Part shown: positions 1 through 64,000 of the stretch, one piece after another | How the letters are laid out: the number at the start of each line of letters is the position of its first letter | Position numbering within the stretch: the stretch's first letter is position 1 | Assembly (NCBI RefSeq): GCF_964355755.1 | Contig: NC_092671.1 | Coordinates: 2,170,001 to 2,234,000 of the forward strand | From: Antedon mediterranea | Lineage: Eukaryota; Animalia; Echinodermata | Length of the DNA stretch: 64,000 nucleotides | Direction: 5' to 3' | Notes under the pieces: generated by a model | Database searches by the model: none | The model's input: the letters and a program-made list of their open reading frames with translations, nothing else | Told to the model about the DNA's origin: nothing | Position numbers and translations under genes: made by a program

Positions 1-1054
1 GTGCTCAAACATGATAGTGATATGCCCAAATAGGATACTGATCATGACATCATCATGTCCATATATGGGCATATCATTTTTTTTCACATAAAGTTTGATA
101 GTGTGGACAGAGCTTTAGTCTAGTGTAGATTTGCCACCCTGTATTGGACAGTTCACATGTATACTATTGGATGGTGTGAAAATGATTTTAAAAATTGATC
201 GTGATGACCAAATAGGTTAATAACAATAGCTCATTGTTTTCTGAATACATTAATGTTATTTTAATGTAATTAGTTTGCTTAAATATTCATAATTATATAA
301 TGTAAAGTTTTCATGAATACATGAATACTTCTAACATATGATGATGTAAACTATATCAAGAATTTAAAGCCACAGAATTATGATCGTTTTGTTTACGGTA
401 TCTTTTATTTCATAGAAATGGAAACATAATTATACTACAGTAGGAAAACAAAATTACTTAGCAGCCATAGCTATTCACTGGTTTTGTAAAGTCTCCATGT
501 AATTACATGAAATGAAATTTGAGTGGGTGATAAAATATCAAGCTCAAAAATGCAATGATTTTAATTCCAAAGAATACAGTACATCAATATAATTTCACAC
601 TGTGAATTAACCAAAATTCAGGGAACACTTTTATTTATAAATGTTGATTAGCCTATACTGTACTGATCACTCTGAATTTTGATAGGAAACATATTCTTAT
701 ATGTGCATTTTTTGTGGTAAAAATTTGAGTTGTAATGCTCTGTCTACAATGTTAAACTTTATGTGATGTGTCTATTTGTGGGCATATCACTACCATATTT
801 GGGCACATCACACAAACTAGTTTGATAGTGTAGACAGAGCTTCAGTTACAGTAAAGTAGTTGCTGAGATTGAAATCTGTATGTCAAAAGATTTGAAATAA
901 TATTAAAGCAGGAGTTTGAATGACTTTTGAACCACCCACTTTACAGTACTGTAAACATCTCAACATAATGTTATTAATTATGTTCCAATTTTATACATTG
1001 ATCCAAAACTAGGTGATAATGTAGGCTGTAGAAATTCAAATCCCACGCGTTTTT

Positions 1055-1533
1055 GCATGAATTGTCCAACACTGCATGCATTGTCCAATATTGCATGCAT
1101 TTTCCAATACTGCATGCATTGTCCAATACTGCATGCGTTGTCCAATACTGCATGCATTGTCGAATACTGCATGCATTGTCCAATACTGCATGCATTGTCC
1201 AATACTGCATGCATTGTCCAATACTGCATGCATTGTCCAATACTGCATGCATTGTCCAATACTGCATGCATTGTCCAATACTGCATGCATTGTCCAATAC
1301 TGCATGCATTGTCCAATACTGGATGCATGGTCCAATACTGGATGCATTGTCCAATACTGGATGCATTGTCCAATACTGCATGCATTGTCCAATACTGCAT
1401 GCATTGTCCAATACTGCATGCATTGTCCAATACTGCATGCATTGTCCAATACTGCATGCATTGTCCAATACTGCATGCATTGTCCAATACTGCATGCATT
1501 GTCCAATACTGCATGCATTGTCCAATACTGCAT
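1055..1533. repeat. 19-bp minisatellite (TTGTCCAATACTGCATGCA)n, about 25 copies
   Basis: Direct tandem repetition; explains the six overlapping ORFs. Confidence 0.97.
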
Positions 1534-3266
1534 GAACTTTCCGTAAGTTGCAACCCCTGATTCCTGTATTGTAACTCAATCAATGTGGGGCAGTGCGGGA
1601 CCAATATCTATGCAAGTGTCAACAGCGCTTAAAATATACCTGGTCACTAATAGGAGTCACTAATAATTACAACTCATAGGTCACAAAAAACATGCTGGAT
1701 AATAGCCAGACTTTCTGTCCATTCTAGATTATGTACGGAAGGAAAGATATTCTCTACTATTTCCTATTGCTAGTGTTTCAATAAAGGTGCTCTCTTTATT
1801 CAGGTATTTTGTCATCACAATTAGCATGTAAGGTAAATAAAATAAACTTTCCTTAGCAGAAATCGGAATTTAATCATCTAAAAAATCTCAAATTCTTTGT
1901 ACTGTATGCTTTTTTCTGAAAACCATATGGTTTAAGGAGAATTGTATTATCATGATTTAGTTGTTGAAGTCGACGGAATCTAGGGCGGGGGAAAAACGGT
2001 ACTTTGAGGTACCCAGATGTTTCATATCTTGAGGCTGACATACAATAAGGTTTTTAGGCGGGGTGAAAGACTATAAAGTTGGATGTCCTCGCCTACTTCT
2101 GCCACCAAGAACAATGATATACCCTTTGTGTATGCTTAATGTTAGATTTCTAAACATTATTTCTTTAATATTTTGTATTCTGTTTCTCTATTACTTTAAT
2201 TTAACAATTGAATACTTGCAGAAAGCCTGGTACAGTACTCAATATAATATTTTATTAGCAAAAAAAAAATGGAAAGGACGATGGTTAAAGGATTGCACCA
2301 CTGATATGTAATTGTTCAGAATAACTAAAACCATTTTGCAATCCAAATTGTAAGGTATTTTAAAATATATGATACGCTTGGATATTAACATTAAAATAAA
2401 CCAAAATACTGCCAATTGTCATTACTTTGAACATTTTTAAACAGTTGTTCTGTTTACAATACAGTAAACCTATGAATAAAACAATATTGATCTAGAGTAG
2501 CTGATAGCCAGTACAAAGCTCACACACGTAGCCTACACTACAATCAATAATTATTATATTATTTATTATTATATACTAGTACAGTGGATACCATACAAAT
2601 ATAGGATATTTAATTTAATATCTGATACAAATAAAGAATAAACTCAGGCTAAATTTGCAGATCAATCTGGGAACATTTTAGCCAGTTAACTGTGTAACAT
2701 AGCCTAAAGATGATTTCACATCGCGCCCAGATTTGGCCCAGTGCCCTGATTTGGCCCGCCGCCAAGATTTGGCCCCGGCGTGCTGAGGAAAAATATTGTT
2801 GAACGTGCTTTCAGTGTTCACATCGAGCACAAATTCGGTTGTCCATTGTCAAGCGAGGTCATTCATGCTCACTGTTGATTGGTCAAATAAAAAACATTTC
2901 AACAAACAAATGGCACCAAATTCAGAGTCCGAATCAGGTACAGATTCAAATCGTACAAACTCAAATCGTATGAATTTGGTGTAAACGACCCTATGCTTTT
3001 CCACGATATTTTCTTCAGGGCACCTACAAAATACCAACGCAACCAATACCTAATTCAGATTGATCAATATATATACAGTATGACTAATCAACATTTCTAA
3101 ACAAAAGTGTTCCTGAGTTTTGTCATATTCAGAGTGTGAAATATATTTATGCATTCTTTTGAATTAAAGTAATTGCATTACATTTCTAAGCTTGATTTTT
3201 GCTAACATAGCAGTCACAAAAATCTACTATAAAATTAACAATAGATAATAGGTGATTCACCTAGTA

Positions 3267-3420
3267 AAAATCACCTAGGTTCCCAGGTACTGTACTGTAA
3301 TATTCAATGATGGTGGCATACACCATATGTCTTCCAGACATGTGAAAATCACCTAGGTTCCCAGGTACTGTACTGTAATATTCAATGATGGTGGCATACA
3401 CCATATGTCTGCCAGACATG
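3267..3420. repeat. Direct tandem duplication, about 78-bp unit x2
   Basis: aaaatcacctaggttcccaggtactgtactgtaatattcaatgatggtggcatacaccatatgtct occurs at 3267 and 3345. Confidence 0.9.
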
Positions 3421-3597
3421 TATTATTGGTTGCTACAGTAGCATAGATAGTTAACTATGCACACCTTATGTCTATACATCCATCGTAGTCTGAATAGGGA
3501 CATAAATCCATTATTGCTAGTTAGCATAGGTACTGTGTTGAACTTGTTGTTGGTTAACATGCACCTTTATGCCTACAATATACTCAGTGAAAATATA

Positions 3598-4005
3598 AAT
3601 CATTATTGCTATATAGTTAAATACAGATACTGATATTGTTAACTATGCAAGCCTCTACCCAGTCTAAATACAGTAGTATCATTATTGCTAGCATAGATAC
3701 TGATTGTAACTATGCAAGCCTCTACCCAGTCTAAATAGTATCATTATTGCTAGCATAGATACTGATTGTTAACTATGCAAGCCTCTACCCAGTCTAAATA
3801 GTATCATTATTGCTAGCATAGATACTGATTGTTAACTATGCAAGCCTCTACCCAGTCTAAATAGTATCATTATTGCTAGCATAGATACTAATATTGTTTA
3901 ACTATGCAAGCCTCTACCCAGTCTAAATAGTATCATTGCTAGCATACATGTAGGTACTTAATATACAGTATGCAAGCCTTTACCCAGTCTAAATAGTATC
4001 ATTAA
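3598..4005. repeat. About 62-bp tandem repeat, about 6 copies
   Basis: Recurring aactatgcaagcctctacccagtctaaatagtatcattattgctagcatagatactg. Confidence 0.9.
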
Positions 4006-5029
4006 TCCATTAGTAATAGTATCGTCGCTACGCACTCACTCTTTCTCTTTCTCTCACAATCTACTTTCATTGATGCTACATTTCAATTTCTTTCATTCAT
4101 TCAGAAGTTACTACTTTAATAAATTTGTATGTAATTTATGAATATAAGAAGGACGAATACAGTAATGAGCAAATCACAAACATTCCTCACACACTGCTGT
4201 TTTAATGTTCTCGTCCAAATTATCCTTCTTGGAACCAACAACAGCAATCTCTGATTTCATTAATTATTGATTTTTAATCTCTGCTGCATAGTTGTGATAT
4301 TAAATGAAGAAAACTCAATAGTTATGTCTGAATAACAACAATCAACTAACCATCTTATTCCCATCAGCTTGACCTTGTTTGACCCCTTGATATTTGATGT
4401 ATTTGCGCTGTGTACGCTGCTCAGCTCTCGGTGTAGTTTCTGTTACATAGTATAAATTCCATTTGATTCAGTTAATAAACTTCACTACTTCTTCAAAATA
4501 TTACCAGAATATTGTTATTATTACAGTAGACGTTACAATTAAATATTTGATAATTATAATGAATTTATGAACAAAGCATTTTTTTTGTGTAAAATTTATA
4601 AATTTTAAAAAAGTTCAATAATAAAAGAGCTATAAAACACAATGACAGATATTTTCTTTTATAAACAAGTCTTTAAAATGCACATTTCAAGTTTTAAGTA
4701 TATTATTAAATATTATGGATATTATTGTGTTATTATTATTGTCCTGTTATGGGTAACTTTGGTTGCTGTTTGATGATTCTTAAATAAAATAAAAAGAAAT
4801 AAACAAAAAATAATAATGTACTGTATGTAATTAAGTACTGTAATGTACAAATTATAATTTTGTTGATTTTTACTTCCACTGTTATAGTACACCATCATTG
4901 CTTACATTCATTTGCCTTTATATACTATAGTACAGTACATCGTGCACTATATAAATATCTGATTTCCCATATTTTAATATGCGACAGAATATGCATGTTA
5001 ACTACAAAACAAGAAAATAAATCGTATGA

Positions 5030-5567
5030 TAATAAAATGGTTGTAATATGCGCGTACGCCAATACCCTTAAAGTAAGCGAGCAACACCCGGATCGAAGAA
5101 GAACTTTTTATGAAGACCTACAAAATATAACAAACTGTGTAAATAAGAGAGATATTCTAGTGATATTAGGAGACTATAATGCAAAGACGGGAACAGTCTA
5201 CAACGTATACCCACAAAATATAGGAAAATTTGGAAAGGGGGAACTAAACAGCAATGGAGAACACCTTTTAGAATTTGCATGCAGGAATCAAATGTTTTTA
5301 ACAAATACATATGCTAAGGCTTCCGATGGACACTCCAGCCAAATTAGCGTTGACAGAATCCATTCGAAAAGTTGAAAGACCAGTTGGCAGAACAAAAACT
5401 ACCTGGATAGGAAACATAAATAAAGAACTCAAAAAAGCAAATACATCGATCGCAAATTTAACGACAGACCATCAGACCACCGAAAAAGAGTCATGGAAAC
5501 GATTAGCGTACGCAATTTCTACCCAAGACGAATAGCGTAACGGATGATGATGATGATAGATGATGAT
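5030..5567 (+). mobile_element. RTE-like non-LTR retrotransposon remnant, internally deleted (endonuclease fragment joined to C-terminus and (GAT)n tail)
   Basis: VICAYANT...FYEDLQ...LVILGDYNAKTG...NSNGEHLLEFA (AP endonuclease), then LRLPMDTPAKLAL...RPVGRTKTTW (RTE C-terminus), then gatgatgatgat tail. Confidence 0.8.
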
Positions 5568-5850
5568 ATTTTAATAATTTATATAGGTTTGAGCATGCTA
5601 TGAAATCTGCATGCAACTAGATAAAGTGACGGCCAAACAAATTATAAAATAATAAATCGTAGTTTTTATAACCTATTTAAATTGATTTTCTAAAATGCAT
5701 GTGGTATTGGCACAAAAAATGTATCAAAAGTATTAATGTAAAAACACCTGTACACAGAAATTGTATGTTCTTGTTCCTTTGTATTTCATGTACTGTAAGA
5801 ATTAGCCATTGAGGAGAATGACAGTATGTGTGTCTGTGTATTTAATAGTA

Positions 5851-6594
5851 CAGTCGACTCCGCCTAAGTCGAATTCGCGTAAGTCGAAAAATCGCGAAAG
5901 TCGAATTTTTAGGAAAGTCCCAATTCTTTCCTATACATTACTGTGTAATTTTTATTTCTAAGTCGAATTTTTCTAAGTCGAAATTCGTCTAAGTCGACGT
6001 CTTTTTGCGGTCCGAATACACACATTCTTTAGTGATTTATATCGTATAAGTCGAAGTCACAAATTACGCGGCAACAACGCGTTAAAAAAGCCGATGAAAC
6101 GTACGTAATTCGATAAACAAACAACAGAGGGGAAAATGTGGGACCATATCGGTTCTCTCAAGCAGGTTGTATAGTATAGGCGGCGTCCTACAACTCGCGC
6201 TAGTGTATAGTGTATGAGTTGTTTCAGAGTTGAGAACTTGAGCGGCGTTTTGTGGGTACCTATTTTGTGCTAGACAGATGGCAATAAACAATAGATACCG
6301 ATTTCGAATAAGAACCGAAATGTATTTATTATACGTTTTTGTATTGTTTCGGAAAAATACAGTTTATCATTGTCGATAAAGAGGCTTAGCATTTATTAGG
6401 CCTAGCTAGCTAGCTAAGAAAATTCAATTCAAGAAGGCTCATCGCGTGGGCCGCGATCGCGACAGGCCTAGCCATAGCGCAGCTAGTGAGTGAACCTAGG
6501 CCTAGCATTTTTTTGGCAAATCTGTAAGTCGAAGTTCGCGTAACTCGAATTTTTATACCGGTCCCGTTAGATTCGACTTAGGCGGAGTCGACTG
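5851..6594. mobile_element. Non-autonomous Tc1/mariner (pogo-like) DNA transposon, 744 bp
   Basis: TIR CAGTCGACTCCGCCTAAGTCGAAT at both ends, TA target duplication, subterminal taagtcgaa repeats. Confidence 0.9.
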
Positions 6595-9372
6595 TACTAA
6601 CAAAAAAACTATAAAAAAAACACAAAAAAAAACATATTCTAAACCAGTTTTGGCAGTTTGGTATTGATATCAAAAGACGTCATACTGTACTGTATGTTTA
6701 TTTGAATTAAATCCGTTTTTTCCATTTTCGGTGGTGAATTTTTTTATTATTACTCACAACACGCAGTCTGAAACCGTCATTGCGTTTCAAATAACAATTT
6801 CTCTTTTATAAAACAAATCTGGAAATTGAGACCTGGATGAATTGGAGGTTTTAAAACTTTATTTGAAATTGGTGTTTTTTTTTGTTTTTTTTTTAAACCG
6901 GTTTCTGTTGCGAAGATATACCATTCCTTCAATATACAGTTTAAAACCTTATTCAACTCCTAACAATGTAAAATTTAAATTTGTATCCATAATATTGGCA
7001 TTTCATCAGTGAAAAACGTTTACAAACTTGCGTATTGTAAACCTCTCGAAAAGGTAGATAGTTTCAAAGATGCATGATGGGAAATGTTGAAATCCAAAAC
7101 TCCCTAGAGTTTGTTTGTAAGACAGTTATCAGTGTACAACATGTGTTCCTCACCCATACCTCCATATCGCATATATTTATCACTCTCTCCCCAGTGAATT
7201 TCTTGACATTTAATCATTTACTAATAGAAGACTCCATTTAATATTTATCTATTCATGCCGTTTCAATTTTAACTTCTTACTTTCGCCTGTCAAAATAGAT
7301 AAATTTGTATGAATGAATGTCTTAGACAATTGTTTTTAGCGAGCGTAATTCATAGTTTAACAATAAGTGACTGTTCTTTTTTAGTTACATCTCAACCAGT
7401 CAGTTTCTTATATTTGTGACCTACATATTTTAAAATCCAACACACTGTTATTACATTATTTGCATTTTGTAGTATAGTCCGTGCTTAGAATAACTGGTTT
7501 AAACAGACAGTATACTGTGCTCTCCAGATGGAGGGCTTTGATTAAAAAAGTTCCTAGAGCACCCCTCTACCTTAATGGACTAATCCATCAACCACGCCCT
7601 CAAATGTGCACACCCCAACGTACTACCATCATTTCACTTACTTGAGTTTGGACCAAAATTATTTGGAGAACTTTACCGATAATTATTTGATCAGCTGTAT
7701 GTGGTTCTCATGTTTTCAACTAACTTTGATCGTTTTATAGAATTGAAACACATCGCTGTTCTAATAGCAAGAAATGTGTAATTGATCAATTTTAATTATA
7801 TTTGGAAAGTTTCAATACCTTATTAAAAAGTAATCAACAAATAAACAACAATTAATTGATGATATAAATGTTATTGTAACAATCATTATAGCTGCAACTT
7901 AAAATAAAGATAATTTGCCTCATATTTCAACTGCATTGTGGGTAATATTGATGTGTATTATTACATACATTTAGTATTTAAAATTGATGAAATAAGATTT
8001 ATAAATTTGATAATTTAATTTTTAAAACATCCAATTATCATGCCAAAAAACATTTGATGCTTGGAGACTAATGATGAGACTTGGCATTATCTTACAGCAC
8101 ACAGCAAGTATTAATTACAAAGCAACACTCTAGCCTTTAGAGAAAAACAACAGGGCCTTGGTGGCGTCATACTCGTAACGCATGTCACGCCCTAGGAATT
8201 CCCAACGTTCTTCAATGTCATTGCCTTTCATTTGCTAAATTACTGTACATATTTATGTGGCGCTACGCTATGTGTTTTAATCAGAAAATAGTATTACTGT
8301 ACTATGTTTCCATTTCTGCAATTCAAAGATTTTACAGATAGTTTTTAAATGATTCATCAACGTATTATTTAATAGTTTTCAATCATTATGAGATAAATGA
8401 CATGATTATTGTGTAAATGAGCTAATAAAGATAAGTTCATTGATTGGATCATTTGAACTCTAGAAAGAGGTCATTATCAATTAAGTACCACTCTACATTA
8501 GTAAACACAGTTATAATGTCTATAGATCTAAGAGCACTATTCAAACATAGTTGCTATAGAATCTAAAAGAACAATTGTTCCTTGGATTTTTTATTTTATT
8601 GTTAAATGTAATATGAAGGTTATATGATATTTTTATTTGTACAAAGGGACTTTCCCAACGTCATGGTGTAATTGTCAATCATGGTTTTAAAGACATTTTT
8701 CATGCAATATCTTGAGCTTTTCAAAGAAACCACTGGACCGTAATGGGTACAGAATGTCATGATTACATTTTTGTTCATGGAAAGCAATTGGTTTACAATT
8801 ATGAACTCTCTCTCATTATTAATATAGTACTTAAATAGTAATTAAATGGTTTTTAATGATGGCATGATTTTGATTTTTGCATAGCGATTCCTTTAAAAGT
8901 AATTCTTTTGATTTTCTTTGTATATGACTGACTGATTGTCCTAAAGATCTAAAATGTTTTTACGCGGAGGTCATAATTCAATAATCACTATGAGTTGTTG
9001 TTTGTCGTTGAACCACCCATTGGATGTTTTTAATCATTTAAAAAAAATCATTATTTCCAACTGTTTTTGTTTGTAATGGAAAATAATAACCAATAATTTA
9101 ATTAAGAAAAAAACAATTTTCACTTGGATTTTATTTTGTAAAACCTTTCTCTTAATATTATAGTTTTTATGCTCACCGATTCACCATTTTTCTAACAATT
9201 TTTTTAACTTGAAGCAAGATTCTATTTGTTAATTATACGATTCTTTTCAATTTGCAATTTGGTTTTGTAATTCAACGCATGCTTTTAATTTTAACAGGAA
9301 AATTGTAAATATATCAATGTGGTATACTTGCTCGTACTATGTGCTTAATTGGTGTTTTTGTGTGTATTTCAG

Positions 9373-9474
9373 GTACCAAATAGATACTTACTACCACAGG
9401 TGAAACCTCAAGATATGCATAAAAATTGTATAGTAATTGACTTGGATGAAACATTGGTACATAGCTCATTTAAG
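9373..9474 (+). CDS. CTDSP: CTDSP exon: [34 protein letters not shown]
   Basis: tttcag acceptor, AAG|gtaagt donor, 102 nt, contains DLDET. Confidence 0.97.
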
Positions 9475-12400
9475 GTAAGTTGTGGCAAACTTTTAAATTC
9501 TAGATAAATAATCTTAACAAAGCTTGCTTTTTATACTATTGATTTCACGACACAACACCAAACAACGGAAACTGTAAAAAATGCACAAACCTAATAATTA
9601 GCGTAATTTGAGATTTCACAATTATTGCGCAACTTAATTTGGACATTATTCTACAAAGAATTAATATTTATTCTATCTAAAATTTATCTCATCTAGAAAT
9701 ATAATAACAAAATACCATTTGTGCACTGAAGCGTATCATATTGATATACATATTCGCAGAGCTGTACTTGGCACACCTTCAAGGAACTATAAGTGACCCC
9801 TTTACAATAAATGGTTTGACCCCATCCATGGTTTTCTCGTGTATTTATCCGGTTGTGGTAATTTTAGTTGCTACTATTACAGTCTTTTAGAAAGTTAAAC
9901 AATTTTTTATTATTATTGCACAGTTCGTCAGCGGGGCATAATTTATTTTTACGAATTATTTTGATATTTATCATTGTATACAATATTGCATAATGTTTTC
10001 TTATTTGAATGCTTTATCAATGCTCTAAATACTGTAAATGATAGGCCACCATAAATAAATATTGTAATAAATAATTTTTTGGTTGGTAAAAAAGTACACA
10101 CTCAACAATCGAAAAGCATGTTGGAATGCTAGAAACATTTACTGTAAAAGCTTGAACTTTTGTAAGACTTTTCCATGATGACTGCTATGCGATCAGCCCA
10201 GTAACTTTTCCCTAAAACTTACCAAGTCGCGCAGTAAGTTTTTATGACGTCCCACTTTCCGAGTAAATCTTATTGAGATAGTTTTACATAGCCAAAAAAA
10301 GATGGCGTGATTGCTATCACTCATGAGACTCTGCTTTCCCTTTTAAGTTCGCCATGTTCTCCGAGTGTTCGTCCTACTGTATATATTTTTGGTAATTTAA
10401 TTATTGTTTAAAACATACTTTTGGCAATAATAATATCCTGGATTTATATAGCGCTTAATGTAGCGCCCTCATTTACCTGCTTTTCATGGCCTTGGAATTC
10501 TAACCGTTAGCTACTGTAGGTAAAAGTCACAGAGCCAATTCTATGGTAGAGATGTCCCTTCTGAGGTCTTCAGTTTTACTAAAATGACTCCAGCACAATT
10601 GGCAGCTAATTGAGTCAAAACAAATAAATTAAACATTGACTGAATTCCAAAAATCATGCTAAATAAATCATACTTGTCTGCTTTTTGAAATAATACGAGT
10701 TGTTATTTCAACTATTGTTAGTTTTGTGATTTATTTTGTGTGTAAATTTGATTTGTTTATTGAGCTGTATGTTCCCATACTCTATTTATTAATTCCTGTA
10801 TAACTGTAAATGATAGTTTCTTTACTGTTTTAGACATTATTTATTAGTTTAAAACAGATCTTTAGTCAAAGTACTCAATAACGTCATTTTGCTTGCTTTC
10901 TGTATGTCCGTGTCTAGACCTTAAAGTACACTACACTAACTGTATTAGTTGGTTTTATTTGAAACAATTATTGGTGTTTTTTCTTCTTTTTTCTGATGAT
11001 CATGAATAGAGACTAATGTAGATACAAAATAATCTAAATTTTTATTTTTTTAATATTTTATTTTGAAAACATTTTTCAATATACACTTTAACAATAAAAT
11101 TATTTAAAAAATGTAAATTGTATTAAATTAAAAAATGCAAATATTTGAAAAACAAAAAAAACAATGTTTTTTAAACACTAAATACATAAAAATTGATTTT
11201 AACATATTTTAGCTTATATTGGTAATAATTATGATAATATTGATGTTTTCATCACATAAGTGTGAGTAAGTAGATATAGTATATATCCTGTAATTAAATG
11301 GTAAAGTCCATAATGATTGTAGGGTAGTACAATGCTCTGTTACTCAATGGTTTGTTCCATTATTCAGTTAAGGGATGTTTTTATCATTACTGTACATGCT
11401 AACTTTGAATTGTGTTTTTATTTCAGCCTGTTAGTAATGCTGATTTTGTTGTACCTGTAGAAATAGATGGTACAGTACACCAGGTATGTACTGCACCATT
11501 ATATTTTTATTTACCCATTGGAAGTGGTTGTTAATAATTGTGTACCTTATTTTATTAGTTTTTTTTACAATCAAATCGATATATAATTAGGTTAAAATAT
11601 TACATTCCTAGGCTAAACTTATATTTTCCAGTCAATTTACAAAATGCATTCTGTCAGGTTTACAGAATTATTCTGTCGAGTATACAAAATGCATTCTATC
11701 AAGTTTACAGAATTCATTTTGTCAAGTTTACAGAATGCATCCCATCAAGTTTACAGTGTACATTCTGTCAAGTTTACAGAATGCATCCCATCAAGTTTAC
11801 AGAATGCATCCCATCAAGTTTACAGAATGCATTCTGTCAAGTTTATAGAATGCATTTTGACTATGAAAAATACAAACTTTTCCATTGAGATACCAGTATT
11901 GGAAAATTAAAAGAATTGTATTTGATTTTCAAATAGAATAGAAGAAAAACCCCCATTTAATTTATTGTTTTGCCTTATTCATTAGGACGCACAAACAACC
12001 CATGATGTATAATTTTCTTACGCTTAGTAGTTAAACTAAATCACTGTATCTGTGTGGTTTCTAAATGAATCCGTAGGTGTTATCACATTAGATAATTACA
12101 TTTAAAATTTTAAAGTGTGTTTTGTCTTGTAATTCAATGTTAGTGGGTGTATAGTAGGTGTATCATAGTGTCAACTAACCACTATTTTAATTAAAGTCTA
12201 AGTACTCAATTTTTTTCTAATTGAAAATATCATTTATTTTTTCCAAAAAAAAATGAATGAAAAAAAAAAATGGATAACAAGGAATAAGCATACTAGAAAT
12301 TATGTAGTTTATCAAACAATTTTTAGATGAGAAAAAAAAGAAGATTTAAAAAACATGGATTTGCACCAAAAAGGACTAATGATATTTACCCATTAAGTGA

Positions 12401-15400
12401 TCTAATTTATGAATAATGTATATTTCTTTTAATACCAGGTGTATGTTCTTAAGAGGCCTTATGTTGATGAGTTTTTACAACGAATGGGAGAACTCTATGA
12501 ATGTGTTTTATTCACTGCCAGCTTAGCAAAGGTGAGCTCCACCATGTTTCTATAGGACACAATTGATTTTTTTCAAATTTGTTAAAAGACTGGTCTCCCA
12601 GAGGGCCCAGTTGGTGATCAGTGGCTGTGATGTACAGTACTACTGACATAGTACACCGGGGTAACCTACTCGTCTCAAAAGATGTACTAGGTTTTTTAAG
12701 TGCACATGAACTAGATGTACAGTATACACTGGACCTATGGTTTATAGTGCTCATTCAAGAAGACTTGTTCTACCACCAGAACCATGGAGAGAGTGAGAGC
12801 CTCAAACTCTTGCCGATATTATTGCTATGTTCCACTGTCTTAACTTCTCGGCAACTCGCTCACTTGTAGCCATAGACATTTGCATAAAGCACCTGTGAAC
12901 TGAATTTGCATACCTATGAAATGTGTACACTTATGAAATGCTGCCAACTTGCATTCCACACCTGTACATTTCCATCAATCAATATCGTAATTGACAAAGT
13001 ATATCAATTTTCTTTTGTAAATGCAAATTGAATTTTCACTCAAAATGCTAATTAAATTAAATACACTGTAACTACAATGTTCTTTTCTTGTTATGCAGTA
13101 TGCGGATCCCGTAGCAGATTTACTTGACAAATCACGCATATTTAAGTCAAGGCTGTTTAGGGAATCTTGCGTTTTTCATCGTGGCAACTATATAAAGGTA
13201 GGTCTAATTATGTTTCAATTAAAATGCATAGAAAATGCATTTTGATTACCATAAATAATTCTTGAGATTTTTCTCTCGATTGAACTACATTATTGGAGCG
13301 CAGCCAATTATGCAAACCTGTTAACATATTTACAGTAACAGACTAATGTTAATGACATACTAATATTTCATGTTAATGACAAAATGTACCTTGATGTTGC
13401 AATAAGACCAAGGATATCGCATTATAAAATGATGAATGAATAATAAGCACAGCTTATCTATAATATATATAGATATGTCTTATAAATATTTAAAACCCAT
13501 ACTGTCTAAATAGAGCCTCACATAATAATAATAGTGAAATCACAACAAACACAAAATATTTCTTCCAGACAATTCTTCTCGACTTTTTGACGTAACAGTT
13601 TTAATCATTTTATTTTCTTCATACATTTGGACAAATGAGCTTAAACATAAACAACTTGGATTTAAAGCCAACACTTTGATAATAGGAAGCTTTCGATTTG
13701 CGAAGACTGGCGACCTAACTACTTCATGATAATTAATTGTACGCATTCTTGCTCTATCCCTCCTCCCCCGACATACTTTTGGTGGGTTTTAGGTCCAGAG
13801 GAGGACTGATGACATACTATGACCCATGTCATCAAGCTGCCCCTCTAAGTTTAAGGATTAACACAAGGATGTAGACGCATACAAGTAAAATAATTCTATT
13901 GTTTGTAAACTGTTTCGAAGCATACAAAACCCATCAAGCAGGAGGTTAGGTATATGCAGCTCTTTTTGTATCATTAATCTATTTCTTTTCTTTTGTATAG
14001 GATTTAAGCAGGTTGGGTAGAAATCTTGAACGAATTGTGATTGTTGACAACTCGCCTGCTTCTTATATCTTCCATCAGGATAATGCTGTAAGTAACCAAT
14101 CAAACTTGTTATATAAATACTTTATACCCCGAGCTACCCTTTAAGGGGACACTTTTCCATGAAACAAATGCAACATATGTTTTAACACCACAGTCAACCC
14201 TATTCAGGGGACTGACACCCGTATTAAGAGGACCTTTAACAGAATTCTACTGTATAAATCATCAAAAAGTACAGCTCCTACAAAGTTGCTGTTGTGACAG
14301 GTAACAACGTTTTGGAGTTGTACCTATGTGGTTGACATGCTTGCCTTCAAATTCCAAGGTACAGGGTTCAAGCCAGGGTTGTAACTCTATGTAGTACCAG
14401 GGTTGTAACTGTTTCTACTTCACTCCCTAAACTTCAAATAAAGCATGATATACATTATCCATCCAGTAATTGGCAAGTTATTTGCAGTATGAAAAAGAAT
14501 ATATGAAAGGAAAAAAATATATTTTAAGGTAAGTTAGAATTTATAATAGTAACTGTACTCAAAAACATTCATTGGATGGTACACAGCGACCATGTACTCA
14601 AGAAAGTCCAGATTTTTGTGGATCTGTGCAAAGTAATCTGTAACTAAGTGTAATAGAAGTCTTTAAACAGAGAACGTTCATTTGATTGATATTTCTGATA
14701 CAGTTGATAACGTTATACACAACTGCCTTGTGTAGCTACGTGTCTAAGGTGTTGACAAAATAAAGATGCTTAATTCAAGAAATAACTATCAAATGACCAG
14801 AGTGAATTCTAATAACCCTGCGGTTTAAAGGGATCAGCACAGGCACAGGTACAAACGTCCTTGAGAAGCAATCCACAGTTAAATGCTCTCAAGCTGTGAT
14901 TGGACGTTCTTTAAAAGGTCATGTGATGAGGTAAATCTACGAGCGTTTAACAGCTCCAGTCAGTTTGACTAGGGTAGATTATGTTTCACAGAATATGTAG
15001 ATGTTGAGGATTAGGTAACAGCATCGTTACGTTTCTAATTAAGCAGTTAGAATAGGTGACGATGATTTCAAGTGTTTTTAAAGACGACAGTAAAAGCAAG
15101 ATTATTTTTAATTAGAATTTATTTAACACCTGCGCAATAAACGCAATTCATAGATATTTTTATTCTGTTCTGTCAACCAGGAATTTTTCGGCTGTTCCTA
15201 AATACTTGTGACTTGCCCGAAATTCCTGATTTTCCTGAAAGAATAAATTTTACATTGAGATAAATTTGATTTTTTTAAAAAAGAAATAAATTCTACTATA
15301 ATATTTATGTGGTAACGTCACATTTATTGTTTAGTTTATAAATAAATAATAAAATATTCTGGTTTAATATAAGGTAATAATAATTAGGAAATTTAATATA

Positions 15401-18400
15401 ACTCAAAATAGTTTATAACTACTTGCTAAATATTTTTTTAAGGATTTAATAAATATTTAATATAATTTCTCTTGTAATTAACAAAATTTGGTGCAGGAAG
15501 AAGAACCAAACAATAATTCTATTTTCAAGCGCTATCATAGAATTATGTCAAATGCTTTAAGGGATGTGCTTAAAATGTTGCTGTGTATTCATTTTGTTGT
15601 TTTTAAATTCCTCTCATAATGGAAATTTAAGGGATCATCTTTTTAGTCAACTCAGTCAAACGATGTGTATTTCATATATAGGAATACTGATTGATTGCTA
15701 TGTCTAATAGTTGATCCAGTTTATTGTACTTTATGTACCTTTTTTCAATATTAAACTGAATAATTTCCACAAAATATTGATAAATTAACATTTCATTCTA
15801 ATGATTATTTGTAACAGAAATTTGTTTATACAATAATTGTATCATGATAATGAATTTTTATTCTATTGATAGAAATCACAAAAGAACCATTAAAAAAAAA
15901 TCGGTTTATAAAAAGTTAGCGTTGCAGCTAAAAATGTCTCTATGGTAACCGTTTTTATAAACAACAATCAATACGGAATCAATTTGATATTTCTGTATTC
16001 AATATTGGCTCTTTTAATGTGGATCTGTTCTTTAAATATATGGTATTTAAATCTGTATTTCTTGCTCAGTAGAAACAGGCCTAAAGAGAATTACAAGTTG
16101 GTTTCAAATTGGACTTTCATATCACTAATCTGATTTTTTTTAAAATAAATACAACCAACAATCATTACCTCCTGTAATATTAGTTTAAATTCTCATTCTT
16201 AATTCGTAATATTTTGACAAAAAGGAAGTGATCAAATACTGACTCACCCTTGACCTTTCTATAAAGTTTAATTGTGATGCCTATTTAGTATTCACTTTGA
16301 AAAAATTTAACTTAGCTAATGAGATATAGTACATTCAATGTTTAACTTAGCTAGTGAGATATACTGTAGTACATTCAATGTTTAACTTAGCTAATGAGAT
16401 ATAGTACATTCAATGTTTAACTTAGCTAATGAGATATAGTACATTCAATATTTAACTTAGCTAATGAGATATAGTACATTCAATATTTAACTTAGCTAAT
16501 GAGATATAGTACATTCAATGTTTAACTTAGCTAATGAGATATAGTACATTCAATATTTCTACGAATAAAATATTTTTTCTATTCAATGAATATAACACAT
16601 TTGTTTTAAATCAATGAATCCATCCATATTGAATAATTTCAACGTCTACCGTAGGCCTTAAAATTTACAAAAAGCTGGGATATACTCCGGTTACAGTAGT
16701 GAGATAGAAAATTGGTATCATAGAGTGTAAAGACAGTTTAGCATTATGAGTTCTTAAGACTTCTTTTAATAGAAAGAAGCCCTGTACTATTACTCAATAT
16801 CATTAGTGATTTCAGGTAAATTAATCTATCCAGGCCACTGATATAAAAGAAGACTTGATATAAGTACATGCTATACTTGACTATGGCCTACTTTTGAATG
16901 TAATCATGCTACTTAATAGGAAATCCTCGCAAGGTTTAGATGTGCTGTTTTGCAGAATGTGTAGGAAGGTACTTGGTATGTGAGCATGTGGTGGGTGAAA
17001 AGCAAGGCTGGGTGGTAATCAAGTATAGGTAATTTCCCAATTGAATAAAACATTAAAAAAAAGATATTTAAAATTGATTTAATGTGGGAACACCTCAGAA
17101 TGCCTAGGCTAGTTTCCTACTAAAATTAAAAGGAAAGTTAGCCTAGTAGGCATCCAATGATGTAATTCTGCTGAGTGGTCATCCAACTACCCTCCCTAAA
17201 TTAAACACAGCACCAACCCAAGAAGCCTCTGGATACCCGAAAGTGTACTCTTTTAATTCTTGTTTATCCCACCCCATTTTACACCCCCTATATATCCCTA
17301 GCTACATTCCTGTACTTAAGTGTGCTTCTGAGTATGTCAATGGGTATTTAAGAAATCTAAGACTCTGTGAGAAAAATAAGTGTTGAACTACATAACATTT
17401 ACATTGTGAAATGGGGTATAGGTGATTATTTCATCTAAGACTTGGTGAGAACAGTAGGTTTTGAGCTAAACATTTACATTGTGAAATGGGGTATAGGTGA
17501 TTATTTCATCTAAGACTTGGTGAGAACAGTAGGTTTTGAGCTAAACATTTACATTGTGAAATGGGGTATAGGTGATTATTTCATCTAAGACTTGGTGAGA
17601 ACAGTAGGTTTTGAGCTAAACATTTACATTGTGAAATGGGGTATAGGTGATTATTTCATCTAAGACTTGGTGAGAACAGTAGGTTTTGAGCTAAACATTT
17701 ACATTGTGAAATGGGGTATAGGTGATTATTTCATCTAAGACTTGGTGAGAACAGTAGGTTTTGAGCTATAACATGTACATTGTGAAATGGGGTATAGGTG
17801 ATTATTTCATCTAAGACTTGGTGAGAACAGTAGGTTTTGAGCTAAACATTTACATTGTGAAATGGGGTATAGGTGATTATTTCATCTAAGACTTGGTGAG
17901 AACAGTAGGTTTTGAGCTATAACATGTACATTGTGAAATGGGGTATAGGTGATTATTTCATCTAAGACTTGGTGAGAACAGTAGGTTTGGAACTAAACAT
18001 TTACATTGTGAAATGGGGTATAGGTGATTATTTCATCTAAGACTTGGTGAGAACAGTAGGTTTGGAACTAAACATTTACATTGTGAAATGGGGTATAGGT
18101 GATTATTTTATCTAAGACTTGGTGAGAACAGTAGGTTTGGAACTAAACATTTACATTGTGAAATGGGGTATAGGTGATTATTTCATCTAAGACTTGGTGA
18201 GAACAGTAGGTTTTGAGCTATAACATGTACATTGTAAACTGTGGTATAGGTGATTATTTCATATTCATAATGATTTATGGCCGTCAATACAGACCTGGAT
18301 TTATCAAAGTACTTCCTATTGGAAACCTGATAATGTATTGATAATGTTGGTTGTTTCTACTTCTGTAAACAACTTAATATTAACATCAAGTAATAACACA

Positions 18401-19092
18401 AAATATTGCATTACATTGGCATTAGTGCAATACAATGCCCTATAGAATGCAATCATAACTACTTATTAGGTTCCGGGTTCTTCTTTAATATTAAAGCATT
18501 GAATATGCTTTGAAAATTTTTTTTACAGTAAATTTATTAACAAAACATAGGATATAGAAATACTAGATTTTATACTATTTGAATTATAGCTCATTTATAA
18601 ACATGTCAGAGCCACTTGATAAAATATTCCACAGCTATGGAGTTTGATTGCATGTTCTAGATTTGTTTGTAGTAGTCAAATAGTAAACATATTGTGATTT
18701 GATAATCAACATTTTTTTCTTACTTTACCTCCATTATTACCTGTATATCATGATCTGGTGGTATCTGGAATCCTTTACATTACTAATGTAATTAATTAAA
18801 AAGTAGGCCTAACTCTTTCTTTATCATGAAGTGAAGTCTTGCGATTATTGTCAGTATATTAGTGTTTTAAGATGCTTGACCACCTTCTGTTGTCCTGGGT
18901 TCAAGTCCTGCAATCTGCTTAACATACTAATTATTTCTAACTAATGTTTTTCAGATCCCAGTTGTGTCCTGGTTTGACGATGTATCAGACACAGAATTGC
19001 TCGATATCATCCCACTTTTGGAACGAATATCAAAACTTGATAATGTGTACACAATTCTCAGGAAGGAGAACCACAATCATATACAGACATAA
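9373..19092 (+). CDS. CTDSP: CTD small phosphatase (SCP/CTDSP family, HAD FCP1-homology domain), 5'-partial; six coding exons visible, 191 aa; N-terminal exons not found in the window
   Basis: Exons 9373-9474, 11427-11483, 12439-12531, 13099-13197, 14001-14087 and 18955-19092 join in frame through GT-AG introns. Peptide has [15 protein letters not shown] (DxDxT catalytic motif), [24 protein letters not shown] and [10 protein letters not shown]. Confidence 0.97.
11427..11483 (+). CDS. CTDSP: CTDSP exon: [19 protein letters not shown]
   Basis: tttcag acceptor, CAG|gtatgt donor, 57 nt. Confidence 0.97.
11640..11856. repeat. 23-bp minisatellite (caagtttacagaatgcatYcYRt)n
   Basis: About 9 tandem copies in a CTDSP intron. 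Confidence 0.9.
12439..12531 (+). CDS. CTDSP: CTDSP exon: [31 protein letters not shown]
   Basis: accag acceptor, AAG|gtgagc donor, 93 nt. Confidence 0.97.
13099..13197 (+). CDS. CTDSP: CTDSP exon: [33 protein letters not shown]
   Basis: tgcag acceptor, AAG|gtaggt donor, 99 nt. Confidence 0.97.
14001..14087 (+). CDS. CTDSP: CTDSP exon: [29 protein letters not shown]
   Basis: tatag acceptor, GCT|gtaagt donor, 87 nt. Confidence 0.97.
14313..14490 (+). mobile_element. Degenerate tRNA-derived SINE (same family as 21439-21669)
   Basis: ggagttgta...tggttgacatgcttgccttc...gggttcaa..cagggttgtaactc; tail tatccatcc.gtaattggc. Confidence 0.7.
16306..16557. repeat. 35-bp minisatellite, about 7 copies
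   Basis: tttaacttagctaatgagatatagtacattcaatR in tandem. Confidence 0.95.
17393..18262. repeat. 75-bp tandem repeat, about 11.5 copies
   Basis: acattgtgaaatggggtataggtgattatttcatctaagacttggtgagaacagtaggttttgagctaaacattt. Confidence 0.97.
18955..19092 (+). CDS. CTDSP: CTDSP last coding exon: [45 protein letters not shown]
   Basis: tttttcag acceptor; SWFDD..D.ELL motif; TAA at 19090-19092. Confidence 0.95.
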   Translation: MPVVSWFDDVSDTELLDIIPLLERISKLDNVYTILRKENHNHIQT

Positions 19093-19284
19093 CAGAGTAG
19101 TTTATCCACGAGAAGGAGGAGGAGGACGCTGTGTTGTTTGATAATTACTATCTGGGATAATCATTATCAATTCTGGTTTTGTGTACTTATGTGTGTGATT
19201 AAGATTGATTAATTGGCTGGCTAATTATTTGTCAGTGTGCACGCAACCGTTTATTAGTTGTGGTGTATTCTGAGCTGCCATTAA

Positions 19285-19600
19285 TGGGACCTTTGCAGAG
19301 TAGCCTTCTAGTGGAATCTCAGCAGTGTACCATCTAGTGGAACCTCACATAAGTAGCTGTCTAGTGGAACGTCAGCAGTGCAACCATCTAGTGAAACCTC
19401 ACACGAGTAGCTGTCTAGTGGAATGTCAGCAATGCAACCATCTAGTGGAATGTCTACACTGCAGCATCCATCTAGTGGACCTTATCAGAGCAACCATCTA
19501 GTGGGTATTGAGCAAAGCAGTCATCTTTTGGGATCTCAGCCGAGCAGCCATCTAGATGAACCTCGGCACTGCAGCAGCCATCTAGTGGAACATTGACAGA
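19285..19600. repeat. Degenerate ~30-bp repeat with core ccatctagtggaa in the CTDSP 3' UTR
   Basis: About 10 recurrences of tctagtgga at roughly 30-bp spacing. Confidence 0.8.
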
Positions 19601-20899
19601 GAAAACATCATAGAACAGCTTGCTCGTAGAAATAGAACATAAAATAATTAAAAAAACAATTTTTATAGAATTTAACAATAGATTCAAGCAGTTATTTTTA
19701 CGTTTTTACATTTTATTTTAATTAGATTATTATATTATTGACAGAATGTTATATTGTTTACCGTTTGCTTAAAACAATACCAGTAGATATGATTAAATAT
19801 CTCATTACAGATTTATTCAAACCATTATAAACAAATGTCCTAATAAATTGTAAACTTTTAAACTGTGGTACACTAGTGAAACATGTAACAAGTAAACAAA
19901 GCATTTAATGCAGTGATACCCAAGTTATTTTTAGCTGTATTGTTTTACAACCTAAATTGTATTTACTTGGAAAAACTTGTGACTGATTGTCAGTTTGGAT
20001 GTTAGTCCAACATTGAATGAAATATTAATTAATAATCAGTCTTTAGTTTATTCATTACTGTACTACACACTGTATATAAATGAACAAATCCTTATGATAG
20101 TCCTGGTTAACACTTTTATAACCTAGTTGTGTTCATATCTATAAAAATGATCCTCTTTTAATTATTTAATTGTTATTTTCTCGGTTATATTGTACTTAGC
20201 TATTTAGAGATTTCATATGAAGATGAATCGGTACTACTTGCTATATTATTGATAGAGGGCGGGCCTCGCTATTTGAAAATACAAATTTGGACAAAACAGT
20301 TTCTCTTGTTATGCAGCAAAAATAAAAACTTAACAAATTTGAAGAGATTTTAAACAATCACTGCTTTTTCGTATCTTTTTATTTAATAGTGCAATCAAGT
20401 CAACAAGAGGAGATGTTTTGTTTGTAATTACATATCATTAGGTTATAAAAATGACAGTATAAATAATGCGCATACCCTGTATATAATCATTGTAGAACTA
20501 TGTACCTAAATAAGTGCCTCCTTAATTAGAACACTCTTGTACGCATTACCAATTATTAAATATGTAAAATGTATTTTTATTTATCCAAATTCACATTAGG
20601 ATATTGTAATTATTAAAACTATATTCTTCCATTTCAATATTTTGTTTTTGTTGGAAGGAGGTAATTAAAATCACATATGTATATACAGGTAACATTTGTG
20701 TACTAAATAGTATTCCCTTGTAATTTATTTACAGAAATAAGAATGAATTATATCCGTAAAAGGAGGATAAATATTTTTGCTATCAAGTTTTCTAAAACTT
20801 TTGATTGAATTCTACAAGATTTGACCTGTTCGGTGACCCGTGTAATTAGATGAATCCAAGATGTAAAAGGAATGAAGTTTTTGTGTGAAAACAATTTAT

Positions 20900-20930
<31 letters not shown>

Positions 20931-21438
20931 CTTGTATAATACTTCATTTTACTGGGTGTTTGTTGGGATAGTTAATGTTTGTTTTGATTTTGGATTTATT
21001 TTGATAACAAAAAAATTAATAACAGTCGTAGGTATTATTTTTATTTTTACCAAAATAGCATTGAAGTCTATGATGTATTTAAGTAATTGTGAAACATGAA
21101 TTTCCCATATTGTATATTTGATATTAATACTAACAAAGAATTAACGATTTCTCATAAAAAAAAATAGCTAATTTATCATTTTTCTGTGTATTCACTAACA
21201 ACACTCATAGATTAATATTAGAGTGCTGGAAATGTATGTTTGTTTGCAAGTGTAATTCCATTCTGAAAGAAATATTTTATTTTAATTTTCCGCAAGATTT
21301 TTATTGGGAGTAGCAATGTGCTGAAACAAAGCATTTAAAATAATATTTGTTTACTAATCTCAAATCATGGTTGGTATTTAACAGATGGCTTAGATAGGTT
21401 CTAGACGGCGATTGGACTTAATATCTTTTGGCACATAT

Positions 21439-21669
21439 TATTTTTTTTTTTTTTTTTTTCTTTTTACTCATCCAACAGTGAGTAACTCGCCAATTACAGG
21501 ATGGATAAACTATTTAATAAATTATCGTGCTTATAAACTAAGTCTCGTTTGAGGCTTAGGGAGTGGAGTTGAAAGAGTCATGAGTTACAACCCTGCACTA
21601 GGTCAGGATTGCACCCGGGACCTTGGGATTGGAAGGCAAGCACGTTAACCACCAAGCTACAGCTCCACT
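21439..21669 (-). mobile_element. Full-length tRNA-derived SINE with poly(A) tail and ACATAT target-site duplication
   Basis: Minus strand: tggagctgtagcttggtggttaacgtgcttgccttccaatcccaaggtcccgggtgcaatcc (A/B boxes), body, poly(A); ACATAT at 21433-21438 and 21670-21675. Confidence 0.85.
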
Positions 21670-23313
21670 ACATATGGCGTTTCATATGTATAATACTTGA
21701 GCTGGAATCGGACAGAAATCAAAACACCTACTTGTTTACATCTAGCTGTCCTTTGATGTTAATCTATCATTGAATTCACTCTTTACAGATGCAGTTTACA
21801 TATTAAGAACAACATACATTATTACATTTAACCATAGTCAATCTATTTACTATGATTTAACTAGTTAATAAATGTAATATTTTAGAATCACTTTAAAATC
21901 TAAAGTTACAACACATATTTGGAAACAATTCATCATATTAATATTTGATTACTAAACAAAAAAAAGGAATATATATTCTATGGTTATTCTTTTTTAATGG
22001 TTTCTTAATTTGTTTATAGTTTTAATGAAATCGCAACAAAATTGATTTTTTTCTAATGCACTGCTGATTTCAGATTGAAAATGATTGTTATAGTAAAATG
22101 AAATGGGACTACACATGACACACCAGACCCCATTAAACTAATGAAATGACGCTTGATGTATATATTATAGAATTACCAGAATGTATTCAGTTTTATAAAT
22201 AATGCAGTTAACACTAAAATGCTTCCCTTTGTAAAACCTCACCCTCTGATAACAATATCTGTTTGTATATACTGTACAATGCTTACCGTAAATGATTAAA
22301 TATGCAGTCATATAAGGGATGTACCCAAATAAGGCGTGTACTCAAATATTAATACAGTACACACAAATATTGAATTTACTACCAAAATGATTTTCCTATT
22401 GAATTCATATTGTAAATGTCATTGCCATTTGAAAATGTTGAAATGAGTTACAGTGTTAATTTTGTATTTATACAGTCTATGGAAAATGTACACACTTTGG
22501 GGCACATACCAAACAAAACTCTGTTCTTGATGCCTGGGTTTGTGCGTGTAAACTTTTGCTAGGTGATACATAAGGTGTATTTGTTGTGTTCTTATATCCT
22601 GGGATGGCGGTATAAACTATAATTTCCTTAGACTGTCTATATGCAAATACATACATTCACATTTACTGCAATCTGATAGGCTGCATTCTGATAGTATTTT
22701 GGTCGGTCAGAAACCTCAGAAAATGTTAAATGCAGCACAGTTAATTTGATCATTTACAGTAAGTCATCAACACATCCCCTTCCAGTACAATATAATTCTT
22801 AGATATTTGCAACGTAAAATGCATATTTACTAAACACTTTGTTGCGTATAAAACATATCTGCTGTAGGTATATTTTGTCATTTTGACATTTTTTTTTTCT
22901 GGTAAAATTGTACTACAATTATTTACGCAGCATATAGCAAGGATTTGTGGATTCTAAAACCACACACACATGTTGTTGCTTTAATGTGCAAAATATTGGA
23001 ATATAATTCATCTTCAGCAAAGAAAACAATTACTGAAATATGCTTCTTAAATATTATTTATTGCTTTTCTGTAATATTAGTAATTGAAATGATATTACAG
23101 ATACTTTTTGAATTGTAATACTGCTTTTATGTAATTCTAACCATGTTGATTGTTCTTACATAAAGACCATGGATAATTAAAAATATGTAATATGTACAGT
23201 AATTCAGAATTAAATAAATTCTTTTAACAATTCATATTATACAGTATATGGTTTGGATAAAAAGGAATGAGGGAAAGATAACTTTTAATCAATGATTTGA
23301 CCACGTCTCTTCA

Positions 23314-23519
23314 AAGCCTGTTTTCCTGTCGATGTTATTTGACGCTATTGTCGTTGATCGTTAACAGTTCAACGACGATCGTTTGAAAACGGTCAAGTTG
23401 AAATGATAACGATAGCGAGTACCTTTTCCTGTAAATCGTTAACATTTCAATGTTTACGTAGAAGATTGCCGATTATTGTTAACAATAGTGTCGAATAACG
23501 TCGACAGGAAAACAGGCTT
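23314..23519. mobile_element. Palindromic MITE, about 205 bp
   Basis: TIR AAGCCTGTTTTCCTGTCGA...TCGACAGGAAAACAGGCTT with extended imperfect pairing. Confidence 0.85.
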
Positions 23520-24849
23520 AATTCTCACGGCACAACATAATAGGAAGCTTTGATTTGTAACAACCCAACTAATGCTCTCTCTACACTATCAATCTAGTTT
23601 GACAACAAAAATGTGATGTGCCCATAATGGACACGACGATGTCATATTACTACCATATTTTAGCATATTACTACCATATTTTGGCACATCACACTTTTTT
23701 TGTCAAACTATTTTGATACTGTAAACACAACTTAAGTCACGTTTGTAAGCATGCAGGGAAGTTGGGACATGCTACCTTGCTACATGCTTGCTACCTTGCT
23801 ACATGCGTACCTCAACAGTTTTTGCTGGTCTCTGGGTTCAGATGACAATTGCATGACCTAGGTTGTCCCTAATTAGGCAAAGCGAATGCTCCCTAATTAC
23901 GTTATTAGGAATACCTAGAATTTGATATTAATATTCAACATTCTACTATTTTTAAATCATACAAATGATCACTAATGTTTTGAGTTCGCTTAAAATGTAC
24001 TTAAATTTTTATCACGAAACATCAAACGTTTTTTGCTTGTAGTATTGTTAGACAGACAAGTATTAGATTATATTCTCTTTGATACCATGCGCCAGATAAT
24101 TTATGGTATTTGCTTTTTAGCAAACTTTATCAGATTTATTAATATTTCTAACCAACTAGATTGTTACTACTGTATATCTAACATTACATCTAAGGGCCTG
24201 TTTCCACTGAGCAGGAGAATACAAATTTAAAATTCCGTATTTTGAAAGAATGGTATTTTCTTGCCAGCTGAAATTGTTTTAAAGACCTCAATTAATTCCG
24301 GTCTTTATCATTCAATATCGGTTTTAAAAAACTGTTTTCTTGGAGCAATTTTTAGCTGCAAAGTTATCCAATATTTTACAGAATACCTTTTGAAATGTTT
24401 CTCTAGAAACAAGCCCTACGATGACAAAAGCTGTTTTTTTCCCTTGTCTGCTTATATGCACTGCTTAGCATTTTCGACTTAAGCAAAATTATTCATAAAT
24501 GCCAGTTTGATTAAACTCGTGATCGGTGGTAAGATGTAGCTTAGATTAAAAGCTTAGCTTGGCAAGATATTCAAAAGGTAAAATACTAAAAGATTGTGAA
24601 GGAACATCTTAGAGAAGGTTCTCTGTTAATATGAAGCCGATTTAGATTAATTTGGTAGATGAACTTGAATCTGGGTTAGACTGCACACCCTACCCCACCC
24701 ACTAGCTTTGCATCCAAGTGTATTCGTATAATTAGTTTCTTGTGAGTCACCAAATATTATTGCGGTCTTGAGAGGTACAATGTAATCTTACAAAATGTTA
24801 TGAATTTAGGGTAAAATAATAATATGATGAAAATAGAATGATTATAATG

Positions 24850-25362
24850 TTTCAATATGGGATGTATGTTTTGACATGGGAAGCACATTTTGATGTATAT
24901 GTATATGGGATGTATATTTCATTATGGGATGTAAATTTCCATATGGGATATGTATATTTCAATGTGTGATGTATGTTTCCATATGGGATATGTATATTTA
25001 CCTATGGGATGCGTATTTCAATGTGAGATGTATGTTTCCCTATTGGATGTACTGTATATTTCATTATGGGATGTATATTTCAATGTGTGATGTATGTTTC
25101 CATATGGGATATGTATATTTACCCATGGGATGCGTATTTCAATGTGGGATGTATGTTTCCCTATTGGATGTACTGTATATTTCATTATGGGATGTAAATT
25201 TCCATATGGGATATGTATATATCCCTATGGGATGTATATTTCAATGTGGGATGTATGTTTCCATATGGGATATGTATATTTACCTATGGGATGCATATTT
25301 CAATGTGGGATGTATGTTTCCCTATTGGATGTATATTTCCTTGTGGGATGTATGTTTCCAAT
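24850..25362. repeat. Degenerate ~20-bp minisatellite (atgggatRtRtatattt...)
   Basis: Recurring atgggatgtat/atgggatatgt; source of the ORFs at 24924 and 25094. Confidence 0.9.
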
Positions 25363-26186
25363 TCTCCTTCCTGATATATGTAAATGAATGTAAACTACTC
25401 ACAAATTAGGAACATTCAATAGATTTATTTTTAGTGAGATAAAAATATTACTAGGTCTTTTTTAGAGTGATCGGTAAAATAACATGATAATATGAATTTG
25501 TTATTAATGGCATTGTTATGATTAACTGCAAAGTCTTGGTGAGCCTATTTATAAAGATAAATGTGAATTTCAACAGTCTGTGTAAGTATGTCTGTTTGTC
25601 CATCTGTATAATGCCTTTTCTTATACAGTTCTGTATTTTCAAGAGCAAATAAGAATGACAATGCCATTATGTGTTATAAATGCAAAAAAGTAAAGTCAAT
25701 ATTCTGATCTTTAAGGTTATTTAAATGACTGAATGTTAAATAATAATAACCAATGTTTTATTTAGCTTGCGCATAGAAAACAAAATGCTGTGTGTAAATC
25801 ATCCTGATGTTTTTGTTAATGGCTGTATAAGATGTGTTGCTAGTATAATGTGGACATACTTCAATAATACTATAGGGATAGGAGGCCTATCTTACTTTGT
25901 CGACAATCAGATCATTTCTATTCATGGGTGCATTTTTATATTAAAAGATTGACTTTAAATAATATTTGGTTGAGTTTATTGTTGTTTTTTAAATAGAACA
26001 TGCACGGTTAGGGATATATCAGTATCTTTAGCAATAATACCAACAAAATTATAATTTAATAAGACTTTAATAATAAGTCAATATGCACTCATATACTGGC
26101 CCGTCATGAAAGAAGGACTCAACTGCATAAAGCAAAGATTTTCTTGTTTTAGCTCTTCACGTGTGTAGATAATATTATTTTGATTA

Positions 26187-28665
26187 GTATGTCAATTGTG
26201 CTATAGTAACCAGTTTTGACATAAATGGTTACTATAGCATAATAAACATGAGCAGAGGCGAATAATGGGTTCTGCGCATGTCAATTGTGCTATAGTAACC
26301 AGTTTTATCGAAAAATAAAAAGGTCGAAAATTTGCCCCTTTTTGAAAAATTCCTGTACTATAGTACAGGGAAATTTTCTAAAAATGTTACTATAGCACAA
26401 TTAACATGCGCAGAACCCATTAGTCGACTCTGCGCATGTTTATTATGCTATAGTAACCATTTATGTCAAATATGGTTACTTTTGACATACGGTAAGGGAA
26501 ATTTTTGAAAAATGGCCGATTTTCGACCCTTTTATTTTTTGACATAAATGGTTACTATTGCATAATAAACATGCGCAGAGACGAATAATGGGTTCTGCGC
26601 ATGTCAATTGTGCTATAGTAACCAGTTTTATCGAAAAATAAAAAGGTCGAAAATTTGCCCCTTTTTGAAAAATCCCTGTACTATAGTACAGGGAAATTTT
26701 CTAAAAATGTTACTATAGCACAATTAACATGCGCAGAACCCATTAGTCGACTCTGCGCATGTTTATTATGCTATAGTAACCATTTATGTCAAATATGGTT
26801 ACTTTTGACATACGGTAAGGGAAATTTTTGAAAAATGGCCGATTTTCGACCCTTTTATTTTTTGACATAAATGGTTACTATTGCATAATAAACATGCGCA
26901 GAGACGAATAATGGGTTCTGCGCATGTCAATTGTGCTATAGTAACCAGTTTTATCGAAAAATAAAAAGGTCGAAAATTTGCCCCTTTTTGAAAAATCCCT
27001 GTACTATAGTACAGGGAAATTTTCTAAAAATGTTACTATAGCACAATTAACATGCGCAGAACCCATTAGTCGACTCTGCGCATGTTTATTATGCTATAGT
27101 AACCATTTATGTCAAATATGGTTACTTTTGACATACGGTAAGGGAAATTTTTGAAAAATGGCCGATTTTCGACCCTTTTATTTTTTGACATAAATGGTTA
27201 CTATTGCATAATAAACATGCGCAGAGACGAATAATGGGTTCTGCGCATGTTAATTGTGCTATAGTAACCAGTTTTGACATAAATGGTTACTATAGCATAA
27301 TAAACATGCGCAGAGGCGAATAATGGGTTCTGCGCATGTCAATTGTGCTATAGTAACCAGTTTTATCGAAAAATAAAAAGGTTGAAAATTTGCCATATTT
27401 TGAAAAATCCCTGTACTATAGTACAGGAAAATTTTCGAAAAATTGCCGATTTTCGACCCTTTTATTTTTTGACATAAATGGTTACTATAGCATAATAAAC
27501 ATGCGCAGAGGCGAATAATGGGTTCTGCGCATGTCAATTGTGCTATAGTAACCAGTTTTATCAAAAAATAAAAAGGTCGAAAATTTGCCATTTTTTGAAA
27601 AATCCCTGTACTATAGTACAGGGAAATTTTCGAAAAATGGCCGATTTTCGACCCTTTTATTTTTTGACGTAAATGGTTACTATTGCATAATAAACATGTG
27701 CAGAGTCGAATAATGGGTTCTGCGCATGTCAATTGTGCTATCATAACCATATTCAAAATATTCAATCATTAATGTACAAATCTATCATAGCCCACCATTT
27801 TGACTACTGCAATGTAGTATGGGGTCGTTGTAACCAAACTCAAATATAAACTCCAAGTACTCCAAAATAGAGCGGCTAAAATAATTACACATACATCTAG
27901 GTATGACTCTAGCTCACAGGCGTTCAAAGATTTAAATTGGCCTAATTTAGAAGAAAAACAATATTACAACGAAGCAGTCAGAATGTATAAAATAATGAAT
28001 AACTTGACACCATCCTACTTAAGAAACAGATTCTATGAACGCAAACAAACATATAATACTAGATCAAAAGATATTCTAAGTTTACATAAGGCAAACACTG
28101 AGTATAAAAAGAAAAGTTTCTCGTATTCTGGCGCAAAGCTATGGAATAGTTTAAATGCTATAAACTCAAATGCAATTACAGCTCCTAATATATATAATAT
28201 TTAAAAAAATTATAAATGACCAAAGATAAAATATACTTAAAACTCTATATTTTTCATGAAATCTTTTTTGTTGTTGTTGTTTTTGTACTGTAACTTATAA
28301 CTTGTGTAATAGTATAGCTTTGTAGTAAGTAACGGCCTTGTGAAAAACACCAATATGGTGATTCAAGTGTTGCATCCGTTTTTAAATAAAGTTGTTATTA
28401 TTATTATTATTATTATTATATTTGACATAAATGGTTATGATAGCACAATTGAAATGCGCAGAACCCATGATTCGACTCTACGCATGTTCATTATGCTATA
28501 GTAACCATTTATGTCAAAAGTGGTTACTTTTGACATAAATGGTTACTATAGCATAATAAACATGCGCAGAGTCGACTAATGGGTTCTGCGCATGTTAATT
28601 GTGGTATAGTAACCAGTTTTATCGAAAAATAAAAAGATCGAAAATTTGCCATTTTTTTGAAAAAT
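26187..28665. repeat. Complex satellite of hairpin-forming units with a 323-bp higher-order period, interrupted by a LINE
   Basis: Unit ggttactatagca..catgcgcaga....tctgcgcatg..tgctatagtaacc in both orientations; ggccgattttcgaccc at 26514, 26837 and 27160. Confidence 0.9.
27752..28420 (+). mobile_element. 5'-truncated CR1-group (L2/Crack-like) LINE 3' end
   Basis: HFDYCNVVWG...LQVLQNRAAKIIT...LNWPNL...MYKIMNNLTPSYL...KKSFSYSGAKLWNSL; AATAAA followed by a (TTA)n tail. Confidence 0.85.
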
Positions 28666-28824
28666 GTCCATAATGTGACATGTCCATAATGTGACATGTC
28701 CATAATGTGACATGTCCATAATGTGACATGTCCATAATGTGACATGTACATAATGTGACATGTACATAATGTGACATGTCCATAATGTGACATGTCCATA
28801 ATGTGACATGTACATAATCACATA
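28665..28824. repeat. 16-bp minisatellite (tgtccataatgtgaca)n, about 10 copies
   Basis: Direct tandem repetition. Confidence 0.95.
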
Positions 28825-30511
28825 ATTTGGTTTTTGACAAAACCCAAGCAGTATTTTACTTTAGACAATAATAACAAAAAGCACAATATATTAATTTATC
28901 ACTATTATAACTATTTATTAGACTCTATCATAAATTACAATTTAAAATTATTCAGTTTGAAAAAGTCTATCTATGAAATAAAGATGTCTACGTTGTATTT
29001 AGTGGCTTCATACTCCAGTACTATGATAATTACATTTAAGATTTTCACAGCAAATATCCAGATACAAGTTTTAAAAACTGATCAACGATTTGAATTGTTT
29101 AGTTTCAAATCAGATAAAAAGGTATAAAAATGTTACAAACGCTTTGGTTTTTAAAGAATTTTAAAATAAATTTTTAAGTAAGAACATGTATATTTTGGTA
29201 TGAATTATCTTTTTATGTACATTTAATTTGTTTGGAAGGATAGTTAACTAATATTTGAGTAAACAACTTAATCTGTGAATTGCCAGCTGTGGAGAATATC
29301 ATATCTGATATCTTAATTAAGCTAGTGTATAGTTATGACACGCCGTGTGTGCCAAAATCTTTATCTTAGTTAGACTATTCTGTAGGTTATATTCACCATT
29401 GAAGACCTATAGATAGTCAACAAAATATTAATTATTGTATTAAAGTAAATAAACAATCAATATCGAAACTTTTATAATTTCAAAAGTGTCTGCATGTAAT
29501 TTGCATATAATTTGTATAAAAGTGTACAATTAATTTATTAATCATCTGAATATATTAATAAATTTACTACATTACTCTATTTTATTCAAAGGTATACTTA
29601 ACACAAGGTTTAAATTAAACATAAATAATCTATAAAATATAATCAAATACTAGAGCTCTAAATATCATTTACTTTCGCCAAAAATGTTCAAGATTTCTTA
29701 ATTTTCGCATAAAATCTAAATCAAACGATTTTTCTTAATTGTATGCAGAAATCGAAAATCTAAACATTTTGTGCAAATTAATTTTTTGGAAATATCATAA
29801 AAAGAAAATAAAAAGCGGTGACAATAATATTAAAGGTTGTATTATTAATTGTTTCAGAAAGAGCTAAGAAAATTGCAATTTTATAAATATTGTTTAAATT
29901 ATTCATTATTAGAATAGTACTAAGTAGAAAACTATATATGCAGAAATAAACCATTATAGACACACACACATTAAAACAAGAAAATCACACTAATTTAAAT
30001 AAGATATGTAGCATTGAGCGAGTACTGCAAAGTTTTTACATCAAAATCTATATTATAAAATACTACAAATCAACTTACACTAAAACCTACTGTCCGAATT
30101 TCAGTACTTTTGTACAATTATTATTTAATGTTTAAAAAATACAAGATTTGTAAAATGTAACAATTAAAATGTTGTAAAATATATGTTTACTATTTTAAAA
30201 CATAACATTTTTGATTAATTTAATCAGTAAACTGAATAATTACTTCTTGCAGCGCCCCCAAACACCTAGAATTTTGCACTATTTATAAAAGTGATTATCA
30301 TAATTAAAATTAAGACAACAACGTGAAGGCATAGATTTACGTCACTAAAGAAAAAATTAATTACAAAAATGTATAGCCTTATGCGTGATTCTAAATATGT
30401 CAAATTAAGTTTTGCTGAAACTAGAAAATATCAACTTTCTTTTTAAGTATCTCAAATAGACTTGCTTAGAAAATACCCATTTTCTTTTTAAGTATCTCAA
30501 AATAGACTTGC

Positions 30512-30625
30512 TTAGAAAATACCCACTTTCTTTTTCAAATTGGCCTGTTTCCATTTTGGTATTCCCTTGAATTGTTTGTAGTCCATACCAAAGTTAGCCT
30601 TGAAGTCTGCATCCGATAAATACAG
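30512..30625 (-). CDS. VIL1/AVIL-like: villin last exon (headpiece): [37 protein letters not shown]
   Basis: tatag acceptor; headpiece F..FGM....F..P.WKQ..LKK..G.F; TAA at 30512-30514. Confidence 0.97.
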
Positions 30626-33600
30626 CTATAACCAAAAACACAAAATTAATAATATATATTAAATGCAGAAAAATGAGTAAAGGAAAATCTTGCAACTACA
30701 AGATTTCTTTTGGGAAAAGTTCAGTCTATTTTTTACAAATGCTCTCAAAACAGAACTCTCTAAGAAAAGGAAAAGATTTTACTTTGATTTTAATCCTTTA
30801 GTTTGACATAATGGTAAACAAAATTTGTTACTGTGTCTAAGATTGAACCCAACATTTTGGTAAAAAATGATTAAGTCTATGATTTCCATTCTTTAATTTC
30901 TGGAAATATTGCCTGCACAGCCAGTTGAATATTTCCATAACAAGGATTTATGCCAATATTCCAGATTGTCTCTTTCCGTGTATAGCATAGCATTCTTAAA
31001 TTGTAATTGTATAGTTCTTTTACCTCTTTCTTTGTTGGATCAACTCCGTCTGGTAATTCTTCTAGTTTCAATTGTTCTAATGGATAGTTATCTACTAAAC
31101 TTGGGTCATCCTCTTGTGGCTCAATTTTGAAATCAGCCTAAAGAAATCAAATATTCAATCAATTTATTTTCTCATTCCTGGTTACTTATTTATTATCGCT
31201 CACCAATCATGGAGTACTGTCGAACAAAATACAACTGTAAACAAAAGTTGACTAAGGTGTTTTGATATGCATCACTGAACAGACCAAACCAGTCATGGAT
31301 GTACAGTATTCAAATTAACTGTACAAAAGGTCGTTGACCAGATGTTGAAAATGCGATTAACAAAGTCAAACAAATAAGCAATAACAACTTTTTGAATTAT
31401 CTAATTTTTTAAAGATGTTTTGACCAAACCGTAATTTATACCTGTAATAAAAATTCTCCACCACCTCAACCTCTCCCTCAAACCTCCAAAAAAGTTTTTT
31501 TTATCATCGATTAAATTAAGACTAACAAATATTCTTAGCCTTAATAATGCAATTTAAAATGATAATGAAATGGTTGATTAATGGTTAATTAATGATTTAT
31601 GAAATCTATTTCACAGTTTACTAGCACACAATAACAGTATTATCTTGTATTATAAGTAAATCATAATAATCCCATTTATTCATGCAAATACAAAAATACA
31701 TAATATTAATAAGAAAAACTAAAGAGACAGACAGACAGGCTGACAGAGAGTAATAAACACTAACGCTTGGTTCCCACTAGGATGCAACATAAGTGATTTG
31801 AACAATCATGATGTGATGAGTTATCCAAATTGTCGCTTGTGATTGGTCAACTTACTTGCGTTGAGATCGAGTGGGAACAAAGCTTAAAACTTGTTTCTAA
31901 GCACACATTAAAACCAAATAAAAATTAGCAATTTCAGGAATGCTTAATAGCTGATGGTATTGTTTTTAACCAGTATTGGACTAGAACACCGGAAAAAAAT
32001 GGAAATCATAAGCAGGCACCAATAAAGCTCCCACTAGGATGCAAGGCAAGGAAGTTATTTGACCAATCACAAGTGATGAATTATTTGGACTGTCACTTGT
32101 CATTGTTCAACTCACATCTTCGCATTACCTCTCTAGTGCGAACCAACCCTTAGCTATAGTTTATGTACCCACCAACACACCAAACCGTGTTTACTTTAAA
32201 CTCATTATTGCCATTTAAAAGTGTTCATTATTATCAACACTGCAAACTTGTGTTAGATCCAAATCGTGCAAAACATTAGATATAAAGTGTAGTAAGGGTT
32301 AGGAGGGCTAGAGAACACAATGGGGTTTTAAATGTAAACATTATATCATACCTCAGTCTAAATCAGGATAATTACCAGCAAACATTGACAATGAAATCAG
32401 GGGTGAAGCAAATAAAAATGGTTAAGAATTGAGCAAGATTACCTCAAGTTGTCAATAACAAAACATTCAAAATCATAAAATAAAATGTTTTAATCAAAAG
32501 TAAAACAAAAATAACATATTAATATAAAATATTAAAAAATCAACAGCATAAAACAAATAAAAAATGGAAGTACTCTATTGTCAAGATGTGAAACACATTC
32601 TAAAATGCAAAATCCAAACATAACAAAAAATGATTATGATATAATGGATGACTATCGATTTATGACCTAGGCTCTACAACCTACGCATATTGTGTTGTTG
32701 GTTATTAATGTCCAGGCACAGAATACACAACAACTGTGTTGAGAAATCAAGTGAGAAAGCATGCTGCATTGTGGCTACATGCCTAGATGTGACTAGTGCT
32801 CAGCCTAGACGTGACTAGTGCGCAGCCTAGACGTGACTAGTGCTCAGCCTAGACATGACTAGGGCCTAGCCAAACGTGACTAGTGCCTAGCCTAGACGTG
32901 ACTAGTGCCCAGCCAAAACATGACTAGTGCTCAGCCTAGACATGACTAGTGCCCAGCCTAGACATGACTAGTGCCCAGCCAAAACATGACTAGTGCCCAG
33001 CCTAGATGTGACTAGTACTTAGCCAAAACGCGACTAGTGCTCAGCCTAGACGTGACTAGTGCCTAGCCTAGACATGACTAGTGCCTAGCCAAAACGTGAC
33101 TAGTGCCTAGCCACAACGTGACTCGTGCACAGCCTAGATGTGACTAGTGCCCAGCCTAGACGTGACCAGTGCCCAGCCTAGACGTGCCCAGCCTAGATGT
33201 GACTAGTTCTCTTTTGTGTGGACAGTAAATTAAAATATTATATCATTTTGATAGTTTCTGATTATCACCTCTTTTATGATATGCATATACTTACAAGTTT
33301 GGTAATGGTAACACCAGAGTTCTCTTGATTAAGTTGTTTTACTTTCTCCTCTAGAGATACCGATCCCTGGTAATGTAAAAAGAAATTAGTTAACAACATC
33401 TTGTTTATAAAAATGAAAGAAATACATGAAACCAAAATATGTTTTATGACAAAATAGCAGAATACATAGACAAATATCTTCTTAAGTTACATATAAAATA
33501 GATCTTATGAAATCTTCTTTCACACAAACCAGAAAATTGGCATTTGGTAACTGTTAGTATTTATGTCATTATTTGTCATGAAACAATAGAAAAACAACAA

Positions 33601-36600
33601 AAGTTATTAACATATTTGCAAAACACTCACCGCAAATAGATTATCATCCCAGGCCATAAAGTGACCTGTGAAATTGATTGGTTCATAGCCTTGTTTAACG
33701 GTAATCAACATGACAGAATCGTCTTTACGTCCACTTGGGTCTGTTTGGATGTATTCCCTTGCTGTTTTCATTATTTCTTTCTTTTCTGTTGCATTCGCTC
33801 CTTTTCCAACCCAAATAAAGAGCTGATAAAAAAAGAAATGAATAAATAAAAAATTGAAATTGAGTCAGTATGATGAACAAGTCTTGCAGTTACATATACC
33901 AAAAACCATGGTTCTGGTGGTAGAACAAGTCTTCTCGGATAAAGACTATACACAGTAGGCCTAGCTCATGTGATAGAACCTAGTACATCTTTCGAGATGA
34001 GTAGGGTTACCCCGTTGTACTAGTTCATACACAGCCATTGTCGTGAGTCAGATTAGTGGCCCTGATAAGCTACTGTTAGTACCCTATTTGTAGCGAACTA
34101 ATCCTCACACCATCGTGACTGGATATCATGTTGTGTGCAGCTGTGACTGACACACAATATAATCTAGTTTGTGGATACAATAAGAAAAAGATATACCACA
34201 ACTTTGAGAGCCGTTAATAATGATGAATCTGTATGTAACATAGATACTAAAGAGAAATAATACCTCATCATATGTGTCCAACATCATCACATCATCTTCA
34301 ATTAAATCGTCTTGGACAAAGTTAAAGATCTCTTCAACTTTGAAATTTCCTGATGCATTTGAGCACTGGAACAGTCTAGCTGGGTGGGTTGGCACCTCAT
34401 CCTAAACAATATCATTTACAATAATAAAAAATAAGTTTAAAATATAGCATTTTTATATATTGTAATTATGTAATCGTATGATTGTAAGTTTAATTTAGAA
34501 TGAGTTGTTATTCAAGACACTCTTCTAAAAGCAGACAATTTCAAATTCAGAAGTGGAGATTATAACAGCTAGTTTTCTCTTAACTTTTAACAAACACTAA
34601 CGCCCGTATTCTTAAACCGGACTTTAGTCGTAGTTCGAGCTAAAACTAAAAAAATGACGTCATTTTAATTCATAAACCGAACTTCAACTAACTCACCGAC
34701 TAAATCAGGCCAACCTCGACTAAATCGAGACGGATTTTGATTGATTTTTTTAGTCCTGGAAGGGGCAGGCTAAATGGTCGACTAAATGGTTTTTAAACGA
34801 TGTTTATAAAAAACGTAACAGTCATTGAGTTGTTATATTGGCCAGATATTGAAGAATGAAATATCTATATTTATATTAGCTTAATTAAATATACATTGGT
34901 ATAAGTTATAATAATGAAAATCCTCTTTATTTACAACTGTATACAAACTACATTATTTTCTTCGCGCAAGTCCGACTTGAGCTACGTCACGCCATAGCGA
35001 CAATGGGAGATGCGGCAATTCACCACGCGATGGAATGTTTAGGGGGCCTAGCGCTTTCTTGTCAGGCTATGAAGTGCGTGGTTCGTGGCGAGCATACTTT
35101 GTTGGGGGCCTAGAAAATATAAAAGTTACCGTACCGCCATGGTTCCTAAATATATTTTGAAGATTTTATTTGTTGTTAATCAAATATATACTTCACTGTT
35201 AAATTGATACTGATATTGTTCTAATAATTAACGATTAAAATTATTTTTCATGTATATAGTCCTGATGCGTAAAAAGTGTTGTAAGAAATGGAAAGTGATA
35301 TCAATGCGCAAAATTTCGTCTGCTCCTCAAATACTCTCTTGTCATTGGCCAATGTATAGCCTTTGTTACCCAGACGTGTGCAACTCGACTAAAAGCTCGA
35401 CTTCATTAAGTCGAACTGCAAACTTCGACTACTTCGTTTTTGAATCGAATTTGAAGTAATAGCTCGAACTACGACTTTTTCAAGTCGAACTTCGAACTAC
35501 GACTAAAGTCCGGTTTAAGAATACGGGCGTAAGAAGAATTTTAAAACATAGCTTATTTTATTTCATCTATTCGTCTAAAAAAGGACAGTACAAAGGTACA
35601 ATAAAATAAACGGGTAGACAGGGATAACTAAAAGTAAACTAAATCACTCGAAAACAATATATTTTAAAGACTTACACCAAACACTTTCTCAGAAGCGTAA
35701 GCACTCTTTCCTCCTAGAATATTCCAGAAGGCAGCTGGCTCCTGCCCTTCTGGTACCATAGTGAAATCACCACTAAAAAGAGAAATTCACATGAAATAAA
35801 TGACAATGTTTTCTACAATAACAGATGAATAAAAATTAATTTTTGAAGAAATGCGTTTCATTTTACTTTACAAACATTATTGATACCAATTGCTAAAATT
35901 ATTTAAATGATCTTCAACCACCAAAACAAAATAAACGGGATGAATGATACATGATTTTACTTAATTAAAACAAAAATAAAACCTTACACTGGAGAAATAG
36001 TTTTTGCAATATTCTTAGACAACTGTCGTTCATCTCCGCTTCCTCCCTAAAAAAACAGAAACATTATAATTAAACATACAACAGAGCATCAAAATAACAG
36101 CAATTGTTAAATAAGATATTAAAATAAACAATAAAAAACCTGATAAAATAGGTAAATAAAGACGAGGTAGCCAAATAATGTTGTCTTACCTTTCCACACC
36201 AGAGGAAGACTTGTTTATTACTTTGAACAACAAATATATCATTTGAGTTGAGTGACGAAGCCTTGGCTGGTACCTAAAAAGAGTGATAAACAAACAACTG
36301 CATTGAGTGGCAATGACTAATGTATGTTCACACAGACAGAGTTCTGGTGTATTACCATATGAATCTGATCGCAAGGTAACATAAACCACAGATAAAAAAA
36401 AACGAGGCTTTTCAGCCAATGGAAGTATCATCCTTCATGACATCATCATAGAAAACATTGTGATTGGATACAATGCTCAATTACATCAACGTCTTGCATT
36501 AAAAGGTACACTAGCCCATTTTTCACTGAAATAGTCTGTGTGACCCTTCCAACAATGTATGCTTGTTCAATAATTACAGAACCATATAGTGGACAAGAAA

Positions 36601-39600
36601 TGGCATTATGCAATGCAATAATGATGACATCATAATAATACCTCAACAGCACGAGTGTTGAACTCATTTGTTCCTTTAACTTGGAATACTCGAGTTCCAC
36701 CTGAAAAACTTTTGTCCTTTTCTGAAGAGTTTTTGAAACCACTTGCCTTGCCACCCTAAAACAAAAACAATATTGGTCAAAATAAATGCGAATTAGACTC
36801 ATTTCTTATAGTGTTAGTTGTATTGAGAATATAGATATTGCATAATGGTAAAGCCGGTTTTCTACTAGGACGCAACGCAAGGAAATAAGCCTAATGCAAG
36901 TGAATTGACCAATCACAAGCGAAAATTCAGATAATACATCACTTGTGATTGATAAATTGCTCACGTCGCTTTACGTCCTAGTCATGCGTTGGTAATAAAG
37001 TGAACAACTTGGCTATTTTTATGGCGTTAACTGCTCTACTATTAGTCACATGACACTATCTACTGTGCCATATATATGTTTTTTAACTCTCTTTGCTTCG
37101 TCCTTTGGATGGGATGTAAAGTCATTACTGTGTACATACAGTGAACTTTGTACACTATTCAAAATTAAGGGATCGTCTCTTAGTGAGCTAATCTTGTAGA
37201 TGCTGCACTGTTGCTGTAGAGGGCCTAATCTGAATTTCTTTACTTTCCAGTTAAGGTTGAGGATGATAATAATTACATTTATACATTTACATAAATATTA
37301 ATAGTTGATAGTCATGCCTAAAAACAACTGATGACGACTGAATCATGCTACTAAAGTCATAACATTCCAATTGTACAATAACATAATCCTTAATTAAAAA
37401 AAAAAAAATATTATTACTGTTATTTTTACTAGTAAAAAAAAACACCAAATAATTAAATGATATGTACAGTATGTATACTATCACCCAAACCTAAAAACAA
37501 CCCATGGTTCAACCCAAATCTTTAAATAATCTGATCAGCTCAGATAAAGTATACCACTTTTAATGTTTAATGTAATGATATGTAATTTAAATATTACTAA
37601 TAAACACATTTAAATCATATTTAGATTAGTAGAAAATAATAATAATCAGAAATGAATTACATGCTTCATTAGAATTAGTAAATTAAATCATATTTTTAAA
37701 TTTTTTAAATATAATGTTAACCATATAACATTAAACCATTTAATTTACCTCAATAATCATATCTTCTCTAATATGTTTAGCAAAAATTAAATTTATTAAA
37801 AAAATTTATAATATGTTTCAATCATTTTTTTCTTATTCTAGGATATACATTTTGAAATAACCTTCTAGAAATTAATTAATCAGATAATATCAAAGTTATG
37901 ATTATTATCAAAGAAAAATTTGGATTGAAATTGTACAATGTATCATGGGAAGTTCTAACACACAAACAATTCTAGGAGCAATCGGTATGAAATAACAAAC
38001 CATAAAACCACTATTTCTATATCAAACTTGTTAGTGGTGTTTGTGGAAAGGGCAAGTTGAAAAAAGGGTAGTAGCAGAAGGGAAAGTTAAAGAAAGAAGA
38101 CATTATATAAAGGGAAAGGTAAAGAAAGAAAAACTTTTAAAAAGGAAAGTTAAAGAAAAGAGAAGTTATAGAAAGGAGAAGATACAGAAAGGAGAAGATA
38201 CAGAAAGGAGAAGTTACAGAAAGGAGAAGTTACAGAAAGGAGAAGTTACAGAAAGGAGAAGTTACAGAAAGGAGAAGTTACAGAAAGGAGAAGTTACAGA
38301 AAGGAGAAGTTACAGAAAGGAGAAGTTATAGAAAGGAGAAGTTACAGAAAGGAGAAGTTACAGAAAGGAGAAGTTACAGAAAGGAGAAGTTACAGAAAGG
38401 AGAAGATACAGAAAGGAGAAGATACAGAAAGGAGAAGATACAGAAAGGAGAAGTTACAGAAAGGAGAAGTTACAGAAAGGAGAAGTTACAGAAAGGAGAA
38501 GTTACAGAAAGGAGAAGTTACAGAAAGGAGAAGTTACAGAAAGGAGAAGTTACAGAAAGAAGAAGTTACAGAAAGGAGAAGTTACAGAAAGGAGAAGTTA
38601 CAGAAAGGAGAAGTTATAGAAAGGAGAAGTTACAGAAAGGAGAAGTTACAGAAAGGAGAAGTTACAGAAAGGAGAAGTTACAGAAAAGAGAAGTTATAGA
38701 AAGGAGAAGATACAGAAAGGAGAAGTTACAGAAAGGAGAAGTTACAGAAAGGAGAAGTTATAGAAAGGAGAAGTTACAGAAAGGAGAAGTTACAGAAAGG
38801 AGAAGTTACAGAAAGGAGAAGTTACAGAAAGGAGAAGTTATAGAAAGGAGAAGTTACAGAAAGGAGAAGTTACAGAAAGGAGAAGTTACAGAAAGGAGAA
38901 GTTACAGAAAGTAAAGGTTATATAGAAAGAAAAAGTTATAGAAGGGAAAAAAATACAGGGATAGTTGAAGAAAGAGAAGGTTGCAAAAGGGTGTAGTGAA
39001 ACAGTAGTGACAGAAAGTAAGTGCAGAAAAGAGTTGCAGAAAGAAGGAGAGAAGAAGTACCTTATGTATGATAAGTTTACCCTTGAATAGAGAACAGAAA
39101 TGTGGAGGTTCTTTACCCATCTGGCATCGAACCTAGAAAATTTAATTTCTGAATGATAAGAAAAAGATCAAAATAAGAAAATGCTGCACGAATCTGTGAA
39201 TGGTGAACAGAAACCGTATCTTGTAAAAATAGTTTTGATTTTAATCGAGAAAATTATATCGGGCTGTTTGAATTATGGTATTTATTTGGAATGAGAAAAG
39301 ATTTTTTAACGGACAGAATTAAACTGCAAAGAAATTAAGCAGTACTGTAGCCTATTGTAAGATTAAACAAGACAAAGCTTCTAATCACCATTACAGAGGG
39401 CAGCAGACAAGTGACAGCAGACGCCTTACCTTGTGGATGACTAACTTTCCTTTGAAGATTTGTAAGAAATGATTTGGTTCTTTACCTTGTACTACACGGA
39501 TCTAAATAACATGCAAGCACGCACGGCAAAAAACATCGAACATTATTTGGGTATCAAGTTCGAAAACATATAGATGAAGAGAATATAATATTGATACATA

Positions 39601-42600
39601 CAATTCTATTCGATATTTGGTCATAAATCATAACATTATAAATTGTTATCAGATTCTAGAATTTAGATCAAATAAAGTATAATATCTTGTTTTGGATAAC
39701 TGAATTATTTTCCTAATGCGGACAATCGCATTTATCATATTTCCAAATTTGAAATATCTTACAAAAAGCATATAAAAAGCTATTGTTCAAAAAATCAAAA
39801 GGAATAAAAAAATATTATTGATTGATTAGTTTAATTTCTGTGTTGCAATCGTTACCTGTACTGGGGCACCACCATACTTATCATCAAGCTCAGTGGATTT
39901 AAGAGCTGCTGTTCCTGATTCATCTTTTGAAGATTCACGACCCTGTTAAATGATAACTACACACATTAGTACAAAATGCAATAATAGCTATCTAGGATAG
40001 ACACGGTGGAACTTGTAGCAGGCATTTATGCACATATTCTATCAAATTTATAACAAAATATTGGGTATAACATACCAGCCAGTAGTAGATGATGTATTGT
40101 TCACGACTTCGCTGGCGATATGTATATAAAATAACGTAAGAGTCTCCGCCAAAAAACTGACCATACAGCTGCTTCTCAAGTGGTACCAAATCGAAGTTCT
40201 CAACACGCCAGATCTGAAGGGAAAAAGTTAAAATAAATTAGTTATTCATCAAAATGTTCTGCGCATTCAGATGAAGTTTCTATAGCTCTTTCAATATGTT
40301 TACCTCTTTAGTAGTGTACCTCATTTGATTGCTTGGTAATTTTGTACATACATGACTGCACTGATATGAGCATAATATTTGTCCTTTGTTGCATGCCATG
40401 AATAAATTTTACCTAGCACCTACCTAGTATCAATTTATATCAGTAAATCCCTGTCCACACTATCAACAAAATGTGATGTGCCCATATATGGACATGATCA
40501 CTACCATATTTCGGCACAACTAGTTTGATAGTGTAGAGAGAGCTTTAGACCAACTTATTAAACATCACAGACTTAACTTGCTATGTATCATTTAAAAAAA
40601 AGATTACCTCAATCTTTCCGTCACCAGCATCAAACATTTTCAACTGTGCAGCCATTGAGGGGTCGGCTTCAAGGTCAGAGGTCTTGACCTGGTGAAGGGT
40701 GCTGGCATCAAACTTCTTTTGTTGAACACGGGCTGCAATTTGAAAAAAACTTTTCGTTAAACAATAAAACATTTAAATAGTAATTAATTTAAATACAACA
40801 GAATTATTTATGCCCATTCAGATTTAATTATTAACTGTGAAATGAAATAAAATAAATTACCAACTCCTCTTCCAACGGTGAACGTCTTTCCAGGTCCGCT
40901 CACATCTCCTTTATCACGCCAATTCTTAAAGATGGCTTTGAATTGAGCTGGCTCACCGTTTTCTATCACTGTGGTTACTGGGGTGTGAGGTGGGTATTTC
41001 TTTGCCTTGATAAAACCCTATAGTGATGGTATGGGTAACAAACTATAAAGTTAATTATTTTATCACAATCAATTTGAGAATTATTGACAATTTAACATTA
41101 AATTATTATTAAAATAAATGCTTACAAATTCAAGAATGTAAAAAATACAAATGACAAAAATGTGCACATCAAGAAAAAAAACAAAAGAAAAATGAACCAA
41201 ATATTTACCAGTTAAATCTGAAACTAAATCAATGACTAAATACATTACAAAAATATACAGAATAACTAATATATAAATAAAAACAAATTAGTCTACTACT
41301 TAAAAACATGAGAAAGTAACATTTATACACAAAACAAAGTTTATCATTGTGAAACCTAAATAAAATCTTATATATAAACTTATATTAAGCTCTGTCTAAA
41401 CAATCAAACTTTATGTGACATAAAAATGTAATGTGCCCATATATGGACATAACATATTTGGGCATATCACCACCATATTTGGGGATATCACACTTTTTTT
41501 TGTCAAACTAGTTTGATAGTGTAGATACAATGTATGGTATTTGAAGTCTATGTACTCTATACTTAGTTCATAATATGTGTATTATAATTTATTTACGTAG
41601 TAACTATTTTTATAATTGTGCTTAACTAATACCCCTACTAATTTCATATACCCAGATACTTACCTTTATTCTACATACAAACCATTGGCAAGTGGAAGGT
41701 TCAAAGGTCATAGTTCACAGCGAAATATCATGTCTTTTCAAAATTTCTTACAGAATTTCACCAAAAGGGTAAATTAGGAAATTGCATGACGGAAATGAAT
41801 AAGAGAAGGTGAAGAAAACAGAGAAAATGTGAATGAATTTTTGTTTTGATGTATGGAAATTTAATGAGAATAAATAGTGGTATTTAAAATGATTGATGCA
41901 TTTGTTATTAAAAAAAAAATGTAAAGTATTATTTTTTTGCGCAAGCAATTTAAAAATTTACACAAAAATTTATATTCAGATTTCTGCACAATATTATTAT
42001 GTAAAATTATTAGAATTAGTAAAAACGTTCCAATATTAGAAATATTGTAGTATTAGGAGAAACAGCGGGATTGTTACCAAAATAGATAAATATTAAATAA
42101 AAATAAAATAAATAAATATTCTGTATTATGCATAAAGTTATTAATACAATATTAAAGGTACCATTCTTTGTGGGGTTGCTGTTATAGTATGCAAAATTAT
42201 GAATTTTTATTTTACCAAAATTAGTAATTACTAGTTCCTGATATATGTTTATATTATAAATATTACAATAATACATATTATGTGACTTAACAAAAATGTA
42301 TAATGCTGTGAAGTGATTAGCTTGTAAAAGAATTTAGTGAGTAGTGGATAAGTAGTGAATACGGAAGGAAGAGTAGAAAAGAACAGTTGTTTGTTTAGCA
42401 TATGATTAGCATTAAATAATATATATATATATATATATATTTATTTAGAGTAAAGATTTCATGCAGGTAAAAGGTAGTCTTTAAGCAATTATTTAGATAT
42501 TTTATTATTTCACATCATGCAGCTGATTTTTAAGACTTTAGTTGCAAGATAAGATTGTAATTGTTAGTATCTCTGGTAAAGTTGTAGGCAGGGAGTTTCA

Positions 42601-45600
42601 TAACGATACCATGTTCCTTTTCTTAATACTCTTGTGAAAATAGTGGGTACAAAAATGGTACATATAAAGGCATCTTTAAAATGTCCCATAGTTGGGCTAA
42701 GATGAGGTGTGTGGGTTTTTGGTTAGCGCACCCCTTTGTTTACAGTCAAGATCTTCCGTTAGTCCATGCATAAAATTCTCTGCCTAGATTACAGATCAGT
42801 CTGCTACACTTCATTATTGAAACCATTACCAGGTCTTGTAGATAGAGTGTTAATATTTGTAATAAACCTAGCATTTTGTTAATCAACCTCAACAACTTCT
42901 AGTGTAAAGGTACTTAAACTACATACTAAGCACTTCATGCATAGTTACTTAATAGAAAGCATGTGTGCTTATTTTTTTTAATATTAGCACAATATAAGCA
43001 ATCTAACATAAGAAATAAAAATGCAAGTAATTGCCTGAAATTATAAATGGTTAGTACAGAAATTAAAATAAAATGTTATCATATTAATGATGCTTAAATT
43101 AATTTGTTAAAAAAAAAAATAAAAATAATGGATAGATAACATACAAAGTTCACTTCAAGCCATGCAAAAAACAAACAAAAACAAAAGCAAAAAATATGAT
43201 AAATATGACAATAGATAATAATACAATAAAGTACAGATCTCTTGCAAATTAAAACAGAGACCGGTTAAAAAAAGGTTTGATACAAAATAAAAAACAAGGA
43301 ATGAAGTAAAAATAAATATATGTAGGCATAGCAAAATTAGAGGGAAACCATATCACATCTGTTTCTGTTTAGGGTGCACAAACCGGGTATATGAAATCAT
43401 AAATACCCAAGACTGGAATAATATTGGTGAAAAAACATCTACAAAAATAGTAAAAATTCTACAGTAACAGAATTGATCAGCATTAAAATAAAAAGCTCAG
43501 ATGCGATATGTTTGGTATAAAATGTGCCCAATACCAACTACAAACACGTTTAGCATTCCATTTATTAATCAGAGAGCAAGCAAAAAATAAAAATAGCAAC
43601 TAAACAATATCAATGGAACTAATTTACTCAAATCGAACTATTAAAATGACAAAAATTTGCATATGAAACTACAAATATTGTGCAAAGAAAATGAAGATAA
43701 AACAAGGAGTTGGCGACAAGAAGTTAAAAAAAAGACATGGATATAAGGTCATGAACTTTGACCTAGGGTTACATGGAGACAACAGCAGAGCAAAAATGCA
43801 ATAAGGCAGAAAGTTGTTTAGTTTAATGAATTTTACAAATTTGGTTTATTTTGAAACATTATACCAGAGTTTCATAAACATATAAATAAACTGACAATTG
43901 CTATAGCAAGTAATTTATGAAAACTAGGCAAAACAGTAAATTTTAAAAACAAAATTGTGTTACAAATTGTCCATTTCTGCCAAATTGATTCAAGTGCAAC
44001 AACTGATGTGAAAGAACTTTAAGCACGCCGTGGAATAGAATTAGCATTGGGAACTTTACCAAGGCGTTCTTGAAAGCCCTATCTCTCTCGTTTTTTGTCG
44101 CCCCCTTTCCCTTCCACACAAAAATTCCGGATTGACCTTGATCAACGATGAAACAATCCTGCAATGATAAATTGTTAAGTATTACACAAATTATATTATA
44201 GTGTATGGGTAATACCACTGCCTCGGAGGGTGTTATTTGCTGAGTTGTGTGCTCCCTCAGAGAGGAAATGCCTTTTATGGTTTATCCAGGTAAGCCAGGC
44301 ACAAAATGGACTAAATATATTATACTATAATGCATGGATGATACCACTGTTTTGGAGTGGGAGTTACTACTTTTTGAGTCAAGTGCTCCTCAGAGTAAAA
44401 AGACCTATGTGGTTTATCCAGATAAGCTAGGCACAAAATAGACTATACTACACTCTGACAATGGATTAAACTGACAATTTCTATCAATATATTCTTTTGG
44501 TGGTCAATTTAACAACACAATAGTAATATGTTCTTTCTTTTTACATTGAATTATGTTTTGCATATCGGATTTAATAACTGTAACAATAGTAATAAAATAT
44601 GGTCTTTCTTTTTCAATCATACCACACTTTCACATATAGGATGGTAAAAACAAATGAAGCTGATTACATTCCATTTTGACAAGAAAGACAGACAAACCTT
44701 AGAATCTAGTGAACTCTGGTTGAGTGGTGGAGCTCCAATTTCAGTGACCACCAGGGATCCAGACTCATCAGTCACCCTTAAAAAAAACAATGTAATGTTT
44801 ATTGTTAATTGTTAATATAATGTTAACATTTTTCTCTGTCTTGAAACGTAAGATAAATTGATACTGGTTTACAATTAATGAACTACTTATCGATAATTAA
44901 TGTATGTAACTGTCTACATGGTAATACAATCAAAATTTATATAAAAATCAATGGCAAACATTTTCGTTTATTCCTGTCAAATTGATATATAAAATAAAGA
45001 AACAAATGGGCTTTTACTTATTCAATTTATTTAAAAATTATGATTAGGGATGTCAAACAATTTTGTTTTGAATACACTAAAACATTCATCATGAAACTGT
45101 CAGATGAGTTCTGGTTATTTTTTTAATAAAAGCAAATGAAAAATTTTCACAAATTATCAGGAAAGCTCTTCTTAACCTAACTTTCTATATAGAAAAACAT
45201 TAATATAAATCGTTATATAAGATATTATTTAAAAATAAATTTTAAGCATGTACTTACTTGTAGAGCTTTGTGTTGGCTTGAAGTTTTCTTGAGAACTTCT
45301 CATCATCACCTCCTGCTGTAGCTGGGGCAACAGACCCTTTCTGACCCCCTAGGGCGGCTAAGGCCACCGGGTTAACGTCCTTCACAGCACCGTTTAGGAC
45401 CTCTATATGTGCTCTGCCTCCCCTCTCATCATCTCGGATACTCTGGGCTACCTCTATACCCTGTCAATTTATATCATTCAGTTTATTGATATATTTTAAT
45501 AATACAGTCAACTCTCCTAATACTGAGAGCCTTTGGCTGGCATAATATATATGGTTTTTCAAAAAATCTTGTATCCTAAGTGGCTTTTATATTGCAGCCG

Positions 45601-48600
45601 GATTCGTTCCAGCGCCTCGAGAAAAATATTGCGGGGGCTGACATGCTTTCACATCAAGCACGAATTTCGTTATCAGATGTCAATTGAGGTCATTCATGCT
45701 CACTGTTGAACTTTACCACTGAACCCATTTTCTACAATATTTGTTTTGGACCAAATCTGACCGCAATGTGAAAGCAGCATAAATGTGTTTTTAATTGTAA
45801 AATAGAAGTTTAGACCTCAAAATACAGATTCCTACATTTGAACAGTTAAAATTAATTAATTAATTAATTAATTAATTAGTTTCTTTTATATCACTTACAG
45901 TTCAATTTTTGTCTGTGTGTGTCAATATTATATTATCAAATGTCAGTACATATATTTTTACTTTAAACATTTAATTAAAAATACTTTTCTGATAACGAAA
46001 CAATAGAAAGTGTGATGTAGAGAAATGACTCATATATAGATTATACCTTCATCTTCTCCATCCTGTTGCTATCTGTTCCATGCCATACAAAGATTTGTTG
46101 GCCTAGATCTAGAATAAAGACGTCACCTTGATTCAGGGATGCCCACTCCAACGCAACCTGCAAACAAAATAGTAACTTATTATGCCAAAGACAACCCTTA
46201 AAAACACTACCTATTTTTATATTTGTAAGAGGTTGTGGTGCAGTTTGTTGGACTTTGGACTACTGATCATGAGATCGTGGGTTCGAATTCAATGCTTGTT
46301 TCTTAGGCAAGACACTTTACTTACGTTTGCCTATCCCAAACCAGGTGTACAAATTATGGGAGTATGTTTCCATACGTGTTTGATCCAAAAATGACCAGGG
46401 TAATAATGACCAGGGTAATAATGACCAGGGTAATAATATGTAGAGTACAGCTCTTAGAGATTTCACAACATTAGGTGCTTTTTAAATCCAGAACATTATC
46501 AAATATTATCCTAAACATATTTTTGAGTGATTTAAAAAATTTCTCCTTACTGGAATAACACGAACGTTCCTTTTTCCTTTCACTTTCAGAAGTCGCTTCT
46601 CAAATTTGTTTCGATCAACTGTTTTGAATCCGGACTTAATGCCTCCAGTTTGGTACCTAAATTTAAAAAACAAATAAATAAAATATTTCAATTAAATCTG
46701 AAATTTAATAATTTATTTAAAATAAAAAAAAAGGTATAGGTACTTACCGGATTCCCTTCTTAAAGTACGAGACAAAGAGTTGACTTTCATGTTCTTGCAC
46801 TTCTCGATGTTGGACAGGGCTCCCTCCAAGCTGGTCATCCAACTCAACTGTCTTGTATGCTGCAACTCCTGCCTCATCCTGGTAAGATTAGAAAAAAGCC
46901 GCTCTTGAATATGATTGAACCATCCTCATACGGAAAAAATGGTAAGGTGGTTGGCCCATGTAATCATAAAAATCCAAACCCTCATACGCCTCTACTTTAT
47001 ACAGTATTATAAGCACTATTTCACTCTTTTCTCTTTTAATAGTCTCATATACAAAACATAAGTTAAGTGTAAACAAATAAATAAAATAAAACTTGAAACA
47101 TTTGAAGGTCTTACTTACATTAGAAGTTTCACGTCCAAGCCAAAAATGAATATTCCAATCAAAACCATTTCCGACCTTGCGAGTCTATAAAATAAAGAAA
47201 ATTATTACATACTTAAGTTACTAATAACTCATAATCAATTGTTCATACATTAATAAGTGAATTGTAAAAATGTATTTAGTATTTATCAAGGCAGAAAAAT
47301 GGGATAAAATAGTAATACAGTAGCTAATTGAATGTAACCCAAAAGTGTGTATGATGAGGATTTAATGTTGACAACTTTAAGACTGCTTTCATGTGGAAAT
47401 TGTATTAAATATTTGGAGAAAAAAACCTGAGTTTGGATTGGCAATTTATATGTATTTTAATTGCAGCTGAATGGAAGTGTCTGTTGCTAGATGAGTGATT
47501 ATAAATGACAAACAGAAGGCAGGTGTCATCGACTATTGCTTTCTACGTCGTCGTTTAAAATACTACTCATAGATTAAAATATTTACATTCTGTTTTCAAC
47601 CAATATTTCTTTAAAAACACATTTCTGTAAAGGCACTTCTCTGCTCCGGCACGGTTCTGGTTCGGCGAATGTGCAAGCAATATCTAGACCATGTCCTGTT
47701 TGCTAGTTATTTGAACAGCAATAAATCCATCGCTAGTGGGTACATCATTGTGAAATTTAATTTAATTTTTATTTTATTTAATCGAAACCAACAGCGATAA
47801 TTACCGCCACTAACAGGTTTGATACAAACAAAGCCAGGACTGTTTAAAGCACCTTGATTGGTCCTAACATTGATCAAGGGCTTCTCTCGTCCAGTGCCCA
47901 CCTTGACCAGAGGTCTGAGGCAGATACTAGATGCAGGGGCTGCCATAAGAGTCAGCAGTGCTGATTTCAAATGCCTAACGGGACCCCAGCTCCGTATACA
48001 GCACCCGTTATTCCCAGATGGTCTCCCATCCAAGCTCTAACCAGGCCCAACGTCGCTTAACTTCGGTGATCTGACGAGAACCGGTGTTTCAACGTGGTAA
48101 AGCCGTATTCAACGTGGTAAAGCCGTATAAATATTTTCCCTTTAAATACCAATCTAAGGCTGCTATATGGACTGGATACACATGTAATTCTATTTGAGCA
48201 CTCATTACAATATGGAAAAAATCTCATAGGGAGCGTTTATTAGAAACAATACAGTATTTCAATATTAAATGCATTTAAATATTGAGACACTGTTAAGCAG
48301 ATGTATGATGAATAGTTATATAGGCATGCACGGCACCCAACTCAAAGTCTAATAGTAAAAGGATAGTCGATTGACACGCCAATTAATATTGGCTGTTAGA
48401 AATGTTTACATACCACCTACACAGCCACAAACTACTGGTGATGAAATGTAGGATAGATCTCACTGCTAGAAAATTGTCAATAAATTGAACCCAATTACTG
48501 ATTTATTATGTGACTCTTTATCAATTACCTTGCCCAAAATAGGCGTGTATGTTTAGTCTAGTCACAGCAGTGACCGTATGTAAATTTGATTAAGCACAAA

Positions 48601-49866
48601 CTGGGGTATACTCCCACAGTAAGCCCACACTGGTGTATAAGTCTACACTGGTAGATAAGCTCAAACTGGTACAGTATATAATATAACTCTACACTGATGA
48701 ATATGCCCACGCTGATGTATAAGCCCATGCTTGTATATAAGCCAATGCTGGTGAATAAGCCCACGTTGGTGTATAAGCCCAAGCTGGTGAATAAGCCCAC
48801 GCTGGTGTATAAGCCCACGCTGGTGTATAAGCTTACACTGGTATATAAGCCCATGCTGGTGAATAAGCCCATGCTGATGTATAAGCCCAGGCTGGTGTAT
48901 AAGCCCACGTTTGTGTATAAGCCCACGTTTGTGTATAAGCCCATGCTTGTATAAGCCAACGCTGGTGAATAAGCCAATGCTTGTATATAAGCCCACGCTG
49001 GTGTATATGCCTATGCTGGTGCATAAGCCCACGCTGGTATATAAACCCATGCTGGTGTATAAGCCCACGTTGGTGTATAAGCCCATGCTGGTATATAAGC
49101 CTACACTGGTATATAATAAGCCCACACTGGTTGATAAGCCATCGTGTTGAATAATAAATGAGTAGGTACTCAAAGGCTGGCAGATACTTTATTCGTTAGT
49201 CAACATGAGCCAAAGAACATAACTATCCCAGTGAAGAATAATCAAAGTACACTGTGCTACTAGGAAATGAGATTGTGTATTGTATAATAAATAATGTACG
49301 CCCAATAAATTAAATAAAACAAACAACTAGAGCAGTTATAATTTGCTCTATATATACCTCTAACTGTACACAATATACTTCATCAACCATGGATATCAAT
49401 TCAATGGGGTTGACAAGGCCACAAGACATTATCAAATTCTAACAATTTACTGTAGTACAGTACTACAACGGTCAACTCTCCCAATACAGGCCACCTTTGG
49501 GCTGGCCTAAAATATCGGGTTTTTCAAAAAGTCTGGTATTCTGAATGTGTTTCTAATGGTAAAATGAATTTGGTACTTTTTGGACCTCAAGGAAAGTCTG
49601 GTTTTTGGAGATTTTCCTGTTTTCAGAGAGTTTGGTATTGGTAGAGTTGACTCAGACTAATATTATACTTTTAAGATTTCAATAATATGCGTTGATTTCT
49701 TTAATGACTATTTACTCACATGAAGGACAATGTAAGAATCTCCTTGGAAGAAGTGACCATAATCTTTCTCTGGCCAACTCACAACTTTCATGTTCTCAAT
49801 CCTCCAGATCTTAATACCTTCTTTCCTGCCTGCATCCCTAAATGCTGGATCAATTTGCAAAGCCAT
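30512..49866 (-). CDS. VIL1/AVIL-like: Villin/advillin-like actin-binding protein (6 gelsolin repeats + villin headpiece), complete, 22 coding exons using one of two alternative exon-13 copies, 834 aa
   Basis: ATG in perfect Kozak context GCCACCATGG at 49866. All exons join in frame through GT-AG introns. Motifs [47 protein letters not shown], and headpiece [11 protein letters not shown]...[16 protein letters not shown]. Confidence 0.97.
31024..31137 (-). CDS. VIL1/AVIL-like: villin exon 21: [38 protein letters not shown]
   Basis: tttag / gtaaaa, 114 nt, headpiece N-subdomain. Confidence 0.95.
32352..32357 (-). CDS. VIL1/AVIL-like: candidate 6-nt villin microexon ACTGAG (Thr-Glu) in the G6-headpiece linker
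   Basis: minus strand ...tgtttgctggtaattatcctgatttag|ACTGAG|gtatga; phase 0-0; about 80-nt AG-free upstream zone. Confidence 0.55.
32780..33207. repeat. 22-bp minisatellite (gcctagacgtgactagtgccca)n
   Basis: About 19 tandem copies in villin intron 20. Confidence 0.95.
33295..33366 (-). CDS. VIL1/AVIL-like: villin exon 20 (linker): [24 protein letters not shown]
   Basis: accag / gtaagt, 72 nt. Confidence 0.9.
33631..33822 (-). CDS. VIL1/AVIL-like: villin exon 19: [64 protein letters not shown]
   Basis: atcag / gtgagt, 192 nt. Confidence 0.96.
34264..34401 (-). CDS. VIL1/AVIL-like: villin exon 18: [46 protein letters not shown]
   Basis: tttag / gtatta, 138 nt. Confidence 0.96.
34601..35529. 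mobile_element. PIF/Harbinger-type non-autonomous element, 929 bp
   Basis: TIR CGCCCGTATTCTTAAACCGGACTTTAGTCGTAGTTCGA at both ends; TAA target duplication at 34598-34600 and 35530-35532. Confidence 0.92.
35676..35772 (-). CDS. VIL1/AVIL-like: villin exon 17: [32 protein letters not shown]
   Basis: tttag / gtaagt, 97 nt. Confidence 0.95.
35988..36046 (-). CDS. VIL1/AVIL-like: villin exon 16: [20 protein letters not shown]
   Basis: tttag / gtaagg, 59 nt, ends phase 2. Confidence 0.93.
36190..36273 (-). CDS. VIL1/AVIL-like: villin exon 15: [28 protein letters not shown]
   Basis: tttag / gtaaga, 84 nt. Confidence 0.96.
36642..36755 (-). CDS. VIL1/AVIL-like: villin exon 14: [38 protein letters not shown]
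   Basis: tttag / gtatta, 114 nt. Confidence 0.95.
38160..38910. repeat. 16-bp purine/pyrimidine-skewed minisatellite (agaaaggagaagttac)n, about 46 copies
   Basis: Direct tandem repetition with degenerate flanks to about 38040 and 39058. Confidence 0.97.
39061..39132 (-). CDS. VIL1/AVIL-like: villin exon 13b (alternative copy): [24 protein letters not shown]
   Basis: ttctag / AAG|gtactt, 72 nt, phase 0-0, homologous to 13a. Confidence 0.9.
39430..39501 (-). CDS. VIL1/AVIL-like: villin exon 13a (alternative copy): [24 protein letters not shown]
   Basis: tttag / AAG|gtaagg, 72 nt, phase 0-0. Confidence 0.93.
39856..39942 (-). CDS. VIL1/AVIL-like: villin exon 12: [29 protein letters not shown]
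   Basis: aacag / gtaacg, 87 nt. Confidence 0.96.
40076..40213 (-). CDS. VIL1/AVIL-like: villin exon 11: [46 protein letters not shown]
   Basis: ttcag / gtatgt, 138 nt. Confidence 0.96.
40608..40732 (-). CDS. VIL1/AVIL-like: villin exon 10: [42 protein letters not shown]
   Basis: tgcag / gtaatc, 125 nt. Confidence 0.95.
40861..41017 (-). CDS. VIL1/AVIL-like: villin exon 9: [52 protein letters not shown]
   Basis: tatag / gtaatt, 157 nt. Confidence 0.96.
44060..44158 (-). CDS. VIL1/AVIL-like: villin exon 8: [33 protein letters not shown]
   Basis: tgcag / gtaaag, 99 nt. Confidence 0.96.
44698..44776 (-). CDS. VIL1/AVIL-like: villin exon 7: [26 protein letters not shown]
   Basis: taag / gtttgt, 79 nt. 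Confidence 0.93.
45258..45460 (-). CDS. VIL1/AVIL-like: villin exon 6: [22 protein letters not shown]...KLYK
   Basis: acag / gtaagt, 203 nt. Confidence 0.95.
46047..46157 (-). CDS. VIL1/AVIL-like: villin exon 5: [37 protein letters not shown]
   Basis: tgcag / gtataa, 111 nt. Confidence 0.96.
46228..46500 (+). mobile_element. tRNA-derived SINE, second family, degenerate
   Basis: tggtgcagt...gggttcgaattc B-box, ttaggcaagacactt core, AT-rich tail. Confidence 0.65.
46551..46656 (-). CDS. VIL1/AVIL-like: villin exon 4: [35 protein letters not shown]
   Basis: tttag / gtaagg, 106 nt. Confidence 0.96.
46748..46878 (-). CDS. VIL1/AVIL-like: villin exon 3: [44 protein letters not shown]
   Basis: ccag / gtaagt, 131 nt, ends phase 2. 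Confidence 0.96.
47119..47184 (-). CDS. VIL1/AVIL-like: villin exon 2: [22 protein letters not shown]
   Basis: tatag / gtaagt, 66 nt. Confidence 0.95.
47820..48127 (-). mobile_element. 5S rRNA-derived SINE (SINE3-like) or 5S pseudogene fused to a non-5S body
   Basis: 47997-48107 minus reads tacggctttaccacgttgaaacaccggttctcgtcagatcaccgaagttaagcgacgttgggcctggttagagcttggatgggagaccatctgggaataacgggtgctgta (5S-like). No oligo-T terminator follows; a GC-richer body continues. Confidence 0.8.
48620..49140. repeat. 18-bp minisatellite (tataagcccacgctggtg)n
   Basis: Tandem copies; source of the ORFs at 48558-49173. Confidence 0.95.
49470..49653. mobile_element. pogo-like MITE (related copies near 45505 and 50680-50850)
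   Basis: gtcaactctcccaatac...gtattggtagagttgac inverted termini. Confidence 0.6.
49720..49866 (-). CDS. VIL1/AVIL-like: villin coding exon 1: [49 protein letters not shown] (exon extends to acceptor at 49897)
   Basis: cttcag acceptor before 49897, Kozak ATG, CAT|gtgagt donor. Confidence 0.95.
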
Positions 49867-50311
49867 GGTGGCAATAGAGGAAATGCCTAGGTACTATCTG
49901 AAGAAGAAAATAAGAGGTTTTATTGTAAATTGACTATGTTATTCTTAAGCTCTGTCTACACTATCAAACTTTATGTGACAACAAAATCTCGAAATAAAGC
50001 CCATACTATCTTGAAAGGGGGCTTTATTTCGAGATTGGCTTCTTTTTTAGAGTACTTTTGCAAACTGTGGAGGGGGGCTTCTTTTCGAGATTTAAGCCCA
50101 TGGGCTTCTTTTCGAGGTTTTACGGTATACGGACATGATGATGTCATTTCACTACCATATTTGGGCACATCACACTTTTTTATCAAACTAGTTTGATAGT
50201 GTAGCTATGCTATCTTTGATCGATTGATTAACAATATAAAAACAATAATGTACAACATGGCAGGGCATTTACAGTATTTGAAATGGTGTTTCATTAGCAA
50301 ACCTCTGTACA

Positions 50312-50489
50312 GCGTGGTTCCCACTAGCGACGCAACGCAAGGACGTAACGCAACGCAAGTGAATTTACCAATCACAAGCGATGGCTTATTCGCTTGTGAT
50401 TGCTAACTGTCTATAACTTCGCTTGTCATTGGTTAAAACGCTTGCGTTGCGTTTACGTCCTTGCGTTACGTTCTAGTGGGAACCAAGCT
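50312..50489. mobile_element. MITE family with TIR GCTTGGTTCCCACTAG (other copies 31764-31885, 32027-32151, 36852-36981)
   Basis: Inverted termini and internal acgcaacgcaag/ttgcgttgcgt symmetry. Confidence 0.85.
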
Positions 50490-51385
50490 TAAATTGTCTT
50501 TTATCATGTAATAAACCATTGTAGAAACTTTGTAAAATAATTACTTTACAAATTTGAAGCTATTCAACTGTTTTGTAAAGACTGCACACATCAATGGAGA
50601 TGAGGAGGATCAAACGTGTACAAACTGTAAACAATATATTTGTGTATTCAAAACATTCCGTTACACATTATATTAATATTTGTCGACTCTCCCAATACTC
50701 GACTCTCTTTGAAAATGGAAATTCCACAAAACCAGAAATTTCTTGAGGTCTACTGTAAAAGGTCCCAAATTCCATTGACCAGAGGGTTTGAAAAAAATAT
50801 GAATACTACAGTACACCCAAGGGTGGTGGTATTGGAAGAGATGATCACCGTAAAAGATCTGTTGTATTAATGAACACAAATTAGCAGAGCATAAATCAAG
50901 TAAAACTTTCCACCCTGTAGCAAAATGGAAGCTTCCACAAACATTATTAGAATAAATGAAATACTGTGTTAAAGGTTAAATAAATATAGAAAATATGAAT
51001 ATGTGTATAATAGTTAACTAATGAACAAGAAGAAAGTTAAACAATCAAAATAAGGAACTAACTGTGTATTAATTCTGCCAAGAAATATTATTCAAGATAA
51101 ATAATTAATTTCAAAATATATTTTACAGTATTTTCTTTAAAAAAAGTCAGATATATAGATGGCTATCTGAAAATATGCATTAAAATAAAACAATAGATAT
51201 TAACAATGATGTATTATTACCCAGATAAGGTAAATTTTAGTAAAAAATATTCAATTAATTTCTCCCACATTTCACAGGAAAGTGTCCCTTTAATAGTGGT
51301 GTCCCTTTAACAGTGCTTTCTCAAATGAGGGGTTCTGCTGTATGAGTCACGATAAAATCTCAAACCAGTACAGTATTTCTTTTAA

Positions 51386-51516
51386 GCTCTGTCTATACTA
51401 TCAAACTAAAAAAAGGTGTGACATGCCCAATTATGGTAGTGATATGACATCATCATGTCCATATATGGGCACATCACATTTTTTTGCCCTATAAAGTTTG
51501 ATAGTGTAGACAGGGC
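51386..51516. mobile_element. Abundant ~130-bp MITE family (TIR GCTCTGTCTACACTATCAAACT); other copies about 1-114, 737-841, 23573-23732, 40450-40544, 41389-41527, 49949-50204, 53050-53154, 57970-58062, 61867-61993, 61999-62062
   Basis: Inverted termini ...AGTTTGATAGTGTAGACAGAGC; shared core gtgatgtgcccatatatggacatgatgatgtcatatcactaccatatttgggcacatcac; TAA/TTA flanks. Confidence 0.88.
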
Positions 51517-53771
51517 TTTACAATTATAGTACATTCATCATATGGAAAGTCTCCCAAAGTACTGTAATATAAATTTAAAGTAAACATGTTATTATATAAT
51601 TGTACATGTTTTGAACTTGCACAAATTACCTAAAGTATCATTTTACATTATTAATTTTAAGTCTCAACAAACACATTTAACACAGCTGTTCTGATTGGCT
51701 GCCACTAGCTGCTGACCCATAGTAATACAACTACACCAGCTGAATGAGACGCAACTTGTAATACTAACCGGCCAACTAAAGGCATTGATATCTGGCCAAC
51801 TATAGACATTGATACCTGGCCAAGTCCATTAACAGTTTACTCATTAACAAAAACAGTGTCTACCGCTTGTGTCTACCACACTCGTTGTGGAGATGAATAC
51901 TTTGACCTACGGTACAAAGTTTTCTGCATATGGAACTTTAAACTGATGTATTATATTTTGCAGTTGAATTCATTTCAACAGGCCTATAATGCTATAAAAA
52001 AATCAGCCTATAATAATTATCTACACTGTATGTAGTATCTTATAATATTTTAAATACTATCGTTTCAAAAGATGTACATTTGTTCTTATATAATGATGTA
52101 GCACAATGATTATAAGCGCTTCACATTAGTACCCAGTCTATTTGTTTTTGGTATCAACCACGTATGGAAACGTACTCCCATAATGCAGCTACTATAGTAA
52201 TCAGTGCTAATTTTTGTACACCGGACCTACGGTTTATAGTAGTTATCCGAGAAGACAACAATGGAGCTATTTCACTGTCTTAACTCACTTCATCTTATGA
52301 GTTTTAGGGTTTAAGTACTAATATGTATAGTGTTATAGGGTTACATGGTATATATGTACAGTATGTGGTTCACTATTATTGATAGTGTTGTGTGGCTTGG
52401 GCTATTATAAATTAGTCGGACTTGTAAATTACACATTTAAATCTAGTTTACATCAACAAATACTATGTAATACATGCTGTAATTCTATCGTCTAATTAAT
52501 TATTAAGTGAACGAACTTAACTTAATTACGATGTTACACCAGTTATTTTATTTTTATGTGAATTAGTTTGTTTATTAATCATTATGACGAGTTTAAATAT
52601 AAAAGTTGTTAGAATCGTGTTAGCAGGGATATGATCATTGTCCCAAGGTCAACCACAGATTGACCTCGCAATAATCCTTTAGTATAATATGATGTTTAGG
52701 AGTACAATAATGGTTTATAAACAAAATATTACAAATACCTGTACAGTAGTAGGTTTTGGGATTATCAGGTTTGGTTTATGAAAATAACAAACATTGTTGT
52801 ACTGTAGTAGGTGTTGTTGTTATTTCCTATAATACTAGGTTAGGAAATCTACCATTAACCCCGGATTGGTACAGTATACAGTAGCATTTCAATTGTTCCT
52901 GAAAGCTAACCAAACTTTACTTTTAAAATAATCCAGAATTAAATATGATCATAGTTAGCAATTTAAAATATACTGCATTGAGGTATTTATTAAAACTGTC
53001 TTCAAAAGTCAAAGATTTAATTTTATTGATTAATAATTATTACTGATTATTGATGTCATATCACTACCACCATATTTAAGCATATCACTACCATATTTTA
53101 GCACATTACACTTTCTTTTTGGTCAAACTAAGTTTGATCGTGTAGACAGAACTTAAGATTTTGAAGAGATAACAGATACAAAAAAATGGCGTGGACAGCT
53201 TACTGTAGGTAAGGTCAAGTGTACGCAGATTTTATGTCATAAAAGGAGTCAATTTTGATTTTAAAAATGAATTAAATACAGATTACAAAATCAGTTTGCA
53301 TAATGAGAGCGTGATCATGTTGCTAAGATACAGTAGTACACAACTTCCTATCATCACTCGCAGGAACTGATCGTACATCATTAGAAATTTCTCATCTTAT
53401 CAACATAGCGTATTTTAAAATAATAATTAGATAAAATGAATAGCCCCAAGCAAGAATCATGCTAGAACATTTCCATAAGTTATTGATAATAACCAATTAA
53501 ACCGGCTTAATTCAACCAACCTAATTAGGTTTAAACTTAATTGAATTGGTATAGAACTTCATTTTGATACATATAAGATAATGGTTTAGAAGATATAATA
53601 TTCTAATATTGTAGAACTACAGTACTACATATTGTACCAATTTAATTAACAATACATACATGATAAACAATGTTTGTGTATGTACTATGTACTGTAGAAA
53701 GTTGTAACAAAAACATTTTATTGCACTATATTGGGTCGATTTGAAATTTTGTTTAAAGACTAAATGGTTAA

Positions 53772-54382
53772 AGCCCCATTCCCTACGTTTTTTAGATCTA
53801 ATTTAAGATCACAAACTATACTTAATGTAAAAATAATACTATATGGTCCTATTGCGATAACTTTTTTCGTCTTTAAACGGTTAAAAATGTGAAAAATAAG
53901 TCGATTCAAATAATTATAGCGGCCCGCTATAAATCCCAAAATGCATTGCGCGCGGATTGATATTTTTATTTTTCACCTGTAATTCGCCCACTTTTCGATC
54001 ATCGTGAGGCCAAAACAAATGGAAGACCCCTAACTTTTCAGCGAAAATACCGGGTTTTCCCCAATTTGTATCAACGGAGTCTGGCAAAAATAATGCAGCA
54101 ACTATACAACGTCAGGCTAGGTATATAGCTCGCGTACGATGTTCGTACGTTACCGATGTTTACCAGCTAGGCCTACAAAACTAAGCCTAGCTAGGCTAGG
54201 CCTAAGACCGTCCACGAGAGGTCGATCGCCGCGAGCTACTTAGGTAGTGCATTGTTTCTCACTTTTTATCATAATTTACCATAAAACGTACATTTAAGAC
54301 AAGGAATGACATGGTTTAATGTTTTTAAAGTGATATATGTATTATTTTCCAAAAAACGTCCAAAATTGCAGGGAAGGGGTCT
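53772..54382. mobile_element. TTAA-flanked non-autonomous DNA transposon (Kolobok-like), about 610 bp
   Basis: TTAA|AGCCCCATTCCCT...AGGGAAGGGGTCT|TTAA (11/13 TIR match), CpG-rich interior. Confidence 0.7.
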
Positions 54383-56289
54383 TTAAGTTTAAAAAAAAGT
54401 TATATATGTAGAATTTCTTTGCGCATAGTGTGAAACAACCACAGGTACTGAATGTTATTATGTATATACAGTATGACCCACAACACATCCCTTTTCCGAA
54501 TAATATGAAATCTCTTCCGATTAATTTCTGGGAAAAAAACGTTGGGATAGCCAATGACTGCTATTCTTATATACATCACTTTACAATTTTTATACGGCGA
54601 ATATGTAAAACACTAAACCGATCTAGATCTTTGAAGTGAAAAATGTGATTCAAAAAATATAACTATATTATCTTTATCTTAGTATTTTCCACATAAAAAT
54701 AATATTAAAAATTATAAACATTAATTACCAATTAATTATTTTGCTTTATAATAAAATTAACAAAAGGAAAGGTGTTTTATTTGAATTGCACAAAATAAGG
54801 GTGTCCACAATCATTAATTCAACAAATGAAGGGAGGCAAAGTCTGATAACACCTTGATTGGCACCAACGACTTTAAAGGAATGGCTTCCTACTATCAGCT
54901 ATCAAGATCCAATCCAATGAGCAGCAGGCTATTTTGAAAATGTTTATAAGCACATAAGATTACTACTGTATCACGCCAGAAACTACATAACGACAGGGGA
55001 CACAACTAGCATCACTGATGGTCTAGTTGCATAAGGCAACTGTTAACCTTATGCTGGACTGTCCTGGTATTTACCAATAAACACAGTTTATATGACCCTT
55101 GAACTATGACCAAAGACTACTTTATTTTTTAAATAATAATTTTATAATTTATCAATTGCGATTTTTTTCGGTTTTTGAAGGCATTTAAATTCCATATTAA
55201 TTTATTTATAAAAATAATCATTAATATGAAACATTTTCATTAAAACAATTTTCATTAGCAGTAACTGATCAATCTGAATTTTGGGTAGAAAACACCGTTT
55301 TGTGTTTCTTTTTTTGCTATATATACTGTATCATTTGATAAAAGCGTAGGAATTTTAAGGTGGTATTGTAACAAGAAGCCAAGTCACACATTTTACAGTA
55401 CAGTATTAACTGTATGTGACAAAGTTTATCTATGTGTATGCTACACATACACTATGCTACACCGGTAATCAATCATTTACAAAAACTGTAATAAATGTTC
55501 TATTTATACTATATCAACTCAGTGTTAAGCCAGTTTACTTAAGCATATTTGAGGTTCTCTCTCAGTCAGAGAAACCAAACTTACAATATTGATTGTATTT
55601 GCATATTCACTGTTGTCTTTTATAGTTCAATAATTCTTAATTTAGCCAAGAATAGCTGGCGATATTGACTCCTTGCTCTTTTTATGTTGGTTCCTGTTTG
55701 TTTAGTATCTGTTACACTATTACAATTCAACAAGCAAGTTTGAAATAACAACGTCTTTAAACAGCAAAATCATAGAAATTTGATGATAAATTCAATGACT
55801 AAATAGGTTTATAAAAGCATATGATGTGTAAATAAAGGTTTAATTTGTGTGCTTTAATGTAGGAATTAACACAATTAATGAGAACAAATTACAGAATGAC
55901 CTAGATTATTTGAAATCTAACAGACGCTGAAATGTATTTTCAATGCCAAACTTAAAATTGAAAGACATCTCATTTCTACAGAATGAACAAACTGACCTAC
56001 ATTTAAAAAGGCAATTATCATGATTAATAATGAAAGACATTTGCATTATACTGTACAGTGTTGTAGGAAAAAAGTTATAATATCAGGCCTTGCACTACAG
56101 AATACAATAAGTAAGCCTACTAAACTAGAAGAAAAAATGAAATTCCATATATGGTATTAAATAAAGTATATTACTATGACCAAATTCATTACAGTCTAAT
56201 GGCAACAGTATTATGTGAAGAGCACTCAGCATGTCAGCACAAGCGACAACTTTTGATTTTAAATAATGTTACTACACAATAAACAAACA

Positions 56290-56347
56290 GCAAATCATGA
56301 AATGAGAAACTTTACTTATAAAAGCAGTTTCTCATTTCATGATTTGC
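56290..56347. other. Perfect 22-bp inverted repeat with a 14-nt loop
   Basis: GCAAATCATGAAATGAGAAACT-ttacttataaaagc-AGTTTCTCATTTCATGATTTGC. Confidence 0.95.
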
Positions 56348-58235
56348 AAGTACAGTAGGCTGCAACGCGATCTTGGCTTACTAACGAAAACCAGAGAATT
56401 TTAGTTTTTCTTTAGAGACTGGTGGTAATATGCAAGTGGAAATTGAACTTAGCAATGACAGTTGCCGATAGGTTAGCCTTGCATTCAAGCAAAAATCAAT
56501 TATTACCATTGTTTACAGAATTCAGCAGACTGTTCACTGCTTAACTAGGTTATTAGTCCCAATCACACTCATCCATCAACTACAGTATTTTAACAAATTA
56601 ATTAATTAATCGTTTACATTTAAAATTGCTTATTATTCTTATTATTATTGTCTATCTATTGCAACCACTGTGCAAGCTCTTTTGAAGACATAGGGGGAGG
56701 GGGGACTAAAGCCTGTTTATCCCCTACCTAAATCCAGGCCTGGAAAATATTATTTGTGGAGAGGTCAATGAAAAATTTGTACTTTTCGAATTATATCTCG
56801 CTCTTTGAAAAGAAAGGGCTATTGGCGGTTTATCTAGGTAAGCTACAGGTAGGCACGAAAAAGACTATTAAAAACAATAAATATAACAATATATAAGGAC
56901 CAACTGTAAAGCGTTATCTCAAACGATTAAACTATAAATTAAAATCGAAGCTCAGTGGAATTTACACACCTCGATGCTTACACGCCCAAGAACCTTTAGT
57001 CTGCTAACACTTAGACATAGTTGCTTGTATACACAACGCAAACAAAGGCCTACAGACAGTAGGCATTGGTGGAGATAACAACATCAAAAGGTTAATATTT
57101 AATTTGCTTCAACTGAATATGATAAATTAAACGTGGTTTCATAATTGGAGTTGTTTTAATGAGTATAATGACCAAAGATTAATCGGAGTTTACCTTATAG
57201 TACCAGGACCACCCTAAAGAGAGGCCGTGAAACAGATTTTTAACAACAAAACAACAGACGTTCCAACGTAATTTCATCCTATCTCCTGATCTGAATATTA
57301 ACAAATTAATTTTTCAATCCCACGTTTTTATCAAGGTTATTTCTGTATTTAATACATAATTACATCAGGCCTTATCTTTTAAGGCGAGCGAGTGAGATCA
57401 CTCACCTAACACACTCCTAAACGGCCCTTGAGGAGTGTGATTTACAACACGCTTAATTTAGTAAACTTCTACACACCAAAATACAAACAGTACACCTACA
57501 GCACCCCTGAATGTATTGTGGAGTGCAATTTGTAGCACACCTATAATTTTCAAAAGACAAGGCCTGATTACATCCGATAATGTGCGACACACATTGCGAG
57601 CCATTTTCGTGAGGAATTTTGTGATGAGTCTAAAATATTTCAAATCTTTTTCGTTAAATTACCACTATGCAAACCTCCCAAACTTGGGGTTGGAACGTCT
57701 GGAACAACTATAAACCTATCATGCAAGTTCAATATAAATTTATAACAGTAAATGTTTGATGATGAAATTTGCAATTGAGGAAAAAACAGTTACTTCAATT
57801 CTTCTGTTTTTGAAAAAATTTACATTTGACCTTTCAAACATAAAATTACATAATTAAAGGAAATTACATTATCATAGAGGCTATTCTTTTAATGCATACT
57901 AAACTATGTACAGTACAGATCATTAGTTATGCACGGTTATTAAAAAACCATACTGGAAGAAAAGTAATGGTGGTAGTGATATGACATCATCATGTTCATA
58001 CAGTATATATGGGAACATCACATTTTTTTGTCAAATAAACTTTGATAGTGTAGACAGAGCTTAAGGCAAATAAGACTAATATTGAGCCATCCTCAATGCA
58101 TTCAGGTAAGTATCATCTATTTTGGTGGTCTACTACAACATTCCATAAGCTCAAATAAGGACATGCTGAAGAAAAATAGCCTGTACTGTACTAAAGCATA
58201 CACACAGATACAGCGTCTGGTCTACTGTACATAAC

Positions 58236-59744
58236 GCCTAAACTATTGACAGCCTACACACTATAGCATACAGTTAGTGTAGCCTAAACTATTGACAGCC
58301 TACACACTATAGCATACAGTTAGTGTAGCCTAAACTATTGACAGCCTACACACTATAGCATACAGTTAGTGTAGAAACTATTGACAGCCTACACACTATA
58401 GCATACAGTTAGTGTAGCCTAAACTATTGACAGCCTACACACTATAGCATACAGTTAGTGTAGCCTAAACTATTGACAACCTACACACTATAGCATACAG
58501 TTAGTGTAGCCTAAACTATTGACAGCCTACACACTATAGCATACAGTTAGTGTAGCCTAAACTATTGACAGCCTACACACTATAGCATACAGTTAGTGTA
58601 GCCTAAACTATTGACAGCCTACACACTATAGCATACAGTTAGTGTAGCCTAAACTATTGACAGCCTACACACTATAGCATACAGTTAGTGTAGCCTAAAC
58701 TATTGACCGCCTACACACTATAGCATACAGTTAGTGTAGCCTAAACTATTGACAGCCTACACACTATAGCATACAGTTAGTGTAGCCTAAACTATTGACA
58801 GCCTACACACTATAGCATACAGTTAGTGTAGCCTAAACTATTGACAGCCTACACACTATAGCATACAGTTAGTGTAGCCTAAACTATTGACAGCCTACAC
58901 ACTATAGCATACAGTTAGTATAGCCTAAACTATTGACAGCCTACACACTATAGCATACAGTTAGTGTAGCCTAAACTATCGACAGCCTACACACTATAGC
59001 ATACAGTTAGTGTAGCCTAAACTATTGACAGCCTACACACTATAGCATACAGTTAGTGTAGCCTAAACTACTGACAGCCTACACACTATAGCATACAGTT
59101 AGTGTAGCCTAAACTATTGACAGCCTACACACTATAGCATACAGTTAGTGTAGCCTAAACTATTGATAGCCTACACACTATAGCATACAGTTAGTGTAGC
59201 CTAAACTATTGACAGCCTACACACTATAGCATACAGTTAGTGTAGCCTAAACTATTGACAGCCTAAACACTATAGCATACAGTTAGTGTAGCCTAAACTA
59301 TTGACAGCCTACACACTATAGCATACAGTTAGTGTAGCCTAAACTATTGACAGCCTACACACTATAGCATACAGTTAGTGTAGCCTAAACTATTGACAGC
59401 CTACACACTATAGCATACAGTTAGTGTAGCCTAAACTATTGACAGCCTACACACTATAGCATACAGTTAGTGTAGCCTAAACTATTGACAGCCTACATAC
59501 TATAGCATACAGTTAGTGTAGCCTAAACTATTGACAGCCTACACACTATAGCATACAGTTAGTGTAGCCTAAACTATTGACAGCCTACACACTATAGCAT
59601 ACAGTTAGTGTTGCCTAAACTATTGACCGCCTACACACTATAGCATACAGTTAGTGTAGCCTAAACTATTGACAGCCTACACACTATAGCATACAGTTAG
59701 TATAGCCTAAACAATTGACAGCCTACACACTATAGCATACAGTT
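58236..59744. repeat. 46-bp tandem satellite, about 33 near-identical copies
   Basis: gcctaaactattgacagcctacacactatagcatacagttagtgta in tandem, no unique spacers. Confidence 0.98.
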
Positions 59745-60496
59745 AAGGCATTTACAATCAGTGTTTATAACACTATTTTATGTACGCAACTTATTTTAAC
59801 TAGTAGTACTATACGCAAACACCTTTGAGATGAAACCTAACGTTACTGAATGAAAGACGAGTGTGTGGTGAGTTTTGCATGCTTCAACGAACCCATTGAA
59901 ATCCGAGGCATTGATGGTGTTGGGGTTGTATTGGTGTAGGAAATGAACTAGAAATAAGAGCGTTTACTAATAAACAAATAACGAGTTATAAATCATTACA
60001 AAATGCAAATACAATGTCTAAATAATAGATTTAAAGTGATTGAAAAAAGCTGAATATAGATTTAGGTTAATTGCTAAATTTCTAAGTAATAATAATGCGC
60101 TTTAAAACAGTAACTATTTTAATTTAAATTTTATCTCTGTGTTTGTCTCTAAAGCAAGCTGCTCCACTCTACTTGTAATGTGTACAGACAATAGTGTTGG
60201 GAGTAAATACAGTGATAGATTCCTGCAGAGAAATTTACACTTTCATCTATAGTTAGTAAATCATGTACCTTTATAGCTTCTAATTTATAGATCCGTAGTA
60301 AAAAGTTACTGAATGCATAGCTACTGTCCATTAACAGTTTAGTTCCAATGGTGACAATAAGCAAGGAAGATTCAGAGGTGCTGAACTGGGAATTCCCACA
60401 ACCCAATCTGTCCAGTATTGCGATGCTAAACTGCGCAAACATTCATGCGCTGTGTAAATTGAAGGAAAGTGAAAGAAGGCCTACTAAGAAATGAGA

Positions 60497-60600
60497 GGGA
60501 GGAGCTCCTGTTTGGGAGGAGCTCCTGTTTGGGAGGAGCTCCTGTTTGGGAGGAGCTCCTGTTTGGGAGGAGCTCCTATTTGGGAGGAGCTCCTGTTTGG
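60497..60600. repeat. 17-bp minisatellite (gggaggagctcctgttt)x6
   Basis: Tandem; each unit contains the palindrome AGGAGCTCCT. Confidence 0.95.
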
Positions 60601-62566
60601 TCCAATTTTCCCAATTATTAGAATATACCTGAATTCATTCCCGAGAAACCCAGCCAATTACTTATTATTGTGAAAATTAAACATTGAATTGGATACAGTA
60701 CTGTACTTACTGTTGGCTTTGCCTACATTACTACTATTAGTAGTTTGTGATCTGAAATTTAAGGTGTATTACGGGATAAGTACCATCCCTAGAGTACAGT
60801 AATATGCAATAATTTATTTCCGTTGAATACTGTACTTACTATAGATAATTTAAGAGTCTTTGATAAATAAGTTGAATTGTTCTTACAAAAGTAGAGAATT
60901 GCAAATTTGTTTTAGGGTTATTCAAACTGTTGGTGGACCCTCAAAGGGTCACTTCACCTTCAATCTATACCTCCTCTTCTTTTGTTGTTTTGTTGCAAAC
61001 AATCAAGCATTGTTTGTAACGCATCAAGTTCACACAATACCAGAGTGCAATTATCACTTCTCTGTTTTCATTATTTGGAAATTTAAAATAAAACAGAATG
61101 TATTTTTAAATGTATAATCACGACTAGAAATTTACGTTTTATTTTGTAATCTAGTAATACTCAAAATTACCTGCTATACTAAAAAAATTTTTATTTTACA
61201 AGAACATTATTTTCAATATTCACCTAGCAAATAAAAAATCCAAATTGCTAGTTTCTAGGGTGATATATTAAACTCAACTTTCTTGGCAGCAGAAACAGAA
61301 AACAATTTCAATAACCGGTTAAATGGTAGCCTGAAAATAATTATCAAAAATTAATTTGGCCATGAGCACATTTTGTATTTTGGGTATTTTAAACATTCGC
61401 TGACAACCACCCATTGAGTTAAACTGTTATTTGGGAGCACAAATTTAGCAGCAATACAGTCAATACAAAATTTATTATATGGTTTATTTGGCGCTAGATG
61501 CAGTCACACCATGTGATGATAGGTTTATAATTGATATCTTTATTTACATTGACACAGAAACATCTTGATTTTAATAGTTTTGACTTCCTTAAAGTATGAT
61601 TACATAGAATTAATTGCTAACTGGAACAGGATCTTAATGACAAATACAACAATGGATTATCAGTAGAAAACAATAGGCTCATTTCTAAATGAAAGTTATT
61701 AGGAAATTGACTATTGAAGTGATGCTTAAAAAACTGTTTGCTTTACTGAATGGTTCCTACTGTAGATTGAAAAGTGTACAAAACATTCTGATATAAAGTT
61801 AATTCTTAGAATTTATTAATTTCACAATTTATGGAAATTAAAATAATGGTTGTGTAGAATACATAAGCTCTGTCCACACCATCAAACTAGTTTGACAAAA
61901 AAAAGTGCCCAAATATGGTGATATGATATGTAGTGATAATGTCCATATACGGGCATGTCACATTTTGTTGTCACATAAAGTTTGATAGTGTAGTTTAAGC
62001 TCTGTGTATATTATCAAAAAAGTGTGATGTGCCCATATAAAGTTTGATAGCGTAGACAGAGCAACCCCTATGAATAAAAACGTCCTTATATTCTTTATTA
62101 GTGGCTGCCATACGTTCCCAATTAATCACGAAGGCAATCCACTACATCAACTTTCTGTCTGTTCATAATAAATTCAAAAATAAATTGTTTTCATTTTCCA
62201 ATTTAAATTACTCAAACATACTGATAGGAGTTGACATATTTATATCTAATAACAAACACTGCGATGTCTATATAGAATATGCTGAAGTATAAATTGAGCT
62301 AGGTATTTGAAGATAAAAACCAAACGAAACTTTAGGCCCCAAGACCACAAGGGGAGTTCCCCCTGAAAGCGGTTCACCGGCTATCCAATCCTCCTCCCCC
62401 ATATCAGTCAGAGCAGAGAGAGGGTTCACCACCCTGATTAGCCTAGAAACCTAGCGACGACGGTAACTGAATAAAAACAGCACTTGATAAAGCCCTTTTG
62501 ATATCTTATACCGCATATATAATAATACAATATTTAAATCATGTTTATACCGGGGTTTATACTCAC

Positions 62567-62700
62567 CAAAAACTCACAATAAACAAATTTGGTGAATGTT
62601 AAAGCAGATATTCCACCTCTCCAGCAGTGCGGACTTGAGTTGTTCACCGCGCGGCAACAGGCTTAGTTCAGTACCACACCGTGCACTAAATAAAAGGAAA
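62567..62700 (-). promoter_or_regulatory. putative villin core promoter and non-coding first exon
   Basis: Locally GC/CpG-enriched patch; TATTTA-like box near 62687-62692 on the minus strand; strong donor TTG|gtgagtat at 62566. The ATG exon has its own acceptor, so an upstream exon is required. Confidence 0.45.
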
Positions 62701-63458
62701 GTGGGTGGAGCTGTGTACGTAAATTATATAGAGGGTGATATACTCATATGATACCTTATCACAGTTAATTTTCGAAAAATGTTTTCAAAATACGCACAGT
62801 AAATTTTGTTGATAAGCAGTACCATAAAGATGCAAGAATTGACGTTTTTTTTTTATATATTAGCCTAATATTGCTATTTTTAAACAAAAACATGAATAAG
62901 AATAATCAAATTACTAAAAATACACAAATTGAAAAAATAATCTCCAAATGATATGGATATTACTCACAACCGATATTATACGAATGATTTCAAGATTAGA
63001 TACTAAAAGAGTTGTTAATTTTATTTTCTCAAAAGAAAAAAAATGAATGAAAATCGAATGCCTGCTGATTTGGCTAAAGAAAACACGTCTTGGTCAGGTC
63101 TAATGTCGGTGAGTCAATTTCCTTTACATCCCCCCCCCCCCCACCCTTTCTAAAGGTTTCTAAAGGAGGGATACCATGGTAGTGAGTCGACACGAACAAA
63201 ATCATAAATTTTCCCTTAATAATAATTGATATAGGGGTAGAAGTGACCCACGGTCCCCTGACCAGAGAGGTGTTATATGCTTCGTCCAAAAAAGCGGTTA
63301 TCGGCCTACTTTAATAAATAATAGTCAATCACAGAGATATAATTGCACCCTCATGCGTTCGGATGATATGTGCGTCGTGTGAATGAACGCGTGCACTGTT
63401 CCGAATATAATACATTGAGAAGTCTGATTATCCCCTCTTTGTTGTACGCATCAATAAA

Positions 63459-63465
63459 TATAAAA
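63459..63465 (+). promoter_or_regulatory. TATA box upstream of IYD
   Basis: TATAAAA about 95 bp upstream of ATG 63557. Confidence 0.45.
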
Positions 63466-63556
63466 CCCCCTTTAGTATTACTAACAATAGTGGTATTTGG
63501 CTGATAGCAAGTCAATAGGCCTCTTGCTGTTTATGTGTCTATAGCATTAGTTCAAT

Positions 63557-63932
63557 ATGGACGTATCAGCTCCATTCATCGCTAACTATTGGCAGTATAT
63601 TTTAACTGTATGTATTGGAATTATCATTGTTCAATTTATTCAAAGCTTCTAAAAAAATTCTTCAACAAATCGAAGTAGTGTCGACGATAATCGGAAGATA
63701 TTCGTCGATAACGACGACGATGAAGGCTGCGTTGACGATAACGGTAACCAGAGTGTTCCAACCGATGACGATTGTGAACATATACCTTATGGTATGGTTA
63801 GATACCCTACCGATGAAATGTTGACGAGATCTAGAAATTTCTACGAAGAAATGAATAAACGGAGATCTGTACGATTTTTCTCAGATGAACCTGTGGCACT
63901 TAATGTCATTGAAAATGTTCTCCTAACGGCAG
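63557..63932 (+). CDS. IYD: Iodotyrosine deiodinase (nitroreductase/FMN family) exon 1, 3'-partial, with an in-frame TAA at 63650-63652
   Basis: MDVSAPFIANYWQYILTVCIGIIIVQFIQSF (membrane anchor), stop, acidic linker, then EHIPYGMVRYPTDEMLTRSRNFYEEMNKRRSVRFFSDEPVALNVIENVLLTA in the same frame. This matches the IYD signature FYE..NKRRSVRF.S...V...VI.NV..TAG. Donor CAG|gtaagc. Confidence 0.88.
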
Positions 63933-64000
63933 GTAAGCTAGGCCTTGGAATATAATTTGGAATTTTGACGAGTTTTGATCAAAAAATGGGTAATATTGAG

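What the first reader, a model, noticed from the sequence alone, without database searches (positions are those of the whole stretch)
39061..39501. Duplicated, probably mutually exclusive exon pair in villin domain G4: a gelsolin-type versus villin-type switch
Seen: two 72-nt, phase 0-0 exons 297 nt apart, each with intact AG/GT sites, encode the same G4 segment: 13a [24 protein letters not shown] and 13b [24 protein letters not shown]. Codons have diverged while GKEP.HF...FKGKL.IHK is kept, which suggests both copies are old and under selection. Including both would duplicate a core segment of the gelsolin fold, so mutually exclusive splicing is inferred. From recalled sequences, 13a resembles gelsolin ([10 protein letters not shown]) and 13b resembles vertebrate villin-1 (RVPMGKEPPH); 13b also adds two Cys. 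Inference: one gene may make gelsolin-like and villin-like G4 variants, a choice that separate paralogs may have fixed elsewhere.
Basis: partly seen in the sequence, partly recalled or inferred. Interest (0 to 1): 0.85.

Follow-up and report, generated by a model that had tools for sequence, protein, structure and literature searches.

The report
Ancient swappable exon in feather-star villin
A feather-star gene for the actin-binding protein villin splices in one or the other of two old copies of a 24-residue exon, a choice that acorn-worm villins also show at the same place, and it likely fine-tunes domain 4 rather than switching the protein between gelsolin and villin.

Summary
Both 72-nt exons exist in tandem on the minus strand (39501-39430, 39132-39061). 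Contigs of one RNA run show 12-13a-14 and 12-13b-14 and no 13a-13b joint. My two gene models equal RefSeq Antedon mediterranea advillin-like X1 and X2, so the isoforms are already annotated. The same pair occurs in a second crinoid family. What seems unreported is that isoform pairs of three hemichordate genera differ only inside the same 24 residues, while 13 named sea urchin, star, cucumber and brittle-star species show one, 13a-like, version. A crinoid-only duplication is rejected in most tests, so the pair likely predates living echinoderms and may be shared by all Ambulacraria. The 'gelsolin-type versus villin-type' label is not supported as a function. Both isoforms keep the headpiece. 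13a is the ancestral villin state, scores better against villins than gelsolins, and lacks the proline insertion of gelsolins. The idea that paralogs later fixed one exon each is not excluded, because chordate gelsolin nests among chordate villins, but it rests on one residue (Q/M) that recurs elsewhere. Verdict: a new, old member of a known kind.

The parts
39430..39501 (-). Exon 13a, 72 nt, residues 484-507 of isoform A (RefSeq X1); Q-type, ancestral villin-like version
   Evidence: (joint to exon 12 depth 93.5, loose end = exon 14 start)
39061..39132 (-). Exon 13b, 72 nt, residues 484-507 of isoform B (RefSeq X2); M-type version
   Evidence: (joint to exon 12 depth 50.9, loose end = exon 14 start)
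39133..39429 (-). 297-nt intron between the two copies; 11 internal AG dinucleotides, so no AG-exclusion zone of the distant-branch-point type
39856..39942 (-). Constitutive exon 12 (residues 455-483), carries the long helix of G4 shared by both isoforms
36642..36755 (-). Constitutive exon 14 (residues 508-545)
   Evidence: loose ends of both RNA contigs match 36729-36754
30509..49866 (-). Whole coding span of the villin/advillin-like gene: six gelsolin repeats and a headpiece, 22 coding exons per isoform (stop codon near 30512)
39400..39426 (-). Weak candidate pairing element just behind the 13a donor (unproven)
   Evidence: not significant against real-sequence controls
37022..37066 (-). Weak candidate docking site in intron 13b-14 (unproven)

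Best explanation
This crinoid villin gene splices either exon 13a or exon 13b between exons 12 and 14, giving two complete 834-residue villins that differ at 9 positions at the end of domain 4, and the swap likely tunes the stability or calcium response of that domain rather than the kind of activity. Shown: both junction paths in one RNA run, both isoforms in RefSeq for two crinoid families, and two versions of the same 24 residues in three hemichordate genera. Predicted: the exon encodes the last core strand (482-487), the short helix (493-497) and the final strand (503-506) of G4. The long actin-binding helix (460-476) and the headpiece are shared. By alignment the final strand is gelsolin's G4:G5 interface strand, and it is nearly unchanged, so the differences sit in the strand and short helix before it. 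Inferred: the duplication predates the split of crinoids from other living echinoderms, most simply once in the ambulacrarian stem (about 45%), and other echinoderms kept only the 13a type. Inferred: both-included and both-skipped frames stay open, so decay cannot enforce the exclusivity; an active mechanism (competing RNA pairing or a splicing factor) would have to.
For: run X1 contigs: joints 12-13a (depth 93.5) and 12-13b (50.9), both 129-nt contigs ending in the first 26 nt of exon 14 (placed); no 13a-13b joint and no loose end at exon 12; DNA run X4 shows no joint; models equal Antedon X1/X2; Anneissia X1/X2 carry the same pair; isoform pairs of Antedon, Anneissia, Ptychodera, Glandiceps and Saccoglossus differ by 9, 7, 10, 8 and 9 substitutions, all within 484-507; Ptychodera differs at both end residues; 35 of 38 other-echinoderm sequences cover the segment, all Q-type, one version per species. 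AU tests reject a crinoid-only duplication: p 0.014, 0.008, 0.044 and 0.036, 0.030, 0.002. Free exon trees join 13b with the hemichordate P version (SH-aLRT/UFBoot 77/89; 77/78). Structure: (mean pLDDT 77.9). PMC12674126 section 22: V4 grips actin through its long helix. PMC13013752 passages: gelsolin strand 517-520 forms the G4:G5 interface, and a destabilising variant there (E553K) severs actin without calcium.
Against: The RNA evidence is one run, kept as contigs, which drop rare variants. Its RNA label is the tool's guess, though GT-AG joints absent from the DNA run show splicing. The 12-13a joint has 30 letters on its short side and the exon-14 ends have 26, under the tool's 31-letter bar for bridging. 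RefSeq Antedon models may rest on the same data. Hemichordate and Anneissia evidence is predicted proteins only; I saw no DNA. Absence in other echinoderms is absence from annotated isoforms in 90% clusters. The trees rest on 24 sites: single and independent origins are not separated (trees 1 and 2 both kept), and without site 5 the crinoid-only tree is rejected under one of two models (p 0.061, 0.014). The whole-protein tree did not recover Ambulacraria. No tissue data and no biochemistry.
Confidence: 0.72

Rival explanations
1. The exon pair arose in the deuterostome stem. A later chordate gene duplication split it: gelsolin/scinderin kept the Q exon and villin/advillin kept the M exon. Crinoids would keep the ancestral two-in-one gene.
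For: Chordate gelsolins and scinderins nest with chordate villins in the whole-protein tree without exon 13 (SH-aLRT 100, quick search), and both lack the same residues after the exon. 115 of 119 gelsolin-type hits have Q at position 5; all 9 aligned chordate villins have M. This tree scored best of 10 under all three models. Splitting of homologous exons between paralogs has precedent: 11 events in PMC4494069 (abstract).
Against: Site 5 alone gives 12.3 lnL of a total advantage of 5.4. Without it the tree is rejected under LG (p 0.019) or kept weakly (0.129, LG+C10), and the best tree puts gelsolin with the hemichordate P version, the opposite pairing. Q is the ancestral state. M recurs in 12 of 21 unnamed M-bearing representatives that lack the chordate deletion. 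Both hemichordate versions have M. No second version was seen among 13 Branchiostoma, 3 Ciona and 2 Clavelina cluster members.
Confidence: 0.15
2. The same exon was duplicated twice independently, once in the echinoderm stem (or in crinoids) and once in acorn worms, because a symmetric 72-nt exon at the end of G4 is an easy and useful target.
For: The independent echinoderm-stem tree is not rejected (p 0.22-0.24 under two models and 0.07 under the third; 0.23, 0.16, 0.063). Cross-phylum identities are flat at 14-17 of 24 for all pairings. PMC9741552's supplement lists same-region convergent events as a category (head row seen).
Against: 13b and the hemichordate P version share the M-G-K-E-P-P-H motif and group in free trees with moderate support. 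The crinoid-only form is rejected in 7 of 8 tests.
Confidence: 0.35
3. The two exons are nearly neutral alternatives: both are kept because each must fold, and the choice has no regulated function.
For: The G4:G5 strand is almost the same in both. The actin-binding helix is shared. Thirteen other echinoderm species appear to manage with one version. No regulatory RNA structure passed controls.
Against: Each version keeps its own residues across families: 23/24 and 22/24 in crinoids, 19-22/24 within each hemichordate type, against 14-16/24 between the two versions of one species. A redundant copy would be expected to decay over that time (inference).
Confidence: 0.12

Closest known systems
Tandem duplicated, mutually exclusive homologous exons (e.g. 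alpha-actinin ACTN1/2/4; PMC9741552, PMC4494069)
   Same: Tandem homologous exons of equal length, frame-preserving, old, with conservative changes, in an actin-binding gene. PMC9741552 lists actin binding as enriched (passage).
   Different: Villin, gelsolin, VIL1 and GSN have 0 hits in that paper's main text. VIL1, GSN, AVIL, SCIN and VILL have 0 hits in the 15,271 characters of supplement held. That study covers human, fly and worm, not ambulacrarians.
RefSeq advillin-like X1/X2 of Antedon mediterranea and Anneissia japonica
   Same: The Antedon pair is identical to my two models; the Anneissia pair differs in the same segment.
   Different: Automatic annotation only; no comparison or interpretation attached.
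Paralvinella sulfincola villin (PDB 9JUS; PMC12674126)
   Same: Six gelsolin domains plus headpiece; best sequence and fold match (E 3.9e-223; Foldseek rank 1); best PDB match of 13a.
   Different: One Q-type segment in the solved chain; no isoform choice in the sections I read.
Chordate gelsolin and scinderin
   Same: Same G4 fold and Q at exon position 5; nested with chordate villins.
   Different: No headpiece; the segment is 25 aa with a Pro insertion that neither crinoid exon has.
Drosophila serpent exon 4.1/4.2 competing RNA pairing (PMC4691838)
   Same: There, pairing between the middle and the downstream intron is required for the first exon (section 7); my candidate duplex has that geometry.
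   Different: Here the duplex is not significant against real-sequence controls and its conservation could not be tested.

Membership tests
Mutually exclusive tandem homologous exons | Two homologous exons in tandem, same length and phase, intact splice sites | tested here: met
Mutually exclusive tandem homologous exons | Each exon is spliced between the same flanking exons | tested here: met
   (one run, contigs; short overhangs of 26-32 nt); RefSeq X1/X2
Mutually exclusive tandem homologous exons | Co-inclusion and skipping absent or rare | tested here: inconclusive
   No 13a-13b joint or skip seen, but contigs drop rare forms; none of the 5 crinoid RefSeq isoforms has both or neither
Mutually exclusive tandem homologous exons | Both copies conserved in other species | tested here: met
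   Protein isoforms of Anneissia and three hemichordates; genomic exons not seen
Mutually exclusive tandem homologous exons | Tissue- or stage-regulated choice (common, not required) | not testable with these tools
   Only one RNA-like run among 5 listed
Villin/advillin | Six gelsolin repeats plus a C-terminal headpiece | tested here: met
   Pfam PF00626 x6 and PF02209 at 799-834 in both isoforms
Villin/advillin | Bundles, severs and caps actin under calcium control | not testable with these tools
   needs biochemistry
Gelsolin/scinderin (for isoform A) | No headpiece | tested here: not met
Gelsolin/scinderin (for exon 13a) | 25-residue segment with Pro insertion; closer to gelsolins than to villins | tested here: not met
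Exon pair split between paralogs after gene duplication | Each paralog's exon groups with a different ancestral exon copy | tested here: inconclusive
   best tree with site 5, loses without it
Docking/selector RNA-pairing control | Strong, conserved competing duplexes | tested here: inconclusive
   0 of 25 shuffles but 4 of 45 real stretches pair as well; conservation not testable
Steric or distant-branch-point exclusion | Very short intron, or branch point near the 5' site with a long AG-free zone | tested here: not met
   297-nt intron, 11 internal AGs, AG-free zone 14 nt

The most novel reading that the evidence does not exclude
[quoted passage not shown] Crinoids still splice both. Chordates duplicated the gene and fixed the Q exon in gelsolin/scinderin and the M exon in villin/advillin, so the feather-star gene is a living record of the step from splice variants to the gelsolin and villin paralogs.
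Probability: 0.15. Interest if true: 0.72.

Novelty: new member of a known kind. Interest (0 to 1): 0.42.

Why it matters
Old homologous exon swaps are among the splice events most likely to matter, and my searches found none described in the villin/gelsolin family. One seen in both crinoids and acorn worms marks the last 24 residues of G4 as a tunable site. It gives a natural pair of full-length villins differing at 7-10 residues for testing what sets G4 stability and calcium response. If the stronger reading holds, it ties the origin of vertebrate gelsolin and villin to the sorting of two splice forms.

Tried and rejected
1. No whole genome is held for this window, and a metagenome scan with an ambulacrarian alignment found no relative (181 pattern matches, none confirmed). 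Genomic exons and introns of other species were therefore not seen.
2. No listed holder is on record as RNA; X1 was a guess. The first read-laying was swamped by dispersed repeats in its joint tables; the narrower one was informative.
3. The single-sequence structure model was unusable (pLDDT 35) and was redone with a 93-sequence alignment.
4. One search misaligned the vertebrate gelsolins onto the wrong repeats. Its tree, its vertebrate-gelsolin score and its tallies were discarded and redone.
5. RNA pairing. A duplex 39426-39400 x 37066-37022 (-29.7 kcal/mol) beat 25 of 25 dinucleotide shuffles. It ranks only fourth among distinct sites in the window, 4 of 45 real stretches pair as well or better, and 2 of the 16 other intron pairs had no equal among 20 controls. 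A second element behind 13b pairs with the same site at -18.7 (rank 100 of 6368). Kept as a weak lead. Local folds of the two exons with flanks are unremarkable (z 0.70 and -0.95).
6. Distant-branch-point or steric exclusion was not supported; PMC7969005 seen as a search listing only.
7. Decay as the enforcer was rejected because all four combinations keep an open frame.
8. A conserved two-cysteine feature was rejected: C486 is shared with Anneissia, C496 is Ser there.
9. Literature: villin + mutually exclusive exons + gelsolin gave 2 unrelated papers; searches gave 0; none of the 15 listed of 26 mentions villin. The library lacks most subscription journals.
10. The gelsolin preprint 10.64898/2026.10.16.759396 (passages) did not resolve which strands pair; its supplements are closed.
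11. Earlier-findings look-ups returned nothing.

Full report
Observation. The two exons lie on the minus strand at 39501-39430 (13a) and 39132-39061 (13b). Each is 72 nt, AG/GT and phase 0-0, and they are 297 nt apart. They share 41 of 72 nt and 15 of 24 residues; 8 of the 15 shared residues use different codons, and ML estimates are dN 0.47 and dS 2.7. The flanking introns are not alike. Single DNA contigs of four runs span both copies (X2, X3, X5; X4), so the tandem is real. X4's four substitutions and one 3-nt deletion all fall outside the two exons.

The gene. Twenty-two coding exons from 49866 to about 30512 give an open 834-residue frame with either exon; including both (858) or neither (810) also stays open. 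Both isoforms have six gelsolin repeats and a headpiece. The two models are letter for letter RefSeq Antedon mediterranea advillin-like X1 and X2, a feather star of the family Antedonidae. The isoforms are therefore already annotated automatically.

Splicing. In run X1, 4 contigs lie on 38945-40400. One joins exon 12 to 13a (depth 93.5), one joins exon 12 to 13b (50.9), and both end in the same 26 nt, which map to the start of exon 14. No 13a-13b joint and no skip is listed, and DNA run X4 shows no joint. The limits are one run, contigs that drop rare forms, overhangs of 26-32 nt against the tool's bar of 31, and depth as a poor measure of level. The roughly 65:35 ratio is only indicative.

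Conservation. Anneissia japonica (Comatulidae) has the same pair: 23/24 and 22/24 identical, against 89.9% elsewhere. Isoform pairs of Ptychodera, Glandiceps and Saccoglossus differ by 10, 8 and 9 substitutions, all inside residues 484-507, with the rest identical. One hemichordate version has Cys in place of the first Pro (C type); the other has the M-G-K-E-P-P-H motif of 13b (P type). Of 38 sequences from other echinoderms, 35 cover the segment; all are Q-type, with one version per species across 13 named species. None of the 10 outgroup clusters opened showed two versions within one gene. This is evidence from predicted proteins, not from genomes.

Age. AU tests on the 24 columns reject a crinoid-only duplication under three models in each of two taxon sets (p 0.008-0.044; 0.002-0.036), and under one of two models once site 5 is removed (0.061, 0.014). 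13a is closest to the single exon of other echinoderms (17.9 of 24 on average, against 14.9 for 13b). Free trees join 13b with the hemichordate P type at moderate support. One ambulacrarian origin and two independent origins are not separated. Tests on 24 sites with fixed topologies are weak, so my odds are judgement: about 45% single ambulacrarian origin, 35% independent, 15% deuterostome origin with later sorting.

The gelsolin-versus-villin label. The recalled motifs are right, and 13b's best PDB match is human villin-1. But 13a's best match is a worm villin, and it scores higher against chordate villins than vertebrate gelsolins. Q at position 5 is the state of 68 of 120 villin-type hits, including sponge, cnidarian and Capsaspora proteins. 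Gelsolin-type segments are 25 residues in 116 of 119 hits, with a Pro insertion in all 11 aligned examples; both crinoid exons are 24 like all 120 villin-type hits. So 13a is the ancestral villin state, and neither isoform is a gelsolin.

The paralog idea deserves a fair hearing. With exon 13 removed, chordate gelsolins and scinderins nest with chordate villins (SH-aLRT 100, quick search, 43 rows), although that tree fails to recover Ambulacraria. A tree in which gelsolin takes the Q exon and villin the M exon scores best of 10. That lead comes from site 5 alone (12.3 lnL against a total of 5.4); without the site the tree is rejected under LG and the opposite pairing is best. M also recurs in 12 unnamed representatives that lack the chordate deletion. 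The idea stays open at low odds; PMC4494069 (abstract) shows that such sorting happens.

How it likely works. In the alignment-based model the exon covers strand 482-487, a turn, helix 493-497 and strand 503-506; the long helix 460-476 is in exon 12. In the solved worm villin-actin complex V4 binds actin through its long helix and a type I calcium (PMC12674126, sections 6 and 22), so the main actin contact is shared. From recall, the G4 calcium ligands also lie in the flanking exons. By alignment strand 503-506 is gelsolin 517-520, which pairs with G5; variants at this interface destabilise the protein and one severs without calcium (PMC13013752, passages). That strand is nearly the same in both exons, and 8 of the 9 differences lie in residues 484-498. 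I infer a change in packing or surface of the strand and short helix that shifts G4 stability, calcium threshold or a partner contact. This step is untested.

What enforces the choice is unresolved. Decay cannot, and the intron lacks the marks of steric or distant-branch-point control. A candidate duplex between the intron start behind 13a and a site in intron 13b-14 has the geometry shown for Drosophila serpent (PMC4691838, abstract and section 7), but it failed real-sequence controls. Competing pairing or a tissue splicing factor remain the likely options.

Novelty. The class is well known. I found no description in the villin/gelsolin family (searches; PMC9741552 main-text passages and the part of its supplement held); subscription papers and unseen supplements could hold one. 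Verdict: a real, expressed, old mutually exclusive exon pair, shared or paralleled in acorn worms; a new member of a known kind; interest 0.42.

Noticed in passing
window 32352-32357 (- strand): A 6-nt AG/GT microexon candidate encoding Thr-Glu in the G6-headpiece linker. It matches the two extra residues of Anneissia X1/X2 but is absent from Antedon RefSeq X1/X2. Other echinoderms have 4-10 residue optional inserts at the same place.
   Followed up: partly
window 41018-44059 (intron 8): Run X1 has contigs across much of this intron at depth 8-15, and a strong-looking donor sits near 41663. Could be pre-mRNA, an alternative end or an internal exon; tblastn shows no duplicated exon there.
   Followed up: partly
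window 47993-48110 (- strand): Full-length 5S rRNA match (85.5 bits) inside intron 1, on the gene's strand, high-copy in DNA runs: likely a dispersed 5S copy or 5S-derived repeat.
   Followed up: partly
window 38075-38911: An 837-nt purine-rich tandem array starts about 150 nt behind the 13b donor and reads as a long pyrimidine tract on the transcript; any effect on exon choice is unknown.
   Followed up: no
proteins: Tunicate and vertebrate gelsolins/scinderins group inside the chordate villin clade and share a deletion after this exon, suggesting that chordate gelsolin arose from villin by headpiece loss. Searches found no paper on this in the library; it may be known.
   Followed up: partly
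window 36864-36982, with similar motifs near 50320-50480 and 31780-32140: Short inverted-repeat elements, likely non-autonomous transposons; further high-copy repeats near 40464-40520 and 41390-41527.
   Followed up: no
window 30422-30535: A 46-nt unit repeated 2.5 times overlaps the stop codon and the start of the 3' UTR.
   Followed up: no
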